Shown in pieces: positions 1 through 64,000 of a DNA stretch of 64,000 bases. How positions within the stretch are numbered: position 1 is the first letter of the stretch; each line of letters begins with the position of its first letter. The notes beneath the pieces were generated by a model, which made no database searches, had not been told where the DNA came from, and saw only the letters and a program-made list of their open reading frames with translations. Source of the stretch: Cladosporium halotolerans (taxonomy: Eukaryota). The translations under genes and the position numbers were made by a program. The stretch covers positions 1 to 64,000 of the forward strand of contig NW_027191461.1 of NCBI RefSeq assembly GCF_011745625.1. Direction: 5' to 3'.

Positions 1-350
1 GGGAGGACGGGGTTGTGGAGGTTTTGGTGAGGTTGAAGGGGTTGGGGGCGTCTTGTGAGGGGGCGGGGCGCGGGGAGGCGTGGAAGGGGGGGTTGGAGGT
101 CGCGGCGGGGTATTTTGGGGGCGGGCTGGTGCCGCTCGTGCCGTATTTGGTTTTTGGCGGGTTGGGGGAGGCGTTTGTGGGGAGTTGTGTGGTTATGGTT
201 GCGGTGTTGTTTGTGTTTGGGTGGGTGAAGACGAGGTTGGTTGGGGAGGAGGGCGGGTGGGTTTGTGCGGGGCAGGGGGTGCAGATGGTTGTTATGGGGA
301 GTTTGGCGGCGGGGGCGGCGATGGGGTGTGTGAAGGCTATTGGTGGGTGA
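1..350 (+). CDS. CCC1: VIT1/CCC1-family vacuolar Fe/Mn transporter, 3' end only (gene starts left of the window)
   Basis: GYFGGGLVPLVPY...VLFVFGWVKTRL...QMVVMGSLAAGAAMGCVKAI matches the three C-terminal TM helices of VIT1/CCC1. Confidence 0.8.
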   Translation, partial: EDGVVEVLVRLKGLGASCEGAGRGEAWKGGLEVAAGYFGGGLVPLVPYLVFGGLGEAFVGSCVVMVAVLFVFGWVKTRLVGEEGGWVCAGQGVQMVVMGSLAAGAAMGCVKAIGG

Positions 351-409
351 GAGGGGGAGGTTCGCGCTGAGGAGGGTGGAAGCGTCGGCTGGACGCGCTC
401 TGATTGCCG

Positions 410-1771
410 CTATCTCGCTTTTATGGACTGGTCTTGGGTCTTGGACGACTCCTCGGTGGAACTCCCGACATCCGAGACGATAAGCCCGAGGATCCAGCAG
501 TTCACGCTGAAGAATACCGCGCTTGCCATCCAGAGTCCGGGAACGAAAGTTGAGTTGCCGAGAAACTCGAGCTCGAAACCTTGCTGCAGCCACAATGCCT
601 GTCCTACGATCCACGATACAAGAGCTGAAACGCCTAGCGCTGGCCGTCGAAGGAGTGACGATGTGGGTAGGTAGAAGGGCAGGAAGACCATGTACCAGAG
701 AAAGTACTTGAGCCTGTGTCAGCATATCGACAGTAATTCGTGCTTGAGATTGTACCTACCTGACTTGTGCAGACTTTGTTGAAGGTGACGAAGGCAAAGG
801 TCTGCGCAAGCATGGTGCTAGCGAGGTCCTTCTTGGCCAGTGCAATGGGCATTACGATCAAGGATAGAGCAATCTGAGGAATGAAGGCGAGAGATTCGAT
901 GCGAAGTCCCGAGGCAGTAGGCCGCTGAGAGCTCAGATGCAGCAGCGTGTTGTAAATAGAAAAGTTGTGGCGGTGATCAAGGCGGCTCAGATGATAGGTG
1001 TAGCTATGTTCAATGAAAGGCTCTCCGTACCTACCTGATTTCAGCGTCTATTGTATGAGAGCGTCATGATTTGAGAACGTACTGCTTGAACATTGCCACA
1101 TTCAAGAGCATGAAGGTGGAGAGGCTCGACAGTGCAAGGATCATTCGCTCTCGGCTCAGGAGACTGCGAAGTAAGTTCACGTCAAGCCCTGAATCAGCTC
1201 CGCCTAGCCACCAGAATATGCTGGCAGCATAGATGAAAGGATATATCTTGAAGTGAACACCAAAGCCAAGGAGACAGCCCGCGAGCATCGTGCGTTTCTG
1301 CAGTGCTGCCCACAGCAGACCAACCACAATGACCACGACAAGACCCTCGGAGCTGCCACGCGTGCTGATGTTGGCCACCATTGGGTTGAGTAGCCAGATA
1401 GAGGCGAACCTCATCGACCTCTCGGGCTCCATGCCCCGTCCACGCAAAATACGGAAGATCAGCCATCCGGTGACCACGTCGCCTGTGGCGAAGAGAGCCT
1501 TGCCGAATTCGAACCACATGCCACCCCAGGTTGTCGGATACAAGAGCCAAGCCAGGAGAGGGGTATAACGATAGGTGGCTCGCTCGTATGGCGAGCGGCC
1601 GTGGGCCAGGAATCGGGAGGCATCGGTGAAGACCAGGTAATCGATATCCGTATATTTAACAGGGCTATTGGCATCCTGCCATCGACCATAGAAAAGCAAC
1701 ACCAAACGAAGAACTATCGAGGCGGCGATGACCGCCCATGGCCTGGAGAAAAAGGGCGAAAGAAATGTCAT
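410..1771 (-). CDS. GPI14: GPI mannosyltransferase 1 (PIG-M), 2 introns (1031-1082 and ~707-760)
   Basis: VKYTDIDYLVFTDA, SPYERATYRYTPLLAW, NISTRGSSE, HFKIYPFIY, RLDHRHNFS and FNKVCTSQ/YFLWY motifs. Confidence 0.95.
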
Positions 1772-2344
1772 GATAGTCCTTGTGACCAGCAGGAGACAAC
1801 GGTGTTGCGTGATCCTTGAATGCGGTACTATAATTCAATAGAACACGTTCCCTGCCCCGGCGATCGTCACGCTGCTGCACGTCCAGAGTCGGGGCCTGCG
1901 TGCGCACCGGCGTGTCTGAGACCTCAGGCCTGCAGGCAAGCGGCGATGATGCCAGCTGCCAAGCCGACAGCCCTCCACACAAACGAAGGAGCAAGACGCA
2001 GCCCAACCGTGGAGCCTTGCTCGCCCTGGCCCATTACCTCACTCGCTCCTGCAAGAAGCACAGCTTGCCTAGTCTGCCTTCTCACGGCCTCACTTCGCCT
2101 TGCCCGCCTCACGCCTCAGCCGTATACCACCGCGCACCTACAACACTCGCCTACCCCCACCCGCGCACTCAACAGCTGGATCCACGGAGGCCCGCGTTTC
2201 CCCAACCGAACGCACGCGCGCGATCCTAGTTGTCCCCACGACAGCTGCATAGAAAAAGACTCGTCCGGCCAGGCGCGCCTACTATATTTTATCGAAGGAC
2301 CGAACACCCTTTGCGCTCCGCATACCACCTCCAACACCGCCAAA

Positions 2345-2905
2345 ATGACTGGAGAAGCTTGGTAGGACAGCTCGAAATGTCGCAGACCACGGCACCGCGC
2401 GGATTGCTGACATACCTCAAGGCTGTTTCTCCTCGCCGTGCTCCTCAATGCCGTCAACCTCTTCCTGCAAGTCTTCTTCACAATCATGTACTCTGACCTG
2501 GAATGCGACTACATCAACCCGATCGACCTCTGCAACCGCCTGAACATGTACATTGTCCCCGAGGCTGGTGTCCACGCGTTCTTGACCGTCCTGTTCTTGA
2601 TCAACGGCTACTGGGTGCCACTTATCCTCAACCTGCCTCTCGTGGCCTGGAATGTGAAGAAGTATGTACACTTGAGTCTGGTGCCGGATTTGCGGGGCAG
2701 ACCTCAGCTCGTACTGGGATCTTTATTTACTAACTATATCTACAGGATCCTCGAGAACCAGCACCTCCTCGACGCTACCGAGATCTTCAGGAAGCTCAAC
2801 GTGCACAAGAAGGAGTCTTTCATCAAGCTTGGCTTCCACCTGCTCATGTTCTTCTTCTACCTCTACTCCATGATCGTTGCTCTGATCAGGGACGAGAGGC
2901 GATAA
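2345..2905 (+). CDS. ERV14: Cornichon-family ER cargo receptor, 2 introns (~2362-2420 and 2662-2745)
   Basis: [47 protein letters not shown]...[11 protein letters not shown]...[17 protein letters not shown]. Confidence 0.95.
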
Positions 2906-3510
2906 GCGCGTACAGACCAACAACAAACTCCCCAGTACTTCTCGATTGTTGCAGAAATGCTGGTGGAGCGAAGCGATGCGCCGCAAATACCTAGGACGTA
3001 GGGGATATTATCAGAATGAAATGGCGGCGTAGGGAGAATTGTCGCGAGGGAATGGCGACTGGTGGAAGAGGGGTGAGGAATGCAAAGATAACTATGGTTC
3101 AACGTGATCACGAGAAAGATGTATATGCCTGCATGGGTACTCGGCGGCTTGATGAAAAGTTAAGCGTAATGGCGCGGATAGAGTATTCTTCAATGATAAT
3201 GTCATATGCATCCTTTTATCCTGCTCATGGCAATCTTGGTCTCCCAGTGAGTGGTTGGTTGGACACTGCACCGCAAATGCTTCTCTCTTTGCTGTCCAGA
3301 TGTCGCATGATCTGAGACGCATTTACCTATAGTAAACTCATATCATTGAATGCCTGAAGTTGGTGCCTGAAATTCAGCTTTGCGCCTGACTCGTGCGTCC
3401 AACTTTCATGCGGCCAAGCGATACCGATCGCTCAAGGTCCCCGCTACATCTTGCGCACAGCGACATTGACCTCGCCTTGGAACGAAGAGACTGCTCGTGT
3501 GCGCCCAAAC

Positions 3511-4989
3511 ATGTCTCTCGTTCCCGCACGCAACGGCGCAAACGCGCCGCCAGCGCGCAGCTCAGACCTAGCTCGAGACGTCGGCAAGACGTCGACGAAG
3601 GGCAAGGTTCCCACTGGATACGCCGAGGAGATCGCGATATCGGAGCAAAGCTTCCGCAGCCTGCACCGCGAAGTGCAGAGTCAGCAGTCGGTGGGCAAGA
3701 AGCGCAAGCGCGAGACCAAGGGCGACAGCGGAGTGGTCTACGGCGCAGGCGCGTACAAGGGACCATGGGCGAAGTACGAGGAGCGCATGATCGACAGCGA
3801 CAGTGGCGAGGAGGTCGAGGTTTCGGGCGATGAGAGCGGAGAGGAAGTGATTTATGAGGAGGATGCTATTGCGGCTGTGCCGGGCAGAGGCACGCTTGCT
3901 GGCACGGGATACGAGGAGACGAGCGCGGAGAAAGAGACGAGCACATTCGAGGGCACGGAAGAGCGCGATTACCAGGGTCGGACGTACATGCATGTGCCTC
4001 AAGATCTGGGTATCGATCTTGTGTCTGACTTTGAGAATCTGGACCTCAAATGCTATACACCGAAGAAGCTGGTGCACACTTTCAAGGCGCATGGGAAGAA
4101 CGCACATGAGAAGGCGCTCACGAGTCTGAAGTTCTTCCCCAACAGCGGACATTTACTTCTGAGTGCTGCTGCGGATGGAAAGGTCAAGCTTTGGGACGTC
4201 TACCATGACCGCGAGCTGCTGCGATCATACAATGGACACACGAAGAGCACCGTGGATGTCGACTTCACACCCAACGGAACCAAGTTCGTAACAGCATCTT
4301 ACGACAAGCAGATGAAGGTCTGGGACACAGAAACAGGTCAATGCACTGGTCGATTCAGCACAGGTTCCACGCCGCACGTAGTACGATGGCAGCCGGAAGA
4401 TCCTTCGGGCAAGGAGTTCCTGGCTGGTATGCACGACAATAAAATCGTGCAATTCGACACTAGAGCCGACGACAAGAAGCCGGTACAAGAGTACGACCAC
4501 CATCTCGGGCCAGTCAACACGATCACATTCTGTGACGAAAACAGACGGTTCGTCACAACATCTGATGATAAGTCTCTGCGCGCATGGGAGTACGGAATTC
4601 CTGTTCCCATCAAATTCATCGCCGAACCTTACATGTTCCCTATGGTCAAGTCTGCGACGCATCCCAAAGGGTACATCCTTCTGCAGTCCTCGGATAACAC
4701 GATCAAGGTCTATTCAGCAGGTGACAAGATCCGGCAGAATCGGAAGAAAGATTTCAGAGGTCATAATAATGCCGGATATGCCATCGACGTCGATGTGTCG
4801 CCCGATGGCGGTATTGTTTCTAGCGGTGATTCGGGCGGATTCGTCTGCTTCTGGGACTGGAAGACGTGCAAGATGTGGCACAAGATCAAGGCCAGTGATT
4901 CGGCGGTCATCACGACGAAGTGGCATCCGAGGGAGACCAGTAAGGTGGTGACTGGCGATGTGAATGGTGTGATCAAGTTCTGGGATTAA
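3511..4989 (+). CDS. CDC40: Pre-mRNA processing factor 17 (WD40 repeat protein), intronless
   Basis: YKGPWAKY, ERDYQGRTYMHVP, QEYDHHLGPVNTITF, TTSDDKSLRAWEYGIPVPIK, and C-terminal WHPRETSKVVT...IKFWD. Confidence 0.95.
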   Translation: MSLVPARNGANAPPARSSDLARDVGKTSTKGKVPTGYAEEIAISEQSFRSLHREVQSQQSVGKKRKRETKGDSGVVYGAGAYKGPWAKYEERMIDSDSGEEVEVSGDESGEEVIYEEDAIAAVPGRGTLAGTGYEETSAEKETSTFEGTEERDYQGRTYMHVPQDLGIDLVSDFENLDLKCYTPKKLVHTFKAHGKNAHEKALTSLKFFPNSGHLLLSAAADGKVKLWDVYHDRELLRSYNGHTKSTVDVDFTPNGTKFVTASYDKQMKVWDTETGQCTGRFSTGSTPHVVRWQPEDPSGKEFLAGMHDNKIVQFDTRADDKKPVQEYDHHLGPVNTITFCDENRRFVTTSDDKSLRAWEYGIPVPIKFIAEPYMFPMVKSATHPKGYILLQSSDNTIKVYSAGDKIRQNRKKDFRGHNNAGYAIDVDVSPDGGIVSSGDSGGFVCFWDWKTCKMWHKIKASDSAVITTKWHPRETSKVVTGDVNGVIKFWD

Positions 4990-5661
4990 TACCTTCAACC
5001 AGCAAAGCACGATTAGTCACGAATATGTAGCGTACAGCGATACCCCGTCCACGAAATCTCCCAACCTGCCAATCCATCGTGCCCAGTAATATGACGAAGT
5101 CAAGCTTAGTTGCATACAAGGATCGGAAAGAAGACTTGGACAGACACTTGTCAACTCAGCTGAGGTAGTCATGCGGATTGACGTACAATAGCGTCAACCT
5201 CATCCTTCTCGCGGGGACAAGAAGAGACATTGTCTAGATCAGCCTTTGTGCTTTGTGGGGTGCATTGAATCCAGCAGCCATTGCTCCACGATCGCGATCT
5301 GATGTCTTGTGATCATGATAACATGCGATCTGTCAGCTCGTTGCGTATGGAGATTTGGTAATGACACCGGACATGCTCATGATCCAGACGGTGTATCGCG
5401 TCGCGAGCGCGTTAAGTGCATACATCATCGACAGGCGATGATGCTATTGCTGCGTAGGGTCCAGCTATGCCTTGATTCTTGCTACAGTAGTACTTGTCCC
5501 TAGTGGCCTTGGCTCCGCGGACGGCCTCTTGTACCCGAGATCACATATAATACGAGATGCCATTGCGCCTCTGAATAAACGCGGCAATTCTTGATTCCTC
5601 TACAACCATTACTGCAACAACTTCACATTTTAATACTCAATCTCCAATATCCAATACAAAA

Positions 5662-6038
5662 ATGGAGGGCCTATCCCCCGAAGACAAAGCCAACAAGATC
5701 CGTGGTTTCCATGCGTACGTGTCGCACCAGTATCCTTTGGGCATGCTGCTTACCAAGATGTAGCACCCTGAGCAACGACAGTGTCTCTCAAGAGGCAAAG
5801 GAGCACGCCCAGGAGCAGCTCAAGGCTCTGGGCGCTGGCAACTTCGACTATGAGTCCAAGGTTCCCGACGAGCAGGACAAGAACCCTGGCAACGTTGCCG
5901 GAGGTCTCAAGGCGTAAGCGACACTACATCCTGCATATCTCGCGTTTCAGCACACTGACATTGCGCAGTGCGATGCACAACCCCAATGTCTCCGCCGAGG
6001 GAGCGAAGGATGCGGAGAAGAAGCTCAACAACATGTGA
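5662..6038 (+). CDS. con-6: Conidiation protein 6 (Con-6) family hydrophilin with two Con-6 repeats; introns ~5715-5763 and ~5914-5968
   Basis: Spliced product MEGLSPEDKANKIRGFHATLSNDSVSQEAKEHAQEQL...KNPGNVAGGLKAAMHNPNVSAEGAKDAEKKL; KNPGNVAGGLKA..NPNVS is the Con-6 signature; TATATAA at ~5545. Confidence 0.88.
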
Positions 6039-6597
6039 GGAGCCGACCCAGGATGGTTGAATGTTCCTGTCACTGGCAGTACATGTGGCAGCTTTATGAA
6101 TCAAGAAACGTACGCTGTACAGTATTCATGACACGATTTGACGCAATTGGAAACACCTCCACTAGCCGCCAAGAGGTGTGCTGTCATGGGAGTACTTGAC
6201 TCGCGCAATGTCATTCCAACTACGAGCATTCGGATTGTCTACACCCGTGGCGCCGCGATTACAGTTGCGAATGAGTGATCATCGAATCCATAGACCACAA
6301 AGTTTCTCGAGGCACGGGTAGTACGAGTAGCTGCACTGACCTGTACCGATTTGCCACTGTCATGAAAGAAAGCGGGGGCGACGTGCAATACCTTCCCTGA
6401 TATGGTCAATGCACCGATTTGCAATATATCGCCGTTGCCAAAGACACCGTTGCTTGTACAAAATGCTCATCAATTCGATCGAAGGAAGAATTATTATCCT
6501 CGGATAGTATCTGTGCCTGCAGAAAGAATCCTTGGTTCGAGGGAACCACCTTCAGTGCCGCCGGACTTCAACTCCGGCGGTTTACATCCGAGTGGCC

Positions 6598-8097
6598 ATG
6601 CCGCGTGAAAGCGACAGAGCCCTAACCGCGAGAAATGCCCAAGCTCCTCCAACACAGATAGACCTTAACAGCAGTTTAATATCATGGGAGCCAAGTCACT
6701 CGCGGGGAACCCGAGGTCCCTCTGCGTCGGCGGCAGAAAGCCGTCGCAGAATCCGTGCCCACGCCTCAAGGTCGAGCGCAGTCCAGCGCAAGACCACTAT
6801 TGCCAGCAGAGCTCAGCAGCAAAAGCAGCAAGTACAGCAAGTACAGCAAGCAACTCCTCCCCGTACACCTGACGAGGTCGGCCAAACGGCGATTTCGCAA
6901 GCACAGCGCCTCCATGCAGCTCTCGTCCAGTCGAATCTGGCATCCGTCCACTCGGCCTCTGCACATTATGTCGACTTCCAGGAGTTCGTGAGCGTAGTCG
7001 AAGGCCTACAATCGCAGAAGAACTGGCTCAATCGGGCTTTACGAGAGACGACGCTGGCACAGACTTCCATAAGGAGAGACATGCGTGGCGCTATGACAAT
7101 CAGCCCAGCATTGTTCCAGGCTACTCTGTTCATCTCGGGGACTTTTAGCAACACGTGCGGCTTGTCTTACGCGGACGTCAAACTAGGCGTCGGCATGGCT
7201 TTCATGCGAGGCGCATCGCTGGAGGCAGTCAGGAGCGCCATCACCGGCGCCGAAGGCGAACATTGGATCTCTTTGGCCGTGGCCCTGCTGGCAGGCTGGG
7301 AACTACGCTTCGGCGACCGAGAATCTTACGCCATCCATATGGGGGCATATCGACAGATGTTCGGCTGCCCTCTCGCACTAGAAGAGAACAGCACGGCGCG
7401 GATGCGCGACTTCGCCTGGGAGACCCTGCGCGAGCAGCTGAACGACCTCACCATCTCGGCGCCCATGCGGAGCTCCAGGCCGTCCCAGTTCTGGCGCACG
7501 CCGCAAGGGTTCGACGTCTTCGCGCCTGCCGTCGCGCCCGAGGTGAAGAGCCTGCTGTCGATCATTCGTGATCTGATCGCTTTCGACCCAGAGCCGCTCG
7601 AGAATCTTCCGCGGATTCGGAACATCGGCCTAATGACCATGTCGTGGAGCCCTCACCACGGCGAGTCTTTCGAGCCGTCAGAGACGTTCGAGGGGCATTG
7701 GGACGCCGCTGAGCTGATTGCACTGCTGCACGTGCGAGCCGCCGTCCTGTCTATCGTGGCTCTCAACTCTCACATCTGCCACACGAGGCATCGGGCGAAA
7801 TCTTACCTCGACATCATGGGCGCGGCAGACGTGCACGCGTATTCTTGCGGGCACTTGAGAACGGATGCGTTGATCGGGACGAAGTACCAGTACGCTGCTG
7901 TCTGGGCTCGGTTCGCTATCGCTTCGGTGTCGCGAGATCCGTCTCGCGACGCGTGGCTGGTGCCATGGCTCAAAGCCACCAATATCAGGACATGGGAGTC
8001 TCTGCGGGCGCTCATGTCCCAGCATATTCTGCGCGATGAGTTTGAGACCCAGGCTCGCATTCTGTTCGACGCCATTTCGCACGAGCTGTCGGAATGA
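6598..8097 (+). CDS. Fungal-specific hypothetical protein, transcription-factor-like, without a Zn2Cys6 cluster
   Basis: ~500-aa ORF; N-terminal basic RRRIRAHASR motif, a Q-rich stretch, and a central helical region (ALFQATLF...LAGWELRFGD..SYAIHM) typical of fungal TF-associated proteins. Confidence 0.6.
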   Translation: MPRESDRALTARNAQAPPTQIDLNSSLISWEPSHSRGTRGPSASAAESRRRIRAHASRSSAVQRKTTIASRAQQQKQQVQQVQQATPPRTPDEVGQTAISQAQRLHAALVQSNLASVHSASAHYVDFQEFVSVVEGLQSQKNWLNRALRETTLAQTSIRRDMRGAMTISPALFQATLFISGTFSNTCGLSYADVKLGVGMAFMRGASLEAVRSAITGAEGEHWISLAVALLAGWELRFGDRESYAIHMGAYRQMFGCPLALEENSTARMRDFAWETLREQLNDLTISAPMRSSRPSQFWRTPQGFDVFAPAVAPEVKSLLSIIRDLIAFDPEPLENLPRIRNIGLMTMSWSPHHGESFEPSETFEGHWDAAELIALLHVRAAVLSIVALNSHICHTRHRAKSYLDIMGAADVHAYSCGHLRTDALIGTKYQYAAVWARFAIASVSRDPSRDAWLVPWLKATNIRTWESLRALMSQHILRDEFETQARILFDAISHELSE

Positions 8098-8514
8098 TGA
8101 TATCTGCCATTGTTGCAGCCGAGGGCGTTCCCTTTTTTTTATCTTGTTTTTTTCTGTCCCAGCATTTTGAGCGCAGTAAATACCTCCAATCGTTACTTTG
8201 CTTGTTCATATGCACTGTGAGCCCGATCAAGCCGGGTTGTACAAAATACGAGAAGGATGCCTAAGGATTGGGAGTGGGCTTGCATCTACCTGCTCAATAT
8301 GGTCTGTCAGGTAGCTGTGATGTTGGCTGCTCGCCTCAGGTACGTTGAGCAGTGCAGATGAAGGCCGGATAATAGATGTTAGAAATTGAACATTGGAGCT
8401 GGATGAAGAATGAAATCGTGCATTCATAGTTGTCTATATCGTCCCGCGTGCCATGCCGGCGTGCGCAGACTCGACTGTAAAGTGGCCACTATGGCCCGCG
8501 AAAGAATCCAAAAT

Positions 8515-10388
8515 CTACAAAACCTCCTTCCTCTCCTCGCTGTTGCCTCCGCTGGAGTGCCTGTCCGCCTCTGCCTTCTCGCTCTTGCCGCCAGCCACGC
8601 CCTGGGCGGCAGCAGAGTTGGTCCTGCGGGTCATGCCGGCCTCGAGGAACTCCTGCTTCCTGTTGCCGTAGCGGTCGTACATGAAAGGCTCCTTGATGGA
8701 GATGGGGACGACGTTGAAGACGTTGGTGGACTTCTTGAAGATCGTGTCCATCTCCTCGAGCGAGCGGTAGCGAGTCTCGGGGAAGAAGAGGTAGACGGTC
8801 GGGAAGATGAAGGCGTTGATCACGGCGAAGATGATGTAGGTTTGGTAGCCGATCGTCTCGAAGGCGACGGGCGTGATCATCACGACCATGAAGTTGAAGA
8901 TCCAGTTGCCCGAGGTCGATAGGGCGTTGGTGGGCGCGCGGATCTTCAGCGGCACGATCTCGGCGGGGTAGAGCCAGGTCATGCCGAGCCAGCCGATGGC
9001 GAAGAAGCTATTGAAGACGAAGAGGAAGACGGCCTGCGCGATACCCGCTTGGGTGTTGACGTTGTCCGGGTCGAGGGTGACGAAGTAGTTGGAGATGGCG
9101 AGCGCAGCCATGGACAGAGACATGCCAGCGGCACCGAAGAGCATCAAAGGTCTACGGCCAACCTTCTCGACGATGAAGATAGGGATGAAGGCAGCCATGA
9201 GGTATTCGGTACCGTTGCAAGCCGCGAGAAGCTTGGGATAGTTGTTCTGGCCAAGACCGATTCCAGCGTAGAGGGTGGGCGCGTAGTAGGTGATGAGGTT
9301 GATACCTGGAAGTAATTAGTTTTGACGCCAAGAAGAGACATCTGATCATCTTACCGGAGATCTGCTGGTACATCTGGTTGACGTACGCAAGCACAACACG
9401 GTGGAACTCGCGGTAGTCGGACATCTCGAACAAGCTGCGGTATGATCCCTTGGACATCTCGACAACAGTCTGCTTGACGTCGTCAAATTCCGTAATAATG
9501 TTCGGGTCGTCGCGCGACATGTCGTTGACATATTCCAGAACTTCCAAAGCCTCATCTTCTCTGCCTTTCATTACTAGCCAACGCGGGCTCTCGGGGAGGT
9601 TCATGATGGTTCCGAAGATGATCAAACAGAAGACGATTTGGAAGGCAAGAGGGAACCGCCATGCGACCTCATTGTCACCGATCCAGGCACTGAATATGTC
9701 AGCATATATCTCCTAATAAGAGGTGCTAGAAGTCGCTTACAAGCCATAGTTGATCCAGTAGCTGATGGTAATACCAGCCGTGATCAACATGCCCTCGATC
9801 ATGACCAGCTTACCGCGCTGGTGAGACTTGGCGGTCTCGGACTGCCACATGGGCACAGTACTGGTGTTCATTCCGTTGCCCCAGCCAGTGACCAGTCGAC
9901 CAACACTACGACTTTGTAAGTGGGGGTCAATTTCATGTTCGCAGATGCATACTCACATCCACTGAGGAAGGTCGTAGGAGGTGCACTGGAGCAATGCGCC
10001 AATAGTCATGATGATCGAACCGATGAAGATGGTCTTCTTGCGACCAAGAGCATTGCCGACGAAGATGGTGAAGACAGCACCACAGAAACATCCTAGGTTG
10101 TAAGATGCGACTGCGATACCCTGGTAAGTCGATCGGGTGCCTCGCGGGAGGTCAGAGGTGTTGAGTTCTTCGACGGTGTTGATTGACGGGAAGTATTTGA
10201 CGAAACTGGGCAAGTCGAGAAGGCCTCCCGTCACGCCTTGGTCGTAACCAAAGAGCCTAGATATCGTCAGATTGAGTTGCTTGAGAAGACAAGGACGTCA
10301 CTAACAGGAAGTCCAGTCCGGCAATGAACGAGATAGCATAGCTAAGGGTGTCGCCCCGCATGCCATAGTATTTCTTGACTCCCAGCAT
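8515..10388 (-). CDS. MFS sugar porter (STL1-like sugar/glycerol:H+ symporter), 4 introns
   Basis: LFGYDQGV, GRKKTI, PMWQSE, PESPRWL, QQISGINLITYY, GRRPLML, WLYPAEIVPL and PETRYRSLEEMD motifs. Confidence 0.93.
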
Positions 10389-12563
10389 CTTGAAAGCCAA
10401 AGGGTCCAGTCAATGGCTGTGTGGTGATGCGGATGTGACAAGTGAGAGTCGCGTGTCTGCAGATCGGGAAGAATGTCGAGACATGTGGGGGATGCGAGCA
10501 TATAAAGGGTAGCAGCACCAACATGCAGCGCCCAAGGGCCGGGGCTAATTCTCCCTCCATCAATAGCGGCGGGACCCCCATGACCATGTGGCACATGAGA
10601 GCATGTTCTTGGTCTTGGCCGATGAGACACGCATCGCATTGGCCCCAACAGCGTCCGCGCGGACGTCGAGTGCGCACCGTCCGCGGCGGACTCTCGTAGC
10701 GCCCAAACAGATGCGACGCCCCAGCATCTCCGCACCCACACAGACTGGGGCCGAGCCTGGAGAGGCCGACGACAGAATTGATGTCACATCGCTGGTGCTG
10801 TGCGCGCCGTCGGTTTCCCTCAAACGGGCAGCTAGCCTCGTTGGCCACACGTAACGGCCGGAGTTATCGGCAGCGGTAGGGTTTGGGTTCGTCCATCATG
10901 CGGCTCTGCGGGCTCTACTGTAGACGCCACCGCGCTTAAATTGTGTCGCCCTGCGATTCAACAGAGACGTCTCACGTTTGTGATTTTGACCAACGCGCGC
11001 ACACCTGAAGTCAAGCCTGGCCAGCGAATGCCACGCTGCTAAGAGTATGCAGCAGCCTCTTGACCGGCCAAGCTCACCGTCACGCCCACATATCAAGCGT
11101 GCCCAGAGGAGCTGAGCACACGGCTTAGCGAAGAGGGATCGGGCGCGTCGGGTTATGACAAGACGCTAGTTCCGACTCTTTCCATTGATCGGCGTATCGG
11201 CCATGTGCGCCACTGACGAACGCCGAAAAGTGCTTGTCTTCGCGACACAGCTGCGTCGGCCCAATCACACATTTTCCAGCCTTGCAGATTAATCTCCCGC
11301 ATCATAATAACAATGCTCGCGAAGCCGCCGCAGCCGTGGAGGTGCGAGCCTGGCGCTTGCGCAGGATTGCCTTCCCCTTCTCGTGTCGTCATCCTTCGCG
11401 GTGGCTCTCGGCTTCCCTCTTTGGGACAAGTCCGACGAGACTCCAGCTCCACCTCCATCGCTACATGTGTGGAGTCGCCACGGGGTGTGCGAGTGGGTCA
11501 GTCCACTTTCCCAGCGGCTCAGAGTGCGCAAGACAAATTGTCGGGTGCGACTCTCCAATTGTTCGATCGAGAGATCGGCGTCATCGACGTGGAAGCTTTC
11601 GGTCCTTTTCTCAGCCGTCTGTCACCCTCGGCCGGATTGTTTCTGAGCCAAGACCTGAGCAGTCACGTTCATTGGATTCACGAGATGGTAATAATTAGCC
11701 TGTTAAGGGCTCAGTCGATCGTCGAAGCAGGTGCAGCCGCTCAAAGGGTCTTTGGCATGTATGTTGAACCTCTGGCAGCATTGAAAATAGCAGCGCGATT
11801 CAGTGGAACCGAAGGTCGAGACTTCGAAGAAACCAGCGGGGTCGCGCGCCTTGTATGCGATCGACATCACCGGCAACTCTGTATGGAGTCCCAGCGTGCG
11901 CCTGCCCAGCGGCAGCACGTGGCAGTGGGAAGATCAATGATGTGCAGAAGCGCCAAGGCCGCAGTATCGCAACGCTTGAAGATGTTCGCGCGTTCCGTAG
12001 ATCGGGCACCAAGCTTCATCCCGACGAGATGTCTCGCAGCTTGGTAAGGGAAAGCATTGTAGGCATTTCTCGTCACCTAGAAGGGGCGAGTCATGCGTAT
12101 ATTACGAGTCAAGCATAGACGGCAACGCGGGCATCTCGCCGTACGGTGAGGATAGCCCGACGGAGTACTAGTTCATCGCGATTGCTCAGCCGCGTGTCGG
12201 AGATGAGCGAACGGATGCCAGAGCTTCCTCGGAAATTGTTACAGCGTGCTCAGGTAGCCTAGACTTCACTTGCCCTTTGTAGCGTGCTCGAGTCTCGTGG
12301 GAGGTTTGTCGTTTGCGAGCATGAACGGCTAGCTCCGAGTGATACAGGCTTCCTCGGATCAAACCAGTCCGCGTCATTGTGGTGCGATATCAGATAGCAG
12401 CTAGCTGAAGCTAGAATTAGTACTGTAACATCTACGGTCCACCAGATTGTGGGCTACTGCCAGGGCTGTTGCCATCACTCTTCACAGGGTGTCCGTCTCC
12501 CCGGTGCCTGAGAGGTATTGATTAGCACTGACCCACTGTGGAACTGTGTTGCGAGCTAATGAA

Positions 12564-14280
12564 TTAGCAAAAGGTCCAGAAGTAGCATCTTCGAATGTAA
12601 AAGCTATCTAGGCTCTGCTGGGCCGCAACTTCTGTTTTCTTCATGACCACTGTGATCGCGTGTCGTATACGAACGCCTGCTTTTATGAGGCCTTTCTGAG
12701 ACAGTGCCGAATTGACGAAGACTTTGATCGCTGGCACAGGTAGCCATTTCTTGTCCCTATCCCATGAAGACAGGCCTTCCATTAGTGGCCGGCGTTTGAG
12801 GCGTGTGGCAAGAATATTGTGGCAGGACTGGGCCTGCGAGCATTGATGAGCGCACTCCCTGTGGCTATCATGCAGGATTTTCGACAGCTCACCTAAGCAA
12901 CAAATTCTTGCAAAAGTGTCTCTTGCTCGATTCGCGAAAGGCGTCTCTCACGTACATGCTCTTCTTTGAGCGTTAGAATTATCACGGGATTCTGCGGCGC
13001 AATGATACATCGCACCCATTCACTCTGGAGCAATTGATGCCGAAGAACACCGATACGGTCTTCGAGATTGTTCAAGAGCCCGGCGCCCTCGCCAGTCTGC
13101 AAGCGTGCGATTGCCTCAGATGCTATGGCCGTCATGAACGTATGCAGAGAGGCCGAAAACGTCACGGCCGGACTGTACAGGCGCTGGTGCTCGACCATGA
13201 GGATAGCGCCTGTGTAGAATCCGCCAGCGCTGGACACGCATCCCTCAAGGCTGCTGCCAATGATGACATCAACGTTCATTGGGTCGGCATTCAGCATTTC
13301 GGTCTATCTTCTGCCAGTGCAATCTAGCATGCCATATGACCATCCACCCAGATGTTAGCGAGCAAGCATTCTCTGTCTGGTTCGAGGACAACTCGCGTCT
13401 CATCCAGAATGATCCGGTACTTGTAGTTGTGCTTGATCTCGATCAATCAGAGCAAATCAACCATTTCACTAAGTTACTCAAACACAGCCTCTGTGAGAAC
13501 AAACCTCCGAGTGAGCGGTCTACGTTCTTCGGCCAAATGAGAGAGCACACGTTCCAGATCGTCCCATGTCGTTGTGATTGAACCACCTAACAATGCTCCT
13601 GGAGGCGTGTATTCACCTACGAAAAGGGAAATCGACCAAACGATCTGCAACGATGATATCGCCCCGTTTACAAAATGCCGAGATCATGCTGCTGATAGTG
13701 GAGAAGCTCTGCGAATAGACGAAGGCGTCCTCGGTCCCGAAATGCGAGGCGATATCTTGCTCGAGCTTCAGATGGACATCGAAGGTGCCGTAGAAGCCTG
13801 GAGCAGAACAGGGGCCGACACCATGCGTGCGTATAGTCTCGACTGCAGATTGGATGAGCTGTTGGTCTCCGGACAGGTTATGGTGATTGTATTTGGCGAG
13901 CTTGGTGACTGTTCTGCCCTCGCGGAGCTTCGTTTTGGGCCTGAGAATGCGTCCCGGTGTAGCACGGGTAGCTTCTCGTCCAGGAAGCGCGATTCGGAAT
14001 TATCTTCGACAAGAACTTCCGGCGACCACTCCTCGACCAGGCCCTCTATTTCTGCTTCGCTCAAAGAGATGCGGTTGCTTTTCTTGTCCGGGCTGTAGCT
14101 CTTCGAGAACATGTACCGCAAAGCGAGAAGAAAGAGAATTAGCTCCACTATGCTGCTGACAACATCATTCTGGTGAGGAGAGCGCACGTAGCGAACGATT
14201 ATAACAGAGCCAGAAATGGTGTGGAAGGCTTTGAACACTTGCCGCGAGCCAACGGGCCTGATTGGATACCGCATGTGATG
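12564..14280 (-). pseudogene. LCB1: Degenerate serine palmitoyltransferase subunit 1 (LCB1/SPTLC1) paralog
   Basis: Recognisable LCB1 blocks in shifting frames (GVGPCSAPGFYGTFDVHLKLEQDIA, FCKRGDIIVADR, SRSIVRWFNHNDM, RPLTRRFVLTEAVFE, YRIILDET, VEHQRL...TFSASL, RHAITVVMKK). Frameshifts at ~13934 and ~13562; in-frame stops at 13613-15, 13474-76, 13447-49 and 12893-95; intron 12834-12892 retained. Confidence 0.9.
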
Positions 14281-14747
14281 TCTCGAGCATCGGAACCACC
14301 ACCAGACCCTTTGACGCTTTAGAGTAGCGATCTGATGACCTTTGGTATTAACCTACTGTGAGACTAATGGAACATCTTATATAGAAACCATTTCAGGCAA
14401 CAGCAATACAGACCCAGCATTGCACGGACAACTATCGTGCGCGACATACTCGCTAATTGGTTGCCGCCCGAATCCATCCCTGAGACTCCCTGGTTCGGCC
14501 GGGACTGCAGGAGGTGGTCTCCATGCTTTTATCGCAATATCTCTGGGAAACGTTCGTAGCGTTGTCTAGACAGGGCAGCATTCCCTCTGTAAACACAGGA
14601 GCTGCACGACAATCGAATTGGGTGCGGGCTGGCGCCAATGAGAAACGACTTAGGGCTGTCAGGGTCTTCGGTACGTCTGAGCCGCACAGGCGGCTCTCCG
14701 AGAGCCGCTCGTGGCAGAGGCATTTGCATGTGATCCTAGCACATCCA

Positions 14748-16504
14748 ATGGCTGGCACAATGCTCGGTCGGCTGAGCCAGAGCCGGCCATATATCTGTCG
14801 ACAATGTACATCGCAGTTGGTGAGGTCGCGTCGGCCATTTTCAGTGGGGTCAGCGCTTTTGCAGACGGCCAGCCACGAGGGTAATGGAAACGTGCTTGAG
14901 CTGCTCGAGTCGCGAGGCTATATCAAGGAAATAGCAGGGTCAGTAGCTTTCCTTGAATGTACATATCAATTGTGCGCAGCTAACGAATGGCACAGCGACC
15001 GCGATGCGCTCAATCAGATCCTGCAGAAGAAGCAGGTCGGCATCTACGCCGGTATCGACCCCACCGCGCCGTCCCTCCACCTAGGCCACCTCCTCCCTCT
15101 CATGGTGCTCTTCTGGCTCTACAACCACGGCCACCACACCGTCTCTCTCGTTGGCGGCGCAACAGCACGCGTAGGCGACCCTAGCGGACGCTTGACTTCC
15201 CGCGAAAAGACGCAGACCTCGATCCAAGAAGCGAACTTTCAGGCGCTGTACAAGGAAGTTGGAAGACTGTGGGAGAATGCTGCCAAGTATGGGCAAAGGC
15301 ATGGCTTCGAGCCAAAACAGACTTGGAGGAAAACACTGCTGGACAATGCGGAATGGCTGCTCAAACTGAATGTTGTGAGCTTCCTCCAGATGCTAGGTAC
15401 TGGGATGCGCATTGGGACTATGCTCGGCCGGGATACGTACGTAAGTCCTTTGCAGAGGAGATATACTGGGTGGACATCCATTCTGGCTGACACACTGCAG
15501 GGTTAAGAACAAGATGGAAAAGGGCGACGGCATGTCGTTCGCCGAATTTACTTATCCATTACTTCAAGGATGGGACTGGTGGCATATGTTCGCAAATCAC
15601 GACGTGCAACTGCAAGTCGGAGGCAGCGATCAGTATGGCAACATCGTGGCTGGAATGGATGCAATTAAGCACATCACGCTTAACAACCCCGAGACCCTCG
15701 AAGGCAAAGACATGCTGGACGCCAGCGGGAAGCTCAAAGACGAACGCTCTCCTATGGGCATCACTGTACCACTTCTCACCACCGCCAGCGGCGAGAAATT
15801 CGGCAAGAGCGCTGGAAACGCAATCTGGCTGGACAAAAACATGACCTCGCCTTTCGACCTCTATGGCGTAAGTTTACAATGTCCCTGCGCAGGCCTTCTG
15901 GATTTCATAACTCACGCACGCTCTACAGTTCCTCCTCCGCTCATCTGACGCCGACGTCGCCCGCTACCTTTCTCTATTCACCTTCGTGCCGCTCAGCACC
16001 ATCAAAGCAACCATGGCAGCGCACGAGGAAGACCCCGGGAAACGCCTCGCACAGCACCTCCTCGCCAGCGAAGTGCTCGAACTCGTCCACGGAAGAGGGG
16101 AAGCCGTCCGTACCCGCGAGCAACACCAGGCGATGCGCAACCCTAGCATCGCAGGACTGAGAGAGATGAAAGGCGAGCGCACAGTCCTGCCCAGGTCTCT
16201 TGTCGCCGGGACGCCGTTCGCCCGCGTACTGTGGCACGCTGGGATCGCGGGGACTAAATCCGAAGCGGCGAGATTACTGAAGAGCGGCGGAGTGTACGTC
16301 GCTTCTGGCCCTGAGCAGCAGTTTGCTCAGGTGAAGGACCAGACGCCAGAGGACATCGAGAGCTTCGCGGATGATGTGATTGTTCTTAGGATGGGGAAAT
16401 GGAAGGTGAGGATCGTTGAAATTGTAGATGACGTGGTGTTTGAGGAAGAGGGCAAGCAAGCTCAAGGGTGGGAGGAGTGGAAGGAGAGCAACACGCGCTC
16501 TTGA
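14748..16504 (+). CDS. MSY1: Mitochondrial tyrosyl-tRNA synthetase, 3 introns
   Basis: Arg/Ser-rich presequence; YAGIDPTAPSLHLGH (HIGH-like), GGATARVGDPSGR, QVGGSDQYGNI and KFGKSAGN (KMSKS-like); S4-like C-terminus. Confidence 0.95.
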
Positions 16505-16760
16505 GCGCATGTACAACACGTAGCTGTAATCATACTTGTAACCATAGAAAATCTTCGCTGCAACAACTCAAGAGGACGAAAACCATGCCTAGGGTCACTT
16601 TCACAAGGACATGAGGTGCTCGCACGAAGTGGGTTCCGAAAGGCCGGCATTGCATAAAGAAGGTTTAGAACAAGCAATTCCCATATCCACGAAGGAAACC
16701 CCCTTGTAGGCGCTCGAACGCTTCGTCAAGCAAATGATCGTGTCTCGTATCTTCATAACC

Positions 16761-19700
16761 TCATATGCCGCAATCAGCATGAATACCACCCTCAACCGCA
16801 TCCGTCTCCACACATTCGCAGCGAAACCTCTCCCGGAACTCATACGGCGCCAGCCCCTCCAGAGCCTCCATCGCCAATTTCGCCGCCCTCACGCGGGAGT
16901 ATCTGGCCGATTTTCCCCTGTCGTGCGCGATGATCTGTTGGTGAACCATCACGACCACCACGACTTCTTTCTTGCCCGGCACGTTCATTGCGGGGACTTC
17001 TTTGGCCATCATACGATATTTCCTGCAGCCGAAGGTCTGGTCGAGCATTTGGTGCAGTTTGGTACAGGGGTGATTGTTCGCATAACCGTCGTAGAGGCTC
17101 ATGTCTGCGAAGTACGGCAAGATATGGATGTCGAAAAACCGCTGAACCTCATTGTAATTGAAGTTGGAGTCGATGAAAACAGCACCTACGTATGCTTCGA
17201 CGATGTCTGCTAGACATTTCGGTGGTTCTGAGACCGTGGTCCAGTAGTCTTTCGCATCAGGGCCAGTCAGCTCTTTTGCGTCATGCAGCTCCGTGACATA
17301 GTCCCGAATCTGCTGCTCCATGATTGCATGGTTGTGGCGTATGTGCTTGTAGAAGCCTGTGTTGACTGCGATCATGCCGAGCGCGCGGTTCCCGATCATG
17401 GCCATCTTGTGCTCTGTCAGCCACTGTGGATCCTTGTCAGGAAACTTGTTGAAAATGTAAGTGATGCTGGCCATGTCCAGAAGTGCGTCCCCCAGAAACT
17501 CGAGACGTTGATAATTGGGCAGCTTCTCGTAAAGGAAGGGCTGTGAGGGGTGGATGAACGCCGAGCGAAGAAGTCGTGGGTACTGGAAATGGTAGTCATG
17601 TTTTTGCTCGACCTTCTCGGCTGTGTCTCTTTGCGAGGCCGACGATTCCGCTGTCTGGTATTCGGGTAGCTTGTACGTTGCTTCGTAGTCACTCCACTTC
17701 AGCATCGTGTGATCCTTGCTCCTCACGAGCTTCGTGACCACACTGACAGCGTTGTCCCATTGGTCGCGTTGCCAATTGCCCGGCTTGTCATGGGCCATGA
17801 ACGCAGCACCGATCATCGCCTCGCAGACATCAGCAATTGTCTTTTCGCCCAAGTTGTGCTTTGAGCCAACACGGTGCTCTTCCTCCGTCTCTTCGGTCTT
17901 CACCGCACCCTTGCCCTCAAGCAGCTTCATGCCTTCGGGATACCACAGACGCCTGGAGAAAGACCTGCTCCGAATGTATTCGTAAAGTTTGAGCTCTTGG
18001 GCAACATGAAAAAGATTCTTGTTGCAGAGCATGAGCATGCGTTTCACGTGGAGCTCGAACTCGTTGTCATTCGGGTTCTGGATGAAAGTCGAGATTGTCG
18101 TCGCAGTCTTGAGAAAGCAGTCTCCCATGAACTCCAGGCGTTCGTAGTTATCGCCCATTCCATCCTGAAAATTGATACGCTCATCTGTCTCATGGTCTCC
18201 ACTGTTGTCCGAGTCTTTGGTTATAGTTGCAAGTGCTGTTGTGAGGTCGCATTCCACACCAATCATATCTGCCGCTTCACTTGCAATAAGATACGACTCG
18301 AAGCGCCATATAATTGCAGGCCAAATGAAGCAAGAGACAGCTATGCAGATAGGAAGGACCGAAATTTGCAGCGGCTGCGGGCAAATGAAGGCTTTGGTGA
18401 AATCCTGAAGTTCCTTGGAGGATGGTGCGGCGAGAAAGTTGCGCCGAGTGACCACTTTCTGTGCCTCCATTACTGGTTGGTCGATGTCCCAGACGTCTTT
18501 GAACTTCTCGCGAGTGCTTTTCCACATGCTGTTGCTGTAATTGAGAATTGTACCTTTCCATTTGCTTTTCGCGGTGCCCGCAGGAACAGGGTCCAACGCT
18601 TTGCGTGATGGATCGACGCCCTTTGAGTAGAACTTTCTCCCGCCATCCCACTTATCGACAATGAAACGATCAGTGAGGGCCTCGTTCGGCATATCTGCAG
18701 ACCACTGGTAGCCCTCGAGAGCTGCAACCTCGTGCAGGAGACTCCAGTCAAGGAAAGATGATGGAGACGCGCTGCTCTCATGGTCACCGTTCGTCACGGG
18801 AGCAAGCCAGTAAGAAAATTGGCGAACGTCATCCTCGTATGTCTTGCTGAATACATCTTTGAAGACGCGCAGAGTGAACGTAGTTAGTAGTCTTACGACT
18901 TCATCCGTGCACAAGAGCGGTTGATTGACAGACTGCGACACAACTTGAGACATTTTGCCATCGTTCAGGAAGATCGGGAAAGAGGGAAATTGCGGCATTG
19001 GTGTCTTTGTCAACATCGCAAATGGCTGGTGGTCTCGCTCAAGGCGGTCGGCAAAGTCAATGACGGTCAGAAACAGCCTGTCTGGTGAGTCGCCTCTCGA
19101 CTGCTTCCAGATGATTGGTTTCGTCTTCATGTCATAAGCCAGAGTCTTTTTCATACTCACAGCGAGCAAAGCGTTGCGCATTGCTGGTAGCTTCTTCACG
19201 TAGGTCGGATGCAGATGGATGTCGAGATATTCCTTCCTCCGAAGTTCAAGGCATGCTTCGAATGCCGCCGAACGTTTGGCTAGTGTCTTCTTGGTGTGAA
19301 CGCGACCGATCATAGATTGGATGGGCGACTCCACAGGGAGCAGGACTTCGGCCACGAACTTTTCATCACAACTGGTCACCACGTATGTCGGATGTCGTGG
19401 CTCGTTCGTGTCTGTTGGGATTGCAGAGACGAAGTTCGCCAGGAAACCCAATGCATTACCGTAAGTCAGCTTCGCCCCTGTGGAGGGTTCCGTGTAGACC
19501 TGAAGGTTCTTCTCCTTGGCCATGATTTGGTCGACCTGTTTGTCGTTTCCTGACAACAATCTGTCTTCTGGTAATTGCTGGCAGAAGCTTCTCATTGCCA
19601 TTTCCTGGTATCTGACCTCGCTGACAAGTTGCGATTGTGAAGAATTGTCTTTCTCGACCATGTGAATGAATTTGGAATTGTTTTGTCTGGCTCTGCCGCG

Positions 19701-21332
19701 AGATTGCACATACTGCACCATCGTGTTGTATAGAGAGAATCGGACCACAAGGTTGCAGTCAGGGACGTCCAAACCTTCTTCGGCAACTGAGGTTGCGAAG
19801 AGGCAATTGATTTCGCCTTTCCTGAATTTCATCATCGTCACCACCTGCTCTCGGAAACTAAAGCTTTGCTCGTCCAGTTCACGCTTGTTTTCCCCAATCA
19901 AGAAGCCAGCTCTGAGATGCTCCGACCCGAGGCGCTTGAAGACTGCAGCAAGTAGGCGTGCGGCACGGCGCTGATTGACGAAAACAAGACATCTGTAGTT
20001 TGAAGGCTTTTCGAACTCCATGCCCAAGAATTTCGCGAGTTCTCGGACCTTATCGCTCAGACCATTGTCGTCGGATGCGCAGTCTGGGCGAGCTTTCCAT
20101 CTCCCAACCACATACTCGGAAGCCTTGCGAAGCTCTGCCAGTTGATCATCCAGCTCCACTCGAGACTTACCATCAGTAGAAGCGTAGAAATTTTGCTCCA
20201 CAAGAGCTTCATACTTTAGTAGCTTTTTCTCGGCAAGAGCATCGACAAGGTATTGGTCAGCACACCAAGGCCCCAACTCTGCAGCAATGTCCATAGCAGT
20301 GTTGAACACTTTGTGGAATACAACGATGTGAGAAAATCGTGCCTTCGTGGCCGTCAAAAACTCGGTCTCAAACGGGCTTCTGAGGGGGCCATATAGCATG
20401 ACGTGCTCGTCTTTTCTCTTGAGAAATTGCTGGAGACTCAAGTCTGTTGCGGTCGCAATGCGACTGTGAAGAAGACCCTCCAACTCGTGGGCAGCTTGAA
20501 GAACGTCCGCTTTAGAATCGATCGGGCTTGCAGTCATTCCAAAGATTCGTGGGCGATCACTTTTGTTGGGTACGGTGAGATAGTGGTCCTTGATGATTCG
20601 AGCATATGGATGGTCCTTCTTCGTGTGATGAGCCTCATCAATGACGAGCAGATTGATCTGCCTGATCGTTATGTAGCTCCGAGCAAGGCAGTCGAGTAGT
20701 ATATCGGCGGTGCAAACAACTACTTTGTTCTCCGAGAAGTGCCGATCCCAGACAGACTTGTTCCATCTATCGACCTTCATGGCACCGCAAAAACGAGCAA
20801 TGTTGTGGTCCAAGTTTGCTTCAAGGACGGCATGTTGCTGAAACACGAGGGCCACAGAAGGAACGATGAAAAAGGTGATCTTGGGGGGATCCCCTGTGGC
20901 CCGCAGCTCCAGCTCTTGGTCTAGGACCCAGCGAATGAGAAGTACTGCTATGAGCGTCTTGCCAGATCCAGTGTCAAGTACAGCAACGGTGTTTTCTTTC
21001 TTGGCTCTCTCAAAAAGCTCCAATTGATATTCACGTGGATTCTTGACAATTTCAGTGCTCTCTTGTCTCGCCATTAAAGAAGGAATGCTAAGCAGTTCAT
21101 CGTCCGGCTGGTCGGTGCTCTCTTGCCTTAAACGCAGCCTCGGAGTCTGCGCTGCCTCGGACTGCAGCCATGATTCGAACAGAGTGTTTTGCAACCTTCG
21201 TGTGTCCGATGACGCCGTTGGGGCAGCTGCCAGCTCGTCGTCGCTGTCGTCGCCACCGTCCTTCATCTCCATGTCGTCGCCAAAGGTATTGTGGGCAGTG
21301 CCACTTTCGTCGAGTGTCATCTCCGACAACAT
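16761..21332 (-). CDS. DCL1: Dicer-like protein 1 (helicase, dimerization domain, PAZ region, two RNase III domains, dsRBD); the 5' end may include an upstream exon
   Basis: PREYQLELF, LDTGSGKT, DEAHH, ATSVAEEGLDVPDC, QSRGRAR, ERLEFMGDCFLK and QRLEFLGDALL, plus C-terminal His/Cys residues typical of fungal Dcl1. Confidence 0.95.
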   Translation of the reverse strand: MLSEMTLDESGTAHNTFGDDMEMKDGGDDSDDELAAAPTASSDTRRLQNTLFESWLQSEAAQTPRLRLRQESTDQPDDELLSIPSLMARQESTEIVKNPREYQLELFERAKKENTVAVLDTGSGKTLIAVLLIRWVLDQELELRATGDPPKITFFIVPSVALVFQQHAVLEANLDHNIARFCGAMKVDRWNKSVWDRHFSENKVVVCTADILLDCLARSYITIRQINLLVIDEAHHTKKDHPYARIIKDHYLTVPNKSDRPRIFGMTASPIDSKADVLQAAHELEGLLHSRIATATDLSLQQFLKRKDEHVMLYGPLRSPFETEFLTATKARFSHIVVFHKVFNTAMDIAAELGPWCADQYLVDALAEKKLLKYEALVEQNFYASTDGKSRVELDDQLAELRKASEYVVGRWKARPDCASDDNGLSDKVRELAKFLGMEFEKPSNYRCLVFVNQRRAARLLAAVFKRLGSEHLRAGFLIGENKRELDEQSFSFREQVVTMMKFRKGEINCLFATSVAEEGLDVPDCNLVVRFSLYNTMVQYVQSRGRARQNNSKFIHMVEKDNSSQSQLVSEVRYQEMAMRSFCQQLPEDRLLSGNDKQVDQIMAKEKNLQVYTEPSTGAKLTYGNALGFLANFVSAIPTDTNEPRHPTYVVTSCDEKFVAEVLLPVESPIQSMIGRVHTKKTLAKRSAAFEACLELRRKEYLDIHLHPTYVKKLPAMRNALLAVSMKKTLAYDMKTKPIIWKQSRGDSPDRLFLTVIDFADRLERDHQPFAMLTKTPMPQFPSFPIFLNDGKMSQVVSQSVNQPLLCTDEVVRLLTTFTLRVFKDVFSKTYEDDVRQFSYWLAPVTNGDHESSASPSSFLDWSLLHEVAALEGYQWSADMPNEALTDRFIVDKWDGGRKFYSKGVDPSRKALDPVPAGTAKSKWKGTILNYSNSMWKSTREKFKDVWDIDQPVMEAQKVVTRRNFLAAPSSKELQDFTKAFICPQPLQISVLPICIAVSCFIWPAIIWRFESYLIASEAADMIGVECDLTTALATITKDSDNSGDHETDERINFQDGMGDNYERLEFMGDCFLKTATTISTFIQNPNDNEFELHVKRMLMLCNKNLFHVAQELKLYEYIRSRSFSRRLWYPEGMKLLEGKGAVKTEETEEEHRVGSKHNLGEKTIADVCEAMIGAAFMAHDKPGNWQRDQWDNAVSVVTKLVRSKDHTMLKWSDYEATYKLPEYQTAESSASQRDTAEKVEQKHDYHFQYPRLLRSAFIHPSQPFLYEKLPNYQRLEFLGDALLDMASITYIFNKFPDKDPQWLTEHKMAMIGNRALGMIAVNTGFYKHIRHNHAIMEQQIRDYVTELHDAKELTGPDAKDYWTTVSEPPKCLADIVEAYVGAVFIDSNFNYNEVQRFFDIHILPYFADMSLYDGYANNHPCTKLHQMLDQTFGCRKYRMMAKEVPAMNVPGKKEVVVVVMVHQQIIAHDRGKSARYSRVRAAKLAMEALEGLAPYEFRERFRCECVETDAVEGGIHADCGI

Positions 21333-21774
21333 GACCGTGGCGTATTCTGAGCTGTGTCAGCGTCACATGGTCGACGAGGAAAAAAGGAAGTCGAAGTGTT
21401 TGTGGTTGAAACAAACACTGCGAAAGTTAGGAAAGCAGCATCAGACCTGCGTCAACGCCTTCGCCTTTCCACCCTTGTCCATGCATGATACCAAAAGAGG
21501 GGCTCCGCCGTGAGTTTGCAGCGGAAACGGATGCAGATGCAAGGAGTAACGAGGCTCGGCAGCTACCTACTGTGCCACAAAGTTGTTCGTTCGTCAACAG
21601 ACTCCAGCAAAGGCAAGCCTGGACTTTGGATAGCGGGGCAGCGATGCGGGCGCGGGGCGGCCCGGCCTTCACATGCGCCGATGCGCGAAGTCAAAGGTGG
21701 GAATGTGAGCTGTCCCGCCTACCTATCTAGGAAAGCCCTCGATTTCTCATTTCATCTTTTGCAAGACGCCCAAC

Positions 21775-22839
21775 ATGGCCGAGGAACCACGAAGCATTCG
21801 CGCAGTATACGATGATGCCGAGCAGCGACGCGCGATTCTGGAGAATTTTCCAAGCAACTCCTCTACGTTCCAGGACAGCCTTCTTGCCGCCCTCCAGCTG
21901 TACGAGCAATGCTTGAGCATCGCGGACCGCATATCGCTTTTCAGTCCAAACGAGTCACTAGAAGACATCACCTCCGCCGACCTTCAATTCCTCTCATTGC
22001 ACTTCCGAGTTGCCGAACTATGCATGAAAATCAATGGACAAAACCGCAAGGAAACTCTACATGCGGCCCAAAGGCACTACGAGCAGTACCTGAAGCTGCT
22101 GGACAGCTATGACATCTTGGAGAAGAGTGATGCGAGCTTGTTGGAGCAATACCGCGAGTCACCCGACACTTTTACCACAGCGCAAAGTAGAGACCCTGCA
22201 ACGAAGCGAGACATAAAGATCAAGCGGTTTAAGGAGGAAAAGTCGCTGAGGCAAAAGCTCGAATACCTGCGGAAGAATCCTTCGGTGCTCCACAACGACG
22301 ATGATGCGTACCGAGAGCTGCAGCTCACGGACATTGCATATTGCACACATCAGACGTTTGCATCGTTGGAGTCAATCGGACAGGAGCTGCACATCCTGTC
22401 TCTAGCGCCTCCTGGCCCGCCGCCCGACTACGCGCAGCAAAGGCCAGATGATTCACGCGATCGGAACAGACAATCGGATGGATACTCGGAACGCCTCGAT
22501 GCCCCACACCTGTCTGCTGGTATGAAGGGACCCCTCCTTGACAGTAAAGGCAAGCCGCTGCGACCTTTTACGCTCCTCGGAAGTAAGCGACAAGACTTTA
22601 GAGACGGGGTGTTCAGGCCAGATCACAATCTGCCGACTATGTCGATTGATGAGTATCTGGAGGAAGAAAGGAAGCGCGGCGGTATCATTGAAGGAGGTGG
22701 AGAACAGAGTGGCATCAAGCCTCAGATTGACGAGGACGACTATGAGCTCGCAGATCGTGAGACTATGAAAGCGAGAGAATGGGACGAGTACGTGGAAGCG
22801 AATCCCAAAGGAAGCGGTAATACCATCAACAGAGGGTAA
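21775..22839 (+). CDS. TAP42: TAP42/alpha4 PP2A regulatory subunit
   Basis: SLFSPNESLEDI, KRDIKIKRFK, LPTMSIDEYLEEE and KAREWDEYVEANPKGSGNTINRG. Confidence 0.95.
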   Translation: MAEEPRSIRAVYDDAEQRRAILENFPSNSSTFQDSLLAALQLYEQCLSIADRISLFSPNESLEDITSADLQFLSLHFRVAELCMKINGQNRKETLHAAQRHYEQYLKLLDSYDILEKSDASLLEQYRESPDTFTTAQSRDPATKRDIKIKRFKEEKSLRQKLEYLRKNPSVLHNDDDAYRELQLTDIAYCTHQTFASLESIGQELHILSLAPPGPPPDYAQQRPDDSRDRNRQSDGYSERLDAPHLSAGMKGPLLDSKGKPLRPFTLLGSKRQDFRDGVFRPDHNLPTMSIDEYLEEERKRGGIIEGGGEQSGIKPQIDEDDYELADRETMKAREWDEYVEANPKGSGNTINRG

Positions 22840-23071
22840 GCAACAGCATATAATCCAACGCATGCAGCTCCGACCTAGAAATATTGCTCGTAACTACAGC
22901 TGCGATTCAGTGACAGTGAAAACGCACGACTGCGCGGACTGGCAAAATGGTGAAATGCATGTTGAATTCGTGAGCCTCATCACCAGCTAAAAGCCTCAAC
23001 CTTCATTGGGAGGCTGTTCCGTCGATCATCACAACGCCTTGAACGCCAAGCTGGCTTTTTTCCAGTTTGAA

Positions 23072-24217
23072 TTAGTAGTAACCTCGGCCTCTGCGTCCTC
23101 TACCCCTTCCGCCTCCACCGTGACCTCCCATGCCACCCTGTTCTTGTTGCATGATGGCGATCTGCTGCGCACTGAGGCCCTCTGTGTTCATGCCAGGGCC
23201 AAAGCCTTGCCCACCGCTTGGTCCAGAAGGCGGCTGGAATTGACCTTGCGGGTGGGGCGATTGGCCTCCAAACCCACCTTGGCCGCCGAAGGCTGGTCCA
23301 GAGGGCGGCTGGGGTGTGTGTCCACCGGGACCACCGCCAGGCATACCACCCATCATAGCCATGAACTGGTTCATGTCCATCTTGCTCGGGTCCATGCCTT
23401 GCGACATCATTTGCATCATCTGGTCCATGCCAGGCATACCGGGTGGTGTGGGTCCGGGCATTCCTGGCATCCCTCCACCAGAGTCTCCGCCCATGCCGAG
23501 CATGGCTTTCATTTGCATGTCCTCGTCTTTCTGCTGAGCGATCGTGCCAGCCATACTCTGTTGGCGTACGCAATACTGTGTCCAAGTGTACTCGTCAAAG
23601 CCGTAGTTGAAGAAATCGGTCTGGTCGGTTCCAGGCAAGCGCCAGAGCTTGGAGTTCTCGGCAAGGTCGGCATCGATGTCAAGGAGTGTTATGGGTTTGT
23701 TGACGCCAGGCCAGCTGGGATTGGCACTGAGATTGACGGTGCTTGTGCGGATCTGAGGAAAGTCTTTGCCCTCTTTACCGCCGTGGGTAGGCGCGCCTTT
23801 GACCGTGGTGGTTGCGGAGGTTCCATGCTCGGTTTTCGGGACTTTTGATGGGGGTGAAGGATCGACTGAAGCAGTGCGATCAAGCGTCGCGGACTGTGGT
23901 TTCGCAGATGTTGCGCGAGGTGGTCTACACGAATGTCAGATGAGAGCGGGCGGTGGAAACTGGGCGCATCACCTACACTGATTCTGCTTTCACCCCCTCT
24001 GGCCTCTCGGTTGTAATTTGAATGTCCTACATATCACAGTATTAGAATCGCATTGCTTGCTATGTATGTGGCAGTGGTCGCGTACATCCTCGCTGTCCTC
24101 TTCCTCCTCGCTCACGTCCATTTGCTCTGCCTTGACCTGAGCGTCGCCATCCGCAGGAGCCTGATCGGCGTGATCCTGGGTGTCAGTGCCGTAAAGATCA
24201 TCCTCTTCGTCCTCCAT
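23072..24217 (-). CDS. FIP1: Pre-mRNA polyadenylation factor Fip1, 2 introns near the 5' end
   Basis: Acidic N-terminus MEDEEDDLYG; Fip1 motif KLWRLPGTDQTDFFNYGFDEYTWTQYC; G/M/P-rich tail with RGG. Confidence 0.93.
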
Positions 24218-24634
24218 TTTGCAGTGTGACGCGAGTAACTGCGAGTCAAATGGTCAATGGTGTATGGATAATGAGTGAAGGTCGAGACAAGGTTGTCTTT
24301 AGCGTCGCACGGCACGCGCCAGGTCAAAGCTCTGTGTCCAAAGTTCGCGCAAGCAACGCGCGAAGCTGCACCTCAAATCAACCTCACTGCATCAACCTTT
24401 TTTGCGCCACACATCCAGCGTCCCTTGTTTCCTGTCTGGTGTCAGATACCCATTGGCAGGCAGCTTTCCGACATCTCTAAGCCCTGCGTATTGTGGTTGA
24501 AACAGTCGCAAAACAGGTGAGCATCCCCTGTGTTTCCTCCCTTCACACGTACCCTCCGCGTCCAGCAGAGAAGCCTGACAGTCGCAGTAAAGAGTCGAGT
24601 GTTCAGAGACATCGAAAGTCTCGATCTTGCCGCA

Positions 24635-26519
24635 ATGGCATTCGGCCGCTCAAACTCTTTGAGCATCAATACTGGCGCAGCCAATACGTTGTACGTTCCT
24701 CTTTCTCTATGTTCACTCCCCAACAATCTTTTTTCAAGTCGGCACCGGTCATGAATGGCATTGCGCCTTTGACTTCACGCAGCGAGTCGCAGCGTGGAAG
24801 CTGGACTTCTTTTTGTGAAGTGCACGGGCTAGTCACCGCCTGCGAAACTCCTTCGGCGCCAAAAGGCCAAGATGCATCGCTGGTTGGAGGAGAGTCCTTA
24901 CGCACGAAATTAAGAAGATCTGGCATGACTGGCTGTCTTCTAGAAGCCGGTGGTTGTGCGCGCGATGCAAGTCTTGGTTATGACCCGTGGCTTGCCAGTG
25001 ACTGGAAATTGCCTGCTACCCATCATCGCTGGTTGCAGAGCCTACCGTTAATGAGATGCGGCCGTTTTGACAATTCCAGCATATTTGCCGAGTCGAACTT
25101 GTTGGACGAGGTCCAAGAAAGAAGCTAACAACATGCAGTGGATCACAGCCAAGCGGGGGCCTTTTCGGCGGTGCCGCATCGACGTCTCAACCTCAGCAGA
25201 GTGGCGGTCTTTTTGGTAGCGGCACCGCTCAGACAAGCCAGCCGCAGGGTGGAAGCCTGTTTGGCAACCAGCAGAGCACCGCACAACCATCTACAGGCGG
25301 TCTGTTCGGCAATAGTCAGTCGAACCAAAACCAACAAGAGCAAAAGCCTGCCGGCGGCGGCCTTTTTGGCGGAGCTCAAACGACCCAGACCCAGCAACAG
25401 AACACCACTCAGCAGCCAGCTGGCGGCGGCCTTTTCGGTGGGCTACAAGCAGGCTCCAGCACTATGAACAAGCCGGCCGGTGGCTCATTGTTCGGCAACT
25501 CTACTACGCAGCAATCGTCGGGTGGTCTCTTTGGCGCCAAACCTCAACAGCCAGGAGCGAGTCTCTTTGGCAACAGCACAACTCAGCCGCAGCCAACATC
25601 TCTTTTCGGTTCTACACAGAATCAGCCCCAGCAACAGCAGCAGCAGCAACAACCTCAGCCTAGCCAAACGTCGCTGCTGGGCGCTTCCCGTTACAACCAA
25701 TCTCAATATCAGCCGTTCGTGACAGGCCGCCTTACCATGGGTCAGGGAGGTGGGGCAGCGCCTCAGCCCACCACCACGCCCGCCACCAAGCTCGATTGGT
25801 CAAATGTACGCAACACTACACGATTCAACGACCTTACCGACGAAGCGAAGCAAGATATCGAGAGGATCGACAAAATGATTTCCACGCAGGAGGAACTTTG
25901 CAAGCAGATCGAGGCATTCCTTCCAAACCATCAGAACGCGCTCGAGACGCTTGGCCCTGACGTTCAGATGATCACCGAAAAGCTCGAAGAAGTCGATCGC
26001 AGCCTTGCGGTCGACGCGCAAGGCGTCCAGCAAGACAAGAACATCACTGAGAGAGACGAGATCGACATTGCGCGCTGCATTCGCATTATCGACAACCTCC
26101 GGATGCCGGCGCAGTATGTCTACCACCCAGCTGCGAACAGCGGCCGCCAACCTCAGCCACCCGCTTGGGATGAGACCTATGATGTGGACCTTGTCGGCAA
26201 CTATTTCCAGCCGCTCACGCAAGACATGGCTAGACTGCTTGCTGGATATTCAAGCAACCTGGCTGAGATCGAAAGCCACATGGGTACCATCGAGCAGTCA
26301 GCAGTGGTGCAGGCGCAACAGCTAGCCGCGGAACGCTCTGGGCTCGGCGGACAGCGTGATGTAGGCGCGGACAGCGTCAGGCAGCTTGCTGACACTCTCA
26401 GAGGCTTCGAAGCAAGCATTCTTGCCGCTGCTGGTAAAGTCGGTGGGTGTCGCGAGGGCGTGAATGAGCTTGTTCTAGGAAAGCTGGGCGGCTCGCAATC
26501 TGCAAGGAGGCCTTGGTAA
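24635..26519 (+). CDS. NUP49: FG/GLFG nucleoporin Nup49/Nup58-like; exon 1 24635-24690, intron 24691-25138
   Basis: MAFGRSNSLSINTGAANT|FGSQPSGGLFGG splices in frame into the 25464 ORF; GGLFG/SLFG repeats; TTRFNDL motif followed by a coiled coil. Confidence 0.85.
24720..25105 (+). ncRNA. Candidate structured intronic RNA (identity unknown)
   Basis: Several complementary segment pairs visible by eye inside an abnormally long intron (see findings). Confidence 0.4.
25630..25652 (+). repeat. CAG/CAA microsatellite encoding polyQ in the nucleoporin
   Basis: cagcaacagcagcagcagcaacaa. Confidence 0.7.
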
Positions 26520-27049
26520 ATGGCGCTAGACAGACAACTACGGCCAATTGCGGCGGGACGAGGAAATAGGTGTGGCCAAAGTGGTATCAGTGTGTCCGGT
26601 CAAAGGAAGACGATGCTTTGCGCCAACATTGCATGGGTTTGTAACAGTATAGCCGTTCGAAATGTAATGGGCATCACGAGCTTCTCCGAAACTCGATCTA
26701 CCATCTTCCATATTCATTCCTAGATGAAAGCGTTGCCTCAAATGACGCTAGGTTTTCTCGCTACCCACGCGCGCGTCATTGCCATTTCTTCATCGGGGAA
26801 GCAGGCTCTGGGGGCAAGCAAGGTAGGTTTGCAATCAAAGCTTGGGGTGCGGAGGGTTAGGGTTGGGGTAATCCACCAGTAGACGCGATCAATGGATGTA
26901 CTGCAAAACCGTGGTTTGCCTGTAGGAACTGTATGACTGTATTTTACAGACAATGTTTCTCTCTCTTATTCAAGATTGAAGCGAACGGATACACGACACA
27001 GGGTCAGATGTGGTGTAAATCATGACGCTACTTGCGATGTCAAAACGAC

Positions 27050-27885
27050 GCTTTTGCAACCAGACTGAGACACCATCTCCTACTAAACAAGCTATACCCA
27101 AGCCTTCTCGTAATGGAGAAAGATCGTAGCTCTACACGCTCTCGATTTAACGATGTAAGACGCGAGGTTCAACCCTAATTGCTACCCAATACATATCCGC
27201 GGCCCACCGTTGAAAGGCAGGAATACGCACCCAGGTCGAAAACTCCTTCCGGTCCACCTCTCGGGAACGAACGAGTCTACCTCGTCACCATGCACGTCTA
27301 TCATACGATGCACCGAGAATACTTGGTACCCAATTCGTGTCCCTGGGGGCATCAATATCCGATCACATCCATCTTGTCCACCTCCGAGTGGCGATATGGT
27401 ATCGTTCAAAGCTTCCCTCGAATTCCGTGGGATAGGTGGATGCAGACGCAGGGACTCATCAAAATATCCTCATAGATACTTCATTACTCGCAGGTCATGG
27501 AGGCTCGGCATGTGATCGGAACCAGGAACCATCGCTCGAATATATTCGGCAAGCTTGTCGTGGATCTTGGGGTATCGAGCAAGCATAAAGAAAACGTTCC
27601 CCAATAAGCTCGACGTCGTATCAGGTCCAGCTGAAAAGAAAAGGCTTAATAATCCTCCGCGTATCGTTGCTCGGTCGTCCGTCATCTTGGCGAACTCTAC
27701 GAAACTGTTTTTCGCGCTTTTGTGTTAGCCCTCATTACGTTTTTCTGCACTCAAAGCGCTGTTGACATATCTGGACATGAAGTCATGTAAGATCCTCTGA
27801 TCCTGCATAAAAGTGGATCTCGGATCCATCCACGCCATCAAACCGAGAGCGAAAGCGCTGACAACATCTTTCGTGGCTTGCGACT
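27050..27885 (-). pseudogene. CYP52-like cytochrome P450 relic (3' half only)
   Basis: AGPDTTSSLL (I-helix), ESLRLHPPIPRNSR, DTISPLGGGQDG, VPERW and LPFNGGPRICIG; stops at 27470-72 (TGA) and 27182-84 (TAG, right after CIG). Confidence 0.85.
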
Positions 27886-27889
27886 AAGC

Positions 27890-28813
27890 TCGTGGGTTCA
27901 ACCCAAACAAAGATGCGCAGAAAGACCGCCTGCTCGCATTGGCACTCCCTTCTTTTTTCGAAGGCCTTAAAATGAAGCATAATCAAGAACTGAGAGCTGC
28001 TGTCGCTGCTGTCAAAGAGTGTACGGGAAAGATGATCGAAGGGCGTGGCGCAAGACTTGACAGCGAGACACCCAATGTCAATGAGGAAGCTCCTGAGAAC
28101 GGCAGAAAGGACATTATCGGCATGCTCATGGCAGACCACGGTGTCAGAAATTAAGAGACGCTCATCAACCAGAGCATGACCAACCTCGACGCTGGCCATG
28201 ACACTGCCCACTTGACGATCAACTGCGCCATCTGGGAAATGTGCAAGCATCCCGACGTGCAAAAGCGTCTCCGTCAAGAGATCCGCCAGAACCTCAAGGA
28301 TCCAGCAACGGTATCTGGAGACACCTCCACTGATGATGGCAGTGTTGACAGCCTTCCTTATCTCCAGGCGGGTTGCGACGAAGTCCTCCGTCTACACCAT
28401 TCGGGTCCGACGGTCAATCACGTTAGTATCGAACCTACTACAGCCAATGGCCAAGTCTTTCCAAAAGGCACAACCGGCATCATGCCCATCAGCGCATATA
28501 ATCTTGCCCCTCAGCTTTGGAAGAGTGATCCATTGTTCTTTGATCCCGGGAGATGGCTAAATGATTCCTCCCTTGGTGGTGCGTATGAATGGAAGGCATT
28601 CTTGACATTCTCAACCGGCGCTCGTGTCTGCCCAGGCGAGCGGCTTGACGCGCAGAGCTGAAACATTTGCTGGCCGGCGTAATTGGCAATTTCAATTTCA
28701 GCTGGGCAGGTAGAGGTGGAAACGGGCAGACCCAAGAGCTTATCCTTGAGCACGGCATCACCAGCAGGATGATCGGTGGTATGAAGGTGAGGATAAAGCA
28801 GCTTGATAGCTGA
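27890..28813 (+). pseudogene. Second cytochrome P450 relic of a different family (3' half only)
   Basis: AGHDT, EVLRL, FDPGRW and FLTFSTGARVCPG; TAA at 28152-54; frameshift after the heme Cys motif, with the tail AELKHLLAGVIGNFNF...GGMKVRIKQLDS* in another frame. Confidence 0.85.
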
Positions 28814-29504
28814 TGATCTAGCGGGTTGACGATCTGAGCGAGTCAACGCAATGCTTTCGGTAGATGCGTACGCACCATTTGGTACACTGTACGCGCATAC
28901 GGAGGATAACGTGGACTCGGACATAGAGAGCGTCGAATATCATCGTCAATAGCTTGCTCTTTGAGCCATTGGTACAGTAGTAATAGTTGGCTCACATCCA
29001 GAACGGCGCCGTGAGCTGCCAAACGAAGTGCAAGAGTCCCTCTACCATGTCATTGACGCTGATATGCGCGACGTGCAGTTATGGGCTCTCGTGAGAATCG
29101 TAGCCGGTCAATGTTTTTTGTGAGCGATGTCAAGAACGCGTAGTTTTGGAGTCTGTCGCGAGGTCGGGTCCTGACGTCGTCAAGCGGCGTGTCGGCGCGG
29201 CGCGGGCTGCCACCGGTCGCCGTCATAAGGCGACACGTGAGCTCGAAAGGATCACTCTTCCTCATGCATCGTTGGCGGAACTCAGTTTTAAACCTTTCTT
29301 TGCTAAGGCAGTCATTGACGCCCTTTGCCTTGCAAGTGAGTTGTAAAAACAGTAGTCTTCCGAAACGAGTGGGAATTGGCTGGTTACGCCAGACTCCGCC
29401 AACGCGTGGCCCCCCGGAACCAGCATCCCCGAAACATGCTCCCACGCCCTTGAAAAGAAGGCAGTCTGCGCCCGCGCACTCGACCGTCCTCGCCCGAATG
29501 CAGC

Positions 29505-31655
29505 ATGCCCTACCACTCTCGCATCTTGAGCAAAGATGAAGAGCTCGGGAAGCGCGACGACGACTTCCGTCCCAAACGAGCTCCGACCTACAATGGCTTC
29601 AACGTCTTGCGCTGGCGCAAGCGTAGGCTGTTCGCCCTGATAGCCGGCCTGGTCCTGGTCTACCTTTTCGTCGCGAACCCTCCTGCCGACCTCCGAAGAG
29701 TGGATGGAAGAAGATACGGTCAACCTGCTGCGCAGCGATCATTCGAGACCGTTCCAACTTCGTACTCTCGCCGCGAACCAACCGGACCTCCCCCTCGACT
29801 CGTGGACGACAGAGAAGAGGATGACAAAGATAAACAATACTATGAAGGTCCGATCAAGTTTTACAGACTTGCGTCAAGTCTGCACGCTATCGGACGGACA
29901 ATGGGTCAACGGAACAACAATCGCAACGTGCTATTCGCGGCATCGTCGTTAAAGAGCGTCGCAAACTTGATGCCAATGGCTTGCGAGATGACAAAATGGG
30001 ACAGGAACTACGTACACATGGCAATCATGGGTCGCGAAAATATGTCTCTCGACCAAATACTAGAGATCAACGGCGTCTCGAGAGATGAGTTCCCCGTCGC
30101 GTTCCATGACGGCCGAGGAGACTACAGCGAATACAGTACGGATCTGCGTCTGGAGGTAGCTGTCGGGGGAGCTATGAGGCACATTAACGAGTTCATGCAT
30201 CCGCAAGCGATCATCATGGACGACAGTGCGATTGAAGACAAGCCCTTTACGCGCGCCCTGCGCGCAAGGGGGAAAGAGTATCGCCGCCCTGTCATTGAGA
30301 TACCCGAAGGCGCATATGAAGAATTCATGTGGATCACCAGACTCGATTCGGGCAGTCTGGGTGGTTGGTTCAAGCCGCAGATCGACATTCTCGTCCACGC
30401 CCCGAAGGAAAGCTCTGGCTCGCTCATTAGACTATTAAAGAGCCTCGAAGATGCAAACTATGCCGGCTTGCGACCACCGCGACTCACGGTGGAGCTGCCC
30501 AACAATATCGACAAGTTCGCCGGCTCATACCTTAGCGGCCTCCAGTGGCCACCTGGCGGCGACAAGTCACCCGTGGGCGAGAATACGCTCACACTGCGCC
30601 ATCGCATACCCGTCGATCACGCCAGCTCCGAGCAGTCCTCCTTGCGCTTCTTGGAATCCTTCTTTCCCACCTCTCCCGATTCCCATGTCCTGCTCCTTTC
30701 GCCTCAAGCAGAACTGAGTCCTCAATATCTCCAGTATCTGCAGTACATCATTCTAGAGTACCGATACTCATCATTCGGCTCCCCATACTCTGGTGAGCTG
30801 CTTGGTCTCTCCCTGGACATTCCTTCGACATTCGTGAACGGCAGCGGCGGCTTCCAACCGCCTGTTGTAGCAGAGATGAAAGCCCATCGATACACTGACG
30901 ATGAGAACTTCAATCAGAAGTCGCGGACGCCTTTCGTCTACCAAGCACCATCGTCAACTGCTAGCCTTATTTTTAGTGAGAAATGGGCCAGTTTTCACGA
31001 TTTTGTGTCAAATCGGTTGGCGGCCAGCCACAGTGGGAAGGCGCAAAAGGTGAAGAAACTGGTCTCTGAGACTGAACCGGCCTGGCTAGAGTATATGTTG
31101 GAGCTTATGCGTGCACGAAATTGGCACATGCTGCATCCCGCAAAGAGCTTCGTGACGGTCCACAACGAGCTGGCGCAGTTGCCGGAGGAGTTCATCAGAG
31201 AAGAAAAGGCCCCCAAAGAAGACGATTCTACTCAGCCACCGTACCACCCGGAAGAAGAGGCTTTCTTGACCGCGGACGAGCCGCCCAAGATCGTTCCGCA
31301 TCGCGAGAAGGAATCCGTTTCGGGTACCCAGGCGCTGCACGAGACAATGCCCTTCAGGGGTGATCTTCCAGAGATTCCACATCTACCCCTCCTTGACTAC
31401 CGTGGCGAACATTCCAGCTTTCCTGAGACCAACGAGATTCGGCAAGAGTACGTTACCTATTTCCGCGAGCATATTGGTGGCTGCGACGCACAACAAGCGA
31501 AGCGGAAGCGCATCGGTCATGGTCTTGGAACCGATGATCTGTTTTGCCTGCCGGACCTGGAACCGGAATACGATGAGGAGGACGAAGATGAGCAGGTTGC
31601 AATGGCGATTGCGGAGGCCAGCAATCCTACTCCACCGCATGCGCGAGAAGCTTGA
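29505..31655 (+). CDS. Type II membrane protein of a conserved Pezizomycotina family usually annotated glycosyltransferase-2-like
   Basis: 716-aa ORF; DEELGKRDDD N-terminus, a single TM segment after WRKRR, and GSLIRLLKSL..A.Y and HVLLLSPQAELSP.Y motifs. Confidence 0.65.
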   Translation: MPYHSRILSKDEELGKRDDDFRPKRAPTYNGFNVLRWRKRRLFALIAGLVLVYLFVANPPADLRRVDGRRYGQPAAQRSFETVPTSYSRREPTGPPPRLVDDREEDDKDKQYYEGPIKFYRLASSLHAIGRTMGQRNNNRNVLFAASSLKSVANLMPMACEMTKWDRNYVHMAIMGRENMSLDQILEINGVSRDEFPVAFHDGRGDYSEYSTDLRLEVAVGGAMRHINEFMHPQAIIMDDSAIEDKPFTRALRARGKEYRRPVIEIPEGAYEEFMWITRLDSGSLGGWFKPQIDILVHAPKESSGSLIRLLKSLEDANYAGLRPPRLTVELPNNIDKFAGSYLSGLQWPPGGDKSPVGENTLTLRHRIPVDHASSEQSSLRFLESFFPTSPDSHVLLLSPQAELSPQYLQYLQYIILEYRYSSFGSPYSGELLGLSLDIPSTFVNGSGGFQPPVVAEMKAHRYTDDENFNQKSRTPFVYQAPSSTASLIFSEKWASFHDFVSNRLAASHSGKAQKVKKLVSETEPAWLEYMLELMRARNWHMLHPAKSFVTVHNELAQLPEEFIREEKAPKEDDSTQPPYHPEEEAFLTADEPPKIVPHREKESVSGTQALHETMPFRGDLPEIPHLPLLDYRGEHSSFPETNEIRQEYVTYFREHIGGCDAQQAKRKRIGHGLGTDDLFCLPDLEPEYDEEDEDEQVAMAIAEASNPTPPHAREA

Positions 31656-32263
31656 AGAGCGCAGCTGCAATGATCAGCTGTTGATGAGGTCGCCCGCGAG
31701 AGTCTTATCGCCTGAATTCTAGAGTATACCCAGCATGTCACATTCAGTATAGAGCACATTTTGGCCAGCTTCACATGATTTCCCAGGCGATATGCGCAGG
31801 CCGTCTCGACTGCCATTCCCCCGTTCCCCACACGCGCTCTTCTAACGTCCAAACGAACAGAAAAAGCAAGACCAAGCGCGGCCGATGTCGATCCCTTCCA
31901 TCGTGCAACCCGCATATCTCCGCGCGCTCGCGGGGTCTTTCATCCGGGGTCAAGGCTTCACAAGCCAGGCGGCTGAGAAGCTTGCCTGCACGCTTATGAA
32001 CTCTTTCCAAGCCTCCCATGTGCCGCGCGCGTCATGAAATACGATCTGTCGCTATCGGCTGGATGTAGAGATGATCTTCGCAGACGGCCGTCTCGCCGTT
32101 CGATATGTATGCATAAGTACTTGAGTCTTCGCTTTCCCGTCTTCATGGATCCTAATTGCTCTGCTGTTGCTTCCTCCTTATCCCATTTGGACTAGAAATC
32201 GCCGGCTCAATCAATTAGGCTGGCGTGCAATTACAAATCGATGAAATACGACAGATCGCAAAC

Positions 32264-34393
32264 ATGGGTCAACTAATGAAGATGAACTGGTTCGGGAGAG
32301 GATTGCGTCTGCAAGTGGCTGTGATGGTCTCTTGTCAGATGGCATTTAGTATGCACCGTCTTACGCCTCTTTGATTGTGCAGGAACCACTGACGACCCTT
32401 TAGTCCTCTTCGGTTATGACCAAGGAGTGTTCTCCGGAATCGTGGGCAACGAGGACTGGCTGAATACATTTGGACACCCCAGCAGCGGACTCGAGGGTAT
32501 AATCGTCAGCATCTACAACCTTGGCGCTTTCTCTGGTTGCATCTTGACTTTCCTTGTGGGCGAGAGGCTCGGTAGACGACTCTGCATGTGGGTCGCGATG
32601 ATCTGGATCGTAAGTTGGAGAAAACATCCGCATGCTCGTCCGCCCAATGTGCTGATATTCGATAGATTGTCGGCGCAATTCTCCAATGCACCTCGTATTC
32701 CGTCGCGCAGATCATGATTGCTCGTTACATCACTGGCATCGGCACCGGTATCGAAACCAGCACCGTCCCCATGTACCAGAGCGAGCTTTGTGACGCGGAG
32801 CGTCGAGGAAGACTGGTTTCTTCGGAGCCACTGTTCGTGGGTGTCGGCATTGTCATCGCGTACTACTTCGACTATGGCATGAGCTTTGTCGAGGGCGGAA
32901 CTGCCTGGCGAGTTCCCATCGCTTGCCAGGTTGTCTTTGCTCTGGTGAGTTCAACCTCAGTGCCTCGGTAAGGTATTGCTATGAAATTCGCTAACCAACA
33001 CGATAAGGTTGTCGTCGTCCTGACATTCGGTGTACCGGAATCTCCACGCTGGCTCTACTCCCATGGCCGTAGCGACGAGGCACTACAAGTGCTCTGCGAA
33101 GTATACGATGGAGACCCTGAGCACCCTCAAGTGGCGAAACAGCAACAAGATATTCTTGAAGCCCTCGCGCTGGAGCGCAGACACGGCGAATACAAGTGGA
33201 GCCAGATCTTCAAGCGCGACGAAGTGCAGACCGGAAAGAGAGTTCTATTGGCGTACGGCATGCAATTCATGAACCAGATGGGAGGTATCAATCTTGTCGT
33301 GTAAGCAACGCCGATCAATTGCTTGGAGTAAGCCTGTCCATCAAGCTAACCACGATACAGATACTTCGTACCATCCCTACTGGAAAATAACGTCGGCCTT
33401 ACTCCGAATCTAAGCCTGCTTATCGGAGGCGCAGTCCAGTGCATGTTCGTCGTCGGTTCCATCTTCCCGACAATGTTCCTCGATCGCTTTGGTCGTAGGA
33501 GACCCATGATGTGGGGATCTTTCGGACTGGGAATCTCTATGATGCTGTTGTCTGTCATGTTGAGCTTCTCATCTCGACCTCAATTCAGCGAGAGCCTGCG
33601 ACAAGGAACATCGTACGCTAGCGTTGCGTTCTTATTTACGTACATGCTAATCTTTGGGTGAGTGAATTTGACGCTTGAGATGGACATCAGATACTAATAA
33701 TGGACGATAGTGCATCTGTGAATTGCATCCCTTGGGTGTAGGTGACGACCAATTTTTTCATCATCTTCTAGATGCTAATGAGACGGACAGATACGTGCCG
33801 GAAATTCTGCCGTTGCAGGCAAGAGCCAAAGGTGTGTTAACGACGCTTCTAAGCTCTTCTGCTACGCAAGCTAACGATTCCACCAGGAACCGCCATTGGA
33901 ATCAGTTCGAACTGGCTATGGGTATCACGAATCACTCTTTGACCCATGAGAACGAGGGCGGCAGCTAACGAGACTCTAGAATTTTGTCGTGGTGATGATT
34001 AGCCCGTCGCTCATCAACAACGTAAGTTTCCTGCCGGCAAGATTACAATGCGTGGTAACATGCTGACCTGTCTCCTAGCTGGGGTGGAGAGCTTACTTCA
34101 TCTTTATGTGCACCAACCTTCTTTTCGTTCCCATTATATACTTCTTCTACCCGGAGACCGCCAAGCTCACGCTGGAGGAAGTCGACTACCTATTCGTGAG
34201 GGACGGACACAAGGGCGTCAAGCAGCTTTGGCACAGGAGCCAGCCGGTGCTGATCAGCTTGAAAGAGGACGTGGGAAGCAATGTCGCTGAAGAGGGGTTG
34301 GCAGACTACGGAGAGACCAAGGGAGAGCAGGAGAAGACTGGCGATGTGCTCAGAGAGGAAAGCGCGGATCACATCGAGGCGAAGTCGCGATAA
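32264..34393 (+). CDS. MFS sugar porter, 9 introns including several very short exons
   Basis: LFGYDQGVFSGI, ERLGRR, VPMYQSE, PESPRWL, NQMGGINLVVYF, DRFGRR, PWVYVPEILPL and PETAKLTLEEVD. Confidence 0.92.
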
Positions 34394-34471
34394 GCGGGCG
34401 CACCGTGTAACATCGCTGGGGAAAGGGAGAGGAGGCAAGATGAGGCCACATATCGTTACAAGTCATACATC

Positions 34472-36988
34472 TCACGCTCTTCGATCACCAAGTTCAACTC
34501 CTCCGTCTCCTGCGTCATTCCGAGAGGAAAAGCCCTCATTCTGATGTTCCAACCTCAGTCGTCCTCCACTCAACGTTCCGAGTTTGCTAGCAACCCAGTT
34601 TGCGACCCTTCTCATCACGCCCCACAGCTTCTCTTGACCGTCTTTGACACCTGCTTCATCCCGCGGATTCTCGTGCGCTTCAGCCTGGAACTGATATTTC
34701 AGACAGTCCTTCACAGTGACCAAACCCGTCACCCTGCCTCTGTGCTCTACCAAAATCACGCGAGGACCAAGTTTCTTAAACAGTTCCATCACTGTCTCGA
34801 GAGGTAGGCGGGGGTGCACGGCCAGTGGCGTTGAGTCGACGAACTTGCTGAAGTCGACGCTGGCAGCATTCGCCGTTTCCGCCATATCGTCGAAGCTCAC
34901 GGCCGGTACCGATGCTGACGGCGTTGTCGCGGAGCGGCTCGTACTTGTGTCCGGGGAGAAGGTGCATTTGGCGCGGGATGACACGAGAGAGTCACGCCTC
35001 GCGCGGTCGAGAGCGTATCGCAATTCCGTGCGGCCGATGTAGCCAAGGAGAAGCTTGGAGTCCCTATCATCGACTATAGGGAATCCTTGGTACTGAGACT
35101 CCGCAAGGATTGCTTCAACTTCGTCGAGACGGAGGCCTGTGGCTGGCAGACAGGTCGGGTTCGCAGTCATTGTCTGACTAACAGGGACACCGAATGTGTG
35201 CTCCTCCTTGTTGTCGAGGAAAGGCATACCGTTGAACCAGATCATGCGATCCGCGATGCCACCTTTGCCGAATCGTTCAGAAACAACTTTGGTGACACCT
35301 ACAGCAATCATAGTAGGCAGGATGTATGTCAAGGCACCAGTAAGCTCGAACATGATGACCACGACAGAGACAGTAATGTGCATAATGCCACTCAAGGCAG
35401 CTGCCGCGCCAAGGAAGGCATATGTACCGGGTGTGATGCATGTCTGATTCGGTTCACAGGCGGAGAAGAAGCTAGCGTCAGGAAACGCCTCGTGCAGAGA
35501 CTGAACCAAAATGCCAACCATGCGACCGAAGGATGCACCGATGGCCATGGACGGCACGAATATACCTGCGGGAACCTTGCAGCCGTAAGATATGACGACC
35601 AGGAATATCCGAAGGAATGTAGCAATGAGTAGCGCGAAAACCGTAGAGGTGCGATAGCTGGGGTCGCAAATTTCGTCGAAGTCATGGCCGCCCTCGCATT
35701 CCTGGAAGAGAATCTCCATACTCTCGGTCATGTCAATTCGCAAGAACATGTTCGGGTAGCACAGAATAGCCGTGAAAGTCGCTAGCAAGGTCGCTTCCAG
35801 AATTGGGTATTTCGCAAGGTATTTCTTCCTGAAAGCTTGGGCTCTCAGGTTCCACTTGATAACAAAAGCGCCGTATAGTCCGCCAAAAATGCCAATTAAG
35901 ATGTAGAAAATGATCTCGAAGAAATGCCAACTGCGATCATATTTGACCGTAAACATGACAAGTTGGCCAGTACGAAAAGGATTCATGCCAGCGAGGACTG
36001 CCGTTGCGACCAGGGCGCAAAAGTAGGAACGCCACATCGTCTTGAGGGGGAAGTAATTGCTCATCTCTTCAAGGCTGAAAAGTACACCTCCGATTGGGCT
36101 ACCGAAAGCGACAGCCACGCCAGCCGCAGCGCAAGCAGAAAGAATCTCTCGAGTCTTTGCTGCGTTGCGACGATACTTTTCGAACAGTCTGCTGATAACG
36201 TTTCCTGTGCAGACTGCATAATGCACACTTGGCCCTTCCTTTCCTACGCTCAGACCCGATGCAATAGCCAAGGGGAGGCCAATCGATTTGATGACGAGTG
36301 TCCGGAGCCCTAAGAAGCCCTTCATGACGAAGCCAGCAATGATACATTTGATTTCGCTGATACCGGATCCAGCGGCATAAGGTGCGAAGCTCTTGACCAA
36401 CCGGGCAGAGGTGAAGGCAAACATGGTCGAGAACAGAATGTAGAGCAGGTAGTTGATAGGCCAAAAGGTGCTCCAGTGGTGCCACTCATCGCAGCCGTCT
36501 TCAGCGCCCCAACAACAGAAGCTTTCGTTCAGGTAGAAAGCCGTGGTGCAATATCCTCGCTTGATATCAGACAGCCATTCCGTGACAATGTTCAGGAAAG
36601 CTGCGTTCAACCCGATCGCGGCTCCGATCAAGCTGACCACGATCCAGCCCTGTCCGGCATCGTATGCTTCCCAAAGCTTCCTCCTCCATCCTAGCCTGCC
36701 TTTGCGCTCAAAGAAGCCCGCGCGTTCCTGTCGCCGTGCTTTGCGCCGTTGTTGTTCTCTTGCTGCATCTTGTACCCAGTCGATGGTTGTGAAGTCTTCG
36801 TAGCGCTTGATTTCGTCTATCTCTTCAGCAACGACTTGATCAGCTTGAGATATCTGCTCGCCATCGCCTTGTTCTGCAGTCGAGAGCGCGGAGAGTCGTC
36901 GGTTCAGTGTGTTAGATCGCGATGAAAGGGAGGTCGCGTAGCTGGGACGGCGCGAGGGATCCGGCACCGAGCTCGTGCGGCGGCTCAT
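34472..36988 (-). CDS. CLC-family Cl-/H+ exchanger (GEF1/ClC-3-like) with two CBS domains
   Basis: YEDFTTIDW, GSGISEIK, GKEGPSVH, LFSLEEM and GIFVPSM; C-terminal CBS pair. Confidence 0.95.
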   Translation of the reverse strand: MSRRTSSVPDPSRRPSYATSLSSRSNTLNRRLSALSTAEQGDGEQISQADQVVAEEIDEIKRYEDFTTIDWVQDAAREQQRRKARRQERAGFFERKGRLGWRRKLWEAYDAGQGWIVVSLIGAAIGLNAAFLNIVTEWLSDIKRGYCTTAFYLNESFCCWGAEDGCDEWHHWSTFWPINYLLYILFSTMFAFTSARLVKSFAPYAAGSGISEIKCIIAGFVMKGFLGLRTLVIKSIGLPLAIASGLSVGKEGPSVHYAVCTGNVISRLFEKYRRNAAKTREILSACAAAGVAVAFGSPIGGVLFSLEEMSNYFPLKTMWRSYFCALVATAVLAGMNPFRTGQLVMFTVKYDRSWHFFEIIFYILIGIFGGLYGAFVIKWNLRAQAFRKKYLAKYPILEATLLATFTAILCYPNMFLRIDMTESMEILFQECEGGHDFDEICDPSYRTSTVFALLIATFLRIFLVVISYGCKVPAGIFVPSMAIGASFGRMVGILVQSLHEAFPDASFFSACEPNQTCITPGTYAFLGAAAALSGIMHITVSVVVIMFELTGALTYILPTMIAVGVTKVVSERFGKGGIADRMIWFNGMPFLDNKEEHTFGVPVSQTMTANPTCLPATGLRLDEVEAILAESQYQGFPIVDDRDSKLLLGYIGRTELRYALDRARRDSLVSSRAKCTFSPDTSTSRSATTPSASVPAVSFDDMAETANAASVDFSKFVDSTPLAVHPRLPLETVMELFKKLGPRVILVEHRGRVTGLVTVKDCLKYQFQAEAHENPRDEAGVKDGQEKLWGVMRRVANWVASKLGTLSGGRLRLEHQNEGFSSRNDAGDGGVELGDRRA

Positions 36989-37243
36989 CGCATCCTCATT
37001 TGTTCGCAGTATAGTCCTTGAAAGCGTAGCTTATTTTCTCCATTTAATCGTCCACGGCGTCCTGTTATCCACCGACCAAACAGACGTCGGATGGCTGATG
37101 CCTGAGGTGTCTCAGCCCCATTCGCGGGTACTGCCGTTCAAGGACGGCGAGCTGTAGGACGTCCGACATCATGCATACCGAAGCAGGCAGCTCATCACAA
37201 CCGCCTCACTCCACCTCCTCGTTTCCTTCTTTACGCGCCAATC

Positions 37244-38090
37244 ATGGGCGGGCTCACGTATGGCACCTATGGTGCTAGCACCGCGCTCACCGTCATCGGA
37301 CTTTGTATGTTGGGGACTCTCAAGAGCTTGGAATACTGCAATACGGAGGGCTAATGCGGGTTGGCAGACATGCTGTTTAATGGCGAGGGCGAGGCATTCA
37401 ACGTATGGCACTTTTGATATTAGATGGCCAAGGAGCATGTCTGACAGCGAGGGAACAGGTCGGCGCGTTCATCGAATCGATTTCGCCCTACGCTTGGGCT
37501 AGCACTGGCATCGGCCTCTGCATCGGCCTCTCAGTTGTCGGCGCTGCATGGTACGAACAACCCTCTGAAGGATAGAGCGAAGGATATGGAGGACTGGCAT
37601 GCTGAGACAAGGAATTACAGGGGAATCTTCATCACCGGAACATCGATCCTCGGTGGTGGTGTCAAGGCACCGCGCATCCGCACCAAGAACTTGATCTCCA
37701 TTATCTTCTGCGAGGTCGTCGCCATCTACGGTGTCATCATGAGCATTGTCTTCTCCGCCAAGCTGGGCCAAGTCAGTGGTGATGCCGCATACTCTGGCAG
37801 CAACTACTACACTGGCTATGCTCTCTTCTGGAGTGGAGTACTTGTTGGCATGTGCAACTTGGTTTGTGGTGTCAGTGTTGGCATCAACGGCTCCAGCGCT
37901 GCCCTTGCCGACGCTGCGGACCCTTCGCTGTATGTTATTTGGACACTGGAACAATCTCGTGTTTGAGGATCACTAACATGCCCACAGTTTCGTCAAGATC
38001 CTCGTTATTGAGATCTTCTCCTCTGTCCTTGGTCTCTTCGGACTCATCATTGGGCTGCTCCTTAGTGGTGGAGCGAATGACTTCAAGTGA
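37244..38090 (+). CDS. VMA16: V-ATPase V0 proteolipid subunit c'', 4 introns
   Basis: Spliced MGGLTYG...[15 protein letters not shown]...[52 protein letters not shown]...[13 protein letters not shown]. Confidence 0.95.
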
Positions 38091-38314
38091 GTCTAGCGTC
38101 TGCGACAGAAGCAGAGACCTTATTTGTAGAGTTCCGCGAACTCTAGTGCCGCCGATACCCCAACACCTACAGCATCTCCGGGCGTTCTGGACACGAGCGA
38201 GGAAGCCGCGGATTCGAATTGCCTTGTATAGATACTTGTACGTATGTAGAGCGAGGAATGATCTTCGATGATTTGATTTGCACATAATCATTCCCGATGT
38301 CTGCTTTGCATTAC

Positions 38315-40450
38315 TTACAAGTTGCTCAAAATCTTGCCCATGATTAAGGCGTCACAAGTCTCACCCTTCTTGAGCGTTGGTTGAGTTGTAGGCAGGCAGA
38401 GCAAACCATTCGCTCCCTTGAAGCTCCCAATCCTCGAACTACGTTGGCCGCCGGTACTCGCCGCAGACAGTCGCCCGTCAGACTTCACGGAAACGAGTAC
38501 TCGGTGGTACTCGTTCCTCTTGGTATCGCACTTGACATCCTGCTCTAGCACCACCTTCACCCTTGGGAGACCCACTGGGCTAATGCCGCCCATCTTGTGG
38601 AGAGACGGCAACACGAAAAGGTGGTACGTCACCACCGCCGAAGCAGGATTGCCTGGTAAAGAGAAAATAGACTTTGTCTCTCGCTCTCCTGTGTTGGACT
38701 TGAATGGCACGGTGGCATACGTGGTCGGCTTGCCAGGTTTCATGCTGACGCGGCCGAAGTGAATGGTGCCGCCGAGCTGCCGTTCGATGGTAGGTTTCAG
38801 CAGGTCGAGCTCCCCCATGGAGACACCGCCAGAAGTGACGATCACGTCGACGCGTCTCATCGCATCTCGCAACGTCTGCTCTAATGCGCCAGGCTTGTCG
38901 GAAGCGATGCCAAGATCGATAGCTTTGAAGCCCGAGCCCCGGATGGCGGTCAGTAGCGTTGGTCGGTTGGTGTCGCGTACTTCTCCGTGCTTGAGATTAC
39001 CAGAGCGGTTGTGCGGGATGATCTCGTCTCCTGTACTGAGCACACCGATCACCGGCTTCTTATAGACTTGGACTTCTTGAGTGCCGACCGAAGCAAGAAG
39101 GCCAAACTCACCGCCAACAGCTGTGATGCCTTCACCCTTCTTCATTACGACATCGCCGGCTTGTACATCAGAGCCGACCTCGCGCACGTTCTCGCCGGGC
39201 TCAATATCCGCTGTGAGCACCTCGATCTCACGCTCTTCTTTGCCGTCTTCGGTGAGCGAGAGGAGTACGGTGTCTTCGACCATTACAACAGAGGTAGCGC
39301 CTGGTGGCAGCGGAGCACCGGTGGTGATTCGCGAAACTTCGCCAATTTTGAGATCGTCTACATCGCCCGTCCCAGCTTCAGCGTGGGAGATACCAACCAC
39401 AGGGAAGCGACCCTTGGTGCTGGGAACCATCATGTGCTTTGAAGCTATGATCGCGTAGCCATCCACGATACTAGCGCGGAAAGCGGGCACGGATTCTCTG
39501 GCCGTGACGTCTTCCGCTAATACTGAGCCGACTAGGTTCTCATCTACAGGTGCGGTTACCACCAAAGGATCAGGTGTATGCTCTGAGATTTGCTTGAGAG
39601 CATCTTCGACGGAGAGCATTGGGTAAGGTGATTCGCGGTAGCGTCTGGTAGGGCCTGCGTTGGGATCATTCGATAGCGGCCGGTCCTCAGCTGACGTATG
39701 TGCTTTTGGCATCACGTGTCCGCCATGGCCGTGTTTGTGGGAGTGGCCGTGATCGTGGTGGTGATGATGGTGCGAGTGGTCAGCCGCTGAGGCTGCAGAC
39801 CCAGAACCAATACCGGCATCCTGTTCGAGCTTCTGAGTGCCACCGGAGTGCAGGGATCTGGAATCCATTCCAGCGGCCTGCTGACATGCGTGAGGGAGCA
39901 TCTTGATAACGGATTGTAAATTCTCCTTTGCTCCCTTCGGCGAACCAGGTAGAGTCAGGATGAGTGTGTTGTTGCGGACACCCGCTACCGGACGAGACAT
40001 CACTGCGAAAGGTGTCACAGCAAGCGAGGACGCAAGCATACCGTGAACCAAGCCAGGCGCATGTTTATGAATGAGAGGAGTTACAGCCTATCTATCATCA
40101 ATTCCTGTACCAGTCCAATTCGGCGCACCGGTGTTGCGCAGGTTATGTGAGCTTACCTCGGGCGTGACATCTTTTTGCGCAAACCCAGTGCCACCACTTG
40201 TGACGACTAGATTAGCGGAATGGGAACCATCAGTATATCCCGTAATTGCCTTCTGAATAGCAAGTACATCATCCGCGACTATCTTGGTCTCAGCCGGCTC
40301 CCAGCGGTCTCCGCCATCCTGTTGGAAGACGTCTCGCAGGGCAGGAATGCACTTATCCGTCAATGGATCCTTGCTTGCCGTCTCGGAGACGACAATAATT
40401 GCAGCTCGAAGTCTGGCACTCATCGCAGCTCGTAATTGGGTCGCCATCAT
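38315..40450 (-). CDS. cnxE: Gephyrin-like molybdopterin adenylyltransferase / Mo-insertase (G+E domain fusion), 1 intron
   Basis: G domain (TSGGTGFAQKDVTPE, LPGSPKGAKENL), His-rich linker, E domain (ASIVDGYA, STGDE, SGGVSMGELD, KPGKP, LPGNPAS). Confidence 0.95.
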
Positions 40451-40646
40451 GTGACGTTACGCTTACAGGCGGGCGGATGATGTTGTCGTTTGGGCCTCAA
40501 GCGCGGGCCAACTCCGCCTCATGACAGGGTGTGGCGTCGGCTGCACAGGCGATCCAAACTGACTGCCGAAACGGGCAAGTGACGAACCAAACATCAACAC
40601 GCTGCGAATCGCCATCCCGCCCTCGCCGCCCGCCTCCGCCACTACA

Positions 40647-42659
40647 ATGGGCGAGCTCAGCAGGGCGTCGAGCAGGCGGCCGCTGATAGTGCCCCAAGAT
40701 GATACGGACTCTCTGACCTCGTTCCCTGACCCGGCCCCTGGGTCGCCGACTGCAGAACAGTCGCCTCCTGGACAAATGGACGAGAATCTCTACGGCCTGC
40801 TGGACAGGTCGGGCCCTACTATGTTTGACGAGCGCCCTGCAGTGAATGCGGATGATCCTCGAGCGCTCTCTGCGGCGACCAGCACAGTCCTGCAAGGTGT
40901 CCTGGACCACCATGGTGCCATCAACCTGGTCAAGCGACTATCTGAGACCCTGGCTGAGCGCGATGCACACATCACTGCTCTCCAGCGCCTTTGCGAAGAA
41001 TACAAGGTCCCGAAAGACCGCGTCGCCGATGCTGCAAATCGCGTCAAACAAGCCGAACGCCGTCGTCTATCTCTTTCGGCTGCATCCGAGGATCTAGTAC
41101 CGTCCGGATCTGGAGGTACACAATCTGAGAGCAGCGTATGTTTACATGCAATCTTACTCGTGTGACAATCTCTATTCTTGGTCATCTAACGCCCTCTCAG
41201 ACTCTCGATATCCCCCCCAAGGCATCAATGACCGCTGGTGGGACTATAAGAGGGCTCACCAAACTGTTCGGTGGCGTGCCACGGAAACGTGATCCAGGTG
41301 GACGATCTATGTGCGTTATCTCCCTTCAATAAATGGTTAGAAGTGCTGACGCTTTCCTTCTAGTACTCCTTCTTCTTCGCGATCTGCCTCAATGTAAATA
41401 CTGCCCGTATCCTCGAAACCCCAGTAGTCTGCTAACATTCATCTCCCAGCGCCCCGAAAACCAGCGAACGAGCAATGTCAATCGACAATCGCTCGATCGA
41501 TGCTCAAAGCCAGGACAGTGCGAGTTGGACCGGAATATTCACCGGAGGCACCATAAAGCGCCGAGAATCTAAACCTCCCCGTGAGCCCGTCGAAATGCAA
41601 GCACAGCACGATCCAGACGACCTACCACCGACCTTGACCGAAAACTCCCAAGACCCACAGGAAGCCGAGTGGAACCGCTTCATCCTCCGACTCAACAACG
41701 CCCGCAAGCAAGGCGGCCAGCAAGAAGCGCAAGGAACGCTCCTCGGCGCCGCTCGCTTCGGCCGCGAAGGCAGCGCCGGCCGCGCCAAAATGGAAACCCT
41801 CCACCGCCTAATCATCGGCGGCATACCCAACCGCCTCCGCCACCCGATCTGGATGGAGCTTTCGCACACCTACGCCATCATGAGCCCGGACGAGTACCGC
41901 CACTACCTGGCAGAAGGCGAGCGCGAAGACCCCGTCGAAATCGACGCGATCCTCAAAGACGTCCCGCGCACCCTCACGGAGCAGTTCGACTACTACGTCG
42001 ACAAGGGCCACGACAAGCTCAAGCGGCTGCTCATCGCCTTCATCGCCAAGTACAAGGGCCTCGGCTACACGCAAGGGCTCAACATGATCGCCGGCCACCT
42101 GCTGCTCGCCATCCCGGCCGAGGAAGACGCCTTCTGGGTCCTCTGTAACATGGTCGACCACTTTTTTCCGCCAGGCTACTTCTCGCGCGACGCGCCGATG
42201 CACGGCGCGCTGGCGGACAACGCGGTTCTGCGCGGCTACGTGCGCGAGCTGATGCCGCGGCTCGACGAAAAGCTGTCCGAGCTCGACATCGACGCCGCCG
42301 CGACCTTCCAGCCCGGCTGGCATTTAGCAGCGCTCGCGAATCGCTTGCCTAGGACGGCTTTGCAGCGCGTCTGGGACGTCTGGCTGTGCCTGCCGCGCGC
42401 GCAGACGTTCCTGTTCAACGTCGTGCTGGCGATGATGAAGCTGCGCGCGGACGAGATCCTGGCGCTCGAGTCGGGCGCAGAGTACAATGCGCTTGATTGG
42501 AGGGTGCCGGACGAGCCGGGGAAGATCGACGAGCTGCTGCGCACGGCGCTGCTGTTGAGGAAGAAGGTGGACGGTGAGCAGGTGGCGCAGAGGCGGGAGG
42601 CGGAGACGAAGAAGTTGAGGAGGAGCTCGAGCACGCATGCACTTTACTCGCGCGACTAG
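40647..42659 (+). CDS. TBC-domain Rab GTPase-activating protein, about 3 introns
   Basis: GGIPNRLRHPIW, ILKDVPRT (IxxDxxR), GYTQGLN (YxQ), EEDAFW and RVWD. Confidence 0.9.
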
Positions 42660-43036
42660 AAGTCGCCGGATGGGTGTCAAGAGTGTTTGTGGGCGGCGGT
42701 GGGAGGTGCTACTGAGGATTGATTTCGCGGCTTCGCAGGGTTACTAAGACGTCGCATGGTTTGGATCAATTGTTTGCAAAAGATACCCCGACATTATTCC
42801 TCAGGCGGTGCGTTTGATTGTTATCACAAAAAGATACAAGAAATAAATAGCGTAAAAGCGTTATCTACATGCTATTGAACATGCCCATCCCAATGCGACC
42901 AGATATCTTCCCTTCGCAAACGCCGCGCTGTCCGAAAGCCATCATCTTCATAACCTGAGAAAGAAAAACCCATAAGCCAATGCTCCCGAGCATCACGTCA
43001 AAACGACGAAACAGAAATCATCTCGCAAAGGTCCAC

Positions 43037-45002
43037 TTACAACCGCGCGCTCTCGCCGCCGATCTTCTTCGAGCAGAACGCAGCGAAGTACTCGTTGAGC
43101 GCGTCGACCGTGCCGCTGCCCTCAACAAGCTTCACAACACAGCCGACATACCCATCGGGACGCACGACGACGACGCCACCCTCCTCCTCGCTCAGCCCCA
43201 TCTTAACGTGCGCCGCGGCCTTCGCCTTCGGCACGCGCACGTCGAAGACGTTGTCGGCGTAGACGTGGTCGTAGTAGCGCGAGAGGAGATCCGGCAGGTC
43301 GTCCTGAATCTCGACTTCAGGGCGGTTGGCGTTGAAGACGGTGGCGAAGGTGAAGAAGGCGGAATGCGGGTTGTGCTTCTCGAGGTGGTTGACGGTCGCG
43401 ATGTCGGGGCGCTGGTAGGTGGCGAAGAAGGAGCCCTTCTTCTGCAGGTTTGACGCGAAGTCGAAGAGCGCGGCGCGCGTGCGCTGCTTCTTGCCGGCAA
43501 AGATGTAGATGCGGTAGGAGCCGTTGAGGGGAATTTCCTGCTCGAGGTGCACGGGGTTGGCGTCGGAGACGCGCGTGACGGTCGAGGGGATGAGGATGCG
43601 GCCGGAGCGGAGGGCGGTGGTGCCGGCGGCGTTGGAGAGGAAGAGGGGGTTCTGGGCAGAGTGCGAGTCGGACCAGTTGAAGGTGTTGGGGCCGTAGGCG
43701 ACGCCGTAGCCGGATGTGAACTCGCAGGCGGATTTGAAGGTCTTGATGAACTCGTTCTCTTCGGCGGGCTGCTGCTCGCCGGCAGTGTGCTTGTTCACGC
43801 TGCCGACCTCGCCAGCGCTGGGCTGTCGCTGGGAGAAGAGCTTGGCATAGGCGGCGTCGAAGTTGAGCAGACTCTCGGCGACAGCCTTACGCTCGGACTC
43901 GTAGGACTTGAGGATCGAGCGGTCAGCGAAGCCAGTCTCAACGTGGTGAATCTTCCATGCGAGGTTCTGCGCGTCGAGGAAAGCGGTGTTCATGCCCTGT
44001 CCGGCCTTGGGAGAGTGGGTGTGGCAGCAGTCACCGCCCATGAACACACGCTCGTCAAGAGTGTAGCGCTCGGCAATACCCTGGCCAATAGGGTAGACAG
44101 AGTACCACTCCACGCGATCCCACTCGATGAAGTAAGGCTTCAGGATCTTCTTTGCGTGTTCTTGCACTTCCTCTGTGGTGGCTTGCTTTCTAGGGTTCCA
44201 ATCGTCGTCGGTGGAAGAGGCGATCTGAATATACAGGCGGACCATGTTGTTCTCACGGGGAATAACCATGATGGAGCCAGCGTCAGAGTGGATCGTGCAT
44301 TTCATCTAGAGCGGTCACGTTAGTTTCTCCTCATTTCCTCGACTTGAGGGCCGCCCATACCTTGATATCCGGAAAGTTCGTCCTCACGACGCCATCCATC
44401 ACGCCCCACACGTGGGCAATGGGGTCCTTGTGGACGATCTTAACACCCAGCTGCTCGCGGACGAAGCTCCTAGCACCCTCACCGCTGAACAGGTATTTGG
44501 CCCGCACCGACTGCTTCTCGTGGCCATCGACGTGCGCCAGATCGACCGAAACCGGGTATTCGCTGTCCGCGCCATCATTCTTGAAACCAGCGATCTTCCA
44601 AGGCCTGTCGATGTGTACGCCATTCTTCTCCAAGTCCGCAATAAACACCCTCTCGATGAGACCCTGGTGGAGCAGGGTGGTGAAGGGGTAGCGCGCGTCA
44701 ATGAAGCCAGGGCACGAAGGCCAGGTGCCCGTCCTCTCAATGCCCTTGCCTGCGGGATCCCAGAAGGCGACTTCGTACACCTTCGCGGGGTCGTTGTCCA
44801 TGATCGCGCGCTTCAGGCCCATGTTGCGCAGGAGGTCGAGGGATCGCGGCTGAATACCGTCGGCACGACCTGTGAGGGTAGGTTCGGGGCGCATGTCGAC
44901 GTGCTTGATCTTGTAGCCCCATCGTGCCAGACAGGTCGAAAGCAGCAGACCAACGGGCCCTGCGCCGACAATGACAATGTCGTACTTCTCTTGCGTAGCC
45001 AT
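43037..45002 (-). CDS. FAD-dependent phenol 2-monooxygenase-like hydroxylase, intron 44306-44360
   Basis: [33 protein letters not shown], and a C-terminal thioredoxin-like domain with [10 protein letters not shown]. Confidence 0.92.
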
Positions 45003-46272
45003 CTTGATAATGCTGGAGGTGACGGACGAGAGCCTCGTCAGGAGATGAGCGAGACTATAGGTGCGCGACGGCTATAGAGGGGTATATATTGACTGGCGCA
45101 AACCGTCAAATGATAGGATGGGAGCTATCCAGACACGCGAGGAATAGCAGGAGAAACGTGAGATTGACGTGAGATGCGAAATAGAGGAAGGCTTGTCATG
45201 GCGGGAGATGGCGAAAGGGTCATACTTATATCTGCCGTCGAGGCTCGGTTCAGTGTCTTCGTACACGCCATGGCCCAGGACGATGGGCACGGCAAGCAAA
45301 TCGGTAGGCACAGGCACAGCCAGATCAAGTCCCAGGTTTAGCATCCGACCAGCGGGGGCCGACGCTAAGGCGCGGGTGCCAGACTCGGCAGCGCGATGAT
45401 GACAGCACGCAACGCGGAGTGCATCACAGCCCATTTCGGAACCGTCGTCGCCTGCCGAAGGTACCCGTGCACAGAGATGCAGGCCATTGGTAAAGCCGAA
45501 CATTCTCAAAGCTCATGGATGACCGCTGGAGTAAGCGATCCAGAGTGACAGTCGATTGTGCAGAGTCGATACAAGGCGACTGATATTCGTGGACAGGACC
45601 TTGATAGCATTCTCGAGTCGCAACACGATTCAAATGAGGTCTTTCAAGATCGACTCTCGCCCCAGCTCAAACTCTTGGCAAGCGACAGCCTTTTCCTACG
45701 TGACGGAGGGCGGGCGAGGCGGGACACCCTGGAAGTGTGGTCAGCACTCACAAGAGCGAGGCCCCTCACTGGCTGGGGCCATTTCTCGGACCTGGGGGTA
45801 GATCAGCCCTCCACCACACTGCACCGGCTGTGTCGGTGTCGTTCGCACAGATCGGTGCACTATCGCGTGGCCATTAGGACGATGGTATGCAATGTGCCTG
45901 ATCATGCCAGGTGGCCGGCATACAGCACATGCAAATGATAGCTAAGGTCAGGCTAGGCGGCCACGCATCTCTCATAGAGTACAGGCAGTGTGATCTTGTA
46001 CTTCATATAGACGCGTTTCCTTGATCGACCTCCCGAGGTTGTGAACAGCGCCCACATTTCCGTTCCACATCCGTCTCCGCCTTGATAAGGCATCCCTCAG
46101 CCCACATCTCCCGCGCTCAACAGCCATACTCACCAAGGCGTGCAATCGAGACAGGCAGCTGGCAATCGTAGTCGGCAGCTCAGAATCCAATTGTGCGGCT
46201 CGAAAGACTTGCAGCACAATCGACTTGCGACAGGAGTCTCCGGCCTAATCGGAACTTGTGAGCTATACAAAA

Positions 46273-47870
46273 ATGCCGTCTAATTTGTCTGCAGGCCTTG
46301 AGCCTAGCACTACCTCCCTCTGGTCACCAATCGTCTTGATCTTCGTGCCTATTCTCACATGGATTGTGTATCAACGCTTCTTCCACCCTCTAGCCAAAAT
46401 CCCCGGCCCCTTCTTTGCTAGCCTGACTCGGTTATGGATTACCAAACACTCATGGGATGGTGACATGAACACCACAATCATCTCTTTACACAAGAAGTAT
46501 GGCCCTCTCGTCCGCACTGGCCCCAATGAACTCTCTATCTCAGACATCACTGCCATCAAAACGATCTATGGCGCCGGCACACAGTTCCGCAAATCCGATT
46601 GGTATTCAGTCTGGCAAGGCCACAGGAAATTTGACCTCTTCGCGGAACGAGATGAGAAAATCCACGGCCAGCAGCGTCGCCTCGTCAGCCGGGCATACTC
46701 AATGGAGGCTCTTAAGGACCTCGAGCCTCACGTCAACACCGCCGTGAGCACGTTCCTCTCGAAAATGTCCTCGCTCAAGAGCAGCACCATAGACATGGGC
46801 AAGTGGACGCAGCTCTTCGCCTTCGACATCATCGGCGAAATCACCTTCAGCCAATCCTTCGGCTTCATGGAAGCCGGCGCCGACGACGGCTCTTTCCAAG
46901 CAATCGAAACCGCCCTTAAATCCGCCGCCTGGATCGGCCAAGTCCCCTGGCTCTACTGGCTCCACGACTCCCTCGCGCCCTACATCGGCACGCACCTAGG
47001 CATCGCCGCGCGCCACGGCAGCCTGCGCGCCACCGCCGCCCGCGAGGTCTCCGCGCGCCAGACCCGCGGCTCCGACCGCAACGACATCCTCTCCAAGCTC
47101 CTCGCCACCCACACCGAGCACCCGCAAGCCTTCGACGCCCAAGCCCTGACTTCCATGGCGACCTCCAACATCTTCGCCGGCTCCGACACGACCGCCATCT
47201 CCACGCGCGCCATCATCTACCACCTGCTCAAGAACCCTTCCCGCAAAGCCCGCCTCGTCGCCGAGCTCGACGCCGCCCGCGCCGCAGGCGCCCTCTCGTC
47301 GCCCGTCTCGCTCGCCGAAGCAGACCGCCTGCCCTACCTGCAAGCCGTCATGTACGAGGCGCTGCGCCTGCACCCCGCCGTCGGCATGGCGCTGCCGCGT
47401 GTCTCGCCCACGAGCGGCGCGACGATCGCCGGCCGCTTCGTGCCTGCCGGCACGGTCGTGGGCGCCAATCCGTGGGTCATACACCGGGACGCGGGAGTGT
47501 TTGGTGACGATGTGGAGGCGTTCAGGCCGGAGCGGTGGGTTGAGAAAGCGGCGGCGGAGAGCGAGGGGGGTGGGAAGGGAGGGTATGGGGATATGCAGAG
47601 GTTCTTCTTTGCCTTTGGGTCCGGGGCGAGGATGTGTTTGGGGCGGAATATTAGTTGGATGGAGATGTGAGTCGATTAATTTTCTTCTTTTGTGGGAGTA
47701 TGGTTTTGCTGACGGGAATACTTTGCAGGTCTAAGCTCATCCCTACCCTCTTCATGCATTATGATCTGGAACTCGAAGAGCCGGAGAAGGAATGGGAGAC
47801 GAACTGCTGGTGGTTCGTGATGCAGAAGGGGCTCCACGTGCGCTTGCAAGAGCGTACTCCGGTCTCTTGA
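46273..47870 (+). CDS. Cytochrome P450 (pisatin-demethylase-like), intron ~47668-47729
   Basis: N-terminal TM segment, HPLAKIPGP, YGPLVRTGPNELS, AGSDTT, EALRLHP, FRPERW and FGSGARMCLG. Confidence 0.93.
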
Positions 47871-47961
47871 AGGGATGAGGACTGGACACAGGAACTCGCA
47901 ACGTAGCTGAAGAAAAACGTGCTGCGAAGTATCGGCGCGATATTGGGTTGACGTATATTGT

Positions 47962-50008
47962 TCATAGCATTTCACATAAGCGTTGTTTAAGCTCTTCTAT
48001 CGACGGATGGTCCGGCCTCAGCATTTCCCGCACGCAGGCCTCCATCTTCCCAGACGGGTCTCCAATGCGATCGCTGAAGTTGGTTGGGAAAGCGTTTTGT
48101 TTCAGCGCGTGCAGAGTCTCGTGTCGCTCCATGCCTAAAGAGTAGTCAGTAACAAAGCCTTACTGACGAGGGATCTGTTGTGGATACTTACGCGTCCCAA
48201 ACGGCCAGAGCAACTCCACCGCCACAACGCCCGCCGCAAAGACATCCAGCGCGGGGCTCGCGTTTCCCCTCCCTTCGTCTGCCGGCCTGTACAATTCCGT
48301 CCCGACAGGCGATTTGCTCGAGTCAGAGCCGTTCACATCAACGCCGTCGCCATCCTTCGCCAGTGCAGTCACAAGCCCAAAGTCTCCGATCCGCACTCTA
48401 AGCGATATCGGGCTTGCCTGTCCACTTCCGCGACATCCGTCGCAGAGGAAGAGATCGACGGAGCCGTCTGGATGGCGCGGGTCAGTGTTGGGCGCGAGGA
48501 AAATGTTCCCCGGTTTTAGGTCACGGTGGACTATTTGATGATGGTGGAGATAGGCGACACCGTCGAGGACAGCGAGCAGAATGCGGATTGAGGGTTGGAG
48601 ATGAAAGCAGTGTCTCAGTGGAGGAGCCGATGTCGATGGGACTTGCTCTTGAGACAGGAAATCTGTGAGCGTCATTGGGTACATGGCCATTTGCATGTGG
48701 ACGGCGAGCTGAGGGCCTGACGTGTCGAATTGCATTCCGTCGGTGCCGGTCACGATGCTGGAGTCGCTGGCGCGGGAGATTGACTCCACGTCTTCGTCGC
48801 TGACTGTGGCTCGGGTAGCGTGGGATGCTGTCCGGCGGAGGTCGTTTTCGCTACCAGTGCTGGCTTTCGAGGCAGTGCTGTTTGTGGTTGCTCGCGATAC
48901 CTGGGATACGAGTTAGCATACCAGCTGGAAGACGGCTCAAACCGGACGTCCACGCACACTATCCTCGAACAATATGTTGTCTTCGCCCGATTCCGTTATG
49001 ACTCGGCCTAGAGAAATACTTCCGGTGCGTGTATTATCGGCACCTCCAGCAGCATCTGCAGAACCAGGAGACACCACGTCAGCCGGCGGGTCGACATTGA
49101 TGTAGTCAAGCCAGCCATTGTAGTATCTGACGATGTTCGGGTGGTCCAGTTGAGCGAGCGTTCTCAGCTCACTCAGCAAGGCATCGATTTCTGTCTGACC
49201 GCGAATCATGATCTGTTGTCGTCGGCTCTCAGAAATTGGGACTTTCTTGACAGCATAGGTCACACCGTCCAACTTGTGCTTGCAAGCATAGACAATGCCG
49301 TACCCGCCTTTGCCGAGGACACCTAGTTCCTCAAAGTCTTGCCGGTAGCGAGTGCCGAACATGGGTGGTTGCGGCACATATGGCCCCAGAGTGAGCGGAA
49401 TGGAGGCAGTTGGGCTGATGTGCAAGTCCTCGAAGGGCATGTCGAAAGTAGACGGTGAGTGTTCCGCCCCAGTCAACAATCGACGGGCAGGAGGACGCAA
49501 ATTGGCCGATACGTTTCTTGACCGGGCATTGCTTTGAACAAAGGCATTCAATCCATCGCGGTACTGTTGGCGGACAGATGAATGCGAGTCTTCATCAAGT
49601 CCCACTGCTGCTAGACCAACCTTGGCCAGCTGAGCGCTCAAAGCCTGATACCTGGTCTTCCAGTCAGTCTTTCCCGCTTATTGGACAGGAAGCACAATAC
49701 AAAGCTTACCTGTGACGTGCTTCAATCACAATTGCTGACTCGCTCGTTGATCGACCGGCATGTTCCTGGCGTACATCGCGCAAGCACTTTTCTTCGAGCA
49801 AGGCGTGTAACAGCACATCCTTACTAGGACCGGCGACTGCGACAGCACTGGAAGGCTCCTCTTCTACCGGCGGTGTAGCCAAGTCTAATGCCTTCGATCG
49901 CGAAGCACTCGAGAAGTCTTGAGAGGTCTCGTTATCGTCTAGTTCCTCACTGTCGGAGGCGCTGGAGCTGGAGTCTGAGTCTGGCTGTCTGCGGAAGAAC
50001 TTTGACAT
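47962..50008 (-). CDS. eIF2-alpha (PEK/HRI-like) protein kinase, about 3 introns
   Basis: RYRQDFEELGVLGKGGYG, LDGVTYAVKK, LDHPNIVRYYNGW, large kinase insert, HRDLKPGNIF, IGDFGL, VGTELY and FGT.MER.ETL. Confidence 0.85.
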
Positions 50009-50696
50009 TATGCAGCCAGGCCAACCATTCTTTGGATTGACGGTGTCGTGAAGGCAGACCGTATGCGTTCGTTCTTGCTTCTTTAAGGAAAGTGGAGAAA
50101 ACGATTGAAGTTGTGTAATACAAAACGTTGATACAACAGAATGGAAATCGTTGGTAGAGAAGCTGATGAAAAGACGACTGACGAAAGCCGGCAGGCAACC
50201 GCAGCCTTGAAGAGATATTGATCGTGACTACCATCCAACGTTCATCAATGACCATCTGGCAGCATTGGAGGACAGGGCGTGGGACGACAAGTCGGATTCG
50301 TCTCTCTTCCACGGCCTTCCTCACGCGCGCCGCGACAACACTTCGCCGCCTGCAGATGCGCGCGTGAGTAGAGTCACAGAGCCCCAGCCGTGCTTGACGT
50401 CCAATCTGTGATGCCTCAGGCACCAAGAACCCCTCGCTGCCGCGCTGCAGATGGCACAAGGGCAGCTGCTCGGAGGTCTCTGCTTGGCACGTCTGCTCCG
50501 CTTTAGAAACGCTGCTACGACGCCAGCGCCCAAAAAATAGCAGCCAACGAGGGGCACGCCCACATCTACCACGACGACCTCACCCTGGACCATCCGAACG
50601 CGCACGCAAGCTGTGATTCACGCGTCACGACCGCATACTAGACGGCCCGAAACACACACCGATTTCACGGCCAGCAAAACGAGCGTATAGCCTGCC

Positions 50697-52523
50697 ATGG
50701 CGGGCATCTTCGAAGGGCCGCGCAACAACGGCGGCACTCTCTTCCTCGGCGGCCAGAAGATCTCAGGCTCCGACATCAGAGATCAGAATGTGCAGGCTAC
50801 TCAAGCGATTGCAAATGTAGTCAAGTCCTCTTTCGGCCCCAGTGGCCTGGACAAGATGATGGTCGACGACATTGGCGAGGTGACAGTCACCAACGACGGT
50901 GCGACGATTCTGAGCTTGTTGAGCGTGGAGCATCCGGCGGGAAAGATTCTGGTCGATCTGGCACAGCAGCAGGATAGGGAAGTGGGAGACGGAACTACTA
51001 GTGTGGTCCTCATAGCCGCCGAGCTGCTGCGGAGAGCGAACGAGCTTATGAAGATGCGCATTCACCCCACGACCATTATCACTGGATACAGGCTGGCGCT
51101 GAGGGAGGCTGTGCGGTACATGAACGAGAACATTAGCACAAAGGTCGACAACCTGGGCAGGGAATCGCTCATGGCGATTGCGAAGACCAGCATGTCCTCC
51201 AAGATCATTGGCGCCGACTCGGACTTCTTCTCCAACATGGTCGTCGACGCCATTACCAGCGTCAAGAGCGTCAACGCTCGCGGCGAGGTCAAGTACCCTG
51301 TTAAGGCTGTCAACGTGCTCAAGGCGCACGGTAAGAGTGCGACTGAGTCCGTCCTGATCAAGGGCTACGCCATGAACTGCACCGTTGCCTCGCAAGCCAT
51401 GACGACTCGTGTGACCGATGCGAAGATTGCCGTCCTGGACATGAACCTGCAGAAGGAGCGCATGAAGATGGGTGTGAACGTTGTGATCGACGACCCTGCC
51501 CAGCTTGAGAAGATCCGCGAGCGCGAGGCTGGCATTGTTATCGAGCGTATTGAGATGATCCTCAAGGCCGGTGCCAACGTTGTCTTCACCACCAAGGGTA
51601 TTGACGATCTTTGCTTGAAGCACTTCGTCGAGAAGGGCGTCATGGGTGTGCGTCGTTGCAAGAAGGAGGATCTCAGACGGATAGCCAAGGCCACCGGCGC
51701 ACAGATGGTCTCTACTCTCGCCGACCTCAACGGCGACGAGGTCTTCGACAAGGCCAACCTGGGTGAGGCGAAGGAGGTTGTACAGGAGCGCATCAGCGAC
51801 GATGAGTGCATTCTCGTCAAGGGCCCCAAGGTCCACACTGCTGCGTCCATCATCCTTCGCGGAGCCAACGAATACAGCTTGGACGAGATGGAGCGTTCCG
51901 TCCACGATTCGCTATCCGCCGTCAAGCGCACTCTGGAGTCCGGCCGCATCGTCCCCGGTGGCGGCGCCGTCGAGACTGCCCTGCACATCTACCTCGAGGA
52001 ATGGGCCACAAGCGTTGTAAGATGTAGCCCTCCCCTAAGATTTTCCCGTGCTGACCCATTCTTTCAGGGCTCAAGAGAGCAACTCGCCATCGCAGCCTTC
52101 GCCTCCGCCCTCCTCGTCATCCCCACCACCCTCGCAGTCAATGCCGCCAAAGACTCCTCCGACCTCGTTGCCCAGCTTCGCTCCCGCCACGCCCTCTCGC
52201 AGCGCACCTCGGACCCCGTGCCGCACCCGCCCACGCAGACGACCGCCTCCAACGGTCACCCCTCAGCGCCCCCTCAGCCTCCCTCGACCTCGGACGCCGA
52301 CGCCAAGGCGATCGCCAAGGCCAAGGGCTACCGCAACTACGGTCTCGACCTTACCAAAGGCCGCGTGCACGACAGCATCAAGGCCGGCGTGCTCGAGCCC
52401 AGCATGGGCAAGGTGAAGCAGCTGAAGAGTGCCGTCGAGGCGTGCGTTGCCATCATGAGGATCGACACGCTCATCAAGCTCGACCCCGAGCAGAGGGGCG
52501 AGGACGATGGTCACGGTCACTGA
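50697..52523 (+). CDS. CCT1: T-complex protein 1 subunit alpha (CCT-alpha), intron 52017-52067
   Basis: [38 protein letters not shown] and [10 protein letters not shown]. Confidence 0.96.
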
Positions 52524-52867
52524 GATTGTTAGAGTGGAAGAGTAAATGAAGAAGCTATTGTAGTGAAAACGATTCGATTCGATATGCATGTACGCGGATA
52601 GACGTTTGTACGCAAGCCGTATGACAAATACATGGAAGAGATGACTTCTCTATGGCTTCTTTTTATGATTTTCTGCAACTATGCGTATCCGCATTTCCTT
52701 CTAGCCCCGTGCTAACAATCACAGTCTTGGTCTAATTGTCGATACCTGGCAGCTGCCGCCGCGGACCGAAAAACAACGCCAGATTGGCTCCTCAAGGCGA
52801 TATCGCGTAACTGTATACCGTTTCAGCGCACTGTAATCAATTACATTTGTTTATGAGTGGTATCGAA

Positions 52868-55800
52868 CTACTCGGCTGGAACAGCCTTCTTCGCACCACG
52901 CCTCGTCGACTTCGCCCCACCTCTCCCGTTCCTGCTCTTTCTCTTAGGCGCTTCAAACTCACTCCCTTCGTCGTCCTCATCTACACCCGACCCAGGCTCC
53001 GCCGCTGCCTGCTTCCTTTTTCTGCCTCTTGGCTTCGAGCTACCGGCAACGGTCGAGTCCGCATCGTCAGCGGCAGCAGCCTCATGTTGCGGCTCAGGCT
53101 CAGCAGAAGCAGACTCGCCGGCCCTGCCAGTTCTCTTCTCTTTCGCCTGCGCCGCCATTCTCTGCAAAGCTCCTCCCATACGCTTACTCGTGCCCTCGAG
53201 CCGCTTCCTCGGAGCGAACGCCTCGCCGCCGGGCCCTTTCCCAGCTGCTCCGACGCCCACAGACCCATCGAAGAACTTCGTGATATTCGACTGCGTTCCC
53301 TCGTCCATCCGCCGATTCATGTCCCGAATGACAGGCACAAGGACCTCGTCCGTGCGCTCCTGCGACCAGCCGATGGTGGCCATGAGGAAGCTGCGCAGTG
53401 CATCGAGGTCGGGCACGCCCCACTGGAACTGCTGGGGATCGGAGTCGACTTCGGGGTCCGTGTAGGCGGCGTTGACGCGGATGTCGGGGAACCCAGGCGG
53501 GAGGAAGAGCTTGGTCGCGTTGCGGCGGAACTTCTTGCGGAACGCGTTAGTCTTGTCGTCTTCTTTCGTGATGGCCTGCGACTGCACGCCTTCCCACCAG
53601 CCTCTGAAGTCGTCGAGTCTGGGGAATTCGCCGATGATTTCGAGGGCGGTGACGGGGCCGATGCCGGGAAGGCCTTCGGTGTAGTCCGATCCCAGGAGGT
53701 GGGCGACGTCGATCATTTTCTGGCGCGTGAGATCGAATTCCTTCTCGAAGTCGGAGGCGAGGTAGCATTCGACGAACTTGGCCTGGTTGAAGAAGTTCTT
53801 GTAGATCCGGGTGCCGCCGAACAGGAAGCAATCGCTGTCGTCGGTGACGATGCCATCAACAAGGCCTAGTTGTACCAGTTCTGCGCATTGGGCTTCGGCT
53901 TCCATCGGCGCTGTGACATATGGTAGTCCGAAGAGCCGCAGGAGCTGCTGGCATTCTGTGATCATAATATGGGTCACCTCGTCAGCGTCTCGGCGATCTT
54001 TCTTTTGCTGATTGCGTAGTTGCTTCAGCTCGTTTTCATAGTCCGCGATATTCTGCGCTGTTGGCTTGTTATTCAGTTGGCTGGCAAAGCGGGCGTGCTC
54101 TTCAGCTTCCTGTGCGAGGGCACGCATTATCTCCATGTCTTCGGGATCCGAAAAGTCGTCAAAGTCGTCTTCTTCGTTGCCTTCTGCAGGTAGCGCCTCT
54201 TGAGTGACCAGCCCAGAAGAATGAGCCTCAGGCGCGTCGGGATCGAAATCGATTTCTTCCTCTGCCGGTGCAGCAGCGGGCGTAGGCTGAGCTTTCGCCG
54301 TCATATCCACATCCTCGAAATCTGCAGATGGTGATCTTGATGCGTGTTGAACGGGTCCACCGGCAGGTTCAGCAGACTTTTCTTTTAGCTTATTGGCCGC
54401 TTTGGATGCTCCGTCTTCGCTCTCACTCCACTCGAGTTGTTCATCTTCTTCGGCGTCCTCGGCATCTTCGGTGGTCGGCTTGGCCGTCTCGTCCTGACTT
54501 GGCTGTTCGGCAGGTTGGTCCAAGTCGGGCTTGAACGTGTCGCTCTCGCTGTCGCTGTCAACCTCTTGAAAAGGAGCTTTCGTCACCGGCTTCGGCGGGG
54601 AAGGCTCTCTGTGATCCGGCTCGCCTGGCGTTGGTGGCTGAGCGCGTACTTCATCTGCGATGTCACCCAGATTTTGTGGTTCACCTTCGGCAACCGGTTG
54701 ATCTTCATTCTGATCTTGAGTCTGATCGACTGGCTCGAACTGTTCGTCTTTGTTTTCTGGCTCATCCGCTTCCAGGTCAACGACTTCTCCGTTGGCAAAG
54801 CCACGCTCGTCTTCAGCATCCAGGTCGATCACTTCATTTTTCTCTTTGCGAAGCGCATCAGCATTTCCGCCTCGATCTTCGAACCGGAATTGCTTGTTGA
54901 ACTCCCTTGCTTTCCTACGGTCTTCGTTCTCCATCTCCTGTTGCCTTTTCATGTCGGCCTCCACATCTCCGCTGAACCACGGCGGCAGCGGCTCGGCCTT
55001 CTTCTTCTCCTTTTCAGCCAGCTCCGGATTTTCAAAACCGCCTGCTGCTTCCTCCTTCCTCTCCTGCATTTTCTTCTTGCCGAGAAGACTACTTCCTAGG
55101 TCGAGCTTCTCGAAAGGTAATGGACCACTGAAACCATGATTCTTTGCTACACTGGTAGGCTTTGGCTCAGTTGGTGGAGCAGGCTTTGGTTGAGCCTTGG
55201 GCTGTACATTGTTGAACTTTGGTCCAGGCGGAGTCGCCTTTCTCTTTCCCTTGCGACTCTCGGCGAGGGCAGCCTGGAAGTCCATAGCTTCGTCTTCGCT
55301 TCCACTGCTGTTCTCATCGTCTCTCGGTGCTGGAACACCGAAGGAGGTGACCTCATGCGACTCAGGCGCGATGTCGAATGCGCGCTTGTTGACGATGCTC
55401 GCGATGGCTCGACCACTGCCCTTGGGAACCGGCTTGGATTCCTCGACTGCTGACTGGCGAAAGACTTCAAGCATATCATCTTCGTCTTCAGACTGAGCGC
55501 GGTCTTGACGAGCTCCGTCATCGTCTTTCTGCATGGACATAGCAATTGCTCGTTGTAGCTCTTCGTCTTCATCATTCTCACCGTTCTCTTCGAAAAGATC
55601 CTGATCGTGGTTCGCTTCTTCGCTTTGCTCTGCATAGTGATCTGCAATAAACAACGAGTTTGAGTCGTCCTCCACGGGTCGCGTCGCCTGTTGTCTGCTA
55701 TCTTGTTTTCGAGATTGATAGAAAGCCCGCCGTTGCCTTGTCGTATCATCGTCTCGTCGTTCTTGCGCTTTTGGCTGCTTTGGAAGTCGGTTGAGACCCT

Positions 55801-56881
55801 CTATCGCAACGTCTTCAAACTCGTCCTCCTCAGACTCTTCCTCCTTGACCACAGGCTCGGGCTTATCGATATCGATCGCTTCGTTGGCGGAGGTGCCCTC
55901 GTTACTCACAACACCCAGAGCCCAACCGCCTTCCACGCCATCGTTCTTCACCAACACGTATTCTCTTCCCTTTTCACCCGAAACTCTACCGACGCCATTG
56001 AGACCGAACGATGCATCGTCCATGCCATTAATGTGCATCAGGCGCTGCGTCAACTCGTTCCTTTCTCTCACTCGCTCGATTTGGAATTTGGAAAATTCCA
56101 TGCGATCTGGGAACATTGTGTCCAGCTGCTCTTTCGAATGACCCATACGCAGGCGGCTTCGAAGCCTGGCAGCATTGAGGATGTTGTACCGATCTGAAGC
56201 CGGTAACGACATAAAGAAAGGCGAGTCGTAGTCGATCTTAGAGAAGTCATACACGTTGAGGTCCTCACCTGTATCGAACTGGCGAGCATAGGCCTGCAAC
56301 TCTTCTATGCTCATGATCCTAGGGTCGTTCTCCCCACTCATCTCGTTCATCGAGACGTCCAGATCCGGCAGGTGATATGCGTCTTTCTTCCTGAATTTCC
56401 GATTCTGCTGCCTCTCCTGCTGCGTCATCTGCAGCTCATCCACATACACCAGGTCCTCGTCACGCACAGTCTCTTCCTCAACGGGCGGCCTGTCCCTCGC
56501 TTCTTTCCTCTTCTGCTCTTCCTCTTCGGCACGGCGCTGCATCTGCACAGCAAGAAGCTTTCCCGCCGTCCTAGCCGCATCATCCCTTCTGCCCTCTCTC
56601 CTCTGCTTGCGCGCGCGAATGACATTGCGCTTCAGCGCCGGCGCGCCGCCGTCGAAGACGAAGACCGGCTTGATACCGAAGAAGAGCAGCTTGCAGATAC
56701 GGCGGAAGAAGCCGACAACGTGACTGTTGCGCAGAGCATTTCCCTCTTTATCGCGCACAGCTTTTAGAAATTGGTATATCCAGATGGAGGCATCGACAGC
56801 CAGGCGCTTGCGGTTCAGCGTTTCGAGCTTCGTGGGCCGAGCACATGGCTGCACGATGGACCAGAGGCCGGTGACACCCAT
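52868..56881 (-). CDS. RAD2: XPG/Rad2 nucleotide-excision-repair endonuclease, intronless
   Basis: MGVTGLW...LAVDASIWIYQF...VFVFDG (XPG-N); APMEAEAQCA, TDDSD and LLGSDYTEG (XPG-I); QSNITKFF PIP box. Confidence 0.96.
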   Translation of the reverse strand: MGVTGLWSIVQPCARPTKLETLNRKRLAVDASIWIYQFLKAVRDKEGNALRNSHVVGFFRRICKLLFFGIKPVFVFDGGAPALKRNVIRARKQRREGRRDDAARTAGKLLAVQMQRRAEEEEQKRKEARDRPPVEEETVRDEDLVYVDELQMTQQERQQNRKFRKKDAYHLPDLDVSMNEMSGENDPRIMSIEELQAYARQFDTGEDLNVYDFSKIDYDSPFFMSLPASDRYNILNAARLRSRLRMGHSKEQLDTMFPDRMEFSKFQIERVRERNELTQRLMHINGMDDASFGLNGVGRVSGEKGREYVLVKNDGVEGGWALGVVSNEGTSANEAIDIDKPEPVVKEEESEEDEFEDVAIEGLNRLPKQPKAQERRDDDTTRQRRAFYQSRKQDSRQQATRPVEDDSNSLFIADHYAEQSEEANHDQDLFEENGENDEDEELQRAIAMSMQKDDDGARQDRAQSEDEDDMLEVFRQSAVEESKPVPKGSGRAIASIVNKRAFDIAPESHEVTSFGVPAPRDDENSSGSEDEAMDFQAALAESRKGKRKATPPGPKFNNVQPKAQPKPAPPTEPKPTSVAKNHGFSGPLPFEKLDLGSSLLGKKKMQERKEEAAGGFENPELAEKEKKKAEPLPPWFSGDVEADMKRQQEMENEDRRKAREFNKQFRFEDRGGNADALRKEKNEVIDLDAEDERGFANGEVVDLEADEPENKDEQFEPVDQTQDQNEDQPVAEGEPQNLGDIADEVRAQPPTPGEPDHREPSPPKPVTKAPFQEVDSDSESDTFKPDLDQPAEQPSQDETAKPTTEDAEDAEEDEQLEWSESEDGASKAANKLKEKSAEPAGGPVQHASRSPSADFEDVDMTAKAQPTPAAAPAEEEIDFDPDAPEAHSSGLVTQEALPAEGNEEDDFDDFSDPEDMEIMRALAQEAEEHARFASQLNNKPTAQNIADYENELKQLRNQQKKDRRDADEVTHIMITECQQLLRLFGLPYVTAPMEAEAQCAELVQLGLVDGIVTDDSDCFLFGGTRIYKNFFNQAKFVECYLASDFEKEFDLTRQKMIDVAHLLGSDYTEGLPGIGPVTALEIIGEFPRLDDFRGWWEGVQSQAITKEDDKTNAFRKKFRRNATKLFLPPGFPDIRVNAAYTDPEVDSDPQQFQWGVPDLDALRSFLMATIGWSQERTDEVLVPVIRDMNRRMDEGTQSNITKFFDGSVGVGAAGKGPGGEAFAPRKRLEGTSKRMGGALQRMAAQAKEKRTGRAGESASAEPEPQHEAAAADDADSTVAGSSKPRGRKRKQAAAEPGSGVDEDDEGSEFEAPKRKSRNGRGGAKSTRRGAKKAVPAE

Positions 56882-57379
56882 GGCGGATTATGTGTGTGAG
56901 CGCCTTGGAATATCGGCGCCGCTGCGCGACACGGCGCGGGAGGTTCACGGAGTCAAGAGAAATGTAAATGTGTCTAGACATCTACCTCGAATCCGCGAGA
57001 CGCGAACGTTCGCGGTCGATGACGCAACTCGGCTTCACGGGCGTGGGCGTGGGAGGACGCGGTTGCCTTGGGCCCGAGCCCTACAACGATCTCTAGACTT
57101 CACTTGAAAGCAGTGATAATGTACTTGAAGGATGGGGCAACGACTTCCAATGTCCTCTCCCGATCGCTGCTGCTTACGAGAAGCCATGGAACTGTTCACG
57201 ATATGCTAAGGTCATAGAACCGAGCGCCATCAGCCTAGCTCTAGCTCAAGCCAGTGGATAGGTAAGATATAACTAGTGATGCTAGTGGTAGCGATCATCT
57301 TTGTCACGAAACAAGTTTTACAAAAATACACACCGCCCAAGAACAACATTGAACTGTTGCAACAACATCTACCGAAATC

Positions 57380-57853
57380 ATGGCCTCCCCCAAAGCAGCC
57401 GCAGAGGCTTTCGTCAAGTCCTACGCCGACGCCATGGAGCTCTCGTTACAATCGAACACTACCGTCGAGGCTTGCGCTCACGCACTCGCATCGCACTACA
57501 CTCCCGCCACCATGAACTTCACCATGGGCCACCAAACCTCTGCCAATGGAGTCCCTGATTTTTGGCTCACGGGAATCATCACTCACCTCAAGCGGTTCGA
57601 CAAATCCGGCCTTGGGTGGAGAATCCATCTGAAATCATCTCGTGTAGAGCCGCTGAGCACGACCGCCGCAGCTTGCTTTCTGACGTGGGAGATTGAGCCC
57701 GCGAAGGGCGAAGGCTGGGCCTGGGAGAACATCTACGGATGGAGAGGAAGTCAGGATGCCGGCGGTAAGGGTTACTGGGAGTATATCGTCAGTGACAATG
57801 AGATCGGGGAGTTGATAGGGCGATTCCCGGAGTTCATGCAGTTGGAGGTGTGA
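57380..57853 (+). CDS. Small hypothetical protein, probable NTF2/SnoaL-like fold
   Basis: 157-aa ORF with coding-like codon usage; helix-helix-strand pattern (RVEPLSTTAAACFLTWEI...WENIYGWR...WEYIVSDNE). Confidence 0.65.
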   Translation: MASPKAAAEAFVKSYADAMELSLQSNTTVEACAHALASHYTPATMNFTMGHQTSANGVPDFWLTGIITHLKRFDKSGLGWRIHLKSSRVEPLSTTAAACFLTWEIEPAKGEGWAWENIYGWRGSQDAGGKGYWEYIVSDNEIGELIGRFPEFMQLEV

Positions 57854-58164
57854 TTGGTTTGCGTGGCTGATGAGTCGAACGGGGTCGTTGAGTCTGCCAC
57901 ATCTTGAATGCAGCCTATTACTTTCAATAATATCTTCATTCACAACAATGAATCCAGTCTCTCTCTTCCATAATGTACACACACGTTGCAATGCCAATTA
58001 TGCAACAATTGAAGCATTCGGTGAAGTGAACCCCATGCGCCGGCAGCCTCGGCCCGCGTCGATCTTCAAGTCCCCATGCTCCAGGAACCATCGACCGAAG
58101 GCCCTCAGCGAAACCATTCCGACTCGATACAGCAAACAAAAAAAGCAAATTTCAAACCGCAACA

Positions 58165-59199
58165 ATGGGCTGGTTCTGGGGAAACAGCGACAACTCTCAA
58201 GGCTCAACCGCCACCAATGACCCCTACAGCAAACTCGACCCAGCGCTGCGCGAATTCCTCGAAAAAGAATCCCCTCTCAAATACATCGACACGCAACGGC
58301 AAACGCCCGCCTCCGACCCCTCACACCCCGACTACCGCGCCCAACTCGGTCTCGACAAGCCCGGCGTGAATCAAGAAAACCAGAACGCCGCCCCGCGCGC
58401 CGACAAGCCCGCCGTCCCGGCCGAATCCCTCTACCAAGACGGGCGCTACGCCCACCTCTGGGCGACCTACCGGCCGGAGAGCGAGATCCAAACAGCCTCG
58501 AAGTCGGACCAGGACCGCATGCGCGATGTGTTCGACGCGTACAGCGAGCGCAAGGCGGCGATCGGGCGCGCGGCGATCGAGAACTGCGTGATGGAGCAGA
58601 TCGCGGAGAAGGAGTGCTTCACGCACGGGTCGTGGGCGAAGCGCATGACCATGTGTCGCGAGGAGAACAGGGCCTTCCTGCGCTGCTACGAGATGCAGAG
58701 TCGGTTCTTGAAGGCGCTGGGGTACCTGAGCCAGCCGCGGAGTGCGGATGAGGAAGAGAGGATTCAGATGCATGCGGACAAGCTGTATCAGCAGATGCTG
58801 GATCGGGAGGCGGCGGCGGAGTTAGCGAAGAAAGAGGGCCTGGAGGCGCCGAAGGCCGCGCCGTTGATCAATGAGGAGGCGACTACGAAGGCGCTTGGGG
58901 AGGACAGTGCGTGGTCGAGGACGAGGAAGCAGGCGGCGGAGAAGAATATTTCTACGGCGCTGTCTTCATTCGCGCCGGAGAAGCAGGCGGCTATCAAGGA
59001 GAGGATCAAGAATATGAATCCGCAGGAGAAGGAGCTGGAGCTGCAGTTGATCGCGGCGGAGACAAGAGCACAGCTTGAGTATGCTGATCAGGTCAAGGGT
59101 GCTATGGATCAGGACAAACAAGACCGTGCAGCACGGAGAGAAAGAGGCAAGGAAACGCCAGGCGATACTCTGAAGCGACTTTGGGGTTGGGATCGGTGA
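58165..59199 (+). CDS. Conserved fungal protein with a twin CX9C motif
   Basis: 344-aa ORF starting MGWFWG; CVMEQIAEKEC-x12-CREENRAFLRC. Confidence 0.75.
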   Translation: MGWFWGNSDNSQGSTATNDPYSKLDPALREFLEKESPLKYIDTQRQTPASDPSHPDYRAQLGLDKPGVNQENQNAAPRADKPAVPAESLYQDGRYAHLWATYRPESEIQTASKSDQDRMRDVFDAYSERKAAIGRAAIENCVMEQIAEKECFTHGSWAKRMTMCREENRAFLRCYEMQSRFLKALGYLSQPRSADEEERIQMHADKLYQQMLDREAAAELAKKEGLEAPKAAPLINEEATTKALGEDSAWSRTRKQAAEKNISTALSSFAPEKQAAIKERIKNMNPQEKELELQLIAAETRAQLEYADQVKGAMDQDKQDRAARRERGKETPGDTLKRLWGWDR

Positions 59200-59332
59200 G
59201 CCTGGAGGAAGAGAGCAAAGCGTAGCAATGTGGGAGACAGGGTTACTCCCGTGTATAATTTACTGGACATGTCTACATAGCAATGATGAACTCTCGGTCG
59301 CGGTCCGTCAGTGGGATTCACAAGATTCAGAC

Positions 59333-60313
59333 CTACACTTTGACATCCAGCTTGAACCTGTTGAGCGGGCTTCCTCGCACACCAACATCAATCTTGAAGA
59401 CAGCACCTGCATGCTTCGTGCTCCAAGGGTACTTTTCCGGCTCCTCCTCCGCCGCGCTCGTGATCACAAGCTCCGTTCCGCAGAAAGCAGGGCAAGTGAC
59501 GCAGCGTGTGGGCAGCTCGATTTCAGCCAGCTTCTTGCCCTGCGGATCAATGCGGAAAACACGTGCAGTACCGTGGCAGGCGACCCAGAAGTTGCCCTCC
59601 TCATCCTGGCAGTGACCGTCAGGAACACCCCCTTCGACCGGGCACGTGAAGAGAGTGCTGGGCGATGAGAAGTCAATGTCGCCAGTCGCGGGGTTGTAAT
59701 CGTAAGTCGAGATCTTTTGAGTAGGCGAATCGGTGAAATGAACCTTCTTGTCATCCAGGTTCCAGCTGAGGCCGTTGGGGATGGTGACTTGCTTGCGCAC
59801 GCGATGCAGCGAGAGGTCGGAGTCGAGACGAAATAGGATGCCTTCGTCGGTAAGGTTGCCGTTCACAACCGTCGGGTCGTTCATGGTGCCCACGAAATAC
59901 CTGCCCGCAGCGTCGACCGCGCCGTCGTTGCTCCTCATCCTCTCCTCAAGCGTCCTGCCCACGCCGGGCTTTCCACCGCCATCCTCCTTCCTCTCCTCAT
60001 CCGTCCAGAATTTTTTGATCCATCTGGTCTCGCCTGTCTTGCGAGTGTAGATACCATATCCTAGCTTGCCACCGAAAATGAATTCCTCATCAGTGCCCTC
60101 AATGTCGGCGGTGGTACCAATGGAGTACTCCAGCTGCTGCTCCTTCAGTGAAGACTGGCCCTTCTCAAGTTCGACAAAGAAGATCTTTTTGTTGATGATA
60201 TCGACGAAGCGGAGGGTGTTGGTGCTTTTCTCCCAGAAGGGCGCCTCGCCCAGACCACAGGAGGTGGTGAGCCATGGCTCGGTGATGGTGTACTTTTTGA
60301 CTTCGTTGGCCAT
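59333..60313 (-). CDS. SMP-30/gluconolactonase/regucalcin family protein
   Basis: LGEAPFW, RSNDGAVDAAGRYFVGTM, IPNGLSW, PDGHCQDEEGNFWVA and VTCPAFCG..L.ITSA; probable start at MANEVKK. Confidence 0.92.
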   Translation of the reverse strand: MANEVKKYTITEPWLTTSCGLGEAPFWEKSTNTLRFVDIINKKIFFVELEKGQSSLKEQQLEYSIGTTADIEGTDEEFIFGGKLGYGIYTRKTGETRWIKKFWTDEERKEDGGGKPGVGRTLEERMRSNDGAVDAAGRYFVGTMNDPTVVNGNLTDEGILFRLDSDLSLHRVRKQVTIPNGLSWNLDDKKVHFTDSPTQKISTYDYNPATGDIDFSSPSTLFTCPVEGGVPDGHCQDEEGNFWVACHGTARVFRIDPQGKKLAEIELPTRCVTCPAFCGTELVITSAAEEEPEKYPWSTKHAGAVFKIDVGVRGSPLNRFKLDVKV

Positions 60314-63300
60314 GACAGAAGCTTGTGACAGGCTCGCAGCGACTATAAAATGTAAGTCTGTGAAGTAGAGGCACAGTGGCAAAAAGAAAATAGATTCGTA
60401 GAAGTTCCTACTTGTCCATATCAACAGAACAGTGCAACGTCATGTTTGCGGCTCTTTTCCCCACCAAAAGCTGCTGGACCCCTCAAAATGGGACGGCGGG
60501 GCGGCACCGACGGACCGCAACGAAGACCGACGCTCTTTTCGACCACGCCTCTTTCGCATGCTTGTCGACCGCAATCTAGACATAATCGTGATGGTACCTT
60601 ATTGATCGATCGAAACAGCAGCGCAGGGCCGCGAGCCGTACTTGCGACACAAGGCTTGCGGTTCTCGCCGAAAATCGCCTCGCTACAAACGAACGAATGG
60701 CAATAATAAATCCGCCAGATTCTCCATCCAGCCTATTACAGACGAGTGCGCCATTATTACGAAGCAATTTTGAAATTACTGCCGTCCTTGCGAATACGAG
60801 GCGAAACAACAAATCAGCCTTCTCTCCGGCCTTGCTCGGTCGCTCACAGACCTCATCATTGCTTTTCATCTCATCACATCTCCCAAATACACCGAACACT
60901 TCACCGTGCCAACACTAGCAATCACTAAACCCCCTTAGCCCTTATCATTACTGAACCAGCGCATCACCCTCAACACCCAACACCTCAAGCCCCCTTCCCA
61001 TCGATCACACAGCCCGGCGCTTACACACCACGCGCATGCACCCACGCATACGCGCCGTGATCGCCCGCTAACCCCACGCCGCCCTGCATGACACCTCACT
61101 CATGCAATGTGTAAAGACCGCCATGGCGCGCAGAACGCGTCTCCCATCCGCATGAAGGGCAGCGCGCCCCGCCCCACGCAGACATGTATGCAAGACACTC
61201 CGCCCGCCTGGCGAGGCTGACTGCTCTGACAGCCTCGATCCAGGCTTTCAGGGCGCGCGAAGAAACGGCTGCAGCGGGAGCGGCGTGGCACGCCTGGATT
61301 CGACCGAGCGGCCGGTCGGCCGCCTTGCAGACGGTGAGTGACAGCTGCGCTGGGCTGGTTGGCGTGTGTGGCGCGGCGGGGAGGGTGTGGTGTTGCCGCG
61401 CTGGTGGGATTGTGGGAGTCGAGGTGATGATGATGACGACGCCGCGTATGTACAGTACATACGGTGATGTCGACCAGCGCGTCCGTAGCGGCGGGCTCGA
61501 GGCCTGCGTTGGGTCGCATGCGCGGGCGGTCTTGTGACGAGCGATGCATGCGGGAGGGCGTTGAGCGGCCTTGCGTGCTGGGCTGGCTCGTGGGTGTGGG
61601 TTTGATTTGGCTGTTGGTCGTACTGCAGTTGAGGGACTTCGGGAGTGCTGCAGCGTCTGTTGGGTTCGCCCGACTTGGGTGTTACAGGTGCGACGGTTCG
61701 TGGGCCAGGTTTCGCCAGCGCGTGTCAGCGGGGTGTGGTGTGTTCATTTCGGCAGGTCCTGAGTGTCGGTGCTGTGGTAGCTGAGGATGGCTGTTCGTTT
61801 ACGGCACGGTGTTGATTGTACTGGAACGGAAGGGCTTCGGCGGAACATTGTGATGGAGGGTTGGCCAGGATCACAGTCCATCCTATCATTGAGGACTCGA
61901 AAATTTGATCGATGTTGGAATTCATACGCCTACCTATATTCTTCATGAGCTGTCGGCGCTCCCCAAGAGCGAGACGACGTTGGACGTAATGTCAATACTG
62001 CCACGCATCAAACCGGTCATCAAATATCGCTACAAGCTCACGGTACCTGCACTACCCGGCGATACTTGCTCGTACATTGACGCACAAACGAAGGTACCCA
62101 ATGAAGAGCCGCATCGCGCAACCCATACACAAAGAAACGGGGCAGAGTCGGCTACACGCATCTACATCCCACCGTCGCGGCATTCCAGCAAGCCCTCGAT
62201 CGCGTCACACGTAACCGTTCGCCGCTGCGCCGCGAAAACGGGTTGCGCCGTCATCCAGATGCTTTTGGTAAGAGATCCGAGATTCCAGGCGCCACGAGGA
62301 AGGCGGGAGGGATGGAGCGTCGTGCGAAAAGAGTAGGGTCCGGCCGGGCGACTCCGCGTCTACAGTAGTGCGATGGTGGAAGTTGAGTTATTAGAATGAT
62401 GGATTTCGCCGAGCGGGCGAAGTGCGTCGCGTGCGAAGCCGCGTGCTCGTCGTGCCACGTGCGAAACGGCTTCCCGAGCCGTCCAATTCCTTCTGCGCGT
62501 GGCCTTCGCGAGGTATGCACATAGCCGCGGGATTATTATGGGCCGCCGGCGATACTACCGTGTCAATAAAGCATCGTTAGAATTCATACTGACGGCATGG
62601 ATGCCCCCGCTGACGGCGCGCCCTCCGCTCTCTTGTTGGCAGACGGATAACCCGGCTGTTGTCGACGCCAACTGCCGCGCCGCTGAGGCGCTCCATCCGC
62701 GAGACAAGAAGACGAAGCCACAAACGCGCGCGTGCGCAGAACGGGAGCTGCAGCCGTGCCAGGGCTGCGTATCAAGGTTCGCAGCTAGAAGGTGGCTTCT
62801 AGCTGCGAACTCATTTACACGAGGCGATGGCGCCCCGCAATATCGCAGATAACGTTTCTGACATGATTACGAATTTATGACTTTCAAAAAAAGCCGCAGA
62901 TCAGGCCCCAGCGACGAATACAAAAGCGGAGCTGCTAGAGAAATTGGGGTGCCGTCAAACACGTGGACTTCGCGCGCGCCGGGGATTTGTACCAGGTGAA
63001 ACTGCAGCACACTTTACCCGGAGGAGCGGGTTCGCCCTAGATACAGTACTACCGTTCTAGGTGTACCATACCGCACAGGAGCTTTCCCCGCCCCTTCCAC
63101 TGTGCATGCAAGCCACCGAACGGAAGCTTGCGCCATTTCCACGCGCTCGCTTAGATTCGCGGCGCAGGAACCGTTTCGGTTTTGGGAGCTGCAAGGCGGG
63201 TGGCTGGTTGGGGCGTAAGCGTGCCGGGGAAAGGAGGATGAGGGTGGGCGGGTGGGAAGCTGGGTGGATGCGAGGGCCGCGCCGGCCTGCGTGGGCGCGC

Positions 63301-64000
63301 GGATGTTCGCATGGACGTTGACTGCTGGCAGCGCGTGGCTGATCGCGGTGACAAGTCGCTACTCGCATGGCGTGGCGAGATGAGCCTTTCGCTACGGTAG
63401 TTGATTCGTGGGGCGATTCCCGACGTCGCACGACATCAAGCATGTCTCGCGTGCCCGCCGCCGGGGAACCTGGGACGCATGGGAGCGTGCAGTTTGCAGG
63501 TCAACGGCAGACGGCAGGCCCCCAGGGCGCGAATCCACTGAGCAAGCGTCCAGGCTAATTAGAAAGCTGCTGACTTCGCGCTGCAACCTCAATACGAGCT
63601 CCGCTTCAGCGCCAGGATCGAGATCCCTCCAGTTCGCTTAGGCAGGCGTGGAATATACGACACGTGCGCGGTGGGAACCAGGCGTGCCAGGAATGCAACG
63701 CTAGCGGGGGGCACGAGGCGAGCGTCATTTTGCGGACGCTAGAAGGCGTGGGAAGGCACCAGCACGGGCGCAGGCGGGCTGCTGCCGGAGCGTCCAGCAA
63801 CAAGTACCTCATGTATGCGAGGCACAGGCGGGAGTGAGACAAGCAGAAACGGGAGCTCATTTCGCACGCAACTAGGGCTGAAGTCGTGCCTGGCCGCGGC
63901 GGGATGGTGTGACGCGGGCGGCGCGCGCAGAGGCCCGCGTCTGCGCTTCTGGCTTGAACCACGTGCGGCGCCGTCACTGCGGCAGTAGCTCCGGCCTAGC

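What the first reader, a model, noticed from the sequence alone, without database searches (positions are those of the whole stretch)
24691..25138. 448-nt highly structured first intron of the NUP49-like gene: candidate hosted ncRNA or splicing-regulatory fold
Other introns in this window are about 40-100 nt. This one contains many visible helices. A basal stem pairs CCAACAA (~24720-26) with TTGTTGG (25099-105) and TCGGCA (24739-44) with TGCCGA (25086-91), which would shrink the effective donor-to-branch distance to that of a normal intron. Hairpin CTTCACGC (24773-80) pairs with GCGTGGAAG (24792-800). CACGGG (24823-28) pairs with CCCGTG (24984-89) and encloses a 16-bp bulged helix, GGCCAAGATGCATCGC (24865-80) with GCGATGCA-AG-TCTTGGTT (24962-79), plus CGCACGA (24901-07) with TTGTGCG (24954-60). 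TAGTCAC (24830-36) with GTGACTG (24998-25004) is a possible pseudoknot, and a 3' hairpin spans ~25028-25080. G-U pairs favour folding of the + strand. ANANNA-type motifs (24907-18) and ACAATT (25070-75) are compatible with a large H/ACA snoRNA. I see no C/D boxes or hallmark motifs of snRNAs, RNase P/MRP, SRP or TPP riboswitches, so the identity is unknown and it may be a new family.
Basis: partly seen in the sequence, partly recalled or inferred. Interest (0 to 1): 0.75.

Follow-up and report, generated by a model that had tools for sequence, protein, structure and literature searches.

The report
Decayed coding intron in Cladosporium NUP49
This long intron in a fungal nuclear-pore gene is probably not an RNA gene but the broken remnant of a protein-coding stretch that many related Cladosporium moulds keep intact, where leaving it unspliced would give a longer, apparently undescribed form of the pore protein Nup49.

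Summary
The 448-nt intron (24691-25138) is real: a close strain's contigs join exactly across it. It is the second intron of NUP49; a 71-nt 5'UTR intron precedes it. No hosted ncRNA: no Rfam match, whole-intron fold z -1.24, no consensus structure in relatives, inner helices have pairing probability about 0. Only the basal stem beats chance, and relatives lack it.

In other Cladosporium lineages this intron is a stop-free reading frame continuous with both exons. It encodes a proline-rich insert with one or two (D/E)APW(L/M)DPxWKPP motifs, with an in-frame ATG 16 codons upstream inside intron 1. Ten of 33 close homolog clusters read through whole; dN/dS is 0.28-0.57. The window keeps a frameshifted relic and has lost that ATG; several other lineages are also broken.

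Best reading: relic of an in-frame retained intron that gives a long Nup49 isoform, like yeast NUP116/NUP100 (PMC7491326). Translation is not shown. A recent splicing-aiding basal stem remains possible.

The parts
24517..24587 (+).
   Evidence: Joint 24513>24585, cut +3, GT..AG in run X3; branch site CTGAC at 24575
24587..24634 (+). Relic of the upstream in-frame ATG (now GTA at 24587-89) and of the 16-codon N-terminal extension
   Evidence: 5 of 6 relative loci have an in-frame ATG exactly 16 codons before the main ATG, between the branch site and acceptor of intron 1; L009 has a 1-nt shift; the window has the same 48-nt spacing but no ATG
24635..24690 (+). Coding part of exon 2, MAFGRSNSLSINTGAANT plus TT (phase 2)
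   Evidence: Spliced product identical to P0069
24691..25138 (+). Intron 2 (448 nt; 450 nt in three other strains): decayed in-frame coding intron
   Evidence: Joint in X3 at depth 169 and a contig through the whole intron at depth 35; 4 stops in the exon-3 frame against 0 in 7 of 7 distinct relative introns
24700..24744 (+). 5' arm of a basal stem specific to this lineage
   Evidence: Pair probability 0.92-0.96 in the two core helices; duplex z -2.94; the 4 listed strain substitutions in this stretch fall on unpaired positions
24773..24800 (+).
   Evidence: Mean pair probability 0.81; strain change C24776T keeps the pair as G-U; conservation in other species not shown
24958..25020 (+). Relic of the tryptophan motif, ARDASLGYDPWLASDWKLPAT, now out of frame with exon 3
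   Evidence: Only domain hit of the relatives' peptide profile in six frames of the 64-kb window (i-E 0.033); only hit of their DNA profile, 24959-25115, E 0.044; about 10 nt missing right after it
25068..25070 (+). Stop codon TGA in the exon-3 frame
25086..25122 (+). 3' arm of the basal stem; overlaps the relic peptide RVELVGRGPRKKLT (relatives: RPDLxGPGPRKMLT)
   Evidence: the arm sequences differ in relatives
25125..25138 (+). Branch site CTAAC and acceptor CAG
   Evidence: same spacing in the other Cladosporium-type introns examined
25139..26519 (+). Exon 3: FG repeats and Nup49 C-terminal helices
   Evidence: Pfam PF13634 E 2e-16, PF21121 E 7e-26

Best explanation
The intron is the pseudogenised remnant of a protein-coding, in-frame retained intron. 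In the ancestral Cladosporium NUP49, full splicing gives ordinary Nup49 (shown by transcript-type contigs). A transcript that keeps intron 2, and also keeps the 3' end of intron 1 (by retention or a start inside it), would begin at an upstream ATG. It would give a long Nup49 with a 16-residue basic amphipathic extension and a 134-262-residue proline-rich insert carrying one or two (D/E)APW(L/M)DPxWKPP motifs before the FG repeats (reading frame and selection shown; translation inferred). Most likely the motif is a short docking site in a disordered region that gives part of the Nup49 pool an extra partner, as the GLEBS motif does in the retained NUP116/NUP100 intron (inferred, about 0.5). The window's lineage lost the isoform: the upstream ATG became GTA, and the insert gained frameshifts and stops. 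The intron stayed long, and unspliced forms still appear at about a fifth of the junction depth in one close strain.
For: 10 of 33 Cladosporium-type homolog clusters (72% identity or more) read from the upstream ATG through the intron to the C-terminus, 10 more start inside the intron frame, 13 are uninformative. Of 6 distinct complete introns in DNA, 3 are 3n and stop-free (789, 789, 405 nt). The exon-3 frame has no stop in 7 of 7 distinct introns (one of them partial); shuffles give this 0-9% of the time each. dN/dS is 0.28-0.57 in 6 of 6 within-group pairs and 0.15-0.62 in 15 of 15 core pairs, with synonymous divergence not lower overall than in exon 3. Nucleotide-only alignments show a third-position excess in 3 of 3 pairs of one group (p 8e-5, 1e-4, 6e-3). 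P, W, W, P and RxDLxGPGxRK are invariant across 8 sequences. L005 and L007 are exact spliced copies of L006 lacking both introns and the upstream ATG. The relic is at the matching place in the window. Intact forms lie on both sides of the window's branch and the motif is also in the L011 group outside it, which favours loss over gain. ATG and insert are both broken in the window and in L009.
Against: No protein, ribosome or read-level evidence; all RNA evidence is contigs, and X3's kind is a guess. Retention was seen only in the window's own lineage, where the frame is dead, and splicing only there and in the frameshifted L006 type; neither was seen in an intact lineage. Breakage is common: 3 of 6 complete introns (L006, L009/L010, L011) and at least 4 of 8 short proteins (P0092, P0094, P0095, P0096; P0090 probably) are frameshifted or stopped, so the constraint is weak or intermittent; some may be assembly errors. 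The third-position excess is not significant in the second group (3 of 3 pairs, p 0.06-0.16). Protein-guided alignments bias dN/dS down, and pairs are not independent. The relic's E-values (0.03-0.04) are modest and lean on position. The window's branch in the tree is weakly placed (94/58).
Confidence: 0.8

Rival explanations
1. Splicing-aiding basal stem (can coexist with the best explanation): after the coding function died, pairing of 24700-24744 with 25086-25122 was selected to loop out the dead sequence and bring donor and branch site together.
For: Duplex z -2.94, 5 of 1000 shuffles, 1 of 142 tiles; pair probabilities 0.92-0.96. The 4 listed strain substitutions in the 5' arm region are all at unpaired positions, and none is listed in the 3' arm. 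The other lineage with both parts broken, L009, is borderline (12 of 300, then p 0.055), while intact-frame introns L003, L004, L008 are not (p 0.36-0.53). Such pairings are known in yeast RPS17B (PMC2536676, start of abstract only).
Confidence: 0.3
2. Same coding frame, other mechanism: the intron frame is used as an alternative first exon from a transcription start and ATG inside the intron, not by retention.
For: Zymoseptoria (P0050, P0072), Cercospora (P0047, P0049) and P0054 have 100-140-residue N-termini in place of exon 2, conserved within each genus, while P0073 shows the usual spliced form. L009 keeps the 3' part of the frame open.
Against: In 10 Cladosporium clusters the frame is open from the ATG upstream of exon 2, which an internal start would not require; the X3 contig spans both intron ends. 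Homology of the Mycosphaerellales peptides to the Cladosporium insert is not established (best shuffle p 0.003-0.05 among 55 pairs).
Confidence: 0.15
3. The open frame in relatives is a by-product of C-rich composition and shared ancestry, with no protein function.
For: Intact introns are C-rich (C/T 1.5-1.7) and poor in stop triplets; many lineages are broken.
Against: Dinucleotide shuffles keep composition yet are stop-free at most 1.3% of the time for the three intact introns; motif residues stay fixed while synonymous sites diverge by 0.6-0.7 between groups.
Confidence: 0.08
4. Hosted H/ACA snoRNA or other new ncRNA family.
For: Excess of short G-U-containing helices; intron sequence present in an RNA-like run.
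Against: No Rfam match; no consensus fold; boxes at chance level and not conserved; 3 of 4 strain substitutions at inner positions paired with p 0.9 or more break the pair; the intron contig runs into both exons, as pre-mRNA would; the orthologous intron is only 104-135 nt in 9 of 9 distant loci examined.
Confidence: 0.04
5. Introner-like element or other mobile insertion.
For: Long, somewhat structured intron in a Dothideomycete (the family description is recalled, not from a call).
Against: Single copy in the genome by DNA search at E up to 10; intron position is shared with distant Dothideomycetes.
Confidence: 0.02

Closest known systems
NUP116/NUP100 intron retention in pre-duplication Saccharomycetaceae (Hurtig et al. 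2020, PMC7491326; section 9 and search passages read)
   Same: An FG nucleoporin gene with an in-frame, stop-free intron that is sometimes retained and carries a conserved peptide motif; good splice signals; later lost in some lineages.
   Different: Different nucleoporin and motif (no GLEBS or other Pfam match). There the intron arose from exon sequence and the event was replaced by duplicate genes. Here the intron position is old, short in distant relatives, the frame is tied to an upstream ATG in a 5'UTR intron, and loss is by decay in place. Retention is not yet shown in intact lineages.
Exitrons / protein-coding retained introns (review PMC5602073, passages read)
   Same: 3n length, frame kept, disordered product with short linear motifs.
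   Different: Exitrons are described as mostly retained, with weak sites, and as arising by intronization; here the spliced form dominates where measured and the origin looks like coding gain inside an old intron.
Intramolecular 5'-3' intron pairing as in yeast RPS17B (PMC2536676; listing and start of abstract only)
   Same: Pairing between segments downstream of the donor and upstream of the branch site.
   Different: Here limited to one lineage, untested, and without compensatory changes.
Mammalian Nup58/Nup45 (PMC2173148, passages read)
   Same: Both are listed as counterparts of Nup49; that they are splice forms of one gene is recalled (Hu and Gerace 1998 is cited there for nucleoporin splicing).
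   Different: No sign of shared origin with the Cladosporium event.

Membership tests
In-frame retained intron (criteria of PMC7491326) | Intron coverage at least 10% of junction reads | tested here: inconclusive
   Contig depth 35 against 169 (21%) in X3, but contig word depth, one run, dead-frame lineage; not measured in intact lineages
In-frame retained intron (criteria of PMC7491326) | Length a multiple of three, no in-frame stop: in the window | tested here: not met
   448 nt, 8 stops in the exon-2 frame, 4 in the exon-3 frame; the 450-nt strain form also ends early (P0096)
In-frame retained intron (criteria of PMC7491326) | Length a multiple of three, no in-frame stop: in relatives | tested here: met
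   3 of 6 distinct complete introns; 10 of 33 protein clusters read through whole
Exitron | Real GT-AG intron with a spliced form | tested here: met
   X3 joint; L005 and L007 against L006
Exitron | Encodes a disordered region with short motifs | tested here: met
   Pro 14-21%, P+S+T+A 41-53%; AlphaFold pTM 0.23 and no fold for the 76-residue core, on a 7-sequence alignment
Exitron | Both forms translated; retained form predominant | not testable with these tools
   No proteomics or ribosome data; where measured the spliced form is higher
Exitron | Origin by intronization of exon sequence | tested here: not met
   Same phase-2 intron is 104-135 nt in 9 distant loci; motif found only in Cladosporium-type NUP49 frames
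H/ACA snoRNA | Match to a known family | tested here: not met
H/ACA snoRNA | Conserved H and ACA boxes | tested here: not met
   4 ANANNA seen, 5.2 expected; ACA at 25070 in 0 of 7 relatives
H/ACA snoRNA | Conserved hairpin-hinge-hairpin fold with covariation | tested here: not met
   RNAalifold -2.25 kcal/mol on the alignable 3' 240 nt; the 5' half aligns poorly with relatives and was not tested this way
H/ACA snoRNA | Stable discrete RNA bound by Cbf5; rRNA target | not testable with these tools
   Only contigs available; no target search run
Introner-like element | Many near-identical copies in the genome (recalled) | tested here: not met
   1 match, itself

The most novel reading that the evidence does not exclude
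The unspliced NUP49 transcript of Cladosporium is a second gene product: one splicing or start-site switch adds both a basic amphipathic N-terminal presequence and a new tryptophan docking motif, sending Nup49 to another place (for example mitochondria) or partner in a life stage that some lineages have dropped. Mycosphaerellales use the same intron for their own alternative N-termini, and lineages that lose the isoform evolve an RNA stem that removes the dead exon.
Probability: 0.15. Interest if true: 0.75.

Novelty: new variant of a known kind. Interest (0 to 1): 0.5.

Why it matters
If the long isoform is made, a core channel nucleoporin has a hidden, lineage-specific form with an uncharacterised conserved motif, a second fungal case beside NUP116/NUP100. 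Intact and broken species of one genus form a natural comparison for its function and for how coding introns are gained and lost. It also explains why NUP49 gene models in this group differ so much in length, and shows that a long structured-looking intron can be a dead exon. I found no report of it: searches returned nothing, and the listings showed no such paper. The library lacks most subscription papers, and I opened no supplements.

Tried and rejected
Rfam at gathering score on the window and 7 relative loci, and at E up to 10 on 24400-25300: 0 matches. Copies in the own genome by DNA: only itself. Own genome with one relative's core peptide: 0 candidates, not even the relic, so this search is too insensitive to exclude paralogs. 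Run search: no RNA holder on record was listed; X20 covered little of the gene and gave nothing usable, X21 and X1 showed no joints. Identity of the motif: no Pfam family, PDB best E 0.66, ESM Atlas best 0.80, within noise. The search of 1.84 billion representatives gave 4 hits: 3 NUP49 intron frames and 1 unrelated repeat protein, P0063, which I set aside. The Zymoseptoria N-terminus found only itself. The 215-codon open frame 24481-25128 has no Pfam match and is read as the relic frame; a possible inner acceptor at 24782 that would join it to exon 2 had no joint listed. The first motif copy could not be placed securely in the window (by eye 24817-24861; one search aligns it elsewhere). Mitochondrial targeting could not be tested beyond charge and hydrophobic moment. 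Three look-ups of earlier findings returned nothing. PMC11694984 has no mention of Nup49 or nucleoporins in its main text; its supplements were not opened and may bear on retention.

Full report
Gene and intron. Exon 3 (25139-26519) encodes FG repeats and the Nup49 C-terminal helices. Its closest homologs are from Cladosporium. The spliced product is identical to the 478-aa NUP49 of C. halotolerans, P0069. Contigs of run X3, a close strain whose kind is only guessed as RNA, join 24690 to 25139 (448 nt, GT..AG, depth 169) and also skip a 71-nt intron at 24517-24587. The finding is therefore the second intron. One X3 contig runs from exon 2 through the whole intron into exon 3 at depth 35, which suggests unspliced transcript at about a fifth of the junction depth; contig depth is a coarse measure. 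Strains X21, X3 and X1 carry two extra bases (450 nt). A Fip1 gene lies head to head upstream in the window, and its core motif is upstream in 9 of the 23 loci, 7 of them distant, which supports orthology.

RNA structure. Rfam gave nothing for the window, for the intron at E up to 10, or for 7 relative loci. The intron folds at -150 kcal/mol, z -1.24; the other strand gives z -0.83; 1 of 32 window tiles reached that z in a rough comparison with 8 shuffles each. Three of the seven named helices are well supported in the ensemble and four have probability near zero. Short helices with G-U pairs are in real excess, also against local shuffles; I have no explanation for this beyond the stem itself. 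The pairing of the intron's two ends is beyond chance: z -2.94, 5 of 1000 shuffles, 1 of 142 tiles. It is not shared: five of six relatives' introns show nothing and L009 is borderline. RNAalifold on the alignable 3' part of 8 introns gives -2.25 kcal/mol. Of 11 listed strain substitutions, 4 hit inner positions paired with p 0.9 or more, and 3 of these break the pair; the 4 in the 5' basal arm region are unpaired. Only 40 of 152 variant rows were shown. ANANNA motifs are at chance level and the proposed ACA is not kept in any of 7 relatives. A hosted ncRNA is unlikely; a recent splicing-aiding stem is possible.

What relatives conserve. Many homologs called from raw contigs are 600-750 aa because they read straight through this intron. 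Of the 33 Cladosporium-type clusters, all inspected, 10 run from an upstream ATG through exon 2 and the intron to the C-terminus, 10 start inside the intron frame, and 13 say nothing. The scan of metagenome contigs gave 23 loci. Eleven are Cladosporium-type: two spliced copies of L006 (L005, L007), one not reaching the intron (L012), one partial (L002), and seven complete, of which L009 and L010 are identical. L003, L004 and L008 (789, 789, 405 nt) are 3n and stop-free; L006, L009 and L011 are frameshifted. The frame continuous with exon 3 has no stop in 7 of 7 distinct introns, against 4 in the window; shuffles do this 0-9% of the time each. In 9 of the 12 distant loci the intron could be seen; it sits at the same place and is 104-135 nt.

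Selection on the protein. dN/dS is 0.28-0.57 over the intron in 6 within-group pairs and 0.15-0.62 in 15 core pairs, against 0.03-0.10 in exon 3; synonymous divergence in the intron is not lower overall than in exon 3, which argues against an RNA-level constraint. These alignments were protein-guided and the pairs are not independent. Nucleotide-only alignments confirm a third-position excess in one group (p 8e-5, 1e-4, 6e-3) but not significantly in the other (p 0.06-0.16), and none between the window and any relative. The insert is proline-rich, has no predicted fold (pTM 0.23), and carries one or two copies of (D/E)APW(L/M)DPxWKPP followed by RxDLxGPGPRK. The motif matches no Pfam family, solved structure or Atlas cluster, and among 1.84 billion representatives hits 3 NUP49 intron frames and 1 unrelated repeat.

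Upstream ATG. In 5 of 6 relative loci an in-frame ATG lies exactly 16 codons before the usual start, between the branch site and the acceptor of intron 1, and no other ATG precedes it in the up to 330 nt examined. Splicing intron 1 removes it (L005, L007). The extension is basic, nearly free of acidic residues and amphipathic in 17 proteins (first 28 residues); this resembles a mitochondrial presequence (recalled), but no predictor was available.

The window is a decayed copy. Profiles from relatives hit one place in 64 kb, the matching part of this intron (DNA 24959-25115, E 0.044; peptide ARDASLGYDPWLASDWKLPAT, i-E 0.033). About 10 nt are missing after it, a TGA follows at 25068, and the end reads RVELVGRGPRKKLT. 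The upstream ATG is now GTA at the same spacing. The 450-nt strain form also terminates early (P0096). Intact forms lie on both sides of the window's branch (P0012/P0013 outside, the large clade beside it), and the motif is present in the L011 group, so loss is the simpler reading, although the branch support is weak (44 rows, short fragments left out). Other broken lineages are L006 and P0092, L009, L011, P0094/P0095 and probably P0090; some may be assembly errors.

How it most likely works. Shown: splicing of both introns; an open, selected frame and an upstream ATG in many relatives; their decay here. Inferred: in intact species a minority transcript that keeps intron 2 and the end of intron 1 is translated into a long Nup49, whose tryptophan motif docks a partner. 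Not shown: translation, retention in an intact species, location, partner. Frequent loss implies a dispensable or stage-limited role.

Comparison. The nearest precedent is the retained in-frame intron of NUP116/NUP100, which carries the Gle2-binding motif (PMC7491326, section 9 and passages). The window fails that paper's frame criteria; intact relatives meet them, with retention untested. It resembles exitrons in frame and disorder (PMC5602073, passages) but not in origin, since the intron is old and short elsewhere. Zymoseptoria and Cercospora proteins show 100-140-residue alternative N-termini at the same junction, conserved within each genus; their link to the Cladosporium insert is not established and I had no DNA for them. 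No paper on this isoform appeared; no supplements were read.

Verdict. The substance is a protein-coding retained intron of Cladosporium NUP49, dead in this genome: a new variant of a known kind, interest 0.5.

Noticed in passing
window 24587-24589: The change that destroyed the upstream ATG also created the AG now used as acceptor of intron 1 in X3, 13 nt upstream of the acceptor used in L005/L007.
   Followed up: partly
P0050, P0072, P0047, P0049, P0054, P0056, P0057 (N-termini): Mycosphaerellales NUP49 models begin with alternative N-termini in place of exon 2; Zymoseptoria and P0054 share a PLFxxMP stretch (shuffle p up to 0.002). Possibly a wider use of this intron as coding sequence, or annotation error for the short ones.
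   Followed up: partly
window about 23500-24225, minus strand: FIP1 lies head to head with NUP49 (Pfam Fip1 E 2e-19); the arrangement recurs in distant Dothideomycete loci.
   Followed up: yes
L003:3196-3201 and P0008: In intact-frame lineages the donor differs (GTTAGT in L003, GTATGC in L004 and L008) yet stays donor-like, which hints that splicing is kept there too.
   Followed up: no
L006:1874-1910: The only frame break in this intron is one base in a short TCT run right after the donor; a slippage-prone site or an assembly error. P0092 shows a similar early shift.
   Followed up: no
window 24691-25138: The dead intron has a C/T ratio of 0.97 against 1.3-1.7 in relatives, as expected for drift after loss of a proline-rich frame.
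   Followed up: partly
L013-L020, L022: Distant orthologs have a further intron inside the FG region that the window's gene lacks (seen).
   Followed up: no
window 34001-34448 and 60001-60448: These tiles had high counts of short helices against shuffles (z 8.6 and 3.1 on 8 shuffles); not examined.
   Followed up: no
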